Notes: generated by a model not told the origin, from the sequence alone. A stretch of 64,000 nucleotides of DNA from Calcarisporiella thermophila CBS 279.70 (GCF_041956535.1 NW_027192212.1:388970-452969), one strand, 5' to 3'. Shown: positions 1 through 64,000, numbered from the stretch's first letter. Translations and numbers: made by a program.

Positions 1-183
1 GATGGGAGAGGGAGCGCGGATATTTTTTGAGATGAAACCATAGAAGCAGACACTGTTTTGAAAGAAGTGAGAAAGAAAGAAAAATGAAAAAAAAAAAAAT
101 ACATTGAAAGCTATAAATAGGAAAAGTATAGGATCACGGCAACAATACGGTTCGTTTTTTTTTTGGACCTATATCCCAGTGGC

Positions 184-1359
184 CTAGCCTTGCACGCTGC
201 TGGGCAAGCTGCCCAAGAGCTCGGGCGGGAGCTCACCATCCTGTAGCGGGCAATTGAAGCTTGCGCTTTCTTGGAGGGTTGGGGATATGGTGAAGAAGAG
301 GATGCGCAGGTACAGGATCAGGTTGTAGTTCACGGTCAACTTCTGCTTCGGCCCGCCGGTGAACCCGCACTTGGAGGCGATGTCGGCGAGCACCGCTTGC
401 GCATTAGGCATGTCCGACGTGTATTGAATCGAGAAGGGGAAGTTGAGCTCCGTCGTGGACTTGGGGCCAAAGTAGACGTCAGTCAGGTTACCGCCTCCGA
501 CGGGCACCCCGCGGCTGCCGGCGCTTGCATTGGGCACGGGGTAGAAAGCCTCGGCCTTGATCATGGAAAAGCTGGCGCCGAAAATGTTGGGGTTCTCCAC
601 CGAGACGTCCAGGCCCATGTTGATGCTGAAGTTTCGGCCCTGGGCGAGATAGGTCGGCCGGCCGTCGGGACTTGGGCCGGTGCCTTTGAAGTTGATATTG
701 GGCTGCTTGAAGGTCGCAGCCAATGCCCCAATCACAATGATCAGAATGATCAGAAGCACGAGGCACCCGCACCCGACGAACCGCAGCCAAACCGGGCAGC
801 AAGGGCAGCACCGTGAGCAGAACTGGCGCTTTTTCTTGGCCATCTCCTTTTCGTTTTGCTCCACGTCGTCCCGGTCGTCGTCTAGCATGGTGGTGTATCT
901 CCAACCGGGAGGAGCGACTCCAGCTGGAAGATTTGCATAGGATGGATCGCTCGGAGGGGATGGATCTCCGTGCGCCAGGGGGGTAGCACTGGATGGGCGA
1001 TCGTAGAGCGGCTCCTCGGATGTTGCCGGAGAAGAGGCATGGCCCATCCACTTCGACGTTGAATGGCGATGAGGGGGAGGGGGAGGGGGGGGAGATGACG
1101 ATTCATCGTAATCAGGATATGGAATGGGGGCTACGCTGTGGTAGTCATTAGGGTAGGCGGGATTAGCATACGTGGCGAGGGGAGCAGGCGCCAGAGGATT
1201 CTGTGGGTAGGCCAGATTCTGCTGGGGAGCTGCAATGTAGGTTGGCGCATAGGCATTTGACGGGATGTCGGCCTGGCCGTAGTCACGGGATGGACGTCTG
1301 CCTTCTAAGCTGGACCGATGGTCGCGGAAGCGCCGGTAGTCGTCGCGGTAATTCGACAT
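184..1359 (-). CDS. LEA_2 / NDR1-HIN1-like type II membrane protein
   Basis: Intronless ORF; first ATG at 1359 (MSNYRDD). Pro/Tyr-rich N-terminus, Cys cluster (FCSRCCPCCP), one TM helix (LVLLIILIIVIGALAA), then a LEA_2-like beta domain (VSVENPNIFGASFSMIKAEAFY...GGGNL...FPFSIQY). Confidence 0.75.
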   Translation of the reverse strand: MSNYRDDYRRFRDHRSSLEGRRPSRDYGQADIPSNAYAPTYIAAPQQNLAYPQNPLAPAPLATYANPAYPNDYHSVAPIPYPDYDESSSPPPPPPPHRHSTSKWMGHASSPATSEEPLYDRPSSATPLAHGDPSPPSDPSYANLPAGVAPPGWRYTTMLDDDRDDVEQNEKEMAKKKRQFCSRCCPCCPVWLRFVGCGCLVLLIILIIVIGALAATFKQPNINFKGTGPSPDGRPTYLAQGRNFSINMGLDVSVENPNIFGASFSMIKAEAFYPVPNASAGSRGVPVGGGNLTDVYFGPKSTTELNFPFSIQYTSDMPNAQAVLADIASKCGFTGGPKQKLTVNYNLILYLRILFFTISPTLQESASFNCPLQDGELPPELLGSLPSSVQG

Positions 1360-3061
1360 TGGCGTTGCTGGGGGGAGGCGGGGGGAGCTAGCGGAGAAGG
1401 CGGGGGGAGAGGGCGGTGGAAGCAGAGAGAGAGGGAGAGGAAGAGCTGGCGACGAGAGCCGGAATAAGAAAGGATTACTGATTGCAAATCCAACGAGCAA
1501 TTAAAAATAGAAAGAGAGCCAAACCTTTTCGCCCCTTTTTGTCCAACCAACCACGATCAGCAACCGCTCTTTTGAGCGAAAATTAAAACGGCTGATATCA
1601 CTGGTGCATTTCGAATGGAAGAAATTCAAAGTTTCTATCGCACAAAACTTCTTGGCCCGTTGCTTGCCGCCCACCGCCCTGGGATCGGGCGAGCGCGCCG
1701 ACCGGGTTCGGCTGTCTCCTAAGCAGCCGCGCCATCGCCGAATGCTTGCGTCGAATGCTGTCGTCATCCAAGCTGCCGATGCCCGCGCGCATTGCACTCT
1801 ATGAGTTAATGCGGCCTCTCCGCGGGATCGCCGCGATCTTTTTAGAAAGATGGCCCGCCATGGAATAGAGGGCGCCACCTGGAACGCGAGGTAGCTGGGG
1901 CGCCTCCGACCAAGACGATCCGCTCAAGGGGGACAGCGACTCTGGGCTTGCTTTGTAATCCTTACCGGCTGCACGCGGCTACTCCGCGCCATCGGCCTAG
2001 CCATAGATGCTTGAGTTTGCCCTGGCCATCGATCGGGCTATTGGGCTCTGCAATCCACGCTATCCGGTGATGAAGAGAGCAAGCAGGCCACTTGGAGGGC
2101 GGAGATTGATGTCATGGCTATGGCGAGTAAGAAACACTCCAAGTCGAATCGGGGCCAGCCTACCCCCGAAATAGTATGCTGAGATTTCCAAACGGGTTTT
2201 AAATCTTGGGAGCCAAGCCCGGCTCCATGGGCCAAAGGAGGCGGCCCATCTGCGAAGAAGCTCATAGTAAGGGCCAAGTGTACGCTTCAGCTGAGCTCAT
2301 CCGAATCCACTCTTTCCCTCTTGGCCGTAGCGGTGAGTTGACGGGTGCCCGGCTGACCCAAGCACGCTTGCCCTTCTTTGTTATGGAATCAATCTGAAAC
2401 CTAAGAGATAATAATTCCTTTATAGAGGAGTTGAAAGCCACCGTTTCCAATGCTTCATACACAAAAGTATACTCAAGCTTATTCACCCTCGCCAGCCTAA
2501 GTCTCTTGCCGCAGAGAGTTACATCTTCTCACCCATGCTAATTTCAATAAATGAAACGCTTGTATTTTATGTATCACCAATATCCCTCTCTTCTCCGACC
2601 TATAGAGTTTAGATGAAAGAATTTCCGCAAACGCACCAGAGTAGCGCTCTGCCCAACGGGCGGATCCTTGTTGGAAGCAGCATGCTAGGTTGGCTAAAAA
2701 ATGCTTCCTCGAGAAACGTGGAATCTGGAACATATTCTTTAGGGCTCTAAAATGGGATACAATCTCTTTTCGGAACAAAAATTTTTAGAGAGGCGAAGAA
2801 ATAGGCGTGATGTTAGAAAGATCAGACGTCAAGTGCTACCCCATTCATGATGCTTTCATCTATCTCAATATAGCCTATGATGAAGGCGACATAACAGGTC
2901 AATCCTGAGCGCTACCACACCCCTCCAGCTCAGTTCTCTCAACCATGCTGGTTTGGTGTGGGAAAATCCGCTTTGAAGTCAACGGATTGACAGAAAAGTA
3001 TGGGCTGCAGGTGGCATATTTTTTCGATGCAAAAGTGCTTAACTATTTTAAACCATGATAA

Positions 3062-3262
3062 TACGCAAGAGGGCTTGAAGTATGAAATCTTCAACATGCA
3101 AAGGAGCTTGAAGAACGAGAACTTCGCTATTCAAAACTGATTGAGAAGCAATTCCTCGAGCCAGAAAAAGATCGTGAGGAGAGATATTTATGAGAGGTTG
3201 AGAAGCTTCTACTCGAGCATCAACACGAACTTGAGGAACAGTCCGCCAAGTACATTCACTAA
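3062..3262 (+). pseudogene. Decayed coiled-coil coding fragment
   Basis: Frame reads YARGLEV*NLQHAKELEERELRYSKLIEKQFLEPEKDREERYL*EVEKLLLEHQHELEEQSAKYIH*. E/K/R/L heptad-like composition with in-frame TGA at 3083 and 3191. Confidence 0.4.
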
Positions 3263-3505
3263 ACTGATGAGGTAGAGAAGCGTGCATGGAAGGAGACTTC
3301 GGCTACGCATACACCTCCTAGACGAACCTCAATTGATTCGAAACTTGATCACCAACCAGTCAAGGTTAATCCGCCTAACCATGACGCCAACTTTTAATAC
3401 AATGAATAGGCCAATCAAGTTGGCCTTAAGGAATGTTTTCATTAGTGCTAACGGATAGTCCCGGCAGAAATTCGGAATCCTCTCATCACTCATTCCCTCT
3501 CATTA

Positions 3506-3715
3506 TCATCGGGCAGTCCGTTGGGCGCGTTTGAAGACTCTCATAGCCTCTGAAAGCGAGATGGGGGTGGATAGTTTAGAAAGTAGATGATCTTGTTATT
3601 TTCTTGCTACGGTGGGCAGATAGGAGCCAAGTGTTTCCTTGGTCGCGTACTGGGCAGCTGCAAGAAGAATGCCTTCGAACAAATCAACCATCTCCTGCAG
3701 CTCCTCGAGGGATTT
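3506..3715 (-). mobile_element. Possible relic of a non-LTR retrotransposon ORF
   Basis: Reads KSLEELQEMVDLFEGILLAAAQYATKETLGSYLPTVARK*QDHLLSKLSTPISLSEAMRVFKRAQRTAR* with one internal TAA (3596-3598). Resembles, from memory only, the endonuclease-RT linker of fungal LINE-like ORFs. No RT motifs are visible. Confidence 0.3.
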
Positions 3716-5361
3716 TTTTTTTTGTGGTGTAGCTAGTCTTGCAACGCGGTTATAACACGACCAAGTTCTTTTTAATTTTCTTATTAATTGCTTAACCTTC
3801 CTATTATATACTTATTGAACACAAGCTTATTTATTGGTGTATTAAGGTTTTACTCCAATACTCCCGAGATTCTATTTATAGTCAATCTTTTTGCTTTATT
3901 TTTCCTCACCTCTAGAATTCTATTAGGATTTGTAGCATATCTAACAGTCTCAGAACTGATACAATATCCCACTGTTTACGGAGAAATAGCGCTATGAGTG
4001 GGCTTTTCAATGGTGCAAAGCTTTTGTATATTGGAGTCGTTTCTGATGGAATATTCGGGTTGAATTTAAAAACATTAAGTTGTCAGTAAACTTTTGTGAG
4101 TCACAGTATATACTCGATGCGATATCGTAATAATGTTGAGGATTATTGGCGTAATTATTACACTGATGCAGTAAGAGCATAAAATTGTCTTAATTTCCTT
4201 TAAGGTAGAGTTATATTTAAACATAAATTTTCTTGAGGCATATGTTCAAGCTGGTCATAATGCAAGATATCTTAAATGATCAAGTTCAATGGTTATAAAA
4301 GGATGCTTTGCAAAGATTGAGGTGAGCTATTTCAAAATGCCTAATATTTCGAAATCTAGCTGCCAAATTTTTTCTCCTTTATATAAGCATCACGAATAAC
4401 AAATTTATTCTTATTCTTCTGGTTAATATAGTTTTATTTCCACCCTGGTTATCGGGAAGAAAATTCTATGTTAACATTTGTACGGTAGGCTGGAGAGTGG
4501 TCCAAGGATGTTTATGATCTAGGATACTTTACCACGCGTAGTTCGAAAAAGTTTATGACGTAGCGACACTAGATGGATGCATAGGCTGGATACAAAGAGG
4601 GAGAGTATTCCATGTGTAACATATATATTTTGTTGCCTAGTGGCTGGCAAGGAAAAAAATGATATATGTTATCATAGAAGTGAAAGCATAGGAGGGTGTT
4701 GTAATATGATTTATTTTTCCCCGGTTTCCATATTCACTATGTCGATATTCCTTGTGAATTAATGAATAGTTATCTGGCATCTTTACTAAAAAGTCCTTAG
4801 AATTTAAGCAGAGTTTACTTAGGGTGACTTCTTATAGAGATAACTTGAAGGACCAGTTGTAGTAAAATTGCAAAAACATGTAGGTTAGAGAGAATGAGCA
4901 TGCGTATCTATGAGTCGCTTTGCGGTCTGTGGCGGGGTGTTGTGGGACAGTATCCGCCAGAGGAAATCTTAAAAAAGCTAGTTAGAGTAATACTTCTTTG
5001 GATGAAGGATTCCATCCCAGAGTCAAAGTGCTCTCAGTTTTCCGCATGATACTGGGTTCGTTCACGCCAATCGGATGAAACACAATTCCCATTCAGTTTA
5101 ATACACGCGTCAAGCTAGTATATTTTTACGCTTGAGCTGTCGTATACGCTAGGCTCAGCAAAAGAATTAATAATGATTTGCCACTGCAAAATCCGCCAAT
5201 CCAAACGATCAGAGATAAAAAAATAAATATGAATTCTATTTAACAGAAAAGAAAAAAAAAGTACCTAGCTTTTAGATACAGTCTAGTCACAAAATGCGTT
5301 AATAAAATATAGGGCTAGACACTGAATACAATGTGAATAAATAAAATCTGCCTTTATACAA

Positions 5362-8300
5362 TCAATGACTTTGACCTGAAAGTACACGGGATACATGCTG
5401 GGTCTGTACGCTCTGAAATCGTTGCAATTCTGCTGGAGGCATACTGAGTCGTTTGCCAGTCTTGGTAATAAGCTTACCCGCGGCAGCAAATAGCTTAGCA
5501 AAGTTGCGCCTGGGTCGCTCATAGGGTTGTAAACGAGGGGCATAATAGGAACTCTGTGTAGACGGAGCAGGTCTCTGAAGCTGTGCACTAGAGCTAAGGG
5601 ACACCTCTGGTATCTTGCTGAGGTAATACCTGTCATGGACGAAGGAAAATACAAACGCGGTTGCGAATTTGAGTAGATCCAGCGGGAAAAACCAGCATAT
5701 GTTCCAGATCCATGCTGCGCCTGCCCAGCCCCAACCACATCCTTCTAATTGTGTGAAGCCCCAGTTGGCATAAACTGAAATAAAAGTGGCTACCAGCTGG
5801 GCTACAAGAAATGCCATGCAAAGCAAGATAGAGGGGGGCTCTGAGTAGAAGTTCCATGAGAATCCCTGGCTACGTGTCACAAAAATAAGTGCCTGACTAA
5901 TGGTGGACACTTGCAAATACATGACGGAATGGAGTCGAAAGTCATTTGCGTCGGTGAACGGCACGAGACCCCAACGATCAGTGAAGAATGAAGTTTGGGT
6001 GGCGACATAAAAGAAAATAACACTGGAAAGGGAGAGGTAAAGGCCGTAGACAATGGCATAAGTAAAAATCTCGAAAAGGTTCCAATTGTTCGGTTCTTTG
6101 GAGGGCTTGACGCGGTCTTTTGAGATGGTGAGAATGGTTCCGTCATTGAGAATGGCCAGAATGAGTACCATAAATGGTGGGAAGTCGAACCGAAAGGCAA
6201 ACAATAGAACGGCAAACGAGACTACAACACGAATCGTGACAGAACAGGTATAGATGGAGTAGTTACGCATGCGCTGAAAGATCTGACGGCTACCATTGAA
6301 CGCCTTAATTATCACCGACAAGCCGGGTTCAGTGAGAACAATATCTGCCGCGGATCGCGCTGCATCGGAACTATCCGCCACCGCCACACCCACATTGGCT
6401 TTAGCAAGAGCGGGAGCGTCATTTACGCCGTCTCCGGTCATGGCTACCATGTGACCCATCTTTTGCAAACGCTCAACGATTTCGTATTTATGTTCCGGGT
6501 AAACGCCAGCAAAGCCGTCTGCGGCAAGCACCAACTCGTCAATACTCTTATGTTCGGGGGGAAGCATCTCCGTGTTATTAAGTAGCTTGCTATTGTACAT
6601 GTTAGTACCCATGCCAAGATTGCGACCAGTTTCCTTGGCAATAGCAAGCTGATCCCCAGTAATCATCTTGACATGCACACCAAGCGAGAGAGCACGATCA
6701 ATTGTCTCCTTTGTATCATGTCGGGGAGGATCATGCAGTGGCAGAAGCCCGATGAGCCGGAAACCGTTCCCTTGGTCCGTAGTCCCACCATCCGGGACAT
6801 CTTCTTCGGCCACGGCGAGAGAACGGAGACCACGCACGGCGAATTCATCGACGTCTGCCGTTAGGCGCATTTCCAATTCCTCCGTCTTGTCACGAGAGCA
6901 AAGGTCAAAGATGACGCGAGACATTCCCTTGCTTACCCGGTGGATGGTATTATCTTTCATGTTTCGATAGGTCACCTCGGTACGTTTATCTACGGGATTG
7001 AAAGGTTTGAAGTCCAACACGTCGATGCCTTCGTGGGCAAGTGTGGGGTCGGAAAGGGATCGTACAATGCATGCATCGATGGCATCTTGATTCTCGATAC
7101 GAGAAGCATAGGCAGCCATGCGCAAGATATCATCCACTGAGTAGTCGCTGTATTGCTTGATAAGTTCGTGGTTAACAGTCAATTCATTTAGTGTCAGGGT
7201 ACCGGTTTTATCCGAGCAGAGAATGGTGACACCAGCCAGCTCTTCGATGGCGCTGATGCGGGTAACGATAGCCTTGTCCTCGGCGAGTTGCTTAGCACCG
7301 ATCGCCAGAGTAACGGAAAGCACGGTAGGCATGGCAATAGGGATGCCACCGATCAAGAGAACAAGAAGATTGTTGATACCGCGACGATATTCATAATGAA
7401 AACCAGCGTACATGACTAATATTTCTGTAACCAGGAAGATAGCGATGGAAACAATACAGAAGGTTCCAATTTTTGCCAAGACCTGTTGGAGATGGCCCAT
7501 TCCGTCGTTTGCATCCTGCACAAGTTCAGCAGCTCGTCCGAAAAAAGTGTGAATACCTGTGCCAATCACTACCGCTTCCGCCTCGCCTTGTTTGACGGTG
7601 CTTCCGCTAAAGATTTCATCGTCAATCTCCTTGCTGACCGGCAAACTTTCTCCAGTAAGAGCAGCTTGATCAATGGAGACATTGACTGCTTTGATGAGGC
7701 GTGCATCGGCGGGAACCACATCGCCCAGCTTTACACTAATTATATCACCTGGTACAAGCTCTGCGGCCTCCATGGTTTTCCACCCGCCGTCGCGCTTTAC
7801 CTTTGCCTGGGGAGCGAGAGAATCCATGAGTGCTTTGACAGCACTACCGGCTCGCCGCTCTTCAATGAAACCAATGATCGAGTTTCCGATCAGCAAGAGA
7901 ATAATGCCAACAAAATCTTCCCAATCGGGGGGTTTTCCTTCTCCATTGCTAAGAGCAATGGCGACGACAGCGGCCGCCTCCATTACCCAGGATAATGGAT
8001 TCCACATAAATGATAAGAATTGAAAAATAGGATTGGTTTCCTTTTGCTTGAGCTCATTCCGTCCAAACTAAATTTAATGGAGAAAGCAAAAATGAGAAGA
8101 GGTCAACATTTCAAATTATTCGTATTTTTATGACTCTCCAAACGCAGAGAGTCAGCTCGGGAAAAAAAGTCACCTTCTCGATGCGGAGTTTCGCGTCCTC
8201 GCTGGTTAGACCCTTATTGCTAGTCTTTAACAGCTGAAAGATTTGTTCGGTCTCCATATTCTCAAGATTAAACTTTTCTTTATCATACAAATCTTCGACG

Positions 8301-8392
8301 GCGATATTCTCACTAATAACATCGATCGTGACGCTCTCCGAATTCGATTCAGCTTGCTCGCTGGAGGCGAGCGTTCCATTAGGTGTTGTCAT
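5362..8392 (-). CDS. PMA1: Plasma-membrane H+-ATPase (P-type IIIA), 2 exons, about 974 aa
   Basis: Exons 8392-8174 and 8067-5362, GT-AG intron 8173-8068 (joins RIEK|FGRNEL). Motifs [38 protein letters not shown]. Confidence 0.97.
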
Positions 8393-11300
8393 AGCCCCCG
8401 GGCTTTTAGTATCCTCAGTTTAGAGCGCAAGGAGTATAGAGATAGGGTGGATGGGATTTTAGTGAAGGAGAGGGAGGTAGAGATGGCACCGTTTTATAGG
8501 AGAGAGAGCTCAAAACTAATGTTAGCCGGAATAATGTACATGAAACTGTGGCAACTCTTGGTGGCAATTAGCTTTTTTTTCTGGCCCAATTTCTGAAAAC
8601 GGTAATTGGCCAAGAGCTTTGTGTAGGCGGTTCAAACCGAGGCAAAAGATATGATTTTGCTGCGCCTCTTCATCCCCCTTCTGCACTATTGGGGTGCCAA
8701 GATGTATCGGAGGTTTTCGGATATCGAGAGGGAATTTCAGTTCTAGAAATCAGTCTAGCCTAACCGGGTCAATGATGTTCCCTTTATTCAGCAGGGAGAA
8801 CATTACTAATAAGTACTCAAGGAGGAAAATTATTTATCTCCTCGAGAGTACTTATCAATGCATATGTAAGAATAGGCATGTATCAGATATCAAGGTCCAC
8901 CATAAAGATAACAAGTACGGGCTTCGTTATAGCAAAAATTACAATAGGATATGCATCGAGTGAGTGAAATAATCGAACCAATATCCTAAGCAAATATTAC
9001 AATTAAACAAATCAACTGGAGTCATTAAATGATAGTGTAAATGTAGAGAACCTTTGGGGAAAAGAGTGAGAGCTTTTAATTTTTCTTTATTTCATTTTCG
9101 ATCGCGGGGTTTTGTGGCTTTCTACCCAATTGCATATTGTGAGGGGGGTTTTTAGTTGGAGAGAAAGATTTAACTCCGTATGATTTATTACAATCTCAAA
9201 TGTCATATAAATCAATTAAATGATGACGTAGCTACGTAGAGAGAGATTAAAAAGATCTGATAGTAACCTATGTAACAATGTAACATAGGTCATTGATTGT
9301 TCTTTTGGAGATAGAGTGATGCTTGAAGTGGATTAGACATTTTATTAGCGGTTATAGATCTATACCACAAGGGCTATAGTATTGTCTCTCCTCCTCCATC
9401 TATACCCATTTATTCCTCTAAATGCCTAATAAACTGCATAATCAGAGCGCCAATTTCATAATCCGTTTGCATAATCCCTCAATATCTAGCGCTCGCCCAA
9501 ATGAGTCAATTCTTGACTTTGCCTTTTAATATGCATTTAACCCTGGTGTTATCTTCTCCTCCCCCTCCTCCTCATGTTTCGGAGGCCGCTTCGTCATCCG
9601 CTTATCCTTCTTCGTAAGTGTTTTCTGGTTGACTTCGACTTTTTCGTCTCCTGCAGAACCACTATACGAATAAATCACCTTGTTCTCGTAGGAAAATGAG
9701 AAGAAGGTCGAATGTCTTTTTTAATTCTAATTCATTTCTCTAGCAATTGTGTTTTTCCTTTATTAGCTTATCTTCTATCTAATTTCCCATGAACACAAGA
9801 TATTAAGATCACTATGCGGGCTCGAATAAATAGTCACTAAGCAAAACTTACATATAACTAATTGCTGAAAATGCATACACCTGAACTGGTATTACTACTT
9901 TCCTCTAAATTCATAAAAGAACTCAACCAAATGTCGAGCAGAAGAATAGTGGTGTTTGCAATAATGAAAGCCAGGGCATGATATCGAAGCCAATGAGACT
10001 AGGAAATAAGACAAAGTTTGTGTGGGTCGAGTTGTATAAAAATGGATATGAAATCAAAAGTTACTATAGTAAATTAAAGATATTTATAACTATATATCTG
10101 TGATTGCAGCCAGTGGTCTGTCGAACCAATTTTTAGTATGTCAACTTTTGTTTGCGCAGCATCTGGGGATCTACTCTTTCCAATAGCAAGAGCTGTATAA
10201 ATGAAGGTGAATACTTAGGTCTTAATCTATCGAATGTAAGAAGCTATCCTAAGTTGATTAGCATGTGAGGAGCGGTTCGTATTGCTGAATTAATGTTCTA
10301 AAATCTACTCTCCAACATTCGGCCATCCTCTTTTAAAAAGTGATTATACTGACCGTTTAAGCCCTTCCTTTGTCTCAACTAATGATGCACAAGCATTTCA
10401 AGACCATCATAATGAATTTAGGTGCTTACGATGCTGACTCCTCCACTTTTTAACTCCACTTCGATGTCCCTTCGTTCAAACATAGCATGAATAACTATCC
10501 AACCCCGAAGTGCTCACGCCGGGTATAATACCTCCTATTTGATGTGAGATGTGTCCCCACGAGATGAGCTTTACCCAAGCCTTTTTCGATGAAAACTACG
10601 CTCTCCGAAGTGAAGAGGGTTTACCGAGGCTTCCTCTCTTACAGCTAGGCTTAGTTTTTCCCGCTCCAAATGAAAGGCCGGAGATAGTAAAATCTCAGGG
10701 GAGGAGGAGCAGTGACACTGATTTGTACACTAGATAACCTCTTCAGTGCCTTCATTGAAACTATTGGAGAAAATAGAATTACAGTACCCAAGATCAACTA
10801 ATTCGATATCGACATGTTGACTTTCATGGCGATGAATTGTTTTTGGCAGGTATCCTCTCCATAATTAAAGCCTGAGATTCCTTAAATCTTGTATACGTGA
10901 TTGCTTGTTATTTTTGTGGAATTTCCTTTCACTCCCCACTTTTTTCTCACCATTTTATGCATATCCTCTGGTGTGTGGGAGAAGAGATGAGAGTCATTTT
11001 ACAAGTCGCTCATCCTGACCCCCTGTATTGATTCGGCGCAGATTTCATGTTCTCAATATTCGAATGCTGTTTTTCCTCTTAAGCGTGCTGGAGTATATTC
11101 TAGATATAGAAGTGAGGAGGGGCATCAACGGATTTATAAGCACATGAGCATTGCGTGGAATATGCAAATGCCAGTGGTGATAATGGAACGATAGGAACCC
11201 TAATTTTCCTTACTGGACAGGTTTACTCACCTCAGGAGAGGGTTAGAAGGTGCATAGGATTTAGCCATGGGCATATTACTACAATTTAGCGCGTCTAGCG

Positions 11301-12410
11301 TAAACTTCCCACAAGTGCATGGATAGGCGTTCAATTCGCCACAACTCCGTCTATTCTCCCCCATGGGTGTATGTTTAAGCGCAAATAAGGAGCGCTCTAG
11401 TGATATGGGGCTAATAAGTGGCTTTCTCCCTTGCTCTATCTTCGCCGGGTCGGGAGGGAGGGTCTGAGGTTGGCTTGCTTCCTGTGATTAGCAAAACTCC
11501 TTTCCTCTTCTATTGATCTCGTAGTATCTTTCCGGATTCCCGGCTCTTGAGAATAGAGCTTCTTACCCAAGGCATAGATGGTGCATGTTTATATCTTTAC
11601 ATAGGCCAATGGCCTTTCTTTTTTTCAAGCACAGATCGATAATTCCCTATGCTTAAGCGCTTTTCGCTGTTCTGCGTGTGTGTTTTCTCCCTTGGACGCA
11701 AAGGATTTTTAATCTATAACATTTTGGTGGAGAGTTTCAATAGGGAATTGTGCTCCTGTTCCACACGGCTCAAACAATAAAGATGCGGTGACGTATTCAA
11801 ATGTGTGACTTTTATGAGGCTCTCAAATGATTGTCATCCACTCTTATGGAATCCGCCCGGTCTGGTTTTCTCCAAAAGCCTTTGTTCCCTTGTTATCAAT
11901 CCAATTCCCAATTTTTCTGTTCTCATCATTACCCCCTTATTCTCGATTCTGATCAATACATTGCTGCCTTACTGCCAACATTTTAAGCTTCTGGAACTGC
12001 GCGTCTTCTTTTCCAATTCAGGTAAATTTTCTGATGGATATCTCTGCGATCATCTCTATGTGACATTTCGTCCTTCTTGTGTTGTTCAATGGGTCATGTT
12101 TATGATGCATTAATCAGTGAAAAAATATAGAAGGAATTGGTTGTGGACTCTTTTGTTTTTTTCTACTTTGCATTTTTTTCATTTCCCCTTCCCCTTTTGT
12201 TTGAATTCCCTGGTTCAACCTTGAACTTGTTTTTCACCCATTCTATTCCCTCCTATTATTCTTCTTTCTGTATGGTTGTTGTTATTATTTCATGGGCACT
12301 AGTTCTACTATGATGTTCAACATGGGTGCATTATTTATTTGAAATTCAGTGCATCACAACGATTCAAAATGCAACAAATAACGCTAAACATCCCTTTTTA
12401 TTTTAGAATA

Positions 12411-13995
12411 ATGCATCGCGGTAGATTTAACCCAAACGTGAGTGGTTCAGGCATCAATGGTCGCATGGATAGCCCCAAATCGGTTACAGTGGTGGCCAGT
12501 GAGCCGCGAACTGGTCAATCCCATGAGCTCTCCTATACCGTCATCAAGGTCATCGGGAGTGGATCATTTGGCACGGTATATTATGCCAAGCTATCCAATA
12601 CGGGAGAGGAAGTGGCGATTAAGAAAGTGTTCCAGGATAAGCGGTTCAAGGTATAGTGGATTTTCGTATGGATCATGGCGGGTTTTTGGAATAGGAGTTA
12701 ACGGAGTGTCTGGTGTTGGGCTTTAGAATCGCGAGCTTCAAATAATGCAAGTTCTTTCTCATACTAACATCACTTCATTAAAGTATTACTTTTACACAAA
12801 TGGAGACAAAGTAATTGCCTTGAATATGGGCCTCGTGATGGAGCTGGGAAATACTAATATAGACCATTCTGTTATTAGGGCGACGTATACCTTAACCTAG
12901 TACTTCAGTACGTGCCGCAGACCGTCTACCGTGCAAGTCGTGATTATGCAAAGATAAAGCAGCCAATGCCTATGATTTTTATCAAGCTCTACACCTATCA
13001 AATGCTACGTTCCCTGGCCTACATCCATGCCATGGGCATATGCCACCGCGACATCAAACCGCAGAATCTCCTGGTGAATCCCGCGACCGGGGTGCTCAAG
13101 CTGTGTGATTTTGGAAGGTAAAGTTGGTCAAATAGCTATTCGGTGGTTTCTCCTGTACTTAGTGTTTCCTCTCTCCCCCTTATCTTTTCTCTTCCGCTTC
13201 GCCTAGTGCTAAGGTCCTTGTTCCTGGTGAACCTAATGTCTCCTATATCTGCTCGCGTTACTATCGGGCGCCAGAGTTGATTTTTGGCGCGACCAATTAT
13301 ACCACCAGCATTGACCTATGGTCGGCAGGGTGTGTCATGGCGGAATTGATGCTCGGTCAACCGATCTTCCCTGGAGAAAGCGGTATCGACCAGCTCGTGG
13401 AGATCATTAAGGTGTTGGGAACCCCAACCAAGGAGCAAATTCGCACGATGAATCCAAACTATATGGAGCATCGTTTTCCGCAGATTAAACCCCATCCACT
13501 TAGCAAAGTAAGCGCTTCTATCCATGCTTGTTTCGTGGCTTTAGGTTTTCTAATCTTTCATTCGTGACCACTTCACCTCCTCTCTCCCCACTTCCCCTTC
13601 CACTTTAGATCTTCCGCAGTCGAACTCCTCCCGAAGCCATGGATCTGCTCTCCAATCTTTTGATCTACACTCCTCAACAGCGCTTGACCGCCATCGAAGC
13701 AATGTGCCATTCATTTTTTGATGAGCTACGTCAGCCAGAGACAAGACTGCCTAATGGGGCAGAATTACCACTCCTGTTTGATTTTTCAGAATTCGGTACG
13801 TCATCTCTATTGCTTCATTGCACGAAGAGAAATTTGAGTTAACCGGGCTTTTGTTGTCTAGAATTATCGATCCGACCCGACCTAATACACCGGTTGGTGC
13901 CTCCACATGCACAACCGGCGTTATTGGCCCGTGGAATTGATGTGAATCGATTCACTCCATTGTCGATCAATCAAATGGACCGAATGGAAACATAG
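12411..13995 (+). CDS. GSK3: Glycogen synthase kinase-3 family kinase, 6 coding exons
   Basis: Exons 12411-12650, 12727-12810, 12879-13117, 13207-13507, 13609-13795, 13862-13995. Motifs [58 protein letters not shown]. Probable 5' UTR intron 12022-12406. Confidence 0.96.
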
Positions 13996-14448
13996 CGTGT
14001 TGTAAATAGGCCCTTTTTTTTCACTCGCTCTCTCGTGCTTTCCCTCCACGGTGCCTTCTTCGCTCAACATGTCAGTATTTGCTTCAGCACTATACCACGG
14101 AGGGGATGGATTTGCTGTGCAATAGCCGTACTGACGGAGATAATATAGCGAGGGTCGGACGGCATTCGGCAGATATGGAGTAGCTTTTTCGACTTGTAGG
14201 CGGCTGCCGCCGAATGTAAAAAGGGTGTTTACCGTCTCCATGGATCCTGGCCCATCTTGTATTTTGTATTATACTTATTAGAGTAATGAATAGTGGAATA
14301 AGACTTTTATTTTTCTTTTTTTTTTTTGGCTGTTTTGTTTCCTCTGGGGATGCTGGGATCGTTGAAGGAGAAAATGAAACATTAAGAGTACTAAAAAATG
14401 CAAATCCACATACACTAAAACACATGAATATGTTACATGCTGTCTATA

Positions 14449-15090
14449 TCATCGGTTTCTTCCCGCAAAACTGGATCGCCTACTATCATACTTGTGGTAG
14501 TCCCCCCCGCCCTTTCCCGTCATCAGGGAGGAGGCTGGCATCAGCGCGATATCCAGATAGTCGCCGGCCAAAAACTTCAGGTCCCCCAGGGTCTTTTTGC
14601 CCTCTTCCGGGTGGCGATTCTCGGCCGAAAACTGGGCGAGATTTCGTGCCGTGTGCCGTCCCGTAACATGATCCTGATACACGTGCAGAAATGACAGAGT
14701 GATTCCTGGCCGATTCATCTCCGGGAGGATATTCCGAACCAGTCCAAGAATTTCTTCCAGCGTGGCATCCTTCCAAGTGTAGATTCGCAATTCATCCGAA
14801 GCAGGTAGGCGCATGGAGTCGAAATCCTCGATACGGTGATGACTACCGATGCGAAAAAATATACATAGTAAGAAGGGGGTGATCTGTGCGGTGAAAAACA
14901 CGATTTGAGTTAGATCGGCTCGTATTTTTTGTTTTAGAGATCGTTTGTGGAATCCTGTCGAGGAGGGCTATTATCATTGAAAATACACCCCGCCTGATTG
15001 CGGGATGCATCTGGTGATCCATACCTTGGTTCTGTCTATCTTGACTAGTTCTTTTTCAGCACGCGCTTGATTTGACACCCCCGCCGACAT
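14449..15090 (-). CDS. SAP18: Sin3-associated polypeptide 18 (HDAC/ASAP complex)
   Basis: Exons 15090-15025 and 14883-14449. Motifs IDRTK|ITPFLL..F, HH..EDF, ELRIYTWKDATLEE, KTLGDLKFLAGDYLDIA. Confidence 0.92.
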
Positions 15091-15132
15091 TTTCTTGTTT
15101 TTCAGTTTAAGTCCTAGGCTGGTTCTTTCAAA

Positions 15133-15176
15133 GAGCTGAGTTGATTCAGCTCAACTCGAGGCATCAAATGACGTCA
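15133..15176. promoter_or_regulatory. Near-palindrome plus CRE/ATF site in the SAP18-cyclase divergent promoter
   Basis: GAGCTGAGTTGA-T-TCAGCTCAACTC (15133-15157) and a perfect TGACGTCA (15169-15176), both in the 430-bp head-to-head intergenic region. Confidence 0.4.
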
Positions 15177-15520
15177 AAGGTGGCTTCCCAACCTTAACCT
15201 TCGGGCATGTCAGTGTGGGGAACTGGAAGAAAATAAAGGTCCAACGGTCTCTCCTCGTCGCCTTGAAACTTTCCCTTTCCCCCCTCCTCCCCTACTCTTC
15301 TCATGGCTTCATTCCACCCTGATCCTCAAAACTAAATTCTCTCAAGCATACCTGTAATTCGCCTGGATACTGATCGCTCTGGACTGGATAGCGTATACTT
15401 ATTTTTGGTTTTTGCTTTGGCTTTTGCTTCCCGCTCAAAGCCTTTCTCGCCATTTACAACGTCGCAGAGCCGTTGATTCCCCCCTTCCCTCTCTCCCTCC
15501 CCCTCCCCCTCCCGCCCCCG

Positions 15521-18500
15521 ATGCCCAGCAACGAAATCGTGCCTGCATTCAACCAAAGGATCATCGCCCCCTATGTATCCAAATTCGTGCGTCAGCTGCA
15601 TGCTGACGACGAATCTATCTCTGTTCCTTATAGCCAGAAGGTGTTTGGAGCTCTGGTAATGGTGGATATAGTCGGTAAGAGATCAATGCACTTCCTCCTT
15701 GAACCCTTCCCCTCGCCTTGGTCTTTTGTGTTCATGTATTAACGTTCTCTGATCTAATGCTAATGTGATCCATGAATAGGGTTCAGTAAGGTAGGAGAGA
15801 GACGCGAATTAGTTCCGGTGCATCGGACATGGTTTTCATTGTTTTATTCTGTATAGATGACAAGCGTTGCAAATGAGCTCGGCCCATTGGGAGCAGAAAT
15901 TATAAGCACCGAGGTTGGGGAGTATTACTCAGAGGTAATTGGGGTGTTTTGATATTGCCTTCGAAATGGTGATTTTAATTTGACCCCGAACCTTGATTAG
16001 GCTATTCATATCATCGAAGCCTTTGGAGGAGATGTCGTCAAGGTAAGAGATTTGCCCACCCCCGCTCTACTTCTCGTTATTTACAATATATTGCTGCAGT
16101 TTCTCGGCGATGCTCTCCTTGTCTGCTTCTCCTCCACACTCTACGGAAATACCCCGGCCCGATTCGAGCTTGCGGATGATATAGAGCAGTCTGGTCCTGA
16201 TCGGCGGATGAAAATGGTGCTGGTAAGGCGTGCGATGGAATGCGGTATTCAGCTGCTCTCCCGCCTACGCAAACATACCATCAAGTTCTCTCCGAATCAG
16301 CGATATCGTCAACGAAAGCCGACATCGGATCTCCATTTCCACGACGTGGAGATCACGCCGCCCAGCACACCGCCTCTTGTTAACGGCCATTCTTTCCCGT
16401 CCCTGAACAAATCCCGCCTCAAATTGCTGGATTTTCGCCTTAGAGGACACGCCGACTCGAGCCTTAATCTATCCAAAGCCAAGGTGCGTCGGCGCACGGA
16501 AGTCAGTGAGCAGGAGTTCGAGCTACAGCTTCATGTTGCCGTTGCTGCGGGAGAAGTGACCCATGTCGTCATTGGTAATGTTGGCGACGAGTCTGTGCTG
16601 GGCGACCCTTCCCTTGTGTATGAGCGTTGTAGCGGCCGGCTGGAATACGCGATTTGTGGCGAAACCGTGGAGAGCCTCGGCCCGGCGCTAGCAATTGCTA
16701 AAGAAGGGGAGATGACCATGACGAAAGAGGCGTGGAAATACGCTGACCCTCACAATCTTGACCTGACCTATCAGACGCGCGACAACTGCGTCATTATTCG
16801 GCACCATCGCCAATGGCGTAATCGACCACTGGATCCGATCCTTCCGCGCGTTCGCCATGGGATCCAGCTTCCGGATGCAACCTCATATCAATTCTTCAAA
16901 TACATCAACAAGAGTGCATTATACCGACTCTGTTTGGGAGACGGAAACCCTGCGCATTTACGAGAAGTGACCATCCTGTTTATGGGCTTGCGGGGGGTGA
17001 ATGTTGCGGCGGGTCGAGGACAAGTTATTGCCCAAAAGAGTATCCAAATCCTATTTAAGGCCCTGGATAATTACGACGGTAAGCGGTTGAGTCCTAGAGC
17101 TGCTTGTTTCTTTTTGTCTTTGCACACACATTGCATTGACTGTTTTTTATCTATCAAATCGTGATACATTTTTTTAGGGTATTTGCAGCAGTTTGCAGTG
17201 GACGAAAAGGGTGCCACTTTCTTGGTGGTGTTTGGGTTTCCACCAAAATCCCACGAGAAGGACGCAACTTTTGCCACCAAAGCCGCGTTGGATATCCAGA
17301 ACGATATGCTTGAAGAGGGAATCGAGGATTTTTCGATCGCCCTCTCTACCGGAGTCATCTTTGTGGGAACAATGGGAAACGGTAAAAAGGTTGCTAATTT
17401 ATACTTGTATTGATGGTATTAACATACTCCTTTTCTCTGGGCTCGTTTCCATAGAATTCAGACGAGATCCCTCTATTGCAGGGGATGCAATCGTGCGGTG
17501 CGTACGCATGCTTGGCCTCGGCTGCAGTCAGCAATCGGTGGTGTGCGATGAGAGCACACGCAAAATGGTGGGCGCCTTGTGCGAGTTTGAAGACATGGGC
17601 GAGCGCATGCTCAAGGGAAAGAGCAAGCCGATACGAGTGTGGCGAGTGGTCCGTTTCCTTGCAACCATGGAGCGTCGCCTTTCCACCGAGAAAAGCGACT
17701 CCCTGCTCCCGCACAACCGCGAGTTCATCGGCTATCGCACAGAGATGGCTGCTGCTCGCGATTTTATTGATGGCTGGCTGGAGAAGAAGAACAACCACGT
17801 GTTGGTCCTGAGCGGGTCGACGGGCACGGGGAAAACTTACTTTGCGCAGCATATCAGGCGAACCTTGGAGGAGGCAGATCGTGGGATTGACTTCTGTGTG
17901 GGCCATGCTACTGAGGTGGAGCGCGGGACCAAGTACTACCTCTTCAGGGTGATTCTACTGCATCTGTTTGAGCTCATTGAGCAAAATCGCGTGCCGCCGA
18001 GGGCGATGAGGCGATCGCGGGGGCGCATTGGGGCGTTGGGGTCAGGTCAGGGGCCCGGGAGCGGAGGGGGATATGTGAGAGGGTCCGAGGAGGAGAGTGG
18101 AGAGGACTCGGACAGTTATCAGCTGTCACCTTCACTCTCCGCGCGGTCCTCTTCCGATCAGGAAGGCCGTTTTCCGGCCAGTCCTGTAGAGTGGTCCAAA
18201 AAACTTACCCGAGTTGCCCTATTCTCCCCCAACCCAGAGGTGTGCCGACGCACAGCCACCCTTGCCCTCAGCTGTTTGGCACGGTGCGGCGAGGATCTGA
18301 GCGTCCTGCCCCTGCTTCGGTTCGTTTTCCCCGACTTGTCCGTGGTGGAGGAGAGCCGACAGATTGCCAACTTGGATGCGCAGGGTCGAGACCTGGTATT
18401 GTCGTCGTTAATTGTGCGAATGGTAAAGTATGTGTCCGAGCATACGAATCTGATCATTTTGTGCGATGATATTCAGTGTAAGTTGCTTGCTTGTGTGTGT

Positions 18501-21025
18501 CGTGCCTGGTTTGGACGATGAATTTCAAATGATTTTCCTTCCATTTTTTTCCTCCCCTCTTTTGCAATATAGGGGCAGATTCAGCTTCCGTCAAGATGCT
18601 CGAAATGATCCACGAGAGCTGTCCTAAAGTGTTCTTATTGTTGGCTTCGAGGCCTGCGCGCGATTATCAGGTAACGCTGGTCGAAAGCATCTCAACCTCG
18701 GTTGGGCGGCACCTGGAGATCACGCTCAATGGACTTGGTCTGGGCGATATAGAACAGGTTGTCCTCCGAGAGTTTGGGCGCGGAGCTCACCAAGTCAACC
18801 GGACCATACTGGATCTGATCCAAAAACGTACCGGTGGCAATCCGCTGTTCATCAAGAACGTCGCACTGGTCCTTGGTCAGTTCAGCCATGTCACGGTATC
18901 TGGGGGGGAGCTCGTCTCCTCGAGCTCCCATCTGGACCTGGAACATATCGTCTCGGGACTCGACTACGATCGTGTGATCCGGATGCAGTTCGATCGTCTC
19001 CATCATCTCTTCCAAGAATTTCTGCGGGTGGCGAGCTGTCTCGATCAAACTTTCTCGGTGAGTGAGGTGCGGGCTGTGCTCGGAAGTAAGGGCAATCCGC
19101 TCGTGACGGACGACCCGGTCAAAATCCGCGAGCTCACCTCACAGTACGATGTGTATCGTTTTCTGAAGAGTCACGACTCCGATTCCGTCTCCAATTCCTC
19201 GTCGGAGGACTCGGACTCTGGGGTGGCCGCGCTTGCGGAGGAGACATATAGCTTTGTCCACGCAATGTACCCCTGCGTGATTTACGAGACGATTCCCTTC
19301 GAGACACGCCTACGATACCATGAGATGCTTGCGGGGTATTACGAGTCGCAGCTGTGCACGGGCAACCGTCCTCGCATGCTGACCAAGATCGCGCGCCACT
19401 ACGAGCAGACCGACATTGTGGCGAAGAAGCTGCATTACCTCGAAGAGTTGGGACATTACCACATACAGTCGTATTCTCTGCCAGAGGCCACCGAGGCCTT
19501 TGAGAAGATTGTCCGGTTGCTGGATCAAGACCCCGAGCTTGGGCGAGGCTACGACGCCGAGAAGCTGTCCGAGGTGTATCTCTCGCTTGGTGAATGCCTG
19601 TCGATGCGTACCAAGCTGATGGAGGCGGAAAGTCGACTGCTGAAGGCGTTGGAGATCATGGGCACTCCTTGGCCAAAAAATCGGTTCGAGTTCCAGGTGG
19701 CAATGTATCGGGAACGCCTTGTGCAGCGGCGCTATCGTCAGCGTCGCCCGCACCCCAAGCGCAACTCCATGTCTCAGGTTGCCCAGAATAACAAGCGCAG
19801 CGAGCGCCTGCGCAAACTAGTGCGGATCTTTGACCAACTCTACAATATCTATCACCATCTCGGCAAAGGCGACGAGACGGTGCTTAGCTGTGTGTGGGGG
19901 CTGAACTGCTGTGAGAAACTCGCTCAATACAACGAGACCCACGCGCTGTTTCTTGCCCGCCAAGCGCTCTACTGTTGGCTGAGCGACCGGCAGACGCTGA
20001 GCGCGTTCTATATCGGGCGTGCCCTGCGCATGACCAAAAAGTGCCCGGGCGCTTACACACTGACAGCCTGCGCCAACCTGTGCTTCGCAGCGGGATCGTG
20101 GCATACCGCGTGCGACCTCCTCTACTATTCGATCGAGGCGATGAAGACGATGGGGGTCGTGACCGATTGCCAGGCCTTCTACCGAGCCGTGCAGCTGCTA
20201 ATGGCAATTCGGATCTTTCAGGGCACGCTGTCGCGCCAGCCCGGAGACCAGGCCCTGCTCCGGGAGTTGGCCACCATGGGGCGAAACAACGACGACGTGG
20301 AGGCAGAGCTCTGGGTGGCTACTTTCCAGCTTGCCGATGCCATCATCACTCATCGCCTCAATGACTCGGAGCCGCTGGTCCTCCGACTCGAAGCGCAGCT
20401 GGCCCAGGAGAGAGGACTCAACCGCATAGCGTTGCACGGCGTGCTTGCCGCATACCATGCCCGGATGGGGCGTTTCAACATCACGCAGCGGCATTTCGTG
20501 CAGCTTGCCCAGCTCAAGGCCGAAATTGGGGGCTCGTCGAACACCTTCCCCATTTTTGGCCTCAACTTCTGCACCATTGCGCTCTACGACCTGGTGGAGG
20601 CGGGTGTCTTCGCCGCGCAGGCAACCGTGAAGCGCCACTTTTTCGACGAATTCGTCGGGTGGATCGTGAAGCTGAACCACATGTTCCAACAGGTCAAGTA
20701 TTGGCAGTTCACCCAGCCATGCCTGTACCTTGCCCGTGCGCTGCCTTATCTCTCGACCGGCCGCTTTGTGGAGGGCCATCTCGTGCTACACCATGGGCTG
20801 CGGGAGATGGACACCTCGCACGAAATCTTCTTTCTCAAGGCATACTATTTTGCAAAACTCGGCCGGTATACCACCTCCCAGTCGGAGCGCGAGGAATGGA
20901 CCGCACGTGCCAAGACGGAGTTCGAGAGACTGGGCATCGATAGCAACATCTACTGCGCGACCTTTGCCCCTCCCGCGGCGGAAATTAACGTGCCCGCCCC
21001 TAGCTCGCCCCCCTTCTTGTGGTAA
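15521..21025 (+). CDS. Soluble adenylyl cyclase (ADCY10/sAC)-like protein: two class III cyclase domains + STAND P-loop NTPase + TPR-like repeats, about 1647 aa
   Basis: Exons 15521-15674, 15780-15790, 15857-15934, 16001-16042, 16100-17078, 17178-17381, 17455-18477, 18573-21025 sum to 4944 nt in frame, all introns GT-AG. C1: VMVDIVGFSKMT, GGDVVKFLGDALL. C2: LREVTILF, DEKGATFLVVFGFP, STGVIFVG, LKGK. Walker A GSTGTGKT, Walker B LIILCDDIQWAD, GGNPLF. Confidence 0.9.
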
Positions 21026-21581
21026 TTACAATAGGAGACACCACCATCCATCCCATTCTGTGAAACCCTATGTTGTAATATTTTCGTGTTATATGCTTCC
21101 CTACTCATAAATTTAAAGTATTATTTTATTTAATAGAACCCCTTTCATTCTCTTTCTCCTATTTTTTTTTTTCAGTATTTGTATATGTATACCTCTTTGA
21201 TTGGTTTTGTATTTCCTCTACTCCCCATTGTTGCATTTTATATTCTCCTCTCCGCTCGTGTGCTTTTCTTTTCATTCACTTCCACTTCCGCTTATTTACT
21301 AAAATTGTTATTTCGATCGGTCGAATAGTCATCGCCGTGCTCTCCCCACTCATGGTCATATTGGGAAAGCGGTGTCCACCCAATGAAGTGCATCGGACGA
21401 AAAATGTTAGGAAAATTAAAGACATATTAATTCATTAGATTACTAGAATAAAATTAAAGGTGATAGTACGAGAGAAATAGGTTTATAAGCACAAGAAGAG
21501 AATGCGAAAAAATAAACAGTGTAAGAGAAAGAGAGAGGAAAAAAAAATGCAAAAATGTTCCTATGGCCATGTCCCTCGCCC

Positions 21582-24534
21582 CTATCGCCCCAAAGCTTCC
21601 TTAATCTTGATCCTGAAGTTGTTGAGCTCCGGGATCGAAGTCCTGTCGAATTGCCTTGAGATTTGCGACGAGACCCGCGGGACTATGTTGTCCACAACAA
21701 ATACAATATTCATCACAAGCGTCGAGGATTGATCCCGCGTTAGACTGCGTTGCGATCTGTCAGAGAGGAGGCGTTGCACATAGTTTTCCATCAAATTCTT
21801 TACGGTCGTCACGACCTTGTTATACAACTATGCATCAAAGGAGAGGAGGGAAGACGGGTTAAACAAGGCAATTGCTGGGAGAGAAAATGTGGGTGTGGGA
21901 GTTTACCCGAGGACGGCAGACGTAGCTCACTTCCTTGGCGAACTGGATGGCAATGTTGTAGAATTTGACCACGCTCGATGAAATTCTGATATCTTGCCCA
22001 AACGTTTGGGTTGACACCACCGAATAATCCTCCTTCACAAGGGCTTTTTCAACGCTCTCTACACTCCCCGCATATTGGATATCGATGACACGCTCAAGAT
22101 CTGCGAGGATCAGCTGCTCGAGGAGAAATATAAGGTCTAAACCGACAGACCTCAACTACCATAGTGATATGGAAGTCAACAACCATTATCCAAGTGACAT
22201 AGAGGTGGGATCACTCGACTACTTACCCTTGAGCATTCCTTTTCAGCTCGCTCAAGACATCTCTGAATAGTCCTTCCGCCCATATCGCCACTCGGAAGAA
22301 AAACTTGCTTTCGTAACACTACACAAAACCTCTCCACCTCCTCCTTCGCCCATTTGACAATCGGCGAGCTCATTTTCCCATCTCTGAAGAATTCTTTATA
22401 CCATTCACAAGTGGTTTTCATGAGAGAAAACGCCACCATGGCCATCTCCCCCACATAGTCCTCCACATCCCCCGTACACATCAGTTGTTTTACCCTCTGA
22501 CGGATATGCGAACTCCTAGCGGAGAGAAAAGTGTCACGAGCTTCATCGCCAAAGCCGAGCCGCAATAGCCAGACAATGGTGCTGCGAGCACGTTCACGGG
22601 AAAGCGAAAAGATAGAAAGTTGGCGGAGGATCTCACGAGAGAGACGGTGGGTAGGATCTTCGAGGGAGAGTCGGAGTTCTTCGAGTCCAGGCGATTTCGA
22701 GGGAATATTGCCCAGAAGTGTCTTAGCTGCAAGTAAAATACATGCCCAAAATTTCAGTTATTTTTTGGAGTAATTTTCACTAGCAATAACACATGGATAT
22801 TACCATGTTCGATCTGTCCCACTGCCGTCTCGAATTCGTGCTGCCCAATGGCAACTTCTAAATCATTAAGCATATCGAACCACTCAGTATCGTCTGTGGC
22901 GAGATTTCCAGAGGCCACTTTCTGCAGAAGAAAATCATCAATAGAGCTTAACTTTAATAAATAGTGAGGAAGAGCACCTTCTCCATAGATATTCTCGTTC
23001 CACGCGCGAATTTTGAGGTTGCTCTCCCTTCCATCAGGTCATCCGTCGTCCGTTTAACCATAACTAGCAAGCCTGCTTTCTCTTCCGGGCGTGTGGCCTG
23101 GTACAGAAGGGTGCTTTTTTTCCAAATTATTTTGAAAGCGTTCACTAGATCTGCGAAAGACAGGTAGGTAAATGGACTTTTGTCTTTTTTTTTTTAGCAA
23201 TAAATTTCCACTCACTTGAAGAATCCTTGATATCCTGCACCTCAATCTCACCAAGCGCCCAGCACTGTTCAGCCACCATCCGATATCTGGTTGTCTTTGC
23301 GTGCCTCTTTTTTCGTGCTGCTACAAGCAGACAGTCATTAAGTAAGATCATATGAACAGCCTGTTTAACTTGCAAAGTAACGGAGTGCAGCTCCAAAAAA
23401 TTCGGGCTCTCTCGGACAATATGACGGTCCGGATGATATGGCAGCAACTTTTGCGCTCCTTCAATTGTTTGCCACAGTGCAGCCATCTGTGCCTTCCAAA
23501 CCGAATGGATATCGGTCGTATTTTTAGTTTTCACTCCCGCTTGCTCGACAATACTCGATGGTCCTATAAATTTGATATCAGAAAACGCATACGTATTGCT
23601 TAGGTGGACGAAGATTACCAGACAACAGTGATGTTTGGTCGCTATCCTCCTTCAATGCGTCTGCGGTGCTTTTAATTTCGTCTAGCATGCTTCGTAACGT
23701 CAATAGATCGCTCTCCACACGTAAAAAAGGAAAAAGTAGAGTTAAAGATAATCGAACTGTATCCACCATAGCAGGTATCATATATGTTATAGGGGGAAAA
23801 TAAAAAAGGATATTTGAAATTTCTTTGGAAATCACTACGAATTCATTGTAGTTTTTATATACATTGCGCTGCAAGTCTCCGCCAATCAACTGTTTAGTGT
23901 CAGCAAGAGATTTGAAGAACTTCCTTACACCCTCCTCGCTAACGTCCCCAAGGGTTTTATGAATATCTATTAGAAAGGAATGTAAATACAAATGGTGGCT
24001 AAATTCAAGGTGGGTTATAGCCATACAGTCAACCGGATCGAAATGACGCGATATGAACTTATTCATATCTAACTTTGGCTCAACCGTTGGACGGGGAGGT
24101 GGAGGTTCAGCTTGAATGTGATCTCTTGCCATTGCCGCCTCTGCCACAGGTGCCCTCTCTCTCCTGGATGCATTCATAGACATTGCGGGAATAGGTGGAG
24201 GAGATTGATGTGGGGGCAACCCCTGGAATTTTGTGGTCGCATATGGTTGCGTTTGCAATGTGGATATCTGTTGATACTTTGCATTGTTCTTCGCGGGTGC
24301 ATCGAATTGCTTGTTGCCGTCCAATTGAGGAGAGTTGGAACCCGCTGCTTGTCTTAGTTTAGCCCACTTTTGACCGGCACGTTTGGCCGAAATTATAGCC
24401 GCTGGAGTGAAGTAGCGAGAGGACGAAGAGGTAGAATCGGGAGGAGGATGAGGCTCTGAAATAGTGGGAGGGGAGACTGGGGCGTCTAGAGGAAGACTTA
24501 TTTCGCGTGTCTTTTTTGTGCGATTTTGTGACAT
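21582..24534 (-). CDS. EXO84: Exocyst subunit Exo84, multi-exon
   Basis: GGDLQRNVYKNYNEFVVISKEIS (N-terminal domain), IEGAQKLLPYHPDRHIVRES..ILLNDCLLVA (PH domain), LRLGFGDEARDTFLSARS, VKWAKEEVERF, VGLDLIFLL. Internal exon boundaries not fully resolved. Confidence 0.9.
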
Positions 24535-25066
24535 TAATTGAAATGTTAATAGAGATCAATAAAGACTTGACCGATCCGACAAGCGCTGTAATAATACAAA
24601 TGTAGGTAGTGGATACTAATGGAATGTGAGAAAGAAAGTATATAGGATTAATAAGGATGCTATAGTAAAATTACGTGACTTAGATAAGGGTTAGTGGACT
24701 TTGATTTGTTTTTGTTGCGGCGAACTTGAACAAAGAGACTAACGTCACATCCAGAGTATTAATTAGAAGCCGAATTCTCAGTGTAAGACGAAAACGACGC
24801 CTTCTCTCTATCTGCTACTGAGAGGGGTATTTATGTTGAAGAATGGAGATATTATGACTCTAACTTCATAGCTATACACTTTTTTTCATAAATCCTAGTC
24901 CTATTTTATCGATCTCTAGTGCCATTCCTCCTAATTTAATCCTTATATCCGAGTGATAGCCCGCGTATCCAAAATTTATCCTGAACTGAAATTTTTTTAT
25001 GCGGCGCTTTCTTTCTTTCTTTTTATCATCTTGTAAAATTGATAATTTCGCTACTCTATATTACTA

Positions 25067-26065
25067 ATGTCGGACGCGCAGCCTCAACCTTCTTCTCCCG
25101 CTCTCCAACAGTCGGCTTCGAAGCCGATTCAAGTGAAGCTTGTTCTGCTTGGTAGGTTAAATGCATTTGCTTTGTCGAAATAGGTGCTTTTGTTGCCTCT
25201 TGGCACCTTTAGGATGATTTATTGGGTGCTTATTTTTGATAATTATCCGTGTACAGGTGAAGCTGCTGTCGGAAAATCCAGTCTGGTTCTTCGATTTGTG
25301 AACAATGAATTCCAAGAAAATAAGGAGCCCACTATCGGAGGTACTAATAAATCACTTGTATATTGGATTTTGTAATCGTTTTCTGATGAGTTTATTCGCA
25401 AAAAGCCGCTTTTTTGACCCAGAAATGTCGACTTGAGGATAGAATCTTAAAATTTGAGATCTGGGACACTGCAGGCCAAGGTATGCGCTTCACCCCGCAA
25501 AGGTGTACTTTCAAGTATTCTGACCTTTAGCCATCATAGAGCGATTCCACTCCCTTGCCCCTATGTATTACCGCAATGCACAGGCTGCAGTCGTTGTATA
25601 CGATGTCACCAAAGCAGTAGGTTTTATGCCAGCTTTTCTCTGTCTTAACATAGTCATCTAATGATTTTTTTACACTAGGCATCTCTGGATCGCGCCAAAT
25701 CTTGGGTGAAAGAACTACAGCGCCAAGCTAATCCGAATATTGTAATTGCCCTGGTCGGAAATAAACTTGACTTGGTTGATGCCTCAAATGGAGAGGCACT
25801 GGATGTGCGACAGGTTGCGAGCGAGGATGCGCAAGCGTATGCAGAAGAAACCGGCCTCCTGTTTTTCGAAACGAGCGCAAAAACCGGTCAGGGTGTAATG
25901 GACGTATTTACGGAAATTGCAAAGAAAATTCCCCTTGAACACATTCTTTCTAGCTCCCGTGCGAACCGTGCGACCACTTCTGGCCGTGTGGATTTACTAC
26001 GCGAAGGGGGTGGATTTGGGCGTGCACGAGGAGAGGCACAGGGTAATAATGCCTGTGCTTGTTAA
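25067..26065 (+). CDS. VPS21: Rab5-family GTPase (Vps21/Ypt5-like), 5 exons
   Basis: KLVLLG|[19 protein letters not shown]|AAFLTQ, WDTAGQ|[28 protein letters not shown]-terminal CAC prenylation motif. Confidence 0.93.
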
Positions 26066-26447
26066 CTAGATTTTATACTGTTGCTTCTCTCTTCCTTTTG
26101 ATATTTGTGGTTTCTTTTCTGTAAATTTCTTCTATGTATCCCCTCCATTCACATTTCTTAAAGAAATTTGACTAAATAAGAGATATATATACGAATTAGC
26201 CTTTGCCTAAATACAGTAGGCCTATTCTCCCCTCTTCCCTCCTTCCCTTCTCTTCCCCCTTCTCAATTTTTTTTTTGTCTTTACCTTCCCTTTTCTTTGT
26301 TTTCGTTTTATTTTTCATACGAATCGAAATACCGCTCTACTTCAAAACAGCTCTATTAAAATTTTCCGGCACGTGTGATTTAATGTGTAAAATCTCCGTT
26401 AGAGGAAACATAAAATTACATGTTTTTCCAATTACACTCTTTACGAA

Positions 26448-27298
26448 ATGGGTCACTTGCTGACGGCCAGCCTGGTTGGAAGCACCGTTGCCCTTGTCGC
26501 GGGTCTCTCCACCGCAATTCCCACTTATCTTGTACTTACAGGGCAAATCTCCGCTGACACCCTTGCCAAGATATGTGGACAAGTTTATAGGCAATATAGT
26601 GGGAAAGTAGACGAAGGGAAATGGATTTGGCGGAGCGTAACAAAGAAGTATATATGTGTTATAATAGGGTAGAATAAGAGAATGTGGGCATGACTAGGCG
26701 TTATTACATATAGCCATATGCCTGTAGACGCCTATTGTGCCGGGATGAACAATGGACGTCGTGTATATGTGGGAAGGTGGACTTTAGTGCTCTTTCTAGT
26801 AAATAGATTCAAAGTGAACATTTACATATACTTATGCATTCCGCTGCAATTTAGAGTCGAGTTTGCGGGCGAAGTATATGTAGGCTCAGTGATGCAAGAT
26901 AAGGGACTTGCTACAGTGCTAAGAGGTCAAGAAGTCATCCTCACTGATTACGAGGTACTTTGTGGTGATTACTCGCACTTCCAGTGGATAATATCCCCGA
27001 ATCTTAAGGCTCATTCACTGATTGAATGTGGGAAAGGAGTAAGTTGCTTACAATGACTTTTCATAAGACAAGATGATACAATCAAACTTTTGATTCCCAT
27101 TTCTAGCTCTATATATGCAAAGTTCAATGCCCCCATGCCCTTGAGAAATCCTGGCTACCAAGGCTAGTTGTCCGGCAACGTAGTATCAAATTTCATATCG
27201 GCTGTGTACGTGCAGGTGTGGGGGCAAAATTTTGCTGCCGTGGGAGAGAAACAACCAGCGATGAATGTGTTGGAGTGCTTTCTTTTAAAAACAGCTGA
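26448..27298 (+). CDS. DM9-repeat (DUF3421-like) protein with hydrophobic N-terminus, 4 exons
   Basis: Exons 26448-26647, 26714-26776, 26855-27038, 27107-27298. Spliced product W.W...NHMPVDAYCAG...RRVYVGRVEFAGEVYVGSV...GQEVILTDYEVLCG..FQW...LYICKV fits the DM9 pattern (W..P.NA..GG...YVGR...GKV...YEVL). Confidence 0.65.
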
Positions 27299-27462
27299 TA
27301 GGTATACCTTGTTATATGTAAGCTCTCTTTTTCTATATATAATTGCTTCATTTACTCAGATGATCATTTGAAAGCGAAATTTTTGAATTAACGAATTCGA
27401 TGTATATATACACGAGTAAATATATTCTAAAATCACCAAAGTACAACGAAACACTTTTGCCA

Positions 27463-27793
27463 TTACTTATTCTTGGTTTGACGGTATGTGAAGCGCTTCC
27501 GGGTAGGCGCAAATTCTCCCAACTTGTGACCTACCATTTCTTCCGATATCTCAACTGGCAGATAATCGCGGCCATTATGAACCAAAAACTTGAGGCCGAC
27601 GAATGAAGGCAAGATCGTACATGCTCTTGCTGTAGTAATAATTAAATAAATAAATAAAAAATGACATGGAAAAGACAAAATTATAGAAAATAAGAATTAT
27701 ACCTTGAGTGGCTATGGGAGTACTATTTTTGATGGCTTCTTTAAGGCCGGGAAACTGCACAAAAAATGGCCCTTTCCAAGCAGCTCGTGGCAT
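27463..27793 (-). CDS. RSM19: Mitochondrial ribosomal protein uS19m, 2 exons
   Basis: [11 protein letters not shown]...TQ|[43 protein letters not shown]. Confidence 0.95.
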
Positions 27794-27865
27794 CTTGTGT
27801 AAATCTTGAATCCGTCTTTGATGACAGTCGAAAATAATTGTTTTGTTTTAAAAAATGTCACAGAG

Positions 27866-27873
27866 CAGTCACA
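27866..27873. promoter_or_regulatory. Homol-D-like box (CAGTCACA)
   Basis: Exact CAGTCACA 73 bp upstream of the RSM19 ATG. Homol-D is an established fission-yeast ribosomal-protein promoter element. Confidence 0.45.
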
Positions 27874-28507
27874 TTAGCAGTGATCATTGATTCCAACTGA
27901 CAAATATTTTACTACATTAAAACAGTATTTTAACAGAAAACTAGTTGAATGCTTGCCTTTACTCCTTTAGTGTATATATCCCCTTAATGTATATATTTAC
28001 ATATTTTTTTTCTTGAAACACCTTGAACGGAGATATTTCTTATCATCTACATTTATCAGTCCCATTGGGCGATATTAGAGTAAAATAAGTCAAAATCTGT
28101 ACTAAGATTGAGATTAAAGTATTGTTTGTCATCGACTTAATTAGTCGCAAACATGGATACAATATTACAATGTAAATTGATGAGAGTAATCTTAAAGTTA
28201 AGGACAGGTTCATAAAACTTTTTTATACAAAGTTACATTATGCGATTCCACTATTAACAACAAATCCCTGCGCATAATCCACATGGCATCAGCTTTGCTA
28301 TAAGAATATGTTCATCGCCACAGGCGCCATTATCATACAATGTTGGATCGAATTCCATCTGCCGCTCAGATAAGATGGTTTCCTGTGGAATTCTGGTTCG
28401 ATGTAGTATCTCTACACTTTCTCTTCCGTATATACACAAGCTGAATCCCGAGCGAGACACTCTTAGGTTCACCACCTCCCATACAGCATGTATCCACTAT
28501 TACTAGT

Positions 28508-29197
28508 CTAAGATCTGATAGTTATCGCCCCCGTGTTTTTTTCATGGGACTCTGATGGATGATAAGAGATCGTTGATCCAGTTTCCATTTGTGAAGGCTT
28601 GTGTACTCCGTGATGTTCAATTTCGTAACTTAAGGCAAGTGAACAAGCTTCGCTCAAAGTACTCGGTGACTTCATTCGAACTTGGAACCGGCAGTGGTGT
28701 TTCAAGCCATCAATGAAACGCTCTAGTGCGGCATCCTCAGTAAGTTGGAGGCGGTGAGTAAGATCCTGGAACTGCTCAATATATTCATTAACTGAATGAT
28801 CCTGACGAAGCATTTTTAAGCGCTGGCGCAGAATCTGTTGACATTCCGTGTCGAAAGATGGTTCGAAATGTTCCTCAGCCGAACTCGTGCTTGATGTTTC
28901 CTGAATATCATCTAATGGAGTTGCGAGTTTGCAAGGTGAGACATTGGAAAGGGTCTCTTTGAGATCGCTAGAAGGATTGGGTGAGATGTCCTGGTTTCCC
29001 AAGGAGTTGATCTGGGCACAGGATGCCACCGCTTTACTTTTTACCACTGCTGGTGATCTTATTCTTTTGCCTAGGTCATGGGATTTTCCAGCACGACTTA
29101 CAAGAGTTGTGTTACAAGGCTGTTTTCTCAACTCTTGTTTATGCCGAATAAGCCTAGAGAATGCTAAGATGAATTGAGAAATTGAGATTGGATCCAT
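28508..29197 (-). CDS. Retrotransposon gag-like protein (capsid C-terminal domain)
   Basis: LKMLRQDHSVNEYIEQFQDL (major homology region), RFIDGLK, PSTLSEACSLA, followed by a PxxME-like motif (PSQMETG). No zinc knuckle. Confidence 0.75.
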   Translation of the reverse strand: MDPISISQFILAFSRLIRHKQELRKQPCNTTLVSRAGKSHDLGKRIRSPAVVKSKAVASCAQINSLGNQDISPNPSSDLKETLSNVSPCKLATPLDDIQETSSTSSAEEHFEPSFDTECQQILRQRLKMLRQDHSVNEYIEQFQDLTHRLQLTEDAALERFIDGLKHHCRFQVRMKSPSTLSEACSLALSYEIEHHGVHKPSQMETGSTISYHPSESHEKNTGAITIRS

Positions 29198-29372
29198 TGA
29201 GTTATGTGAAGGATATGTTGATACTGCAGCATGAAATCAATACATATTTCAATTGATGTTATGGGTTTCCACGATTTATTCAGGGTTTTCCGGGGTTTTA
29301 GTTTTAAATTGTTTTAATCTAGAATTTGATTCATACGCGCTTATTCGATCGAAACTGCCAACTCCGATACTA

Positions 29373-29517
29373 TGTAATTATTAAGATCCACCAGAATTAC
29401 TACTCCGATTGAGGGGTGGTCAAAACTTCTTCAGCAATATCAGCTTCCATTTTATAGTACAATAGACAATACTTCCATCTATTCCATTAACTCTTTATTA
29501 TTTTCAGGCATATGACA
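29373..29517 (-). repeat. Putative 145-bp LTR
   Basis: Minus strand starts TGTCAT and ends ATTACA (imperfect terminal inverted repeat), contains TATAAAA, and abuts the PBS-like motif at 29372-29360. Confidence 0.55.
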
Positions 29518-30096
29518 GGATAGCTTAGTATTAGTTTAATATTATTAAGTTATGGAATAGATAAGTGGAATTTTCCATATTAAATACAAAATAATCACAA
29601 ATCAAAAATTTTCGAAATTAATTGAACATAACCCCTTGAATACTATGAAAAGAAAAAAAACATAAATCGCTACATCTATATATTTGCGAGAATATAAGTA
29701 GCATATTATAACCCGTGTTGTTTTCGAGTTTAAATGATTTATACTGAATATACTATATTGGAGTAATCTTTACCTAATATTTTATGTGTCCAAGTAAATT
29801 ATATAACATAATACAATAGTATTAAATGTCCTTTTGTCGCAAACTCGATCAGAAGAAATGCAAAGATAATTCATTAGGCACCATTAACTTTGTCTTTTGC
29901 AAATTCCTTATAATAAGGGAGTATAGTGAATATGAAAGAACCATTTACTTAATAAATATTGTAGAATAGCTTGAATAGAATACAAGGTAAAAGTCTGTTT
30001 GAGCTCTTTGTATTAAAATGTTTTCATTTTTTGAAAATAATGTAAAAATTCTTTGTATATAATCTTGTCAATTTCGATTATTTCAACAAGCTGAGC

Positions 30097-30168
30097 GGAC
30101 GGCTAGCTCAACGGTAGAGCGTGAGACTGCAGATCTTAAGGTTTCGGGTTCAAATCCCGAGTCGTCCT
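30097..30168 (+). tRNA. tRNA-Cys (GCA), intronless
   Basis: Acceptor GGACGGC/GTCGTCC, D-stem GCTC/GAGC, anticodon arm TGAGA-CTGCAGA-TCTTA, T-arm TCGGG-TTCAAAT-CCCGA, U discriminator. Confidence 0.96.
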
Positions 30169-30169
30169 A

Positions 30170-30177
30170 TTTTTTTT
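30170..30177 (+). terminator. Pol III oligo-T terminator
   Basis: T8 run directly after the tRNA. Confidence 0.85.
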
Positions 30178-31176
30178 AACCAGTTTAGAGGAAATGGGAC
30201 GAGAAGTCAATTCCTTCAATCTTGTGTGGATATGATGACCTTTACAAAATAGCATTTAATTTCTAACGATAAAACTGGAGGGTATTCTCTGGATATTATT
30301 TTTTTTTTCAATTACAAGCCCGCAGTTTTGACTGTTTCAAAATATAAAAAGGACGAATGTTCCATTGACAGTTGTACTGGACACAAACATTTAAACTGAA
30401 TCGATCGTAAAAAGAGCTCCATGGTACATATTAGCGAGAAAATATATATTGGAAATGTGTTGAAAAGGCTTGATATTCCTAATCTTTAATAAGAAAGCTA
30501 TTTTGCCCACGAATGTTTCAAGATCTTTGCTAATGCAAGTAAATGATTGAAATGACGATATTCAGCTGCCTTTCTTAAAACCTGTTTATTACAAAATGGC
30601 TTTTAAAACACGAGCTCAAGCGGATTAGAAGATGAAGATTGAGTCATAAGATATTGTGTGGCTTACACTTTACTTCCTTTGTAATTTGCAATATGGTATA
30701 TTATACGGGGGAAAAAACAAAATCCCGACTAACGACTGAATAGCCAATGGTATTTTGATTAGTATAGTGAGCTTTCTCTACAACTTACTTGCTGACTTAG
30801 CTAGTATACTTACTCTCAAATAACTGAATTATGCCTTTTATTCATCCATCCATTCATGGACGTTTCAAGAGTCAATTGACTCCATATTTCTACGTGCCAT
30901 TGCTCTATTTATCGAATCTCACGCTTTGAGGGTGCGATCTCAGTTGCTAATTGGTGACTCAAGAAACAATGCTGTGGAAAGTGCGATTGGCCTATTGGGA
31001 ATTGCAATGTTTTTATATCGTTGATGAAGATCGGTCAGTGTATAAGTTTTTCCGTATTAAGGTTTTTGTTATCCTCTCTAATATCGGTTTGTGTTAATAC
31101 TCACAACATTAGTAAGCGCAAACTGATATATATTTGTATCTCCCTGATTTTTAGCGCATTAAATACTCTTGGCTGA

Positions 31177-33038
31177 ATGCATGTGCGAAATACTTCACCC
31201 TCGGATGCCCCTGTATCCAAATCCCAGGAGGCATCTAGAATTGATGTTGAAGAGAACGGAAATTTGGCCATAAAAGAAGGGAGGAAGAGCGAATGTAAGA
31301 AGTTAGATATAGCGGGTTATAAATTGGAGCAAAAATCATCGCATGATGCTGAAAAGCCGGATAATGATCTAGACAACAAGTGTGTTGTTGACTTGGGAAA
31401 TGTACCGAGTTACTCGTCTGAGGATACTGCTAAGAACAACAAGTTGGATGAGGAGGATGCAATTTTACCGTTTGACCACCCGCGTGGGTGGTTTGTAGTG
31501 CTCTCTTCTTTTCTCGTCAATTTCTATTGTTTCGGAACAACTTACTCCTGGGGAGTATATCAAGAATATGACCTGAGCACCTTTTTCGCAAACCGATACA
31601 CAACCCTGCAGCTTTCATTTATTGGATCACTGAGCAATGGCCTAATGATATCCCTAGGAATTTTTGTCGATATTTTAATGCGACATATTGGATATCGGAA
31701 AACCATGCTCATTGGTTGTGCATGCACTACGGGAGCTTTTATTTTGGCCAGTTTCTCAACAGAGGTAAGTCGTTGATGAGCCAACCCGCTTCTATATATC
31801 TGCTATATGTGTATACGCCTTCATAGCTTTGGCAACTCTACCTTACCCAGGGGATATTAAATGGGATTGGCACATCCTTGTGTTTCTTTTCTTCTATCAC
31901 GCTGCCTGCTCAATATTTCCTCAAGCGAAGAGGACTCGCGACTGGACTCGCGGTTTCTAGCGGAGGTATTGGAGGTTTAGCCCTATCGCCAATGGTGCGC
32001 ACGCTAATCGACAAAGTCGGGTATCAATGGTCGCTTCGCGTACTGGCTTTCATAGGATTGGGGTTGCTTCCTATTGCGTCCATCTTCGTGCGTCCTCGAC
32101 TCAGGACAGCGAGACCAAAATCTAATAAGAAGGCGAAGTTGGTGGACTTCTCCTTCATGACCCCACGCCTAGTCCTACTTGTTGGGTGCGGCTTTTTCAT
32201 CAGTTTTGGATTTTTCACTCCCTTCTTTTATGTCAATACCTTTGCACTTCATATCGGCGTGGATCGTACTTTGGCCGCTACACTTACAGGTAGATTTTGA
32301 CATGAGAGAAGCATGATGAAATACCGATTTATATCCACATTCTTTAATAGGGGTGATGTCCGGAGTCAATAGCTTGGCGCGGGTAGTTATTGGACTTTCT
32401 GCCGATTATTTGTAGTGTATTTGTAAATGTTCTTCAAACATGTGCTCACTAATAACTTGTTGCACGACTTTACTATATTCTGGTTCTCTAGTGGACGAGT
32501 CAACACAATGCTCTGGAGCACCATGGTTTCCGGGTTGGCCGTAATGATAGTATGGCCATTTGCCAATTGCCTAGGGATTCTTGTAGTCCTCACCATATTA
32601 TATGGATGGTTTGGAGGTGAGAGTTAGCTTATCTTTTTAACAGTTCTGCAATATCAAAAAATACGCGGACTAAACAATTATCATCGACTTCTTGCGACCC
32701 CCCTTAATAGGAGCATTTATTTCATTGTATTCTGTAATCATCGCTGATCTTGTCCCTCCTTACGCTATCAACACTGCCGTCAGCCTAATCTACACCGTTT
32801 TTATTTTTGGATATGTATTCGGTAAGTGAATAGTATTGCTCTGAATATTCAAACTCTGACTTTTCACCTGTTTTCAACGCTACCAGGTCCCCCTATATCT
32901 GGTGCATTATTAGACATGACCGGAAGACAAAATTATATTCCACTTGCGGAATTTGCGGGAGCAGTAACCGTGGTAGCCTCACTCTTCATTCTTGCGCTTC
33001 GGTTCTCTCTTGACCGGAATTTGTTCAAGAAATTCTGA
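31177..33038 (+). CDS. MFS monocarboxylate-porter (Mch-like) transporter, copy 1
   Basis: RGWFVVLSSFLVNF, SWGVYQEY, LWQLYLTQG, QYFLKRRGLATGLAVSSGGIGG, GPPISGALLD. Multi-exon. Confidence 0.9.
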
Positions 33039-33596
33039 TCAAATACGGACCAACCTCTCCTCCGAGATTTTCATCAGTGTCTTGCTTCAACGGATTAATG
33101 AAAATTATAATTGTATTGTATTTATATTTATTTACATTTCCCCACATTTTTCTAATAAAAAATACCACCAAATATCCCAACTCGGAAATCCCTGTTGGGG
33201 ATAACCATAGCACCAACCTCCCACGTGATAACTTTGAACTATAGAGAAAATCCGCACTAGACTTAGTAGGAGGGTTTCGGTCTGTGAAACCCGTCTGTAC
33301 ATGAGAAAAAGTAACTGGCAAACACAAACTAATCGCAAAATTCGCGGCAGCACAGATGCTAAGAAAAATGATTTATTTAGTCCATTGAATCAACAAGTAT
33401 ACAGAACAGATTTCGGCCAATTACCGACTACTCTTGAAAAGGTTTTGTATTTAAATTTCGTGCTCACTTAATTAAGTTAACAATACAAACCTTTAAAACC
33501 TTTCATGTATACACCTTTCTATTATCTGTCTACTACTGCTGAACTAACTAAAGGGTATAATCAGTGTAGAGCCAACCCCATCCAATTATATGGAAA

Positions 33597-35494
33597 ATGC
33601 AACCATCGAAGGCTCTTATTATTCCGGTGCAAACAGAAGGCATCACTGAAAAGGCACCAGGTGGAGCGGATATAGGGGAAGCAGCAAAAGACTCGAGTGT
33701 ATTCACAGATGTGAAACCGTTGGGCTCTAATGAAGGCTCTGGCATAAGAGAGAAGAGTGCTAACGATAAGAGTTATTGTGGGAGACAGAGCCAAGTCAAC
33801 ATGGATGCCTCCTGTCCCCCCTTGGACAGTAGAATCGGATGGCTGGGAGTAGTTAGTTCTTTTCTTGTGTAGGCAACAGAACTAATACCATTCATTAATT
33901 AGAGACGATTTCACTTTGTATATATATAATTTTACAACAGAAACGCTTACTGCTTTGGCGTAACATTCTCCTGGAGTATATACCAGACGGAATACCTTAG
34001 CAATGTTTTTGCTGGCGAATACACTACACTCCAAGTAGCTTTTGTAGGCTCACTTACGCAGGCAACTCTGACTTTCTTTGGCGTGTTCAGTGATGTTTTT
34101 ATCCGGAATTTTGGCTATCGTAAGACAATGATTGTTGGCACTTTCTTCTGCGTCGCCTCGCATATTGTTGCAAGCTTTGCAACAAAGGCAGTATTTGTTA
34201 CAGCCTGGTTGAGAAGCGTGGCCTAATATCTCTATTATTCCTCCGATATACATAGCTCTGGCACATATTTCTTACCCAAGGCTTTCTGTTTGGACTTGGC
34301 ATTTCACTAGTGTAGAGTATATTTTGAGGAAATTGTGGTCGAGACAATTGTTCCAGCTCTTTACTTTTCAATAGCTATTTTCCCTCAATCTCTCTCCCGG
34401 CTCAACACTTCGAGAAAAAACGCGGCGTCGCAATGGGGGTCGCACTTTCTGGAAGCGGATTAGGAGGGTTGGCCTTTTCACCCTTGGTGCGGTTTCTCAT
34501 AGACCGTGCTGGCCTTCAATGGTCTCTTCGTGCGCTTGCTTTGCTTGGCCTTATCTTTCTGCCCATAGCCGTGTTTCTCGCCCGTCCTCGTGTTACGTCG
34601 ACTTCTCGACGCAGCGCTAACGGACGATATATTAATATCGATTTCCATGTCATTAATACCAAATTAGTTTTGCTACTGTGTTGCACGTTTTTCAATAGCT
34701 TCGGCTATAATACACCCTATTTCATGTTGAACGGGTACGCGCGATTTATTGGGATGAACGCGGATATGGCTGCAATATTAACTGGTAGTGCACCAAACTC
34801 TTTTCTTTTCATATGAAAAGTGCATTGAAGATTTATTTTTCTCTTGTAGGAATTATGCCCGGAATTAACTCAGTAGGACGGGTTGTCTTAGGACTCGCGT
34901 CAGATTATTTGTATGCTCTCACGATTCTTTCCTCTTAAAATAAGAGCCTTATTCTCTGTGTAATTAGTGGTTGCGTGAATACACTCTTTTTGAGCCTTTT
35001 CCTCACTGGAGCAATGGCTATGATTCTGTGGCCGTTTGCGAGCACATCGGGAATACTTATCGTCTTCGCAGTCACATATGGCTTTTTTGGAGGTTATATG
35101 AAAATTTTGTTTTACAGTCACTTAGAATATCGACCAGTTGCCGTTATCAGTATTTGAATAACCTTGAACTATATAGGTGGCTACATGACCGTTTTCCCAA
35201 CTGCCATCGCGCGCTTTGCCGCAGCAAAAGATCTCAATTCGGCTATGGGACTAATATATTCGATAAACACTTTCGGCTATCTTCTTGGTAATATTAGCCC
35301 GGTTGATTGCTACCTGAATTTGCACTAACAGCAAAATACTAGGCCCACCTATTGCTGGGTTTCTCTTTGATATGACCCATAGTACAAGCTACCTCCCTCT
35401 CTCCGAGTTCACCGGTGCCATGATTATGTTGGCGGCGTCCTTTGTTCTTGCTTTACGGTTCAAAGTCAACAAGAACTTCATTGACAGGGTTTAA
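33597..35494 (+). CDS. MFS monocarboxylate-porter (Mch-like) transporter, copy 2 (tandem paralog)
   Basis: IGWLGVVSSFLV|NAY, LWHIFLTQG, QHFEKKRGVAMGVALSGSGLGG, GPTIAGFLFD. Stop TAA at 35492-35494. Confidence 0.88.
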
Positions 35495-36631
35495 AGAGAT
35501 CCTGTATGTGCCTTTTTGGATATCGGGCTATATTCCCTGATTCCAATATTGCCAACCTGAGGCGGTAGTTCTGACATATGTACTTTATAATTGGTCGGCG
35601 AGACTATTTTTGACACCACTATATCTATTAGAAATACTGATTTTATTACACCTAACTGAGTCTTAACAAAGCATTAAATGAACATTAATTCGGTTTGTAT
35701 GCGACAAAACCGATGGGTATAAATATTTTTCTCTCTATACTTGCAAACAATCTTTAGAGTTCATATTATATCGGCATTCCTCTCGTTCCCTAAACTCATT
35801 TGATATTTTAAAGTAAAAAGACTCGACTTCTGTGGTCGGCAACATTTGCTGAATTTGATACTTTCGGGTAAAATTTTGGTGAATATTCTAGTTTATGCTT
35901 ACATCGATTCGGTATTCTCCATAGGCGAGCCTATTGTAGATTCTCACGGAAAAAAGCAACTCAGTGCACTTCATAGAGTTTAAATATGTAGCATCAGGAA
36001 ACACGTTCGCACCTATAATATGCCACAAGAAGAAGTTTTTCTTTCAAAAAAGAGTGTATTTCTTGAAGAGTTAAGGTTCCTGTACCTTAAAAAAACATCG
36101 GGCGTATACGCATTTGTCTTAAAAGATATGCAAAGAGCTAGCTTGGAAACTGAAACAACTGACGACAGAGAGGTCTACGTCACTCTAATTTTTCAAATCA
36201 AATCCACGCGAGACTAGATAATTCTTTTTGCCGCTTTGTTAGGTTTTGCTATCCTCCACACCCTGGATATTATTCTGCTGTAAAACTTTCCACGTTAGAT
36301 CTGTGGAGAATTGAACACGCAATTCTGGGGCAACAGAAAGAAGGGCTGCTAACGAGGTGTGCGGTCTCAGCAATCCTCTAAATCATTATTGCGATCTTGC
36401 CACCACTGCGTGGCAGCTAAAAAATCTCTGTGAATTGATCGACTTGTCATTGGTCATAACCGTTATTTTGAAGAGTGAGTATTTTAATTACTCTTGTTTA
36501 ATCCCATGCTTGATTCCCGATCCCGATTCTTCTTTCCATGTTCTCACACCGTTCTCCCAATTTTGTTCTAGATCTTCATTCAAACTCATCTTCGCATCGG
36601 ATCTATTCTATAAAGTGAAATTCTGCCAATC

Positions 36632-39460
36632 ATGTCGACCACCGAACAAGAATTATCGCAGGAGCTGCATAAACACGACCCTAATGGAATTTCTGATTCA
36701 CTCGAGTCCCAATCACATCCCAATTCATCTTCAGATCCTAGAGTAACCGAACCCTCAGACATGACAATCCCTCCCCCAGCAATTGTTGAGCCTGACCTTG
36801 CATCTCCACCGCTCCCCGAAGAAGCAAGCAACGCTGCTCCAGCCTCTTCTGCTGGTCCTGAAGAAAATTTGGGTGGAGACAAGCGAAAATCTTTGAGCAG
36901 TGGCAAGGAGCAGATATTTAAGGCAACCTATTCAGGCGTGCCAGTCTACGTTATGACCGCCCGTGGAGTGTCGGTCATGCGCCGGAAGGAGGACTCATTC
37001 CTAAATGCGACTCAAATCTTGAAGGTTGCGGAATTTGACAAACCACAGCGTACTCGAATCCTAGAGCGCGAAGTACACACAGGAGCACATGAAAAAGTTC
37101 AGGGCGGATACGGAAAATACCAAGGGACATGGGTGCCGTTGGATCGAGCGGTTTCGCTTGCGACACAATACGGCGTCCTTGATATACTCAGACCTCTATT
37201 GGAGTATGTTCCAACATCACAAAGCCCTCCACTCGCCCCTAAGCATGCGCGCGCAGGCCATAGAGGGAAACCGCGTGGCGCTCGAGGCGGAAGAGGCCGC
37301 GGTGGGGGACGCGGTAGAAAACGCCTGGACGTGGTAGGAGGTATATCACGCGGTGCATCAGGGATATCTCTTGAGGATGATGTTATCTCGGAATTATCGG
37401 TGTCGGATTTTGATGTGGGCAGCGAGGCAGCGCTCGAGCCCGATGTGGAAAGTGACGCTGGAATGGCCTCAGATGACCTGCGGGCCTCCTCACGACTTGC
37501 TCCCGGCTCTCCTTCGATGGGTAGTGTGCATTCCGCGTCCATGGCAGGTGACTCCGACGATCATGGAGATGGAAGTATGTCACTGCGTAAGCGGCGAAGA
37601 CGCCGACCGCCGGTCAGAGAGTTGCCTACAGGGGCTAAACAACAGCAACAGCAACAGCAGCAATCGCAGCCGCGGAAAAAACGTGGTCGTCCTCCGAAAC
37701 GTATCAAACCTATTCCAGAGCGGGTGCGGGAGGATGAGATGGAGTCAGACGGGGTGGTCGAAGCGGAAGAGAATGAAATGGATTATGAGTCAGAGGAAGG
37801 CTACGAGTTTGATGGACATTTCAGCGATGACTCAGCTAATCGCTACGCGGAAATCCTCTTCGACTACTTCGTCTCGGACTCCCAAGAGGTGCCAGCAATC
37901 CTCGCACATCCCCCAAGCGATTTCGACCCCGACGTCATCATCGACGAGGAGGGCCACACCTGTTTGCATTGGGCTGCCGCCATGGCGCGGATCAAGGTTG
38001 TGCGGATACTGGTCAATCACGCTAGGGCGGACATTCGGCGTGTCAATTATCTGGGCGAGACGCCCCTGATGCGCAGCGTTCTCTTCACCAATAATTTCGA
38101 TATGCGCTCGTTCCCGGAGCTCGTGGAGCTGCTGCACGAGAATATCCGCATGCTGGACAAAAACGACCGGACCGTGTTCCATCACATTGCCGCCACTGCG
38201 GGCAGCAAAGGCAAGATGAATGCATCGCGGTACTACATGGAGTGCCTCATCAAGGAGCTGTCGGCCGACCCGGAGGAGCTGAGCGGGATACTCAACATGC
38301 GGGATGTGATGGGGGATACGGCTCTGCATCTTGCGGCGCGGATCCCCAACAAACGACTAGTGAAGCTCTTGCTCGATGCGGGGGCGGATCTTAGGGTACA
38401 GAACGACGTTGGCAAGACCCCCGAAGACTACATTGTGGAGGCCGACCGTCTGGTGAGGATACGGGGAGGGCTGCCGCGTAGCCAGAGCCCGCAGCCCACC
38501 ACCCCCGTGAGCTTGGGGCGGAGCGCCCGTTCCTTCGCCTCGGCAGGGGCCGTGGAGGCTGCGCTGCTGGATTCGGACGGAGAGAGTCCGCCTCACGACG
38601 CTTTGGATCCCGTGGTGCGCAAGGCCATGTCCGACGTGACCCGGCTCTTCGACGAGCTCTCCTCTGCCCACCAGCAGGAGCTCCGAAATAAAAATCGCGA
38701 CCTCCAAGAGGCGCGCTCTCTCTTACACAGCATCCAAATGCAGATTCAAGAGTCGAGGCGGCTGCTGGACGGGAACACGGTGCGCGCCGAACAAATCCCC
38801 ATTGCAAAAAAACGGGTGGAGGAGTTGGAGCGCCACCTACGAAAGGGGCTGAATCGGGGGCTGCGAGAACGCCTGGCTGCGGCCATCAGCAGCAACCGTC
38901 GGGATCCATCCGGCGTGCACGCGAATGGCGAGAATATCAGAGCAGGGGGGGGTGGGCTGGACGCGAGTGGGTTTTTGCCTTCAGCTGGAGTCGCGGGGGC
39001 AAAGATGCTACAGGTCGACAACATTCCTGCCCCCCATCTCTCCGCCCCCGCCCCCCTCTCCTCGGCCCAGATGGAGGCAACGTTGTCTGCGCCCGGGGAG
39101 TTGGAGCGGAAGCTGCCCACCCCACCGCGTGAATCCCACTCCACCCCCACCTCCCCCCCGTCCCAGCCCGTCCCCAACTCCGCCATCCCCAACCTCTCCG
39201 AAAAGCAGCTCTCTCCCGCCGAGCGAGAGCAGTACCTGCGTGAACGCACCGCTGTGTTGCGAGAGCGCCTCACCGGCCTGCAAAAGTCTCGAAGTCGGCT
39301 GGTGGAGGACGTGGTACGTCTGCGTGGCTTCGCCAACCCCCGACAGCAAGAGTACCGCCGGCTGATCTCCATCTGTTGCAATGTCCCTGTAGAGCAGGTG
39401 GATGAGCTCTTGGTGCCCTTACTGGAGGCGATGGACGTCGAACAATCCTACCTGGGTTAA
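36632..39460 (+). CDS. MBP1: MBF/SBF-family transcription factor (Mbp1/Res1/Res2-like): APSES/KilA-N + ankyrin repeats + coiled coil
   Basis: ATYSGVPVY..VMRR..DSFLNATQILKVA..HEKVQGGYGKYQGTWVP; IDEEGHTCLHWAAAMAR; GETPLMRSVLFTNNF; GDTALHLAAR; AT-hook-like KKRGRPPK. Intronless. Exact ortholog within the family is uncertain. Confidence 0.9.
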   Translation: MSTTEQELSQELHKHDPNGISDSLESQSHPNSSSDPRVTEPSDMTIPPPAIVEPDLASPPLPEEASNAAPASSAGPEENLGGDKRKSLSSGKEQIFKATYSGVPVYVMTARGVSVMRRKEDSFLNATQILKVAEFDKPQRTRILEREVHTGAHEKVQGGYGKYQGTWVPLDRAVSLATQYGVLDILRPLLEYVPTSQSPPLAPKHARAGHRGKPRGARGGRGRGGGRGRKRLDVVGGISRGASGISLEDDVISELSVSDFDVGSEAALEPDVESDAGMASDDLRASSRLAPGSPSMGSVHSASMAGDSDDHGDGSMSLRKRRRRRPPVRELPTGAKQQQQQQQQSQPRKKRGRPPKRIKPIPERVREDEMESDGVVEAEENEMDYESEEGYEFDGHFSDDSANRYAEILFDYFVSDSQEVPAILAHPPSDFDPDVIIDEEGHTCLHWAAAMARIKVVRILVNHARADIRRVNYLGETPLMRSVLFTNNFDMRSFPELVELLHENIRMLDKNDRTVFHHIAATAGSKGKMNASRYYMECLIKELSADPEELSGILNMRDVMGDTALHLAARIPNKRLVKLLLDAGADLRVQNDVGKTPEDYIVEADRLVRIRGGLPRSQSPQPTTPVSLGRSARSFASAGAVEAALLDSDGESPPHDALDPVVRKAMSDVTRLFDELSSAHQQELRNKNRDLQEARSLLHSIQMQIQESRRLLDGNTVRAEQIPIAKKRVEELERHLRKGLNRGLRERLAAAISSNRRDPSGVHANGENIRAGGGGLDASGFLPSAGVAGAKMLQVDNIPAPHLSAPAPLSSAQMEATLSAPGELERKLPTPPRESHSTPTSPPSQPVPNSAIPNLSEKQLSPAEREQYLRERTAVLRERLTGLQKSRSRLVEDVVRLRGFANPRQQEYRRLISICCNVPVEQVDELLVPLLEAMDVEQSYLG

Positions 39461-39982
39461 GTGATGTGTGGTTTTTTTTTTACATATAATTTTATTGTTT
39501 CCGTTTTATTTTTATTTTTCCATTGCTATTTTTATTTTTATTTTTTCCTTCTCCCCTCTTTTCCTTTATTGTATATAGTTCTTTTACGTTTAATAATTGC
39601 AGATTGATGTTACTTTTTGTTATTTTATTTTATCGAATTTTTTTTTCTTTTTCGTGATCTAGATTTGCCCTATGCATCCGTATCACTAGGCAGAAAGGAA
39701 AAAAACAACACAAAATAAAGAAGAGACAGCGTATCACGGCTTTCCTATTATATAATTATATATACATACATACATACACACACCTATATATATGTATATA
39801 ATATTTTATTGTTTTTTTATGAATGGGAGGAAGAGTATATGTATAAAAAAACAGGCAAGAAAAAAAAAAGGAATAAAGAGAAAATAAAATCCAAGTAGAC
39901 GTGACAACCAAATCAGCTTAATCCAGCCGTGCCGTAGCTCTTTTAATTTTTATAATAATAATATTATTATTTCTCCACCTCT

Positions 39983-41083
39983 TTACGACGAGGACTTGGC
40001 CCACTCCACATGCAAAATGAGATTGTCGTAGCCATAGCCGTCGAGGGTTTGTTGTGCCTTGGCGGCGTCCTCGCGCAGGACGAAGCTGACAAACGCAAAG
40101 CCCTTGCAGATGTTCGTCTCGCGATCGCGAGCAAGATACACACGCCCGATCTGGCCGAACCGGCGGAACAGGTCGTAGAGATCGGCCTCAGTCGTCTCCT
40201 CCGACAGATTTGTGACACGCAGGGTGGCGGTATCGTCGCGCTTCTCGCGAGGGGAGTCTCCCGTACGGTCTCCCTTGCGATCGCCGCGTAGATGCGGGGC
40301 GACGTATTTGCCGCCCGAAGAGGGCTGCTCCGCACTTGGAGCGGGCTCCGGCTCCTTGGCGCCGGAGGCAGCGGCCGTTGCCGCTCCGCTCTCTCCTGCC
40401 CCGGCAGATGCACCGAGACTGGCGGTGATCTCGTCGAGGGGAGCAAGAGTGTCCTTGAACGGGCACTTTGTGGTAAAGTGATCGCCCTTGCAGATACGGC
40501 ACAGAATCTTCTTCCCCTTGAGGGCAGCCTTCACCTTGGCGTCCTGATCTGCCTCCGTCTCCACGGCATGCTTGCTCGATGCCCATGACAGCTTGAGGGC
40601 AATGTTCTCTCCAACGGTGGTAGTGCTGAGATCGGGACCGGGCTGCTTGCCGGCCTCCTGGCCAAATTTGGCCCATTTCTTGCGCTCTGCAACCGCGCGA
40701 TTCACGTGCTCCTGCACCAGCTTGGTGCGGATTTTGCGTGTGATTTTCACCTTCTTGCCGTCGTCATTTATCCGGTACTCGATGACGGTTTTGAGGCCAT
40801 TTTCATCGGTGAATATTTGGGGCTGGAATTGATCTGTACAGAAATCGGGAATCAGACATATGATCTCGATTAGCCAATGCTTTCAAAGCAAATTAGCAGG
40901 AAAATTAAATGCAGCGAACATCTTTACCTAGCTCCTCGCCGACTTCATCTGCCCAGCTTGCTTTTGGGACTGACCCTCTAGAAATGGATAGATTCATATT
41001 AGAAACTTCACATCAACAAAGACATTCGGATTCTTTGACGGCGTTGCTTCCCCTCTGATGATGACTTACAATTCAACTGCCAT
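39983..41083 (-). CDS. TIF35: Translation initiation factor eIF3 subunit g, 3 exons
   Basis: SWADE, VAERKKWAKFG, Zn knuckle CRICKGDHFTTKCPFK, RRM (LRVTNLSE..KGFAFVSF..GYGYDNLILHVEWAK). Confidence 0.96.
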
Positions 41084-41332
41084 TTTTTTGTTATTAATTC
41101 CTCAATAGTTGGACACGATCTCTGCCCATAAGAAATTTTTTATTTTACGATTTGAATGGCTTAGCTCAAGTGTAAACAGAAATTTGCTTTAATGTTTGTT
41201 CCTTTACATAGAATTTATATATGTACAGCAAGAATCCAATGCGCATAAATAAACGTATTAGATATGGGAGCGGAAAGAGATAGACGAAAATAAAAACAGA
41301 AGCCGTCTCGGGTTAACATTTCAATCACGCTG

Positions 41333-42528
41333 CTATGGAATGGTATCGAAGTCCTCCGATATACCAAACTCTTTGTTGAACCTTGATCGCTCCATATTGA
41401 ACTTGTTGAAACAATACGACTGAAGCGTCCACACATTTTCTATGTGTTGCGATAGAAAAACAAATGCAATACCAGAGTATTAAAGATGGAGTGTGTGGGT
41501 TCTTTGAGGCTGGCTCATCCACTTTTACCTGTCCAACGATTAGCTCCCTCTTTGGCAATTTGCGCCGCTTTCTCTATATTACGGGATACAACAGTCAACT
41601 AACCAACATAGTGGCATTAAGAAAAACAGCCGAAAGTACCCTTCGCCTCCCACAATGTTGGATCATTGTCTTTATATTCTTTTAGCTCATCCAGATTGCG
41701 CCTGCGAAGACTCTCTGCTTGAGCGAGCTCCTCCAGCTTTTGAACCCTATCCTCCTGTTGTGGGAGATATTAGCATTCAAAAGAACCGGGTCTTTCTGCT
41801 GATGAGCTATGACTATCTTACAGATTCCTCTCTTCCTTGTGTTGCCTTTTCTATTGTCTCTTGTAACTCTTTGCTTCTCAACTGCTCTCTCTCCAGCTCT
41901 TGCTTCAGCTGCTCGATCTTTACCTTTCGCTAGTGCAGAAGATAGAGAGGGGAGAATAACGTCAATAGATGATCTCCACAACAGATACATGCAAATCACA
42001 AATGGAAATCACTCACCGTTTGCAGGGCAGTACTTGGAAAGGACCAGTAGTAGTTCGATGTTCCGATCTTCTCACAGGTAATAAGATCGTCGTCGACCAA
42101 ACTTTGGAGAACATCCTTTACCGACTGCGAAACTATCGAATGTATGCGAGTAAAGATGGAGGAACTTGTGGCATTCTATTAACGCCATCGTTTTACCTAT
42201 TCCTTTCATTTTGGGAGCGATTCTTTCCAGCTCTTTCAGCTGATAGAATTCTTTCTAATTTCAATGGAGTAGCGTTAAAACAGTGAGTTAAACTCAACAG
42301 ATCACGGATCAGAATAGGTTTGTAGATCAATGGATTCAAAAAGCTTACAGTTTCGTGGAATATATCCTCCATCCTTTTTCTTTTTTCCTCGGCAGAGAGT
42401 TTTTTTGCCTAAAGATCATTGGGAATGGAAGGTGATTAACGATTTTTAGACATTCATGACAGTGATCTCCAGAGAATATATAATAAACAGGACAAGTGAT
42501 TCATGATAATCATATGTATATTTACCAT
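41333..42528 (-). CDS. MND1: Meiotic recombination protein Mnd1, multi-exon (missed by the ORF track)
   Basis: Spliced by eye: M|AKKLSAEEKRKRMEDIFHET|KEFYQLKELERIAPKMKGI|VSQSVKDVLQSLVDDDLITCEKIGTSNYYWSFPS...FNKEFGISEDFDTIP*. Confidence 0.92.
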
Positions 42529-43687
42529 GTTGTCACAATGCTTTATCTAAGAAGGGCCTGATTTCCACTGATCTGACCTTGGGACGATAGGGATAAAAAC
42601 GCGTTCGCGATTGATTTAAGAAAAGAATGAAATCAGATTTCAGATTCAAGCAATTATTAATTAAAAATTAGACAATAAATTAGTCGATGAAGAATAGGGA
42701 AGCGGTCTACGATTCCGCTTCAGATTCGCACGCTTGTGTAGTGGGCTTTGCCGGGGTGCAGATTTGATGTCATGAATACCTTCTAAGTATATACACACAG
42801 CCATAAGTTTCCAAATGAACGGATCCTGCTGTCTTAACAAGCCTATAGCAACATGATGATATAATCTGCAATGACAACAAATAGCTTTGATGACATTGAA
42901 ACCGAGTGGGTTAAAGATACTCTAAAATAAAGGGATAAAATGGATTGGATCCACCGTGCGTGATATCTATATTAAAAAGGAGAGTGGGGGAGGGGGGAGG
43001 AAATAAGGCAATAAGCTATTAGCGCCTACTGTAAATATGGAAAATAAATCAATTTCAAACCAAATGGTGATCTGTCAATTTTCTTCCCCGTGCGCAGGCA
43101 ATTAAAATGCGAAAATGGAAAGTCCGTGATGTGCGATTAAGGGGGAATAATACACTCCTAATTTTGCGATCAGCCAGAGCTTCATTACTTCCCTCTATTG
43201 CATTGATTTTCATAAGGTTTGGTAGGAGGGAGGGGGGGGGGGGGAAGATGTCAAAGCGCGCTCGAAACAATACACGCACGTCTTTGCTTTCGTCTCCTTT
43301 CTTCTTTTCGGAGCCTTACGCATCCTCCTCCAGCTGTGCGAATGAACCCTTTAAATAGACACTCTCCTCCCACGAATTTTCATTTTCATTTTTTTTCTTC
43401 TTCATCCAGGCCTTATTGTTCTCGCATCCTCACATCATATCACTCTCCTTCATTGACATTTCTCCCCGCCACTCCAAGGCATACTTTGTTTGCACTCTTG
43501 TACCATACCGCCTCATTCTCACTTAGCACCTCACTCTCTGCTCAATTCTCGCCTCCATTTTCACTCCCACCCCCACCTCACTTCACTCTAGACCATTTCA
43601 CTTCAATTCATTCCACGTCTACAGTAGCTCCATCACACCCATCCATCTCTACTGCCCAGTAACCCCTCCCAGCATTTACAGTTTACG

Positions 43688-44293
43688 ATGGTCTGCAAGC
43701 TTTCGCTCCGTACCCTGCTCACCATCCTCTTTACCCTCCTCCTCTTGGTGCATATTGTGGTGGCTAGGGAACAGGACGACGAGGATGATGAGGACGAGGA
43801 GATGGACATCGAAGAGTTCTTGGAGGCGGAGCGGAATCAGTCCGCGTTCTATGTGGCCGAGCGCTGCGCTCTCTACCATAACTGCGGCGACAACATGGAA
43901 TGCTTGGCCCGGTGTGCCGGGGTGCCTGCCCCTAACCGGGAGATGGTGACCAGGACGAACGAGTGTGTGGCCGGGTGCTACAGTGCCCAGCAGGACCAGC
44001 AGCAGCAGCCGCCCAGCACGATTTCCCAGTGTGTGCAGAATTGCATTCAGACCAACTTCCTCTATACACCATATGAGGACGCCGCGGTCACTCCCACTAC
44101 CACCATCACCACGATACCTACCAATGGCATGTTGATCACCGTCACCGCCGCCAATGGGGTTGTCACCACGACCCGGGTCATGACGAACACCACGAGCACC
44201 GGATCTTACTCTACCACATCAGGCATGGGCTGGATATGGCTCGGCACCTTGCTCTTCGCCAGCTTGACCTCGCTTCTCATGGTGGTGTTCTAA
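43688..44293 (+). CDS. Secreted, probably GPI-anchored Cys-rich cell-surface protein
   Basis: Signal peptide, acidic tract, 8-Cys domain (C...CGD..CLARC.GVPAPN...TNECVAGC...CVQNCI), Thr-rich stalk, hydrophobic C-terminus. Confidence 0.75.
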   Translation: MVCKLSLRTLLTILFTLLLLVHIVVAREQDDEDDEDEEMDIEEFLEAERNQSAFYVAERCALYHNCGDNMECLARCAGVPAPNREMVTRTNECVAGCYSAQQDQQQQPPSTISQCVQNCIQTNFLYTPYEDAAVTPTTTITTIPTNGMLITVTAANGVVTTTRVMTNTTSTGSYSTTSGMGWIWLGTLLFASLTSLLMVVF

Positions 44294-44997
44294 GACAAAC
44301 AAAAAAGAAAAGGCAAAACAATAGAAAACGGCGCCTTATTTACCACTCTTCTAATCATATAGTTTTACTAATCATAAGCTTTGCACCTTCTTTCCCCCTC
44401 CCCCCCTCCACTCTTCTCTTATTTCAGGTGCTTTGCCATTTAATGTGAATTAATTAATATTTTAACCATTTGTTTTTTTCCAAGTGCTCTGTTGGAGTCC
44501 ACCCTTATCCATCAACGCATAGGGCAATATGTTGTGATTTCCCTCTAATGTAATCTTCTGTTTGTTTGATAAAGCATATAGACCTTGGTTTTTTACATGT
44601 GGAATAAGTGCCCCATCAAAATAGCCGGGGGCATTCGAGGTCTTTCCTCGCTCCTGTTAAACCATCTCTTCTCCAACCACAAACCTTATCATCCGCTAAT
44701 GAGTCTGCCAAACAAATCCCTGCGCACTGTATAAATGGGGCTTCAATGGACTAAAATTGGAATGGCCATTGTCCGAGTAGGACGCAAACTCCGTTTGGGA
44801 TAGAGCTGGATTCAGGGACTGTTTACCATCTTGGATAAGCCAATCGTTTATTTATAACATTAGAGAGAAATATGCAATAGGAAGAGGAACGGAAATAATG
44901 CTATATGAGTTCTATGTGCCATTAATTTTTTTTTTCATAAACATGCAATAGTAAATATAAGAGATGGATGATGTCGTGGACCGGGTGTTTCTCTCGC

Positions 44998-45162
44998 TTA
45001 AATAGCAATGCGAAGAGAGTAATAGGAGAGGCGCGGAGGCTTATTGCGAGCTACGTTTTTTGTGTTGTTCTGTTCGATTTCTTGACTGCGCACGGACGAA
45101 GCGGTGCTTGAGGCAAGCGACTTGTTAGCGCGAAACTTCTTGAATGAAAAGAGATTGGCCAT
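44998..45162 (-). CDS. Putative 54-aa small protein
   Basis: MANLFSFKKFRANKSLASSTASSVRSQEIEQNNTKNVARNKPPRLSYYSLRIAI*. Start context ACCATGG, C/A-rich leader, TATATAAA at 45276-45269. Confidence 0.5.
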   Translation of the reverse strand: MANLFSFKKFRANKSLASSTASSVRSQEIEQNNTKNVARNKPPRLSYYSLRIAI

Positions 45163-48100
45163 GGTATTGATGGTGGGTTGAGATGTGGTAAAGATGCGGT
45201 TGTGGGGGAGGATGTTTTGAGTATTGAACAGAGAATGATGGAGGAGCTATGCTTGCCGTTCTTCGCTGTTTATATACAAATGGGAGAACAGGGATGAGTC
45301 GGTAGGAGTGACGAAAGGCGAAGTTGTTATTGGTCCTTTACGCGCGACATTTCTCGGCTTCCTTCTTTGCTAATATTAAGGTTTTTTTCTAATTATATCG
45401 CCGATATCCCTCCCGAAACCCTAATTTTGCTTTGTCCTATTGCAGCCAAAGGGGTCCGCGTCAGCATCGGGTCCGCGGTCGTCTAACATTCTAGATCTCT
45501 CAGATATTGCAAACCTTCCCCATTGTTCCTTCTCCTCCCGCATTTGTGGTATGAGATGATCCAAAGCGGCTCTTGCTTGAAGAAGTTATCTCGTCCTTCT
45601 TAATATTGTCCAAACTTACGAATATTCCCGGAGCTCCCCCGCCTACCCCACCCCAATAGGCGCCGGAGCGAGATTCTCTCTAGAATACAGCTACGAGTCT
45701 CTTGGATATCTTCCGCGCCATCGCTCATAATCAGAGCAGGGCAAACTAGGCGGGCGCATCTATTCGAGAGCAGCTCGATGATTGTTCCAATGTCCATGGG
45801 GAGGGGAGTGGGGGGCTATTCAAGAGGGCTTCTCCTAACCCCCAACCACGACCGTCTGGGATCAGATAGGTTTTCCAACTTTGAGGATGAGGATTGACAC
45901 GGCTCGAAATGTGCAACCTCAAGGTCCGAATGCTTCGGAGTTGCGTTGATTTCCCATTCAGCCAAAGTGGTTCATCTATCTAGGTTGACTGTGAATTCTC
46001 AGAAATATTCCCACAGGCTGCACTCCCGTTGGTCCAATTTCGCGCCCGGGTGGGGAAGGGGGACGTCTTCCGTATTCCTCCAGAGCAACGACGCGATTTA
46101 AGGCGTGGGCCGATTCTCGAAGAAGACACGGCGCAACCGCCCCTCTCCCGCAACTCAGCTCTTGTGACTGGCTTTGGCGGGGATACTCGGGGGCCGTGCT
46201 ATTAGAGTTGTTTATAGAATGTGTTTGTTCTTTCATTAGCGCCTCTTTCCGCCTTCATTTTTGCCTTAGACAGCGAGACGTCAATGTGGCCACAGAATTA
46301 TCGGGTTCGTGTTTGACAGCCATTGCGGTCGCAAAGCTGAAGAAGGTTGAGATTGCAATGAATCTCAACCTTGTTCTCCAGCATTGAGTTTATGCCGGGC
46401 AGAAGCAAATAAATTCGGGAGGAAAGAAGGCGATCCGGACTCCCCACTACGCTGTGTAGGGAATCGAGTTTTGGGTTGCTATGCAGAAGCCTGAAAGCCA
46501 GCCACCACAAAGGCTCGAACTCTTCCCCTCCAAGGGAAATGGGTGCCAGGGTCTTCGTCACCACAGAGTGCTTGCATAGGAGTGCGCCCCAAAAACTCAA
46601 GATTCTTGTTGAAATGGGGCCATCAACCCTATCGCTCCCATCTACCACACTATGCAGCCCAGGCGATAGACAGATATGCAGCGGCCCTCCATGTGGCCGA
46701 TAAAGATGTTTCCGGTTCGACCCTCGTAAGATGGGTTTGACAGCCCAATCACCGCCTGGGCATTATTCCTAGTCGAGGAGATGATTTTATTCGAAAGAAC
46801 TGCCAACAGAGATGCATCCATATACAAACAATATCTGCGTCATTCAACAGCAGCAGCAACAAGAGATACTGGCGCCCTGCAGAGTATGGCTAGGCCGCCT
46901 TCATACGCACCCGACTCGGTGAGTATGGAAAAGGAGAGACGACCAAGCAAGCAAAGCCGTTCCCTGTTATTTTTCCCAGGACGTGCTATGCTATATACAT
47001 GTATGGACTAGTCATGGGGATCACTGGCGCACGCTTGAATGTCGCCAGAGTATCTCCACCCACAGCGAAAATTCCATGCTAACTATATCTACCTGGCTTC
47101 AAAAAAAAAAACTACATAATCACTGTATAATAAGTTGATAAAAAAAAATAACATCGAACTACGGAACTGTCAAGTCTCAGGGCTTAGCCAAATCGAATGT
47201 CTTCGTTGGGCTCCAAAAATTCTGCGAAAAAGATTCCGGCCGATGCGCCCGTGACATTGATGGAGGAGCGCCTGCGACGGTGGCGCAATTGAGCCGCGGT
47301 TTGAGAATCTCGGCGAGCGGTCTGGGATGAGGCGATCCGCCGTCGATCCTCCTGGAGCCGATCGGGATGGGGTGGGGAGGATTTCTGGGGAGAGATTGGG
47401 TGCTCTGACTGCGGTGGCAGTGGCATGGCTCGCAGGGCTTTTCTTGGAGAGAAAGCGTGGGTTAATTTTAGACTGTGTTGTTGGGGGCAACAAACGAGGT
47501 GCATGTGCACCAACTCTGGCGGTGTCCAATTTCAGCCGAGAGTCGGGCGGGTTCTGCCATTTTCCCCCGGGCTTGGATTGTCAATGCACTCTCGACTCGA
47601 CCGAGGACAATTCGAGCAATGAGGAGAGCGGCAGTGGAAGGAGTGGAAATCCCTTGACGTTGCATAAATTGAAAAAGGCCGCTTGCAAACAAGGAGCTTG
47701 CATAATCGCAGACAGGCATTCCGGCCGGGCCTCCCGCCGCGCGGCTGGCCCTGCGACCCCTCATCTCCACTCAAAAGCACGGCAGTGCAGGCGGATGGCT
47801 TACTGATTGGGTTCCCCGCTTGAATTTTGCAGGTTTAGTGCAGGGGGGAGGAGCGCACAATTAAACCTGTAAGCTCTGGCCGGGAGCAACGCTCCGTAAT
47901 CAAAAGCCTAACCAAGGCTCTCCAGCAATGCGCATTATTTGCGCGAGGAGGGCAGAGAAAAAAAAACGGGATTTTCAGTTATTTCTGTCAGGAGAGGCTT
48001 CAACGTCGAGCTGGCGTGAGCAAAAAGAAAACAGTGGAGATAAGCGAAGCTTATATAAGGGCTTATCTGGGCCCGCTTTCTCCCCATTCCCGCTCACCAA

Positions 48101-48817
48101 CCCTCGCGCTGTCTAGAGGCCCACTCCGCCGGTTCAACTCTTTAATCCTCTCCAAACCATGTATCTTCGCCAGAACTTCGTCGCCTGCCCTCACGTCAGC
48201 AGCCGCAACCCCTGGCCTCCTGCCCGCCCAAACACTCCCAATACAGGTTGCCACAGCCAGGGCCCGTGGCCCCCCGCTCGTCCGAGCACTCCTAATGGGA
48301 ATCGCCCTGATTTCAATGTGGATGTCTAACCCCCTTGCGCCGGCTCATTTTACCTAATCTAATTATCCCCCAAAACTGAATATACAACCCCCATTATTAC
48401 GCTTGTGAGGCCAATCTCTCCTCACCAAAATTCTAATCTTTCAATTGTTAAATAGCGCATTCGTTTTATTTTCCCTCTACATAATTTTTCTTGGTTATTT
48501 TTATAATTCACTATGCACTGTTTCAAAACATTTCTTCTTCATTCAGGGCTCTTTCATACATTTCTCTTAACTGAAGCATTATAATACCATGGCCATTTGA
48601 CAAAAATTTTTTTTTTTGTAACCGTCCCTCTATAGATATTCTACTAGGTTTATTTTGGGTAACTTCTAGGCGTCCTTCCGCTGGAAATAAAACTCTTTTC
48701 AACACCATTTTCTTGTTCCTTCATTTTACCATCTCACCAAGCCACCCCTTCTTTTTCCCAAGTCCCAAGAAATCGAGGCCGCTCATGAAATCCTAAAAAA
48801 AAAGAGATCGAAGTGCC

Positions 48818-49392
48818 ATGGATAAAAGAGGTAAAGGTCTATTGATTCCACCCGTGTCTTCTCTTCGAACCCGTTTGGAAGAAAGGAAGGAATGATGGAT
48901 TAATTGTTCCATAATGTCTTCAGAGCCCAAACCAGGTGTCATCGACGATTTCGACACGGGCACTTTTGTTACGGTGGTGAGTTGGGATGTTTCTCTTGGC
49001 ATTTTGGCCCGCTTTACCTGAAACCCCCTTTCCCAACCTATTCTCAGGCTATCTTCGTCCTCATCGTGTCCATCGGCCTCATCCTGTGTTACCGTCGTGC
49101 ACAGCGACTTATACCCAACGGATCCGTCTTCGCATTACGCCCCACCCGCAGAGGTACCCTGCTCCGGCTGGACGATAGTGATGTTGGATTGCTTCATGAC
49201 GAAGAGGAAGACGATGATCCCGCCGATGACGACGACAGGGTGTTTCATTCGGGTGATGAGCGTGACGAGAGAGAAATTCGCGTTCAGGTGGACGAGGATG
49301 ATGAGGAATTATTGGAAGATGATGAAGTGGAGGCGAGTGCAGAGGCCAATGGGGATGACGGTGACAGAAAAAGGTTAGCCCGGAATTCATAG
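48818..49392 (+). CDS. Small single-pass membrane protein with acidic cytosolic tail, about 136 aa, 3 exons
   Basis: Exons 48818-48830, 48924-48976, 49048-49392 join in frame: MDKREPKPGVIDDFDTGTFVTVAIFVLIVSIGLILCYRR...DEEEDDD. Confidence 0.65.
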
Positions 49393-50061
49393 TAGATAAA
49401 GGCATGGCCTCAAAGGGTTTCGTCTTGTCCCACTTTTGCCTCTCCTCTCCTATTGTATAGTATACAGCCACTATGTTTCTATTCCTATCTCGAAAGGATT
49501 TCTTTTTCATTTGACAAATGGTGAGCGCTTAGTGCTCCGACCGTTTTTCCCTCTCTCTCTCCCACCCCCCCCCCCCTCGACACGGCTCGATTGTTGGGCT
49601 TGTATGATATAAAAGAAACAATAAAAATAAGGCAATCCAAACTCCTTTCAGCGCTGAGGGGGGGGCCAAAATCCAATTTACAAACAAAGGTTGAAGTTTA
49701 ATTTCATTATTAAAGTAATCGATCTTGTCGGACGCAATTTAACACCACTTTGTGCACACAGTGAAACCGCGCCAAATAGTGGTGCTGGTTTCGTGCACAA
49801 TGTTCATTTTCCTTTATTATCTCATTACACATTTCAAAACTTGGTTATTGCTCGTGCCCTCTCCTCTTTTCGTTTCCCTTTTTTGATTTCTTTCTCGCTT
49901 TCTACGCTCCTTTTTTCATTATCCCTTTTCAATTCTTCCTCCCCCTCCCCCTTCCCCTCTGACCTTCTCTTTCTTTTCCTTGCTTGCTGCTCACTCGCCT
50001 TACTCTCACCCTCACCCGCACTCTCGCTTGCTCGCTCGCTTTCTATTTCTCTAGCCAGCTA

Positions 50062-51423
50062 ATGATGATGGCTGTCCCGACCCTAAGCCCTCCCCTCTCC
50101 TCGCTTTCTGAGGAAACTCTCGACGACTCTCCTCTCTACCATGGGCTGGCGGTCAAAGTCCTTGGGCATAAGTACCTCAACCCCTCCGATGAACCTCTCT
50201 TCATCCTCCAGGTTCACTCTTTTCACTCTGCTTCCTACAAAATCTATCGCAAGTATGACGACTTTCTGCATCTCTGCCGCATCCTCACCCGGGAATTCGT
50301 CTCCTACTCGAGAAGGACTCTGGGGGATGTGGAGGAATTTTTGGGTGCCACCGAGATCATGAAGCATACCAGAGGCATGCGCGCCAAGCTCTACTCCATG
50401 CTTCCGAAGGACAAAGACATTGCCAAGAAACAGGTGGGAATCCGCATCTTCGCCGAACGAATTTGTATGGTGGACATGGCGGTGCGGCACCCGGCGTTCA
50501 CCGAGTTCATTCGGCGCAAGCCGTCGGACGTGGAGGTGGAGCGGTTCATGAGCGCGGCCGGTGATCTGTTTATGGGGGGGAGCGGAAGGGCGAGGAGGGG
50601 CGAGGGGGAAAGTACCTACAGCACGAGCAAACGAAGCCACTCCTCCATAGGCTTCAGTTCCGGGAGCGGAAGAAGCAGCATCTTGAGTGATAGCGATAGC
50701 TTCTTCGCCAAGGCCCCCTCCACCATCTCCTCCTCCCATACCCTCACCTCCTCCAAGAATCCCCCCTCCCACCACGAGCTGCTTTCTCCAACGAGCATGG
50801 CCTCCAACCGGAGATCCATCGCGAGCGACTACCCCGTCAAGTACAACTCGCGCCTCAACGGAATCGGCTACGACTTGGAATCGAAGCGCTTCAGCAGGCT
50901 AATGAGCAAAAGTTCGCCAATGCTGGAGCTGCCGTTTGCCGAACAGTTTGCCGCCGAGTACTCCTCCATTTCCTCCCATAGCTCCGGCCACAAAACGATG
51001 AGCGACCACGGCAGAGAACCGAAGCAGAGCTGGCCTGGGCTCCTTCAACCTCCGCCCCGCCACCCGATGTCCTCATCGGCACCCTCCGAGGGCAAGCGTT
51101 TCTCGCCATTCCCAAAACTGACCCCCGTTCCTCCCCCCTCATATACGCCGCCTGTGGTGCCGAAAATTCTGCTCACCGTCTTGCGCGACCCCTCCACCAG
51201 CGTCACCAGCCTCATATCTAGAGATTGCTCTTGGGAGATCCTAAAGTGCCGGATATGCATGGAGTTTGCTGCGATGGGCCTGCGAGTGGAGGAGGGGTTT
51301 GCCCTTGGTGCCGCCGAAATGGTCCGGGGCCGACCCGCCCTAAGAAGGATCGATGGGGACGAGGAGTGGAAGAGATGGGGCAGAAGATGTGAAGATAAGG
51401 CAACCCTCCTTCTATTATCCTAA
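50062..51423 (+). CDS. PX-domain protein with Ser-rich linker and C-terminal PB1-like domain
   Basis: PX-like EPLFILQV...YKIYRKYDDFLHL...LP...HPAFTEF. C-terminal ubiquitin-like pattern with RIDGDEEW (OPCA-like). Confidence 0.6.
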   Translation: MMMAVPTLSPPLSSLSEETLDDSPLYHGLAVKVLGHKYLNPSDEPLFILQVHSFHSASYKIYRKYDDFLHLCRILTREFVSYSRRTLGDVEEFLGATEIMKHTRGMRAKLYSMLPKDKDIAKKQVGIRIFAERICMVDMAVRHPAFTEFIRRKPSDVEVERFMSAAGDLFMGGSGRARRGEGESTYSTSKRSHSSIGFSSGSGRSSILSDSDSFFAKAPSTISSSHTLTSSKNPPSHHELLSPTSMASNRRSIASDYPVKYNSRLNGIGYDLESKRFSRLMSKSSPMLELPFAEQFAAEYSSISSHSSGHKTMSDHGREPKQSWPGLLQPPPRHPMSSSAPSEGKRFSPFPKLTPVPPPSYTPPVVPKILLTVLRDPSTSVTSLISRDCSWEILKCRICMEFAAMGLRVEEGFALGAAEMVRGRPALRRIDGDEEWKRWGRRCEDKATLLLLS

Positions 51424-51819
51424 AACACATCGTTCTCTTCACCCTTCCCCTTCCTCCTCCATTTCCCTCCCCATGCAGATGCTCCCTCCTTGTTTATTTT
51501 TTGCTTGATTGCTCGTGTGTTCGTGTGTTTCCATTTCCTTGTCTAATTCCCATAGTCAATTTGTAATGCTGTCTTTCCCGCGTTCCCTCCTTTCTCCTCC
51601 CCTTTCTTCTTCTACCCGTCTTAGAGTCTCTAATGTGTTCCCATAAATCTTTGTATCATCGTTCGTTCCTTCAGTGCCTGCGGCATGGTTAGTGGATTCA
51701 AATACATACAACAAAAAAGAAGATAAATTATATTTATATATTTGTTGGGATATCCTAGCCACTTGGCTCGTGGATGGCAGCTAGAGTTAGCCTTACTATA
51801 ACTCTCGTCAAAGTTGGCC

Positions 51820-53829
51820 TTAACCATCAGGATACCTTGCCCTCAGTTCTGCACTTGGAATATAGCGGAAAGTGTCGGGATCAAACCTTTCAAAGTAGGC
51901 CCCAATTTCCTCTTGTGCATACAACGGCCCGTCTTCTCCCGGCCGATTGCCTAAACCATAATCGTCGTGGGCTTGGGTTGCTGACCCCAACGGGTAAGTT
52001 GGTGACCCCTGAGTTTCTGCGTCGTTGCAGAAGCGTACCACGATATTATCATGGGCCACGTACCGAGAAGAGCCATCCTCGACAAACACGTTGTAAAAAG
52101 GTTGGTGGCGTCCGCGGGCAAGGGAAGTGTCCACTTGCATTTGTAAAATCCACTGTTCAGACGCACTACACTCTATAGGCAGAATCGAAGATAAGTAAAT
52201 GTCGAGAGAGAGGGGGGGAGGGGGGCGGGAGGATAGGGGAGCTAGTCTTCCCATTGTGTTCAAAGATGACATTCTTACCTTCGTCCCATCCGTAGATCAC
52301 AGCTGTATAGCCATACCGCCGATGGTCAAATATAGTGCCCACGCTATACAATTCACTCTTCTCTCGGCGTCTCTTTGCAACGATCTCTGGCTCACTCGAG
52401 TCCTCCTCAAGCACCCTTTCCAGCTCGTAAATTAGTATCCGCTCCTCTGGTCTATCCTCACTCACATTGAGCTCTCGCATCCGCTCAAGCACATATTCCG
52501 CGTCTTCCGGGAAGCACTGCGAAGTCGCCACTACCCACGTTCTCAGTCGACCAAGGGGCGGGTTGTCCATTATGGCAAAGAGCTGCGTGAGCGCAGCATG
52601 CAGTGTGGTCGCCGGTAGGCCCAGGTTGGCATCCGGCAGCACTGCATTGTAGAGATTAATAAGGCAGCGGTAGAAGATGGCGCGTGGCTCTGCCACGACA
52701 AAGTGATTTTGAGTAGTGGCAAGACCCATATCCCGCAGCATTTGCTGGCATTCGGCCAAGGTGTAGCAAATGCCACCCTGGAACACGTCTAGGAAACCGT
52801 TCTGGCGGTATCGCAAGAGAAAATGCTGAGGAAAATTGATGGCATCCACGTGCACCCCCACTCGCTCCGCAATGGCCTGAAACAATATCGAGAGGGTGAG
52901 CGGCAGGCCAGTGTGGGACTTGAGGACTTGATCGATGTAGTTGTTGGCCACAGCATAGTAGTTCGCCACATTTCCTCGGAAGCCCTTCTTCTCGCAAAAA
53001 TATCGCACAAGTGCATTAAATCGCGCATCCTCTTCCACGGTATCCACCTCCTCCTCACGGAATTCTTTTGCGAGCTCCTCAATCCTCTCGTCCACTTGGT
53101 GGGTTGTGCACTCGATGTTCCCGAATGACGCAATGAGCGCCATGCCATACCACACGGCTATTTCTCTCTCGCCCTTTCTAAATGCTATCCACTGCTCTCT
53201 CACCTGTCTTCGCCTCATGTACCGGAGCGTTTTTCTCGCCCAGTACCGCTGCGAGAGTGGCGACTTGCTCCGGATGATTGTTTTGAGAATGTCTTCGGCC
53301 TCCAGTCCGAAATCACCAATTAGTTTGATATTGTGGTTGCGATGCAGCGAGGTACGTTCGATCTCCCGGAGGAGACAGAGAATGTCGCGGTCGATTTTTA
53401 AACGTCTGATAAAAACAGACTTGTATGAGGTTGAAGAAGTGTCCGGAAATTTAGTATTCCAAATTTTCCATCTAATATCGTAAGAAGAGAGCAATATAAC
53501 TACTAAGAGGGAGAAGCCTATTATGCTGACGAAAATGATACACAGACCTCTTCTCGCAGAATCGCTTCCACAAGATATTCGAGTTACACTGCACTGACCA
53601 TTCGCGAGAAACTCTGGAGAAGCGAGCAAGATCCAGGGGATCGTCGACGTGACGAAGAATTTCTATTCATTCCAATTCACCAGTCAACCCACCCACTTGG
53701 AAATTAGAACAATGCCACCTAAACAAGAAGTACAAAAAGGTGACACGTACCGTATATACAATCCGCTGGAAGCATACTGCGTTTCACTAGAATGCAGCTA
53801 TTTGAGTTTGTTCGAATCTCGAATGTCAT
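51820..53829 (-). CDS. FBXO21-like F-box protein: F-box + transglutaminase-like (SirB1) + YccV/HspQ-like domain
   Basis: LPADCIY|EILRHV...FSRVSREW...LWKRFC (F-box); GFRGNVANYY..NNYIDQVL..GLPLTLS..INFPQHFLL..LDVFQGG; YSVGTIFDHRRYGYTAVIYGWD..QPFYNVFVEDGSSRYVAHDNI. Start could be the downstream ATG. Confidence 0.88.
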
Positions 53830-54241
53830 ACACGCCAATGAAGGCCAAATGAAAGGAGTGCCGAAAAAATAAAATTCTCTATATATTGCATTTTGCCACA
53901 TCCGCGATTACTACAGTTGGCCTTTTGCTGCGCCATCGTGACGTTCGCATTTTTTTTGTTTTGCGCGACGCGTTGATGAAGGATATATTGGGAAGAGTTT
54001 TTTATTATTTTTTGACAGGAGCAAAAAGGACAGGAATAAGTAGGGCAAAGAGAACGTCGATCCGACCATCATTTGTTTACCATCTATTTCTTGCTATATC
54101 CATCATTATTTTCTATTGATAATACACTAGCTATTCCTTAATAATTGTTATTGTTATTCACATTGCCAATGTTATATAATTCAATATCATTCATCGTTTC
54201 TATATAGTCCTTTGAGGCATCTTTAACTTATTTTTCATTCC

Positions 54242-57200
54242 ATGATTCCAAACTCATACGAATCCACCACGCAGCGCATCTCCACACCCGATCCCTCCGA
54301 GACCTCATCTCCCACCACAGAGCGGCGTGATGGAAGTCCTCGCACTCCCAAACGGCAAATCTGGACGGAGGCCCACAACTTGCGAACACGGCCTGCAACC
54401 TCAAATGCCGGACTAACCAAGACACAGCGTTTGATGTTGTTAGCTATGGGAGGAGGGGAGAGAAGTGAGGAGGAGGAAACCAAAGACGTCGAGGATTACA
54501 TACGGTATATATCTATGATTCAGTGTGCGTAAGCTGATTTCTTAGCTTCATAATTTTTTTGCCACTTTTTCCAGGATGCGCGCACAATCGATGCCAAACA
54601 ATCCCATGCATCCCACCCACACCGTCAATAAATTGGAGTCCATCTCGCGGCTTACCGTAATGCGCTCCACCAGTGCTCCAATTGAAGAAGAATCCGGATA
54701 CCCTAATGGCACTAATAGTAATGGAAAGCAGGAGCGAGCTCTTCCGCCGCCACTTCGGCGGGCTAATTCGCTCATTTCACAACGTACCGATCGCAGAGAG
54801 CTGGTAGCGCTGGCACGAGTGTTGGGATGGCCGGAGCCGCAGCCGGTGCCGCTCTGGGAAAGGAAAAGCATGTTCTTTGACTCGCTGGACGAGTCGATAA
54901 GGCAGGGAAGAGAGGGCACATCGGCTTTGATGAAGGAGAAGGAGTCAGCAGTGCAAGGGGAGCTGATATCGAGGCCGGCATCGGCCGCGAGTGGAGAGTT
55001 GGGCTGGGTTCTGCCCCCGCTCCCCGCCGACATATCCAAGTTTGACGAGGCCGATCTGTTTCGGTCAAACGTTTCGACCACTTCGGTGACCTCGGGAGTT
55101 TCCGCGTCATTGCCGGTCGAGGAGGAGAAAGCACCAACCTCAAAGGAGGCACCACCGCCTCTTCTCTTCTGTGACTACGATCCATCCATCTTCAACTACT
55201 TGAGCTCGGATGAGGATGAGCGGATCATCATCTGGGGGACGGTGGCGGGAGATGGTGTGTCTGCTTCTCCCATGCCGGGAGACGGCGTAGGTAAAGAGCA
55301 GACATCCGAGAAGGCGGAGGATGAGACAAGGAAACGAAAATCTCGCCACCGACGGAGCATGATCGAAACGCTTACACGAGCAACCCAGCTGCTCTCCCTT
55401 GACAGATCCAAATCACGCCCTACTTCCCCTGAGCCATCCCCGGCCCCTTCCCCAGCGCCTTTTCACGCCCCAGCGGCCCAGCCAAAAAACTCGACGGAAG
55501 TGTCGCAGCGAGTGATCATGGCCGCCACTGTCGAGAAACTGGTGGAAAAACTCACCAGCAGCATCGACTACGCCTTCCTGACGGATTTCTTCTTGACCTA
55601 CCGAACCTTTATTTCATCGGTTCAGCTGTGTAAACTGCTGATCCTGAGATTCCGATGGGCGCTCTTGGAGGATACCGAGGATCGAATGATTGCTCGTATA
55701 CGGTATGTATTGATGCTTCTCCCCCCCTTATATTACGTGTTGCTCACCACGATGGGTGAATAGTATTTTCGTTACTTTCCGCCACTGGCTGCTCAACTAT
55801 TTTGTGCACGACTATATACCCTGCCGCGCATTGCGTCACACCCTCGTTGCCTACCTCAACTCCATTGACTCGCACCCCTCCATTGCTCGCTCTCCACGTG
55901 ACCAACGCATTGTCAAGAGTCTTCGCCGCATTCTCCGGCGGCTCAAAAAGATGTACTGCCGGCAACTGCCGCTTATGCCTGACACAGGGGAAAGTGGGGA
56001 GACGAGAAAGACCCTTTATGGCTCTCCGGGATTGCTGGCGCGAACTCCGACCGGCTCGGTGGGATCCAGCTCTCGTTCACACCTCCCCTCGTTACTCTAC
56101 TCTGAGGGAAGCAGAAATAAGGGGGCTGTGGATAGCTCGTCCCCGGAGTCCGCCTTCACCGGCCAAACTAGTGTCCTGACTGACGCGACTAAACTGACTA
56201 AATTAACGCCCACCTCCAACGAGGACCCTGGTATGGAGAGAAAAGAGGGTTTTTACGGCGGAGTGAGCGATGATGACTTGTCCGCGGGCGAATCGAGCGA
56301 GGACAATGAGGAGGACACGGACAGAGGGGAGCGAGTGGCAGGAGTAAGAAGAAAACGGGTTCTTGCGAGGCCGAGGCTTGCCACCGTGGAGCAATCCCCT
56401 CCCAACGAACCGTTCTGCAACCCTAGTGATGATCCGTTTGCGCCTCTGCCTAAGCTCTCCGCTAATGCCCCCGGTGTGAATAAGGAAGCGCTTGAAATGG
56501 AGGATCCAGCGCAACCCACTGTGAAACTTCGCCGGCGTGAAAAAGGGCCAGCTGATACTGGGCTGGAGCGCGATGAGGGTGCTGCGGGCGAGGCACAGCC
56601 TCCAAGACGTGGAAGGGCGCGCCCTCCCTTGCCAACCGAATTCTTCTCCTCTCCTACGCAATCGAAAGCCGACGAAACAGAAGAGTCACCCGGTGGGAGC
56701 GATGGCCAAGGCACCGTCTCCGATATTGGAGGGAGTGTTGACATGGGCCTCACGCCCTCACCCCCCGCCAATACTAAGTTGAATTCGGGCCATGATCCTT
56801 TTGGGTTCCTATCGGACTCGGGTGTCGCGAACGGAGCCGGCTATCAACGACGCCGAGCAGCAGCCCAGCGACAACGAAGACGGAATCAGCACCACAAGCG
56901 GCCCCCGCTGCCCGCATTTAGTCCAGTGCAAACCAGAAACCCTGTTGGGGGAAGAGACGCCGGCAGAATATCCCTCCGGCAATCATCAGGCGGGAACGGT
57001 GGCGTGAAGGAGGAAGAATCGAATGGACTATTCGGGAATGCCCATTTCGCGCCCGAACTTTCCCCCTCTGCCCTCGAAGCGCAGCGGCACTGCCTTGCGC
57101 AGAGGGGGAGGGAGAGGAATACCGACCCTGATGATATCTTTGGGGAAGATGCGGCGACCACCGTGTGCTCCAAGAGTTCCGGCTTCACTTTTCGAACGCG

Positions 57201-58908
57201 GGAGGAGTCGGATAAAGAGGAGCACGTCAGGAGTACAGACGAAACTCGGTCGTTGAACCAGCAAGAGCGGCCCAGCTCCACGGAGCAACAGTTGGAGCCG
57301 GCGACCATCCGACGGGCATCGACCTCAGCGGCATCCACCGGCGACGGAATCCAGTCCCTTCGCCGGCTGCCCAATGGCAGGGATTTGAGAAAAGCCAGGT
57401 CGATTCGCGATCTCATGCCCGCCCGTCGGAAGCGAGACTCGTATCACACCATTGATGGAGAGATGGAGTCCTTGTCCCTCTCTTCAAACCAACAGGCACA
57501 GAGTAGAACTGAGAACGAGGCGTCAATGAAGAATCGGAGACGGGGGAGTTTAAGAACTTTCAGGCGGAGCATGGTCGCCATGGTGACTGCGGTGGGTGGA
57601 GGAGGAGGAGGAGGAGGAGGAGGAGGAGGAGGTGGTGGTGGTGGTGGTGGTGGTGGTGGAACAACGGGTCAAGATCGCCCGAGTATGGACACATCTTCTG
57701 CGGCTTACTCCACGCGGTCAAAACCCGATGGGTCTCTTGCGGACTCTTCCTCCACATCCGTGAATGCCACCTACTCGACCGCAACCACCCCGCCTATCTC
57801 TGCCATGGCTTCGCCCGCGCACCGCTCGTTTATCCTCTTCTACCGCTCCGAGGCAATAGCCCAACAACTTTGCTTGATCGAGAGGGACGTGTTGTTGGAG
57901 GTGGAGTGGGAAGAGCTCGTTAACGTGGAGTGGACCAAGAAGAACGCGCACCAGCAGTCGTCCGTGAATGGGGACGATAGAGAGCGCACCCCTTCCAAGA
58001 TGGGGACCTACCGGAAGCGGGATCGCCGCGGCGTGGAGCGGGTCATCGAGCGGTTCAACTTGGCCTGCCAGTGGGTCGCGACGGAAATCGTGTGCACCCG
58101 CGCGCTTGAGGACCGGGTTCGTGTGGTGGAGAAATTCATTCGGATTGCGCAAAAGTGCCGCCTCTACTCGAACTTCTCCACCCTCACACAGATCCTGCTT
58201 GGGCTGCAGTCGCCGGCGGTGAGCCGACTGAAGAAGACGTGGGCCCAGGTGGGCGGGGCGGAGATGCGCGTGCTCAAGGAGTTGTCGGAATTCACCTCCC
58301 CGTTTCGAAACTGGAAGCACATGCGCGACTGCATGACCATGGTGGTCAACGAGTTCGGCGGCGCGTCGGCGGATGTTGAGATTCGGCTGCCGGGGGACAA
58401 GAGCTTGGCCAGAGGCAGCTCAGGCGGGCTGTTGGGCTGGATGTCGCCGCGCGCGCGATCCGGAAGCCGTGCCGCGTTTGGCGGCTGTGTCCCGTTCCTA
58501 GGGCTTTACCTGTCCGATCTGGTGTTCAACTCGGAGCTTCCCGTGTACCTCGCCCCCAAACAGCCCACCTCTCCCCACGCCGTCTCCCGGCCCCCACTGC
58601 CCCCCTCTCAACCTCGCCAGAAGAGGGGCCTGCTGCAGTCTCGGGCCCAAGCGGAGGCCCAGCTCGAGAACATTCTTAAGAGCGAGGCGGAGAGTGCCGA
58701 GGTGGGGCGATTGCTCCGGCAGCAGCCCCTCGTCAACTTCCACAAGCACCGTACCACCGCCACCATTATCAAGCGCGTGCTGACCTTTCAGAACTTGGCG
58801 CGGCGGTATCCCTTTGCCATCGAGCCCGGCCTTCACACCAGATGCGTCTATCTGAGGGCGTTCGACAAGGCGGAGATCGCGCGGATAAGTCGGACCATAG
58901 AAGATTAG
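54242..58908 (+). CDS. LTE1: Lte1-like RasGEF (REM + CDC25 domains), 3 exons
   Basis: Introns approx. 54503-54574 and 55702-55763. AATVEKLVEKLT..FLTDFFLTYRTF; FRHWLLNYFVHDY; FILFYRSEAIAQQLCLIE; NFSTLTQILLGLQS; GCVPFLGLYLSDL. Confidence 0.85.
57595..57660 (+). repeat. Coding compound trinucleotide repeat encoding 22 Gly
   Basis: GGT(GGA)11(GGT)9GGA inside the RasGEF ORF. Confidence 0.95.
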
Positions 58909-59645
58909 ACTGCCAGGAACCCCTTGGTCATCTTCATCCCCCCCCCCCCCTCCTCCATCCCCCCTCCATTTTTCCGCTATTAATTTATGATTGCTCTCTT
59001 TTCTCTTCCTGGTATTCCATTCATATTTGCTTTATTTCTTCATTCGCCGTATTTTTTTCTTACCTCTAGTACTTTTCTCCCCCAATCTTAACCTTAGCCA
59101 CATCCCTCTTACTCTCTCCTCTTCCCTTTTACCCTACTTGATTTTTGTGTGTCTTTTCTCTGAATTTCATTTAAGTTGGCTCTTCCTTTTTATAAAAAAA
59201 ATAGAGAAGCCGCCCTCGTTTTCTATATTTTCATCCGTTGTTCTTTAAAGATAATCATGATCAATATAGTATGTTTTATGAAGTCTAATCCACTCTATCG
59301 GATTTGTCGCTAATTCAAATACGGCGCCTTCCGTCAGAATATAGGCCTTGCTCCCCCACCCGGCAAAATCTGGGTTGCTACCGCTTCTCTCATTGAGCTC
59401 TGTATGGACGAGACAAGTGCCAATGACACTAATACTCTAACGGTGATACAAAAGAAGAGACAGGCACTTGTGCATTTTAATGAATAGGCAAAAGAATAAG
59501 AAGGACAAAAGCAGTCAAATAAAGAATGAGTGAATCTAGAAAAAGCAGAACAGCTACAAAAGATAAATTGAATTCCCTATATGGCATGACCGAGGTATAT
59601 TTCCTTAAACAAACTCTAGACAATAGGATTTCTTATTATCCTGAA

Positions 59646-60854
59646 CTATGCATGACTCGAGGGTATTGGTAGATAGGAAGATGTCCGAGTGCTACGTCCT
59701 TTGCGGAGATGTCGCGCACAACACCTGATCAGCAATATCCCGAACAGGACGAGCACGAGGAGGCTTAACGTGAGCAGCCAGGCGAGACTTTGCTCGAGAA
59801 CCGACTGCATGGAGCTCTGAAGGAAGTGAGATCGGTGCATATTGCGCTTGATGGCGACGATGTATGAAAAGGTGGAGAAGCCGTTTCCAATGAACGTGTC
59901 CACATGCGCAAGTAGTTCGTTCTCAATCAGAGACAGACCATGCGCGCGCATCCATGACTCACGCGAGGCATTGGCAAATAAAGAGGGATTGTTGAGGCAA
60001 GCGTCGGAGCGGAGCAGCTCCTCGGCGTCGATAGTGTAGATTTGCGTTGGATAGCGCTTCTTCAGGTTGAGCACGGTCTCGTGGTCTCGATTGTCGGTGG
60101 CAATCAGAATCGGGGGATGCTTGCCGGCGGTGACGCGTTGGATGTGCTCGACGACGAGGTCGTAGGTCATGTCGCAGCGCCAGAGCGCCTTTAGTGGGCT
60201 GTGTCCGTGGATGGTCTCGCACTCCTTCGACTCCACCAAGGACACGTCTCTATTCCATGTGCGGAGATGGATCCCAATGCTCTCGTCGATCGGCCATGTC
60301 TTGCGCGCATGCTCCACACAGGCGCTGATCGGCTCCTTGTACACGAAAGAGGACAAGATGTCGTGGGCATATTGCTGGAAGCGGCCCCCGATGATGAATA
60401 CAAAGACTACGAGGCGAGGAAAGGTGTATTGCCAAAAGGCCTCGTGGGGAGTGTTGAGTATCCGGATGGTCGAAGCCTCGTTGTTCCGGTTGGTAGCGTA
60501 CGCCTCAGCGAGAGTCGAGACATCGATGGTTGCGTTTGGGGTCCCATCCAACATAAAGTCCATGGGCTCGAACAACTGCGACAGCCGCTGGTGATTAGGC
60601 TGCTGGCCGAAAATCGGTGGAAAGACAATACCGGGCGAGATGAGCTGTCGATGAGGAAGTGGGTTGAACATGGCCGCACCCACATGCAGGACCAGCTGGT
60701 TGTTGATATAGGCGAATGCAGGAATCTCCCATGTCAAGAGTCCTCCGGCGGGCGCCTGACTGGAAAGAAGTAGCCGCACGGACAAGCCGGCAATGATAAT
60801 AGTGGCAAAGACGATGGGAATAAAGAAGGTGACGAAGTGTGCCTTCCGAACCAT
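59646..60854 (-). CDS. GDP-fucose O-fucosyltransferase-family (O-FucT) protein, copy A
   Basis: N-terminal TM, YINNQL, IGIHLRT, ILIATDN, IENELLAHVDTFIGNGFSTFS, extra C-terminal TM helix. Confidence 0.8.
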   Translation of the reverse strand: MVRKAHFVTFFIPIVFATIIIAGLSVRLLLSSQAPAGGLLTWEIPAFAYINNQLVLHVGAAMFNPLPHRQLISPGIVFPPIFGQQPNHQRLSQLFEPMDFMLDGTPNATIDVSTLAEAYATNRNNEASTIRILNTPHEAFWQYTFPRLVVFVFIIGGRFQQYAHDILSSFVYKEPISACVEHARKTWPIDESIGIHLRTWNRDVSLVESKECETIHGHSPLKALWRCDMTYDLVVEHIQRVTAGKHPPILIATDNRDHETVLNLKKRYPTQIYTIDAEELLRSDACLNNPSLFANASRESWMRAHGLSLIENELLAHVDTFIGNGFSTFSYIVAIKRNMHRSHFLQSSMQSVLEQSLAWLLTLSLLVLVLFGILLIRCCARHLRKGRSTRTSSYLPIPSSHA

Positions 60855-61990
60855 GGTATAGAATGAGCAGAGGAATGAAGAAGCTGGGTTGAAATAAACA
60901 TAATTTTAGCTCCACGAGAGATGACCTCAGTCCAAACTACCGGGTCTGCGAGGGAATCACGAGACATGAAGAGGGAGGGGAGGGCAGACCAGCCAAAATC
61001 AACATACTTGTTATAATGAATGCAGTCTTGATACTCCGCTCCCAATCGCCCCCCTTCGCGGCGTAATATTTAATTTCAATCTTTCAAGTGTATTGCTCTG
61101 TTGCACCACACGATTGCACCTTTGGCTCGCTTGTGTCCCATTGCGAGGGTAGTGCTAGCCTTTAGGACGGCTGCAATACCGGGCTAGAAGCAAGACCCTT
61201 CGAATAGGATTCTGGAAAGGCCGAGCTGAGCTTGGCCAATGCCAAGTAGTTCTTTAATTGTTCTTTTTTCCATCATCCATTATGCATGCTCTCTTGGCAG
61301 CTTAGCTCGTTTCGATCAGCCATCTTGCAAAGAATGAGCCAGATTCCATAGAGAATCCACAGGAGTTTTGATTGTTATTTTTGGGGGTCAAACAATACGC
61401 AACCGTTCAGCTTCTCATCCTTCAGAACATTCGTCGGAAACCCACTCAGAATTCTGCTTTAATCCAGAATGTGTCTGGCAATGTACATTTAGGGTAAGAC
61501 CTGGATTTAGATGAAACACATGAAAAGCAGTCACGGCCCATCCGCGTGCAACCTAAATTCTAGTCTCCAGCTCCGTCGGCAGTGACCCTACGTCCTCAGC
61601 CGTTGAGTCCTACTACCGCCCACTTGAACCCTTTGCGACTGCCCTCACCGAATTTACCACGTTTCTCCACAGTCGCATCCTCGGTCGCACCACTCACCAC
61701 ATCGACCCTTCCATCTCCACCAATTTCTCGGCCGCGCGGCAGAAAGTAGAGCAAATCGGGCCACATTAAATCTAGCTTCGAAGGCATTCGTGAGCCTTTT
61801 GTTATTTAACTGAAAAGAGAGCGAGATGGGGTATTAATTGTTAAGCAGAAGCACACAGACGAAGACGAAAAATCAAAGAATTGACTAATTTAGAACTATC
61901 AGGACAGCTTAATAAAAATAGAACGAAAACCCTATTTGGCATGACCGCGGTATATTTCCATAAAGGAGCTCAAGGTAATAGGACTGAATA

Positions 61991-62465
61991 TTAGCCTGAG
62001 CTAAAACCCGATGGTGTTGGTAGATAGAGAGAGTTCCGAGCGTCAAAACCTTTGCGGAGACGTCGCATAAACCGCCTGAATAGCAATGTTCCCGATAGGA
62101 CGAGCACGAGGAGGCTTAGCGGGAGCAGCAAGGCAAGACTTTGCTCGAGAACCAATTGGGTGTAGCTCTGCAGGAAGTAAGATCGGTGCATATTGTGCTT
62201 GATGGCGACGATGTATGAAATGGTGGAGAAGCCGTTTCCAACGAATGTGTTCACGTGCGCAAGCAACCCGTTCTCTACCAGCGAAAGACCGTGCACGTGC
62301 GTCCACGACTCACGCGAGGCATTGGCAAATAAAGAAGGGTCGTTGAGGCAAGCGTCGGAGCGGGGTAGCTCTTCGGCGTCGATGGTGAAGACTTGCGTTG
62401 GATAGCGCTTCTTCAGGTTAGCACGGTCTCGTGGTCTCGATTGTCGGTGGCAATCAGAATCGGGT
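61991..62465 (-). pseudogene. O-FucT copy B (5' deletion + frameshift)
   Basis: Homologous to copy A 59646-60115. 1-nt deletion near 62420 (CAGGTTAGCAC vs CAGGTTGAGCAC). About 740 bp including the start codon is missing. Confidence 0.85.
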
Positions 62466-63571
62466 GCTGATGAAGAAAGAGCGGGGGAATGGAGAAGCTA
62501 GATTGCACTGGAGAGGCTAGTGGCCCAACCAGGGGACATCACAGTGCGAGCGGTTGGACCAGCGAGAGAGGCACGTGGGCAACAAAGCAAAGAGATGCTC
62601 AGCCGAAAACGATGAACCGTTTCTAATGAAATAATGAAAGAGATTTGGGTTGGCACTCCGCTCCCAATCTCATATTGTGTCAATAAATTCAACTTTGAGT
62701 ATATTGCTCTGTCGCCCCCACCAGCCTCTCAACTCAACCGTTGCATGCTTGTGTTCCTCTGCCAAAAGAAGTGTGAGCCTGTTGGACGGTTACATCAAAG
62801 CACGGGACTCGAACTAAGGCCATTCGGATGGGACCATGGAGAGTGCAGCTGAGCTTGACTTTTTTCTATCTTCCATTGTGCCTGCTCTATTGGCAGCTTA
62901 GCTAGCTTCGATCAACCATCTTGCACGGGGGACCAACGTGCACATTGAATCCGCAAGCTTTCCTGCGTTTTATTTTTGCTATCGATCCAAACGTTCGTCA
63001 AAACCCTATTTAATTCAGCTTATGTATAGAAATTTTCATAGAGTCAGCCCCACATTGGACAAAACTATTGAAGAGCAGTCCCACCCGATCCTTGTGTAGC
63101 CTGACCTCCTTTACCGTCATCCAACTCCGTCGGCCTCGCCCTCCCGTCCTCAACCGCTGAAGTCTGCTGCACTCCACTCGAGCCCTCTGCGACCGCCTTC
63201 GTCGAATTTACCACGTCTCTCCACAGTCGCATCCTCGGCCGCACCGCCTACTCATTGCACATCGACCCTTCCACTTCTAACTATTTCTCGGCAGCCTTCT
63301 CCTACTGCAGAGCGGGAAGAAGTGCAAATCGAGCCACATTAAACCTAACCTTGAGAGCATTCGTGAGTTTTTTTTATTTAAAAGAAAAGACAGAGGCATG
63401 GGGGTATTAATTATTAGACAGAAGCACAAAGGCAAAGACGAACAGTTAGAATTAACAAATCAAGAGCTATCAAGACAGCTTAATAAAATTAGAACGAATT
63501 CCCTATTTGGCATGACCGCGGTATATTTCCATAAACAAACTCTAGACAATAGGATTTCTTATTATCCTGAA

Positions 63572-64000
63572 CTATGCATGATTCAAGGGTATTGGTAGAT
63601 AGGAAGATGTCCGAGTGCTACGTCCTTTGCGGAGATGTCGCGCACAACACCTGATCAGCAATATCCCTGACAGGATGAGCACAAGAAGACCTAGCGGGAG
63701 CAGCAAGGCTAGATTATGCTCGAGAACCGACTGCATGTAGCTCTGCAGGAAGTGAGATCGATGCATATTGCGCTTGATGGCGACGATGTATGAAAAGGTG
63801 GAGAAGCCGTTTCCAATGAACGTGTCCACATGCGCAAGCAGTTCGTTCTCAATCAGAGACAGACCATGCGCGCGCATCCATGACTCACGCGAGGCATTGG
63901 CAAATAAAGAAGGGTTGTTGAGGCAAGCGTCGGAGCGGAGCAGCTCCTCGGCGTCGATAGTGTAGATTTGCGTTGGATAGCGCTTCTTCAGGTTGAGCAC
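63572..64000 (-). CDS. O-FucT copy C (3' part only, runs off the window)
   Basis: Near-identical to the C-terminus of copy A. Frame is open to the window edge. Confidence 0.8.
   Translation of the reverse strand: MLNLKKRYPTQIYTIDAEELLRSDACLNNPSLFANASRESWMRAHGLSLIENELLAHVDTFIGNGFSTFSYIVAIKRNMHRSHFLQSYMQSVLEHNLALLLPLGLLVLILSGILLIRCCARHLRKGRSTRTSSYLPIPLNHA

Follow-up and report, generated by a model that had tools for sequence, protein, structure and literature searches.

The filamentous fungus Calcarisporiella thermophila carries a gene that, with a probability of roughly 65%, encodes a cyclic-nucleotide-making enzyme of the soluble adenylyl cyclase (sAC, ADCY10) type, a housekeeping enzyme under the control of a STAND NTPase and not a variable receptor. 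The gene lies within the window, the 64,000-nucleotide stretch of genomic DNA analyzed here, and goes far back in early-diverging fungi, in which it is conserved; it does not represent a new immune-type receptor. An earlier note on this DNA had put it forward as a candidate for an undescribed system. The analysis did not support this: in public records, "Adenylate cyclase type 10" is a label found on relatives from Mortierella and chytrids, and "Guanylate cyclase domain-containing protein" is also in use for relatives.

Gene model

The gene matches the deposited C. thermophila protein VTP21DRAFT_5489 (P0050), which was recovered exactly by a script that spliced out six introns of 66 to 105 nt, GT..AG throughout (Table 1); exon 8 was 100% identical to P0050. 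The 11-nt exon 2 is required for P0050 and is bounded by GT..AG, and the VD(I/V)VGFS motif is conserved among homologs. The deposited model has 7 exons and 1666 aa and leaves in a seventh, in-frame intron of 57 nt (GTAAGA..CTGCAG). Splicing it out yields 8 exons and 1647 aa with zero internal stops and re-forms the segment GGDVVK-FLGDA (compare GGDILK-FAGDA in sAC). The 19 residues encoded by this intron have a pLDDT below 50 in the predicted structure. Because the deposited model keeps an in-frame intron whose product has no counterpart in 27 of 27 aligned homologs, the 8-exon, 1647-aa reading frame described in the earlier note is the better-fitting prediction. Full-length searches and the family and fold analyses used P0050 and so include the 19-residue retained-intron stretch, and the joined 8-exon translation was used for length and stop count alone. 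A gene-cluster reading of the locus was dropped, the adjoining genes, SAP18 and Exo84, being housekeeping genes.

Table 1. Features of the cyclase gene, numbered from the first nucleotide of the window.
Feature	Position	Strand	Description
Gene	15521-21025	+	One intron-bearing gene; ATG at 15521, stop codon at 21023-21025
Exon 1	15521-15674	+	Start codon, first C1 strand, metal Asp49 (basis: exact match to P0050, ADCY10 alignment)
Metal Asp49	15665-15667	+	Equals sAC Asp47
Exon 2	15780-15790	+	Microexon; finishes G-F-S-K phosphate-binding loop after metal Asp
Exon 3	15857-15934	+	C1 helix
Exon 4	16001-16042	+	3' end encodes GGDVVK
Lys95	16040-16042	+	Equals sAC Lys95
In-frame intron	16043-16099	+	57 nt; read through in deposited 1666-aa model
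Exon 5	16100-17078	+	Remainder of C1, linker, start of C2
Metal Asp118	16109-16111	+	Equals sAC Asp99
C1 insertion	16298-16507	+	Disordered, poorly conserved; within exon 5
Exon 6	17178-17381	+	C2 core
Gln445	17189-17191	+	At position of adenine-binding Lys334 of sAC
Exon 7	17455-18477	+	End of C2 (Ser515, Val522, Arg526), NTPase core
Val522	17493-17495	+	At position of sAC Asn412; Arg526 equals Arg416
Walker A	17814-17837	+	Exon 7
NTPase insert	18000-18254	+	Low complexity; exon 7
Walker B	18450-18470	+	Exon 7
Exon 8	18573-21025	+	End of NTPase, arm/winged-helix part, helical repeats, stop codon
GxP motif	18833-18847	+	In arm/winged-helix part; exon 8
Catalytic module	15626-17663	+	C1 15626-16807, C2 16955-17663, introns counted in
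Regulatory module	17715-20962	+	Basis: AAA_16, TIGR03903, fold matches
AAA_16-type STAND NTPase	17715-18724	+	
Arm/winged helix	18725-19294	+	
TPR-like helical repeats	19295-20962	+	

Catalytic domains and active site

Human ADCY10 was the top match of P0050 among PDB sequences (phmmer, 2e-12), and a family profile searched against solved structures returned ADCY10 at 2.2e-21, with C1 and C2 colinear. When the AlphaFold model of residues 1-595 was searched with Foldseek, the first 24 matches were all human sAC structures (E 3.6e-25 to 5e-22, target TM 0.63-0.69). Sequence, profile and fold thus agree with the tandem class III cyclase domains that had been called from the DNA, C1 and C2 lying in one chain with sAC as the nearest solved relative. 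Human sAC (PDB 4CLF, 4OYA and others) shares this single-chain tandem, the arrangement of a pseudo-heterodimer, and aligns co-linearly, at ∼16-17% identity in the fold alignment. The closest Atlas clusters go by the name "adenylate cyclase type 10-like" and carry Guanylate_cyc+AAA_16. The Pfam Guanylate_cyc model gave no match at E≤1 on P0050 or on three homologs; the catalytic domains are therefore divergent. Since the domains are both divergent and split by introns, exon-by-exon Pfam scans found no cyclase and weak AAA_16 and NPHP3_N matches only, and exon-by-exon PDB searches returned no match.

Both metal-binding aspartates reside on C1, where Asp49 and Asp118 align with sAC Asp47 and Asp99, and the corresponding place in C2 is Gly/Ser. 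These two residues, together with Lys95 and Arg526 (sAC Lys95 and Arg416), are conserved between the fungal and human proteins and invariant in the family, and the GFS phosphate loop is invariant or nearly so. The C2 positions Lys334, Thr405, Asn412 and Arg416 of sAC are occupied by Gln445, Ser515, Val522 and Arg526, the Arg alone being kept; the Thr405 position varies in the family (Ser/Ala/Gly), and Gln at the adenine-Lys position is also found in some bacterial relatives. At the bicarbonate site Lys95 is kept, and Arg176 is replaced by Gly308 here and by Glu in the family consensus. In every sampled sequence from Mucoromycotina and Mortierellomycotina, and in those groups only, Val or Ile takes the place of the transition-state Asn, which nearly all sampled chytrid relatives and all bacterial ones keep. 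The fungal protein further differs from human sAC by insertions of 70 residues in C1 and 85 residues in the NTPase, both disordered.

Judged from these alignments, the active site is oddly altered relative to sAC. With Val at the position of the transition-state Asn and Gln at that of the adenine Lys, the enzyme is probably a slow or atypical catalyst, and since it lacks an equivalent of Arg176, it probably does not use the canonical bicarbonate switch of sAC.

STAND NTPase and helical region

The C-terminal module is an AAA_16/MalT-like STAND NTPase followed by TPR-like helices, and is not of the NACHT or NB-ARC kind. Its Walker A (GSTGTGKT), Walker B (LIILCDD, of the hhhhDD type, then IQWAD) and GxP (TGGNPLF) motifs are all intact, as had been read from the DNA, and almost every one of 28 sequences retains GSTGTGKT, LIILCDD and TGGNPLF. 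In the HMMER searches that the earlier note had suggested, AAA_16 was recovered on P0050 (40.2 bits, cut-off 32.6), and neither Guanylate_cyc nor any Pfam TPR model was significant. The STAND part of the TIGR03903 kinase/cyclase model matched at 7.8e-17, and NACHT (19.2 bits, cut-off 26.7) and NB-ARC (11.3 bits, cut-off 23.5) both fell below threshold on P0050. A search of a defense-system library gave a single P-loop match of 18.6 bits and no meaningful one.

Residues ∼1091-1646 are predicted as helix pairs with pLDDT of 85-95, and this, along with matches to STAND-TPR folds, upholds the claim of about 550 aa of TPR-like helices. The alignment of the whole C-terminal model with AAA_16+TPR_12 proteins spans 855 residues (TM 0.66/0.78), and AAA_16+TPR_12 models matched the regulatory module at TM 0.53-0.66; other fold matches of the C-terminal 1077 residues are the STAND-TPR structure 6MFV, Avs3, Apaf-1 and MalT. 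The best structural matches of the C-terminal part are STAND-TPR regulators (Pyrococcus PH0952, 6MFV; MalT, 8BOB; AfsR-like and LuxR-family AAA_16 proteins), which carry DNA-binding or unknown output domains, whereas the output domain here is a tandem cyclase.

The overall architecture had been compared to that of animal ADCY10 and some bacterial cyclases, and sequence, profile and fold searches all support the comparison. Animal ADCY10 has a C-terminal P-loop NTPase and TPR-type region, of which the fungal region may be a homolog given its layout; the Atlas cluster names and the names of the Mortierella and chytrid relatives are leads in this direction. Bacterial cyclase-AAA_16-TPR proteins (a tandem-cyclase protein of Anaerolineae, P0165, and the TIGR03903 kinase/cyclase fusion) have the same cyclase, STAND and TPR layout, but are shorter, at ∼1100-1400 aa, and retain the transition-state Asn. 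The Mycobacterium tuberculosis Rv0386 class is of the same bacterial kind, and Rv0386 is known to use Gln/Asn. The likeness to fungal NLR-like proteins held in part: the order of N-terminal effector, central STAND NTPase and C-terminal repeats is the same, but those proteins use NACHT or NB-ARC and are multi-copy with variable repeats, whereas the protein described here has an AAA_16/MalT-like NTPase and shows neither expansion nor repeat variability. No cyclase is among the effector domains of fungal NLR-like proteins in Dyrka et al. 2014 (PMC4986451).

Copy number and descent

The gene is present as one copy in the 28 Mb C. thermophila genome, also at the sensitivity of a family-profile search, and is the third cyclase beside two Cyr1-type genes on contigs G000:C15 and G000:C24. 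Cyr1-type enzymes are also class III cyclases but have a single catalytic domain and an LRR-PP2C-cyclase architecture. LRR and PP2C domains are present in both of those genes, and neither was found in P0050, in keeping with the earlier distinction from Cyr1.

From chytrids to Mucorales the gene phylogeny agrees with that of the species, showing vertical descent in early-diverging fungi. Bacterial sequences form the outgroup to all fungal ones, followed by chytrids and then by Mortierellomycotina with a group of Calcarisporiella, Bifiguratus, Endogone and Mucorales, and the main fungal groups have support of 98-100. Conservation is strong along the whole length of the protein, with a mean column identity of 66% in the NTPase and helical part versus 51% in the cyclase part; across Mucoromycotina the helical region is 41-50% identical, compared with 49% for C2. 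Tandem DNA repeats were looked for in the helical region and none were found.

Because ∼70 named matches include no Dikarya name, the family may be absent from Dikarya. A word search from the chytrid protein P0167 brought up no animal ADCY10, its matches being proteins of chytrids and Blastocladiella and metagenomic ones that were unnamed or of prokaryote type, and none of the best 150 profile-search matches carried two human sAC sequence motifs.

Possible functions

We propose that the protein is a cytosolic class III nucleotidyl cyclase with a single active site, to which C1 would contribute the metal Asp pair and C2 the substrate side. Its product would be a cyclic nucleotide, most likely cAMP. 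The nucleotide state of the STAND module and its self-association would govern cyclase output, the helical domain would offer a conserved regulatory or ligand-/partner-binding surface, and the enzyme would act as a housekeeping signaling input alongside the two Cyr1-type cyclases. That the STAND module gates the cyclase may reasonably be expected from the family, and the expectation holds equally for ADCY10 itself.

The altered active site could instead mean that the C1-C2 pair of the sampled Mucoromycotina and Mortierellomycotina has lost efficient catalysis and now serves only as a regulatory input that binds nucleotide or metal, the STAND-TPR part acting as an ATP-driven scaffold. We consider this unlikely. 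The clade-wide replacement of Asn by Val/Ile, set against its retention in nearly all chytrid and all bacterial relatives, argues for it, as do the Gln in place of the adenine Lys, the loss of the bicarbonate Arg and the higher conservation of the NTPase and helical part; but the (near-)invariance of the metal Asp pair, Lys95, the GFS loop and Arg526 is difficult to account for if no nucleotide chemistry takes place. Moreover, mammalian cyclase Asn mutants keep reduced activity, and M. tuberculosis Rv1900c is active though it lacks the transition-state Asn. A related and decidedly unlikely possibility is that Val/Ile at the Asn position and Gln at the purine-selecting position mark a change in chemistry, to a non-cAMP signal or a nucleotide-sensing pseudo-cyclase, gated through the STAND ATPase by a ligand of the TPR-like region; were this so, it would constitute a Cyr1-independent second-messenger pathway of early-diverging fungi, which we have not found described in fungi. 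It is likewise quite improbable that the enzyme senses bicarbonate or CO2 as mammalian sAC does, with the Mucor orthologs as the missing cyclase of a CO2-bicarbonate-cAMP-PKA route to yeast growth. In its favor, sAC, the closest relative with a solved structure, is a bicarbonate sensor that forms cAMP and is stimulated by bicarbonate and calcium, and Lys95 of the bicarbonate site is invariant. Against it, the Arg through which bicarbonate is connected to the active site of sAC gives way to Gly in this protein and to Glu in the consensus, and the Thr405 position varies. The Cyr1-type catalytic domains of other fungi are, in addition, bicarbonate-responsive. From the Mucor side, this reading draws on papers that invoke a bicarbonate-activated adenylyl cyclase with the gene unnamed (PMC3764228, PMC6989107) and on a study that suggests a further cyclase gene besides cyr1 (PMC9226013).

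The earlier note favored a receptor in which ligand binding by the TPR region switches the NTPase and gates the cyclase, possibly in non-self or symbiont sensing. In an NLR-like form of this model, the NTPase would oligomerize and an alarm nucleotide would be the cyclase's output. We regard this as very unlikely. The effector-NOD-repeat layout is real, and Dyrka et al. 2014 (PMC4986451) found no canonical NACHT/NB-ARC NLRs in either Mucorales or chytrids, so that other STAND proteins could take that role; in Chytridiales sp. JEL 0842, more than a dozen copies of the family occur, some adjacent on one contig. However, a single-copy conserved enzyme with activity independent of the NTPase and TPR regions had been named beforehand as refuting the receptor model, and the first part of this, single-copy status with conservation, is what was found. 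Orthologs track the species tree, and the proposed sensor is conserved like C2 without repeat-level variability. The subthreshold NACHT and NB-ARC scores, the absence of a meaningful match in the defense library and the housekeeping neighbors also speak against it.

Implications for cyclic-nucleotide signaling in fungi

The preferred reading, an ADCY10-type housekeeping cyclase, bears on a field in which work on fungal cAMP signaling centers on the Cyr1-type cyclase. As this gene shows, Mucoromycotina, Mortierellomycotina and chytrids retain a vertically inherited ADCY10-type enzyme beside Cyr1, and a full-text literature search found no paper on an sAC-type enzyme in fungi. To our knowledge, it is still not well understood what the large C-terminal region does in ADCY10 itself. 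Loss of a catalytic Asn in specific clades, with all else strictly conserved, offers a natural experiment on class III cyclases and STAND modules. Mucor is driven to yeast growth by high CO2 or bicarbonate, by way of an adenylyl cyclase that PMC3764228 and PMC6989107 do not assign to a gene, and the Mucor orthologs found here (for example, P0019 and P0020) are concrete candidate genes for this response.

Gene model

The gene at 15521-21025 (+) encodes a soluble cyclase of the ADCY10 type that belongs to early-diverging fungi. It consists of long open stretches in alternating frames, linked by short GT..AG introns. Queried with the last exon (809 aa), a word search matched Mucoromycota proteins at 39 to 43% identity, and a second, with one of these matches, a 1107-aa Endogone protein, as query, returned about 40 full-length homologs of 1528 to 1755 aa. 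VTP21DRAFT_5489 (P0050), a deposited C. thermophila protein among these homologs, is the product of this gene, since it matches the last exon at 100% identity and the preceding one at 98%. It is rebuilt exactly by splicing out six GT..AG introns of 66 to 105 nt.

The deposited model reads through a seventh potential intron (see table). The 19 residues encoded there are missing in 27 of 27 aligned homologs, split the motif GGDVVK-FLGDA (sAC counterpart GGDILK-FAGDA) and have a pLDDT below 50 in the AlphaFold model. For these reasons the 8-exon, 1647-aa reading frame of the earlier note appears better than the deposited model, being favored by homologs, splice signals and motif continuity. The full-length analyses below were run on P0050 (1666 aa, with the 19-residue stretch). 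In the ADCY10-like family, gene prediction seems often to overlook one or more initial exons, because many deposited homolog models begin at MVDVVGFS or further downstream.

Features of the cyclase gene, its neighbors and the other cyclase genes of C. thermophila. Positions are those of the window, except for L009 and L010, which belong to contigs G000:C15 and G000:C24 of the same genome.
Feature	Position	Strand	Remarks
Protein kinase exon fragment	12339-12656	+	Neighbor
SAP18	14449-14901	-	Divergent neighbor; upstream region in common with the cyclase gene
11-nt microexon	15780-15790	+	Six-intron model; encodes part of the G-F-S-K loop directly after the first metal Asp
In-frame 57-nt intron	16043-16099	+	GTAAGA..CTGCAG ends; inside the C1 metal-binding motif
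Low-complexity insertion	16298-16507	+	Ser/Pro/basic-rich; inside C1; predicted disordered, pLDDT below 50
Low-complexity insertion	18000-18254	+	Ser/Pro/basic-rich; inside NTPase domain; predicted disordered, pLDDT below 50
Exo84	21859-24534	-	Convergent neighbor
Cyr1-type gene (LRR, PP2C, cyclase)	L009:5962-9999 (G000:C15)		Pfam cyclase model
Cyr1-type gene (LRR, PP2C, cyclase)	L010:5923-9981 (G000:C24)	-	Pfam cyclase model

Cyclase and regulatory modules

Single exons gave no cyclase match in Pfam or among PDB sequences, and even full-length P0050 falls short of the Pfam Guanylate_cyc model, two copies of which had been anticipated for a HMMER check. Among PDB sequences, human ADCY10 (soluble adenylyl cyclase, sAC) came first for P0050 at 2e-12, far ahead of the remaining class III cyclases, none of which did better than 0.005, and a profile of 28 family members matched ADCY10 at 2.2e-21 with C1 and C2 in order. 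In a fold search with the AlphaFold model of residues 1-595 (pTM 0.66), the 24 top-ranked structures were human sAC, with E-values from 3.6e-25 to 5e-22 and target TM of 0.63-0.69, and the tandem domains of membrane AC9 came next at about 1e-15. Sequence, profile and fold tests agree in pointing to an ADCY10-like tandem cyclase, in line with the sAC-like C1-C2 pair originally proposed.

The STAND NTPase of that proposal was likewise borne out. AAA_16 scored 40.2 bits on P0050 (cut-off 32.6), NACHT and NB-ARC both fell under their cut-offs, and TIGR03903, a bacterial kinase/cyclase-STAND fusion, matched residues 803-1135 at 7.8e-17. The Walker A (GSTGTGKT), Walker B (LIILCDD, then IQWAD) and GxP (TGGNPLF) motifs are kept in nearly all of 28 sequences. 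The model of residues 590-1666 has a mean pLDDT of 77.6 (85-95 in the helical part); in the PDB its fold comes closest to 6MFV, a STAND-TPR protein, followed by Avs3, Apaf-1 and MalT, together with TPR superhelices. Predicted AAA_16+TPR_12 proteins, cyclase-bearing and LuxR-type ones among them, could also be aligned to it over 728-855 residues (TM 0.53-0.66 by query). By analogy with MalT-like STAND proteins, the STAND-TPR part probably acts as a conserved regulatory switch. Insertions of variable length occupy the same two places, in C1 and the NTPase, across Mucoromycotina.

Descent and the receptor question

An exhaustive profile search returned 19,314 representatives at E<=0.001, 414 of them at E<=1e-30. 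Named relatives among the best 150 of the 19,314 begin with Mucoromycotina, followed by Mortierellomycotina (one named "Adenylate cyclase type 10") and after these by numerous chytrids; bacterial tandem-cyclase proteins, for example from Anaerolineae, also appear among the matches listed. A maximum likelihood tree of 39 sequences, with the bacterial group as outgroup, reproduces the species tree. Mucorales, Mortierellomycotina and the two combined are supported at 98-100, and the window protein is the sister of the remaining Mucoromycotina. Identity of P0050 to its homologs is 49% in C2; the NTPase stands at 43-45%, the arm at 44%, the helical repeats at 41-50%, and the two disordered insertions at only 17-18%. 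Mean column identity is 66% in the NTPase-helical half versus 51% in the cyclase half, and no tandem DNA repeats were found within the coding region.

The earlier note had suggested an NLR-shaped receptor, possibly for non-self or symbionts. None of the features that would separate a non-self receptor from a conserved enzyme was found, and the copy number came out as one: P0050 and a family-specific NTPase-TPR profile, each searched in the 28-Mb genome, matched only the window gene. What speaks for a receptor is that canonical NLRs have not been found in Mucorales or chytrids (PMC4986451) and that a single chytrid, Chytridiales sp. JEL 0842, shows a strong expansion of the family, with more than 12 copies among the matches listed (P0068, P0077, P0085, P0088, P0094, P0099, P0141, P0167, P0193 and P0213-P0218), two of them named "Adenylate cyclase type 10". 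Several JEL 0842 copies share contigs (HDV05_003187/003190/003192 and HDV05_007934/007936/007938), and some are fused into proteins of 2400-3400 aa. Nothing in Mucoromycota looks as receptor-like as this pattern. We give the receptor a small probability; the C. thermophila gene is old, vertically inherited, single copy and constrained over its whole length.

Searching the whole genome with the Pfam cyclase model gave two further cyclase genes, both LRR-PP2C-cyclase and hence Cyr1-type, which brings the class III cyclase genes of C. thermophila to at least three. The neighbors, SAP18, Exo84 and a protein kinase exon fragment, show no functional link to the gene in the window.

An altered active site in a known architecture

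The cyclase, STAND NTPase and TPR architecture is already known from animals and bacteria and also occurs in Dictyostelium, and automated pipelines have already given relatives the ADCY10 name. The "undescribed system" for which the gene was first put forward as a candidate is not supported. No paper treating the fungal ADCY10-like family was found in full-text searches.

The active site of the fungal family is unusual and clade-specific. Mapped onto sAC, Asp49 (sAC Asp47), Asp118 (sAC Asp99), Lys95 and Arg526 (sAC Arg416) are all retained and invariant. The position of the adenine-selecting Lys334 of sAC is an invariant Gln, that of Thr405 is Ser in the window protein and Ala or Gly elsewhere, and Val or Ile takes the place of the transition-state Asn412. 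When more relatives were aligned, this Asn was present in nearly all chytrid and all bacterial relatives sampled, and missing from every Mucoromycotina and Mortierellomycotina sequence sampled. With these changes a slow or atypical adenylyl cyclase would be the most likely of three possibilities, the other two being a different substrate and a pseudo-enzyme. A canonical bicarbonate mechanism seems unlikely in the window protein because the equivalent of the bicarbonate-linked Arg176 is missing (Gly in the window protein, Glu in the consensus). Despite this, the Mucor orthologs are obvious candidates for the cyclase of the CO2/bicarbonate-cAMP-PKA route to yeast growth in Mucor (PMC3764228, PMC6989107, PMC9226013).

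Four bacterial proteins of about 1370 aa (P0134, P0145, P0172 and P0165, the last from Anaerolineae) have the same tandem cyclase, AAA_16 and TPR layout. All of them have the transition-state Asn, and in three of the four the purine position is occupied by the canonical Asn-Lys; they may picture the ancestral state.
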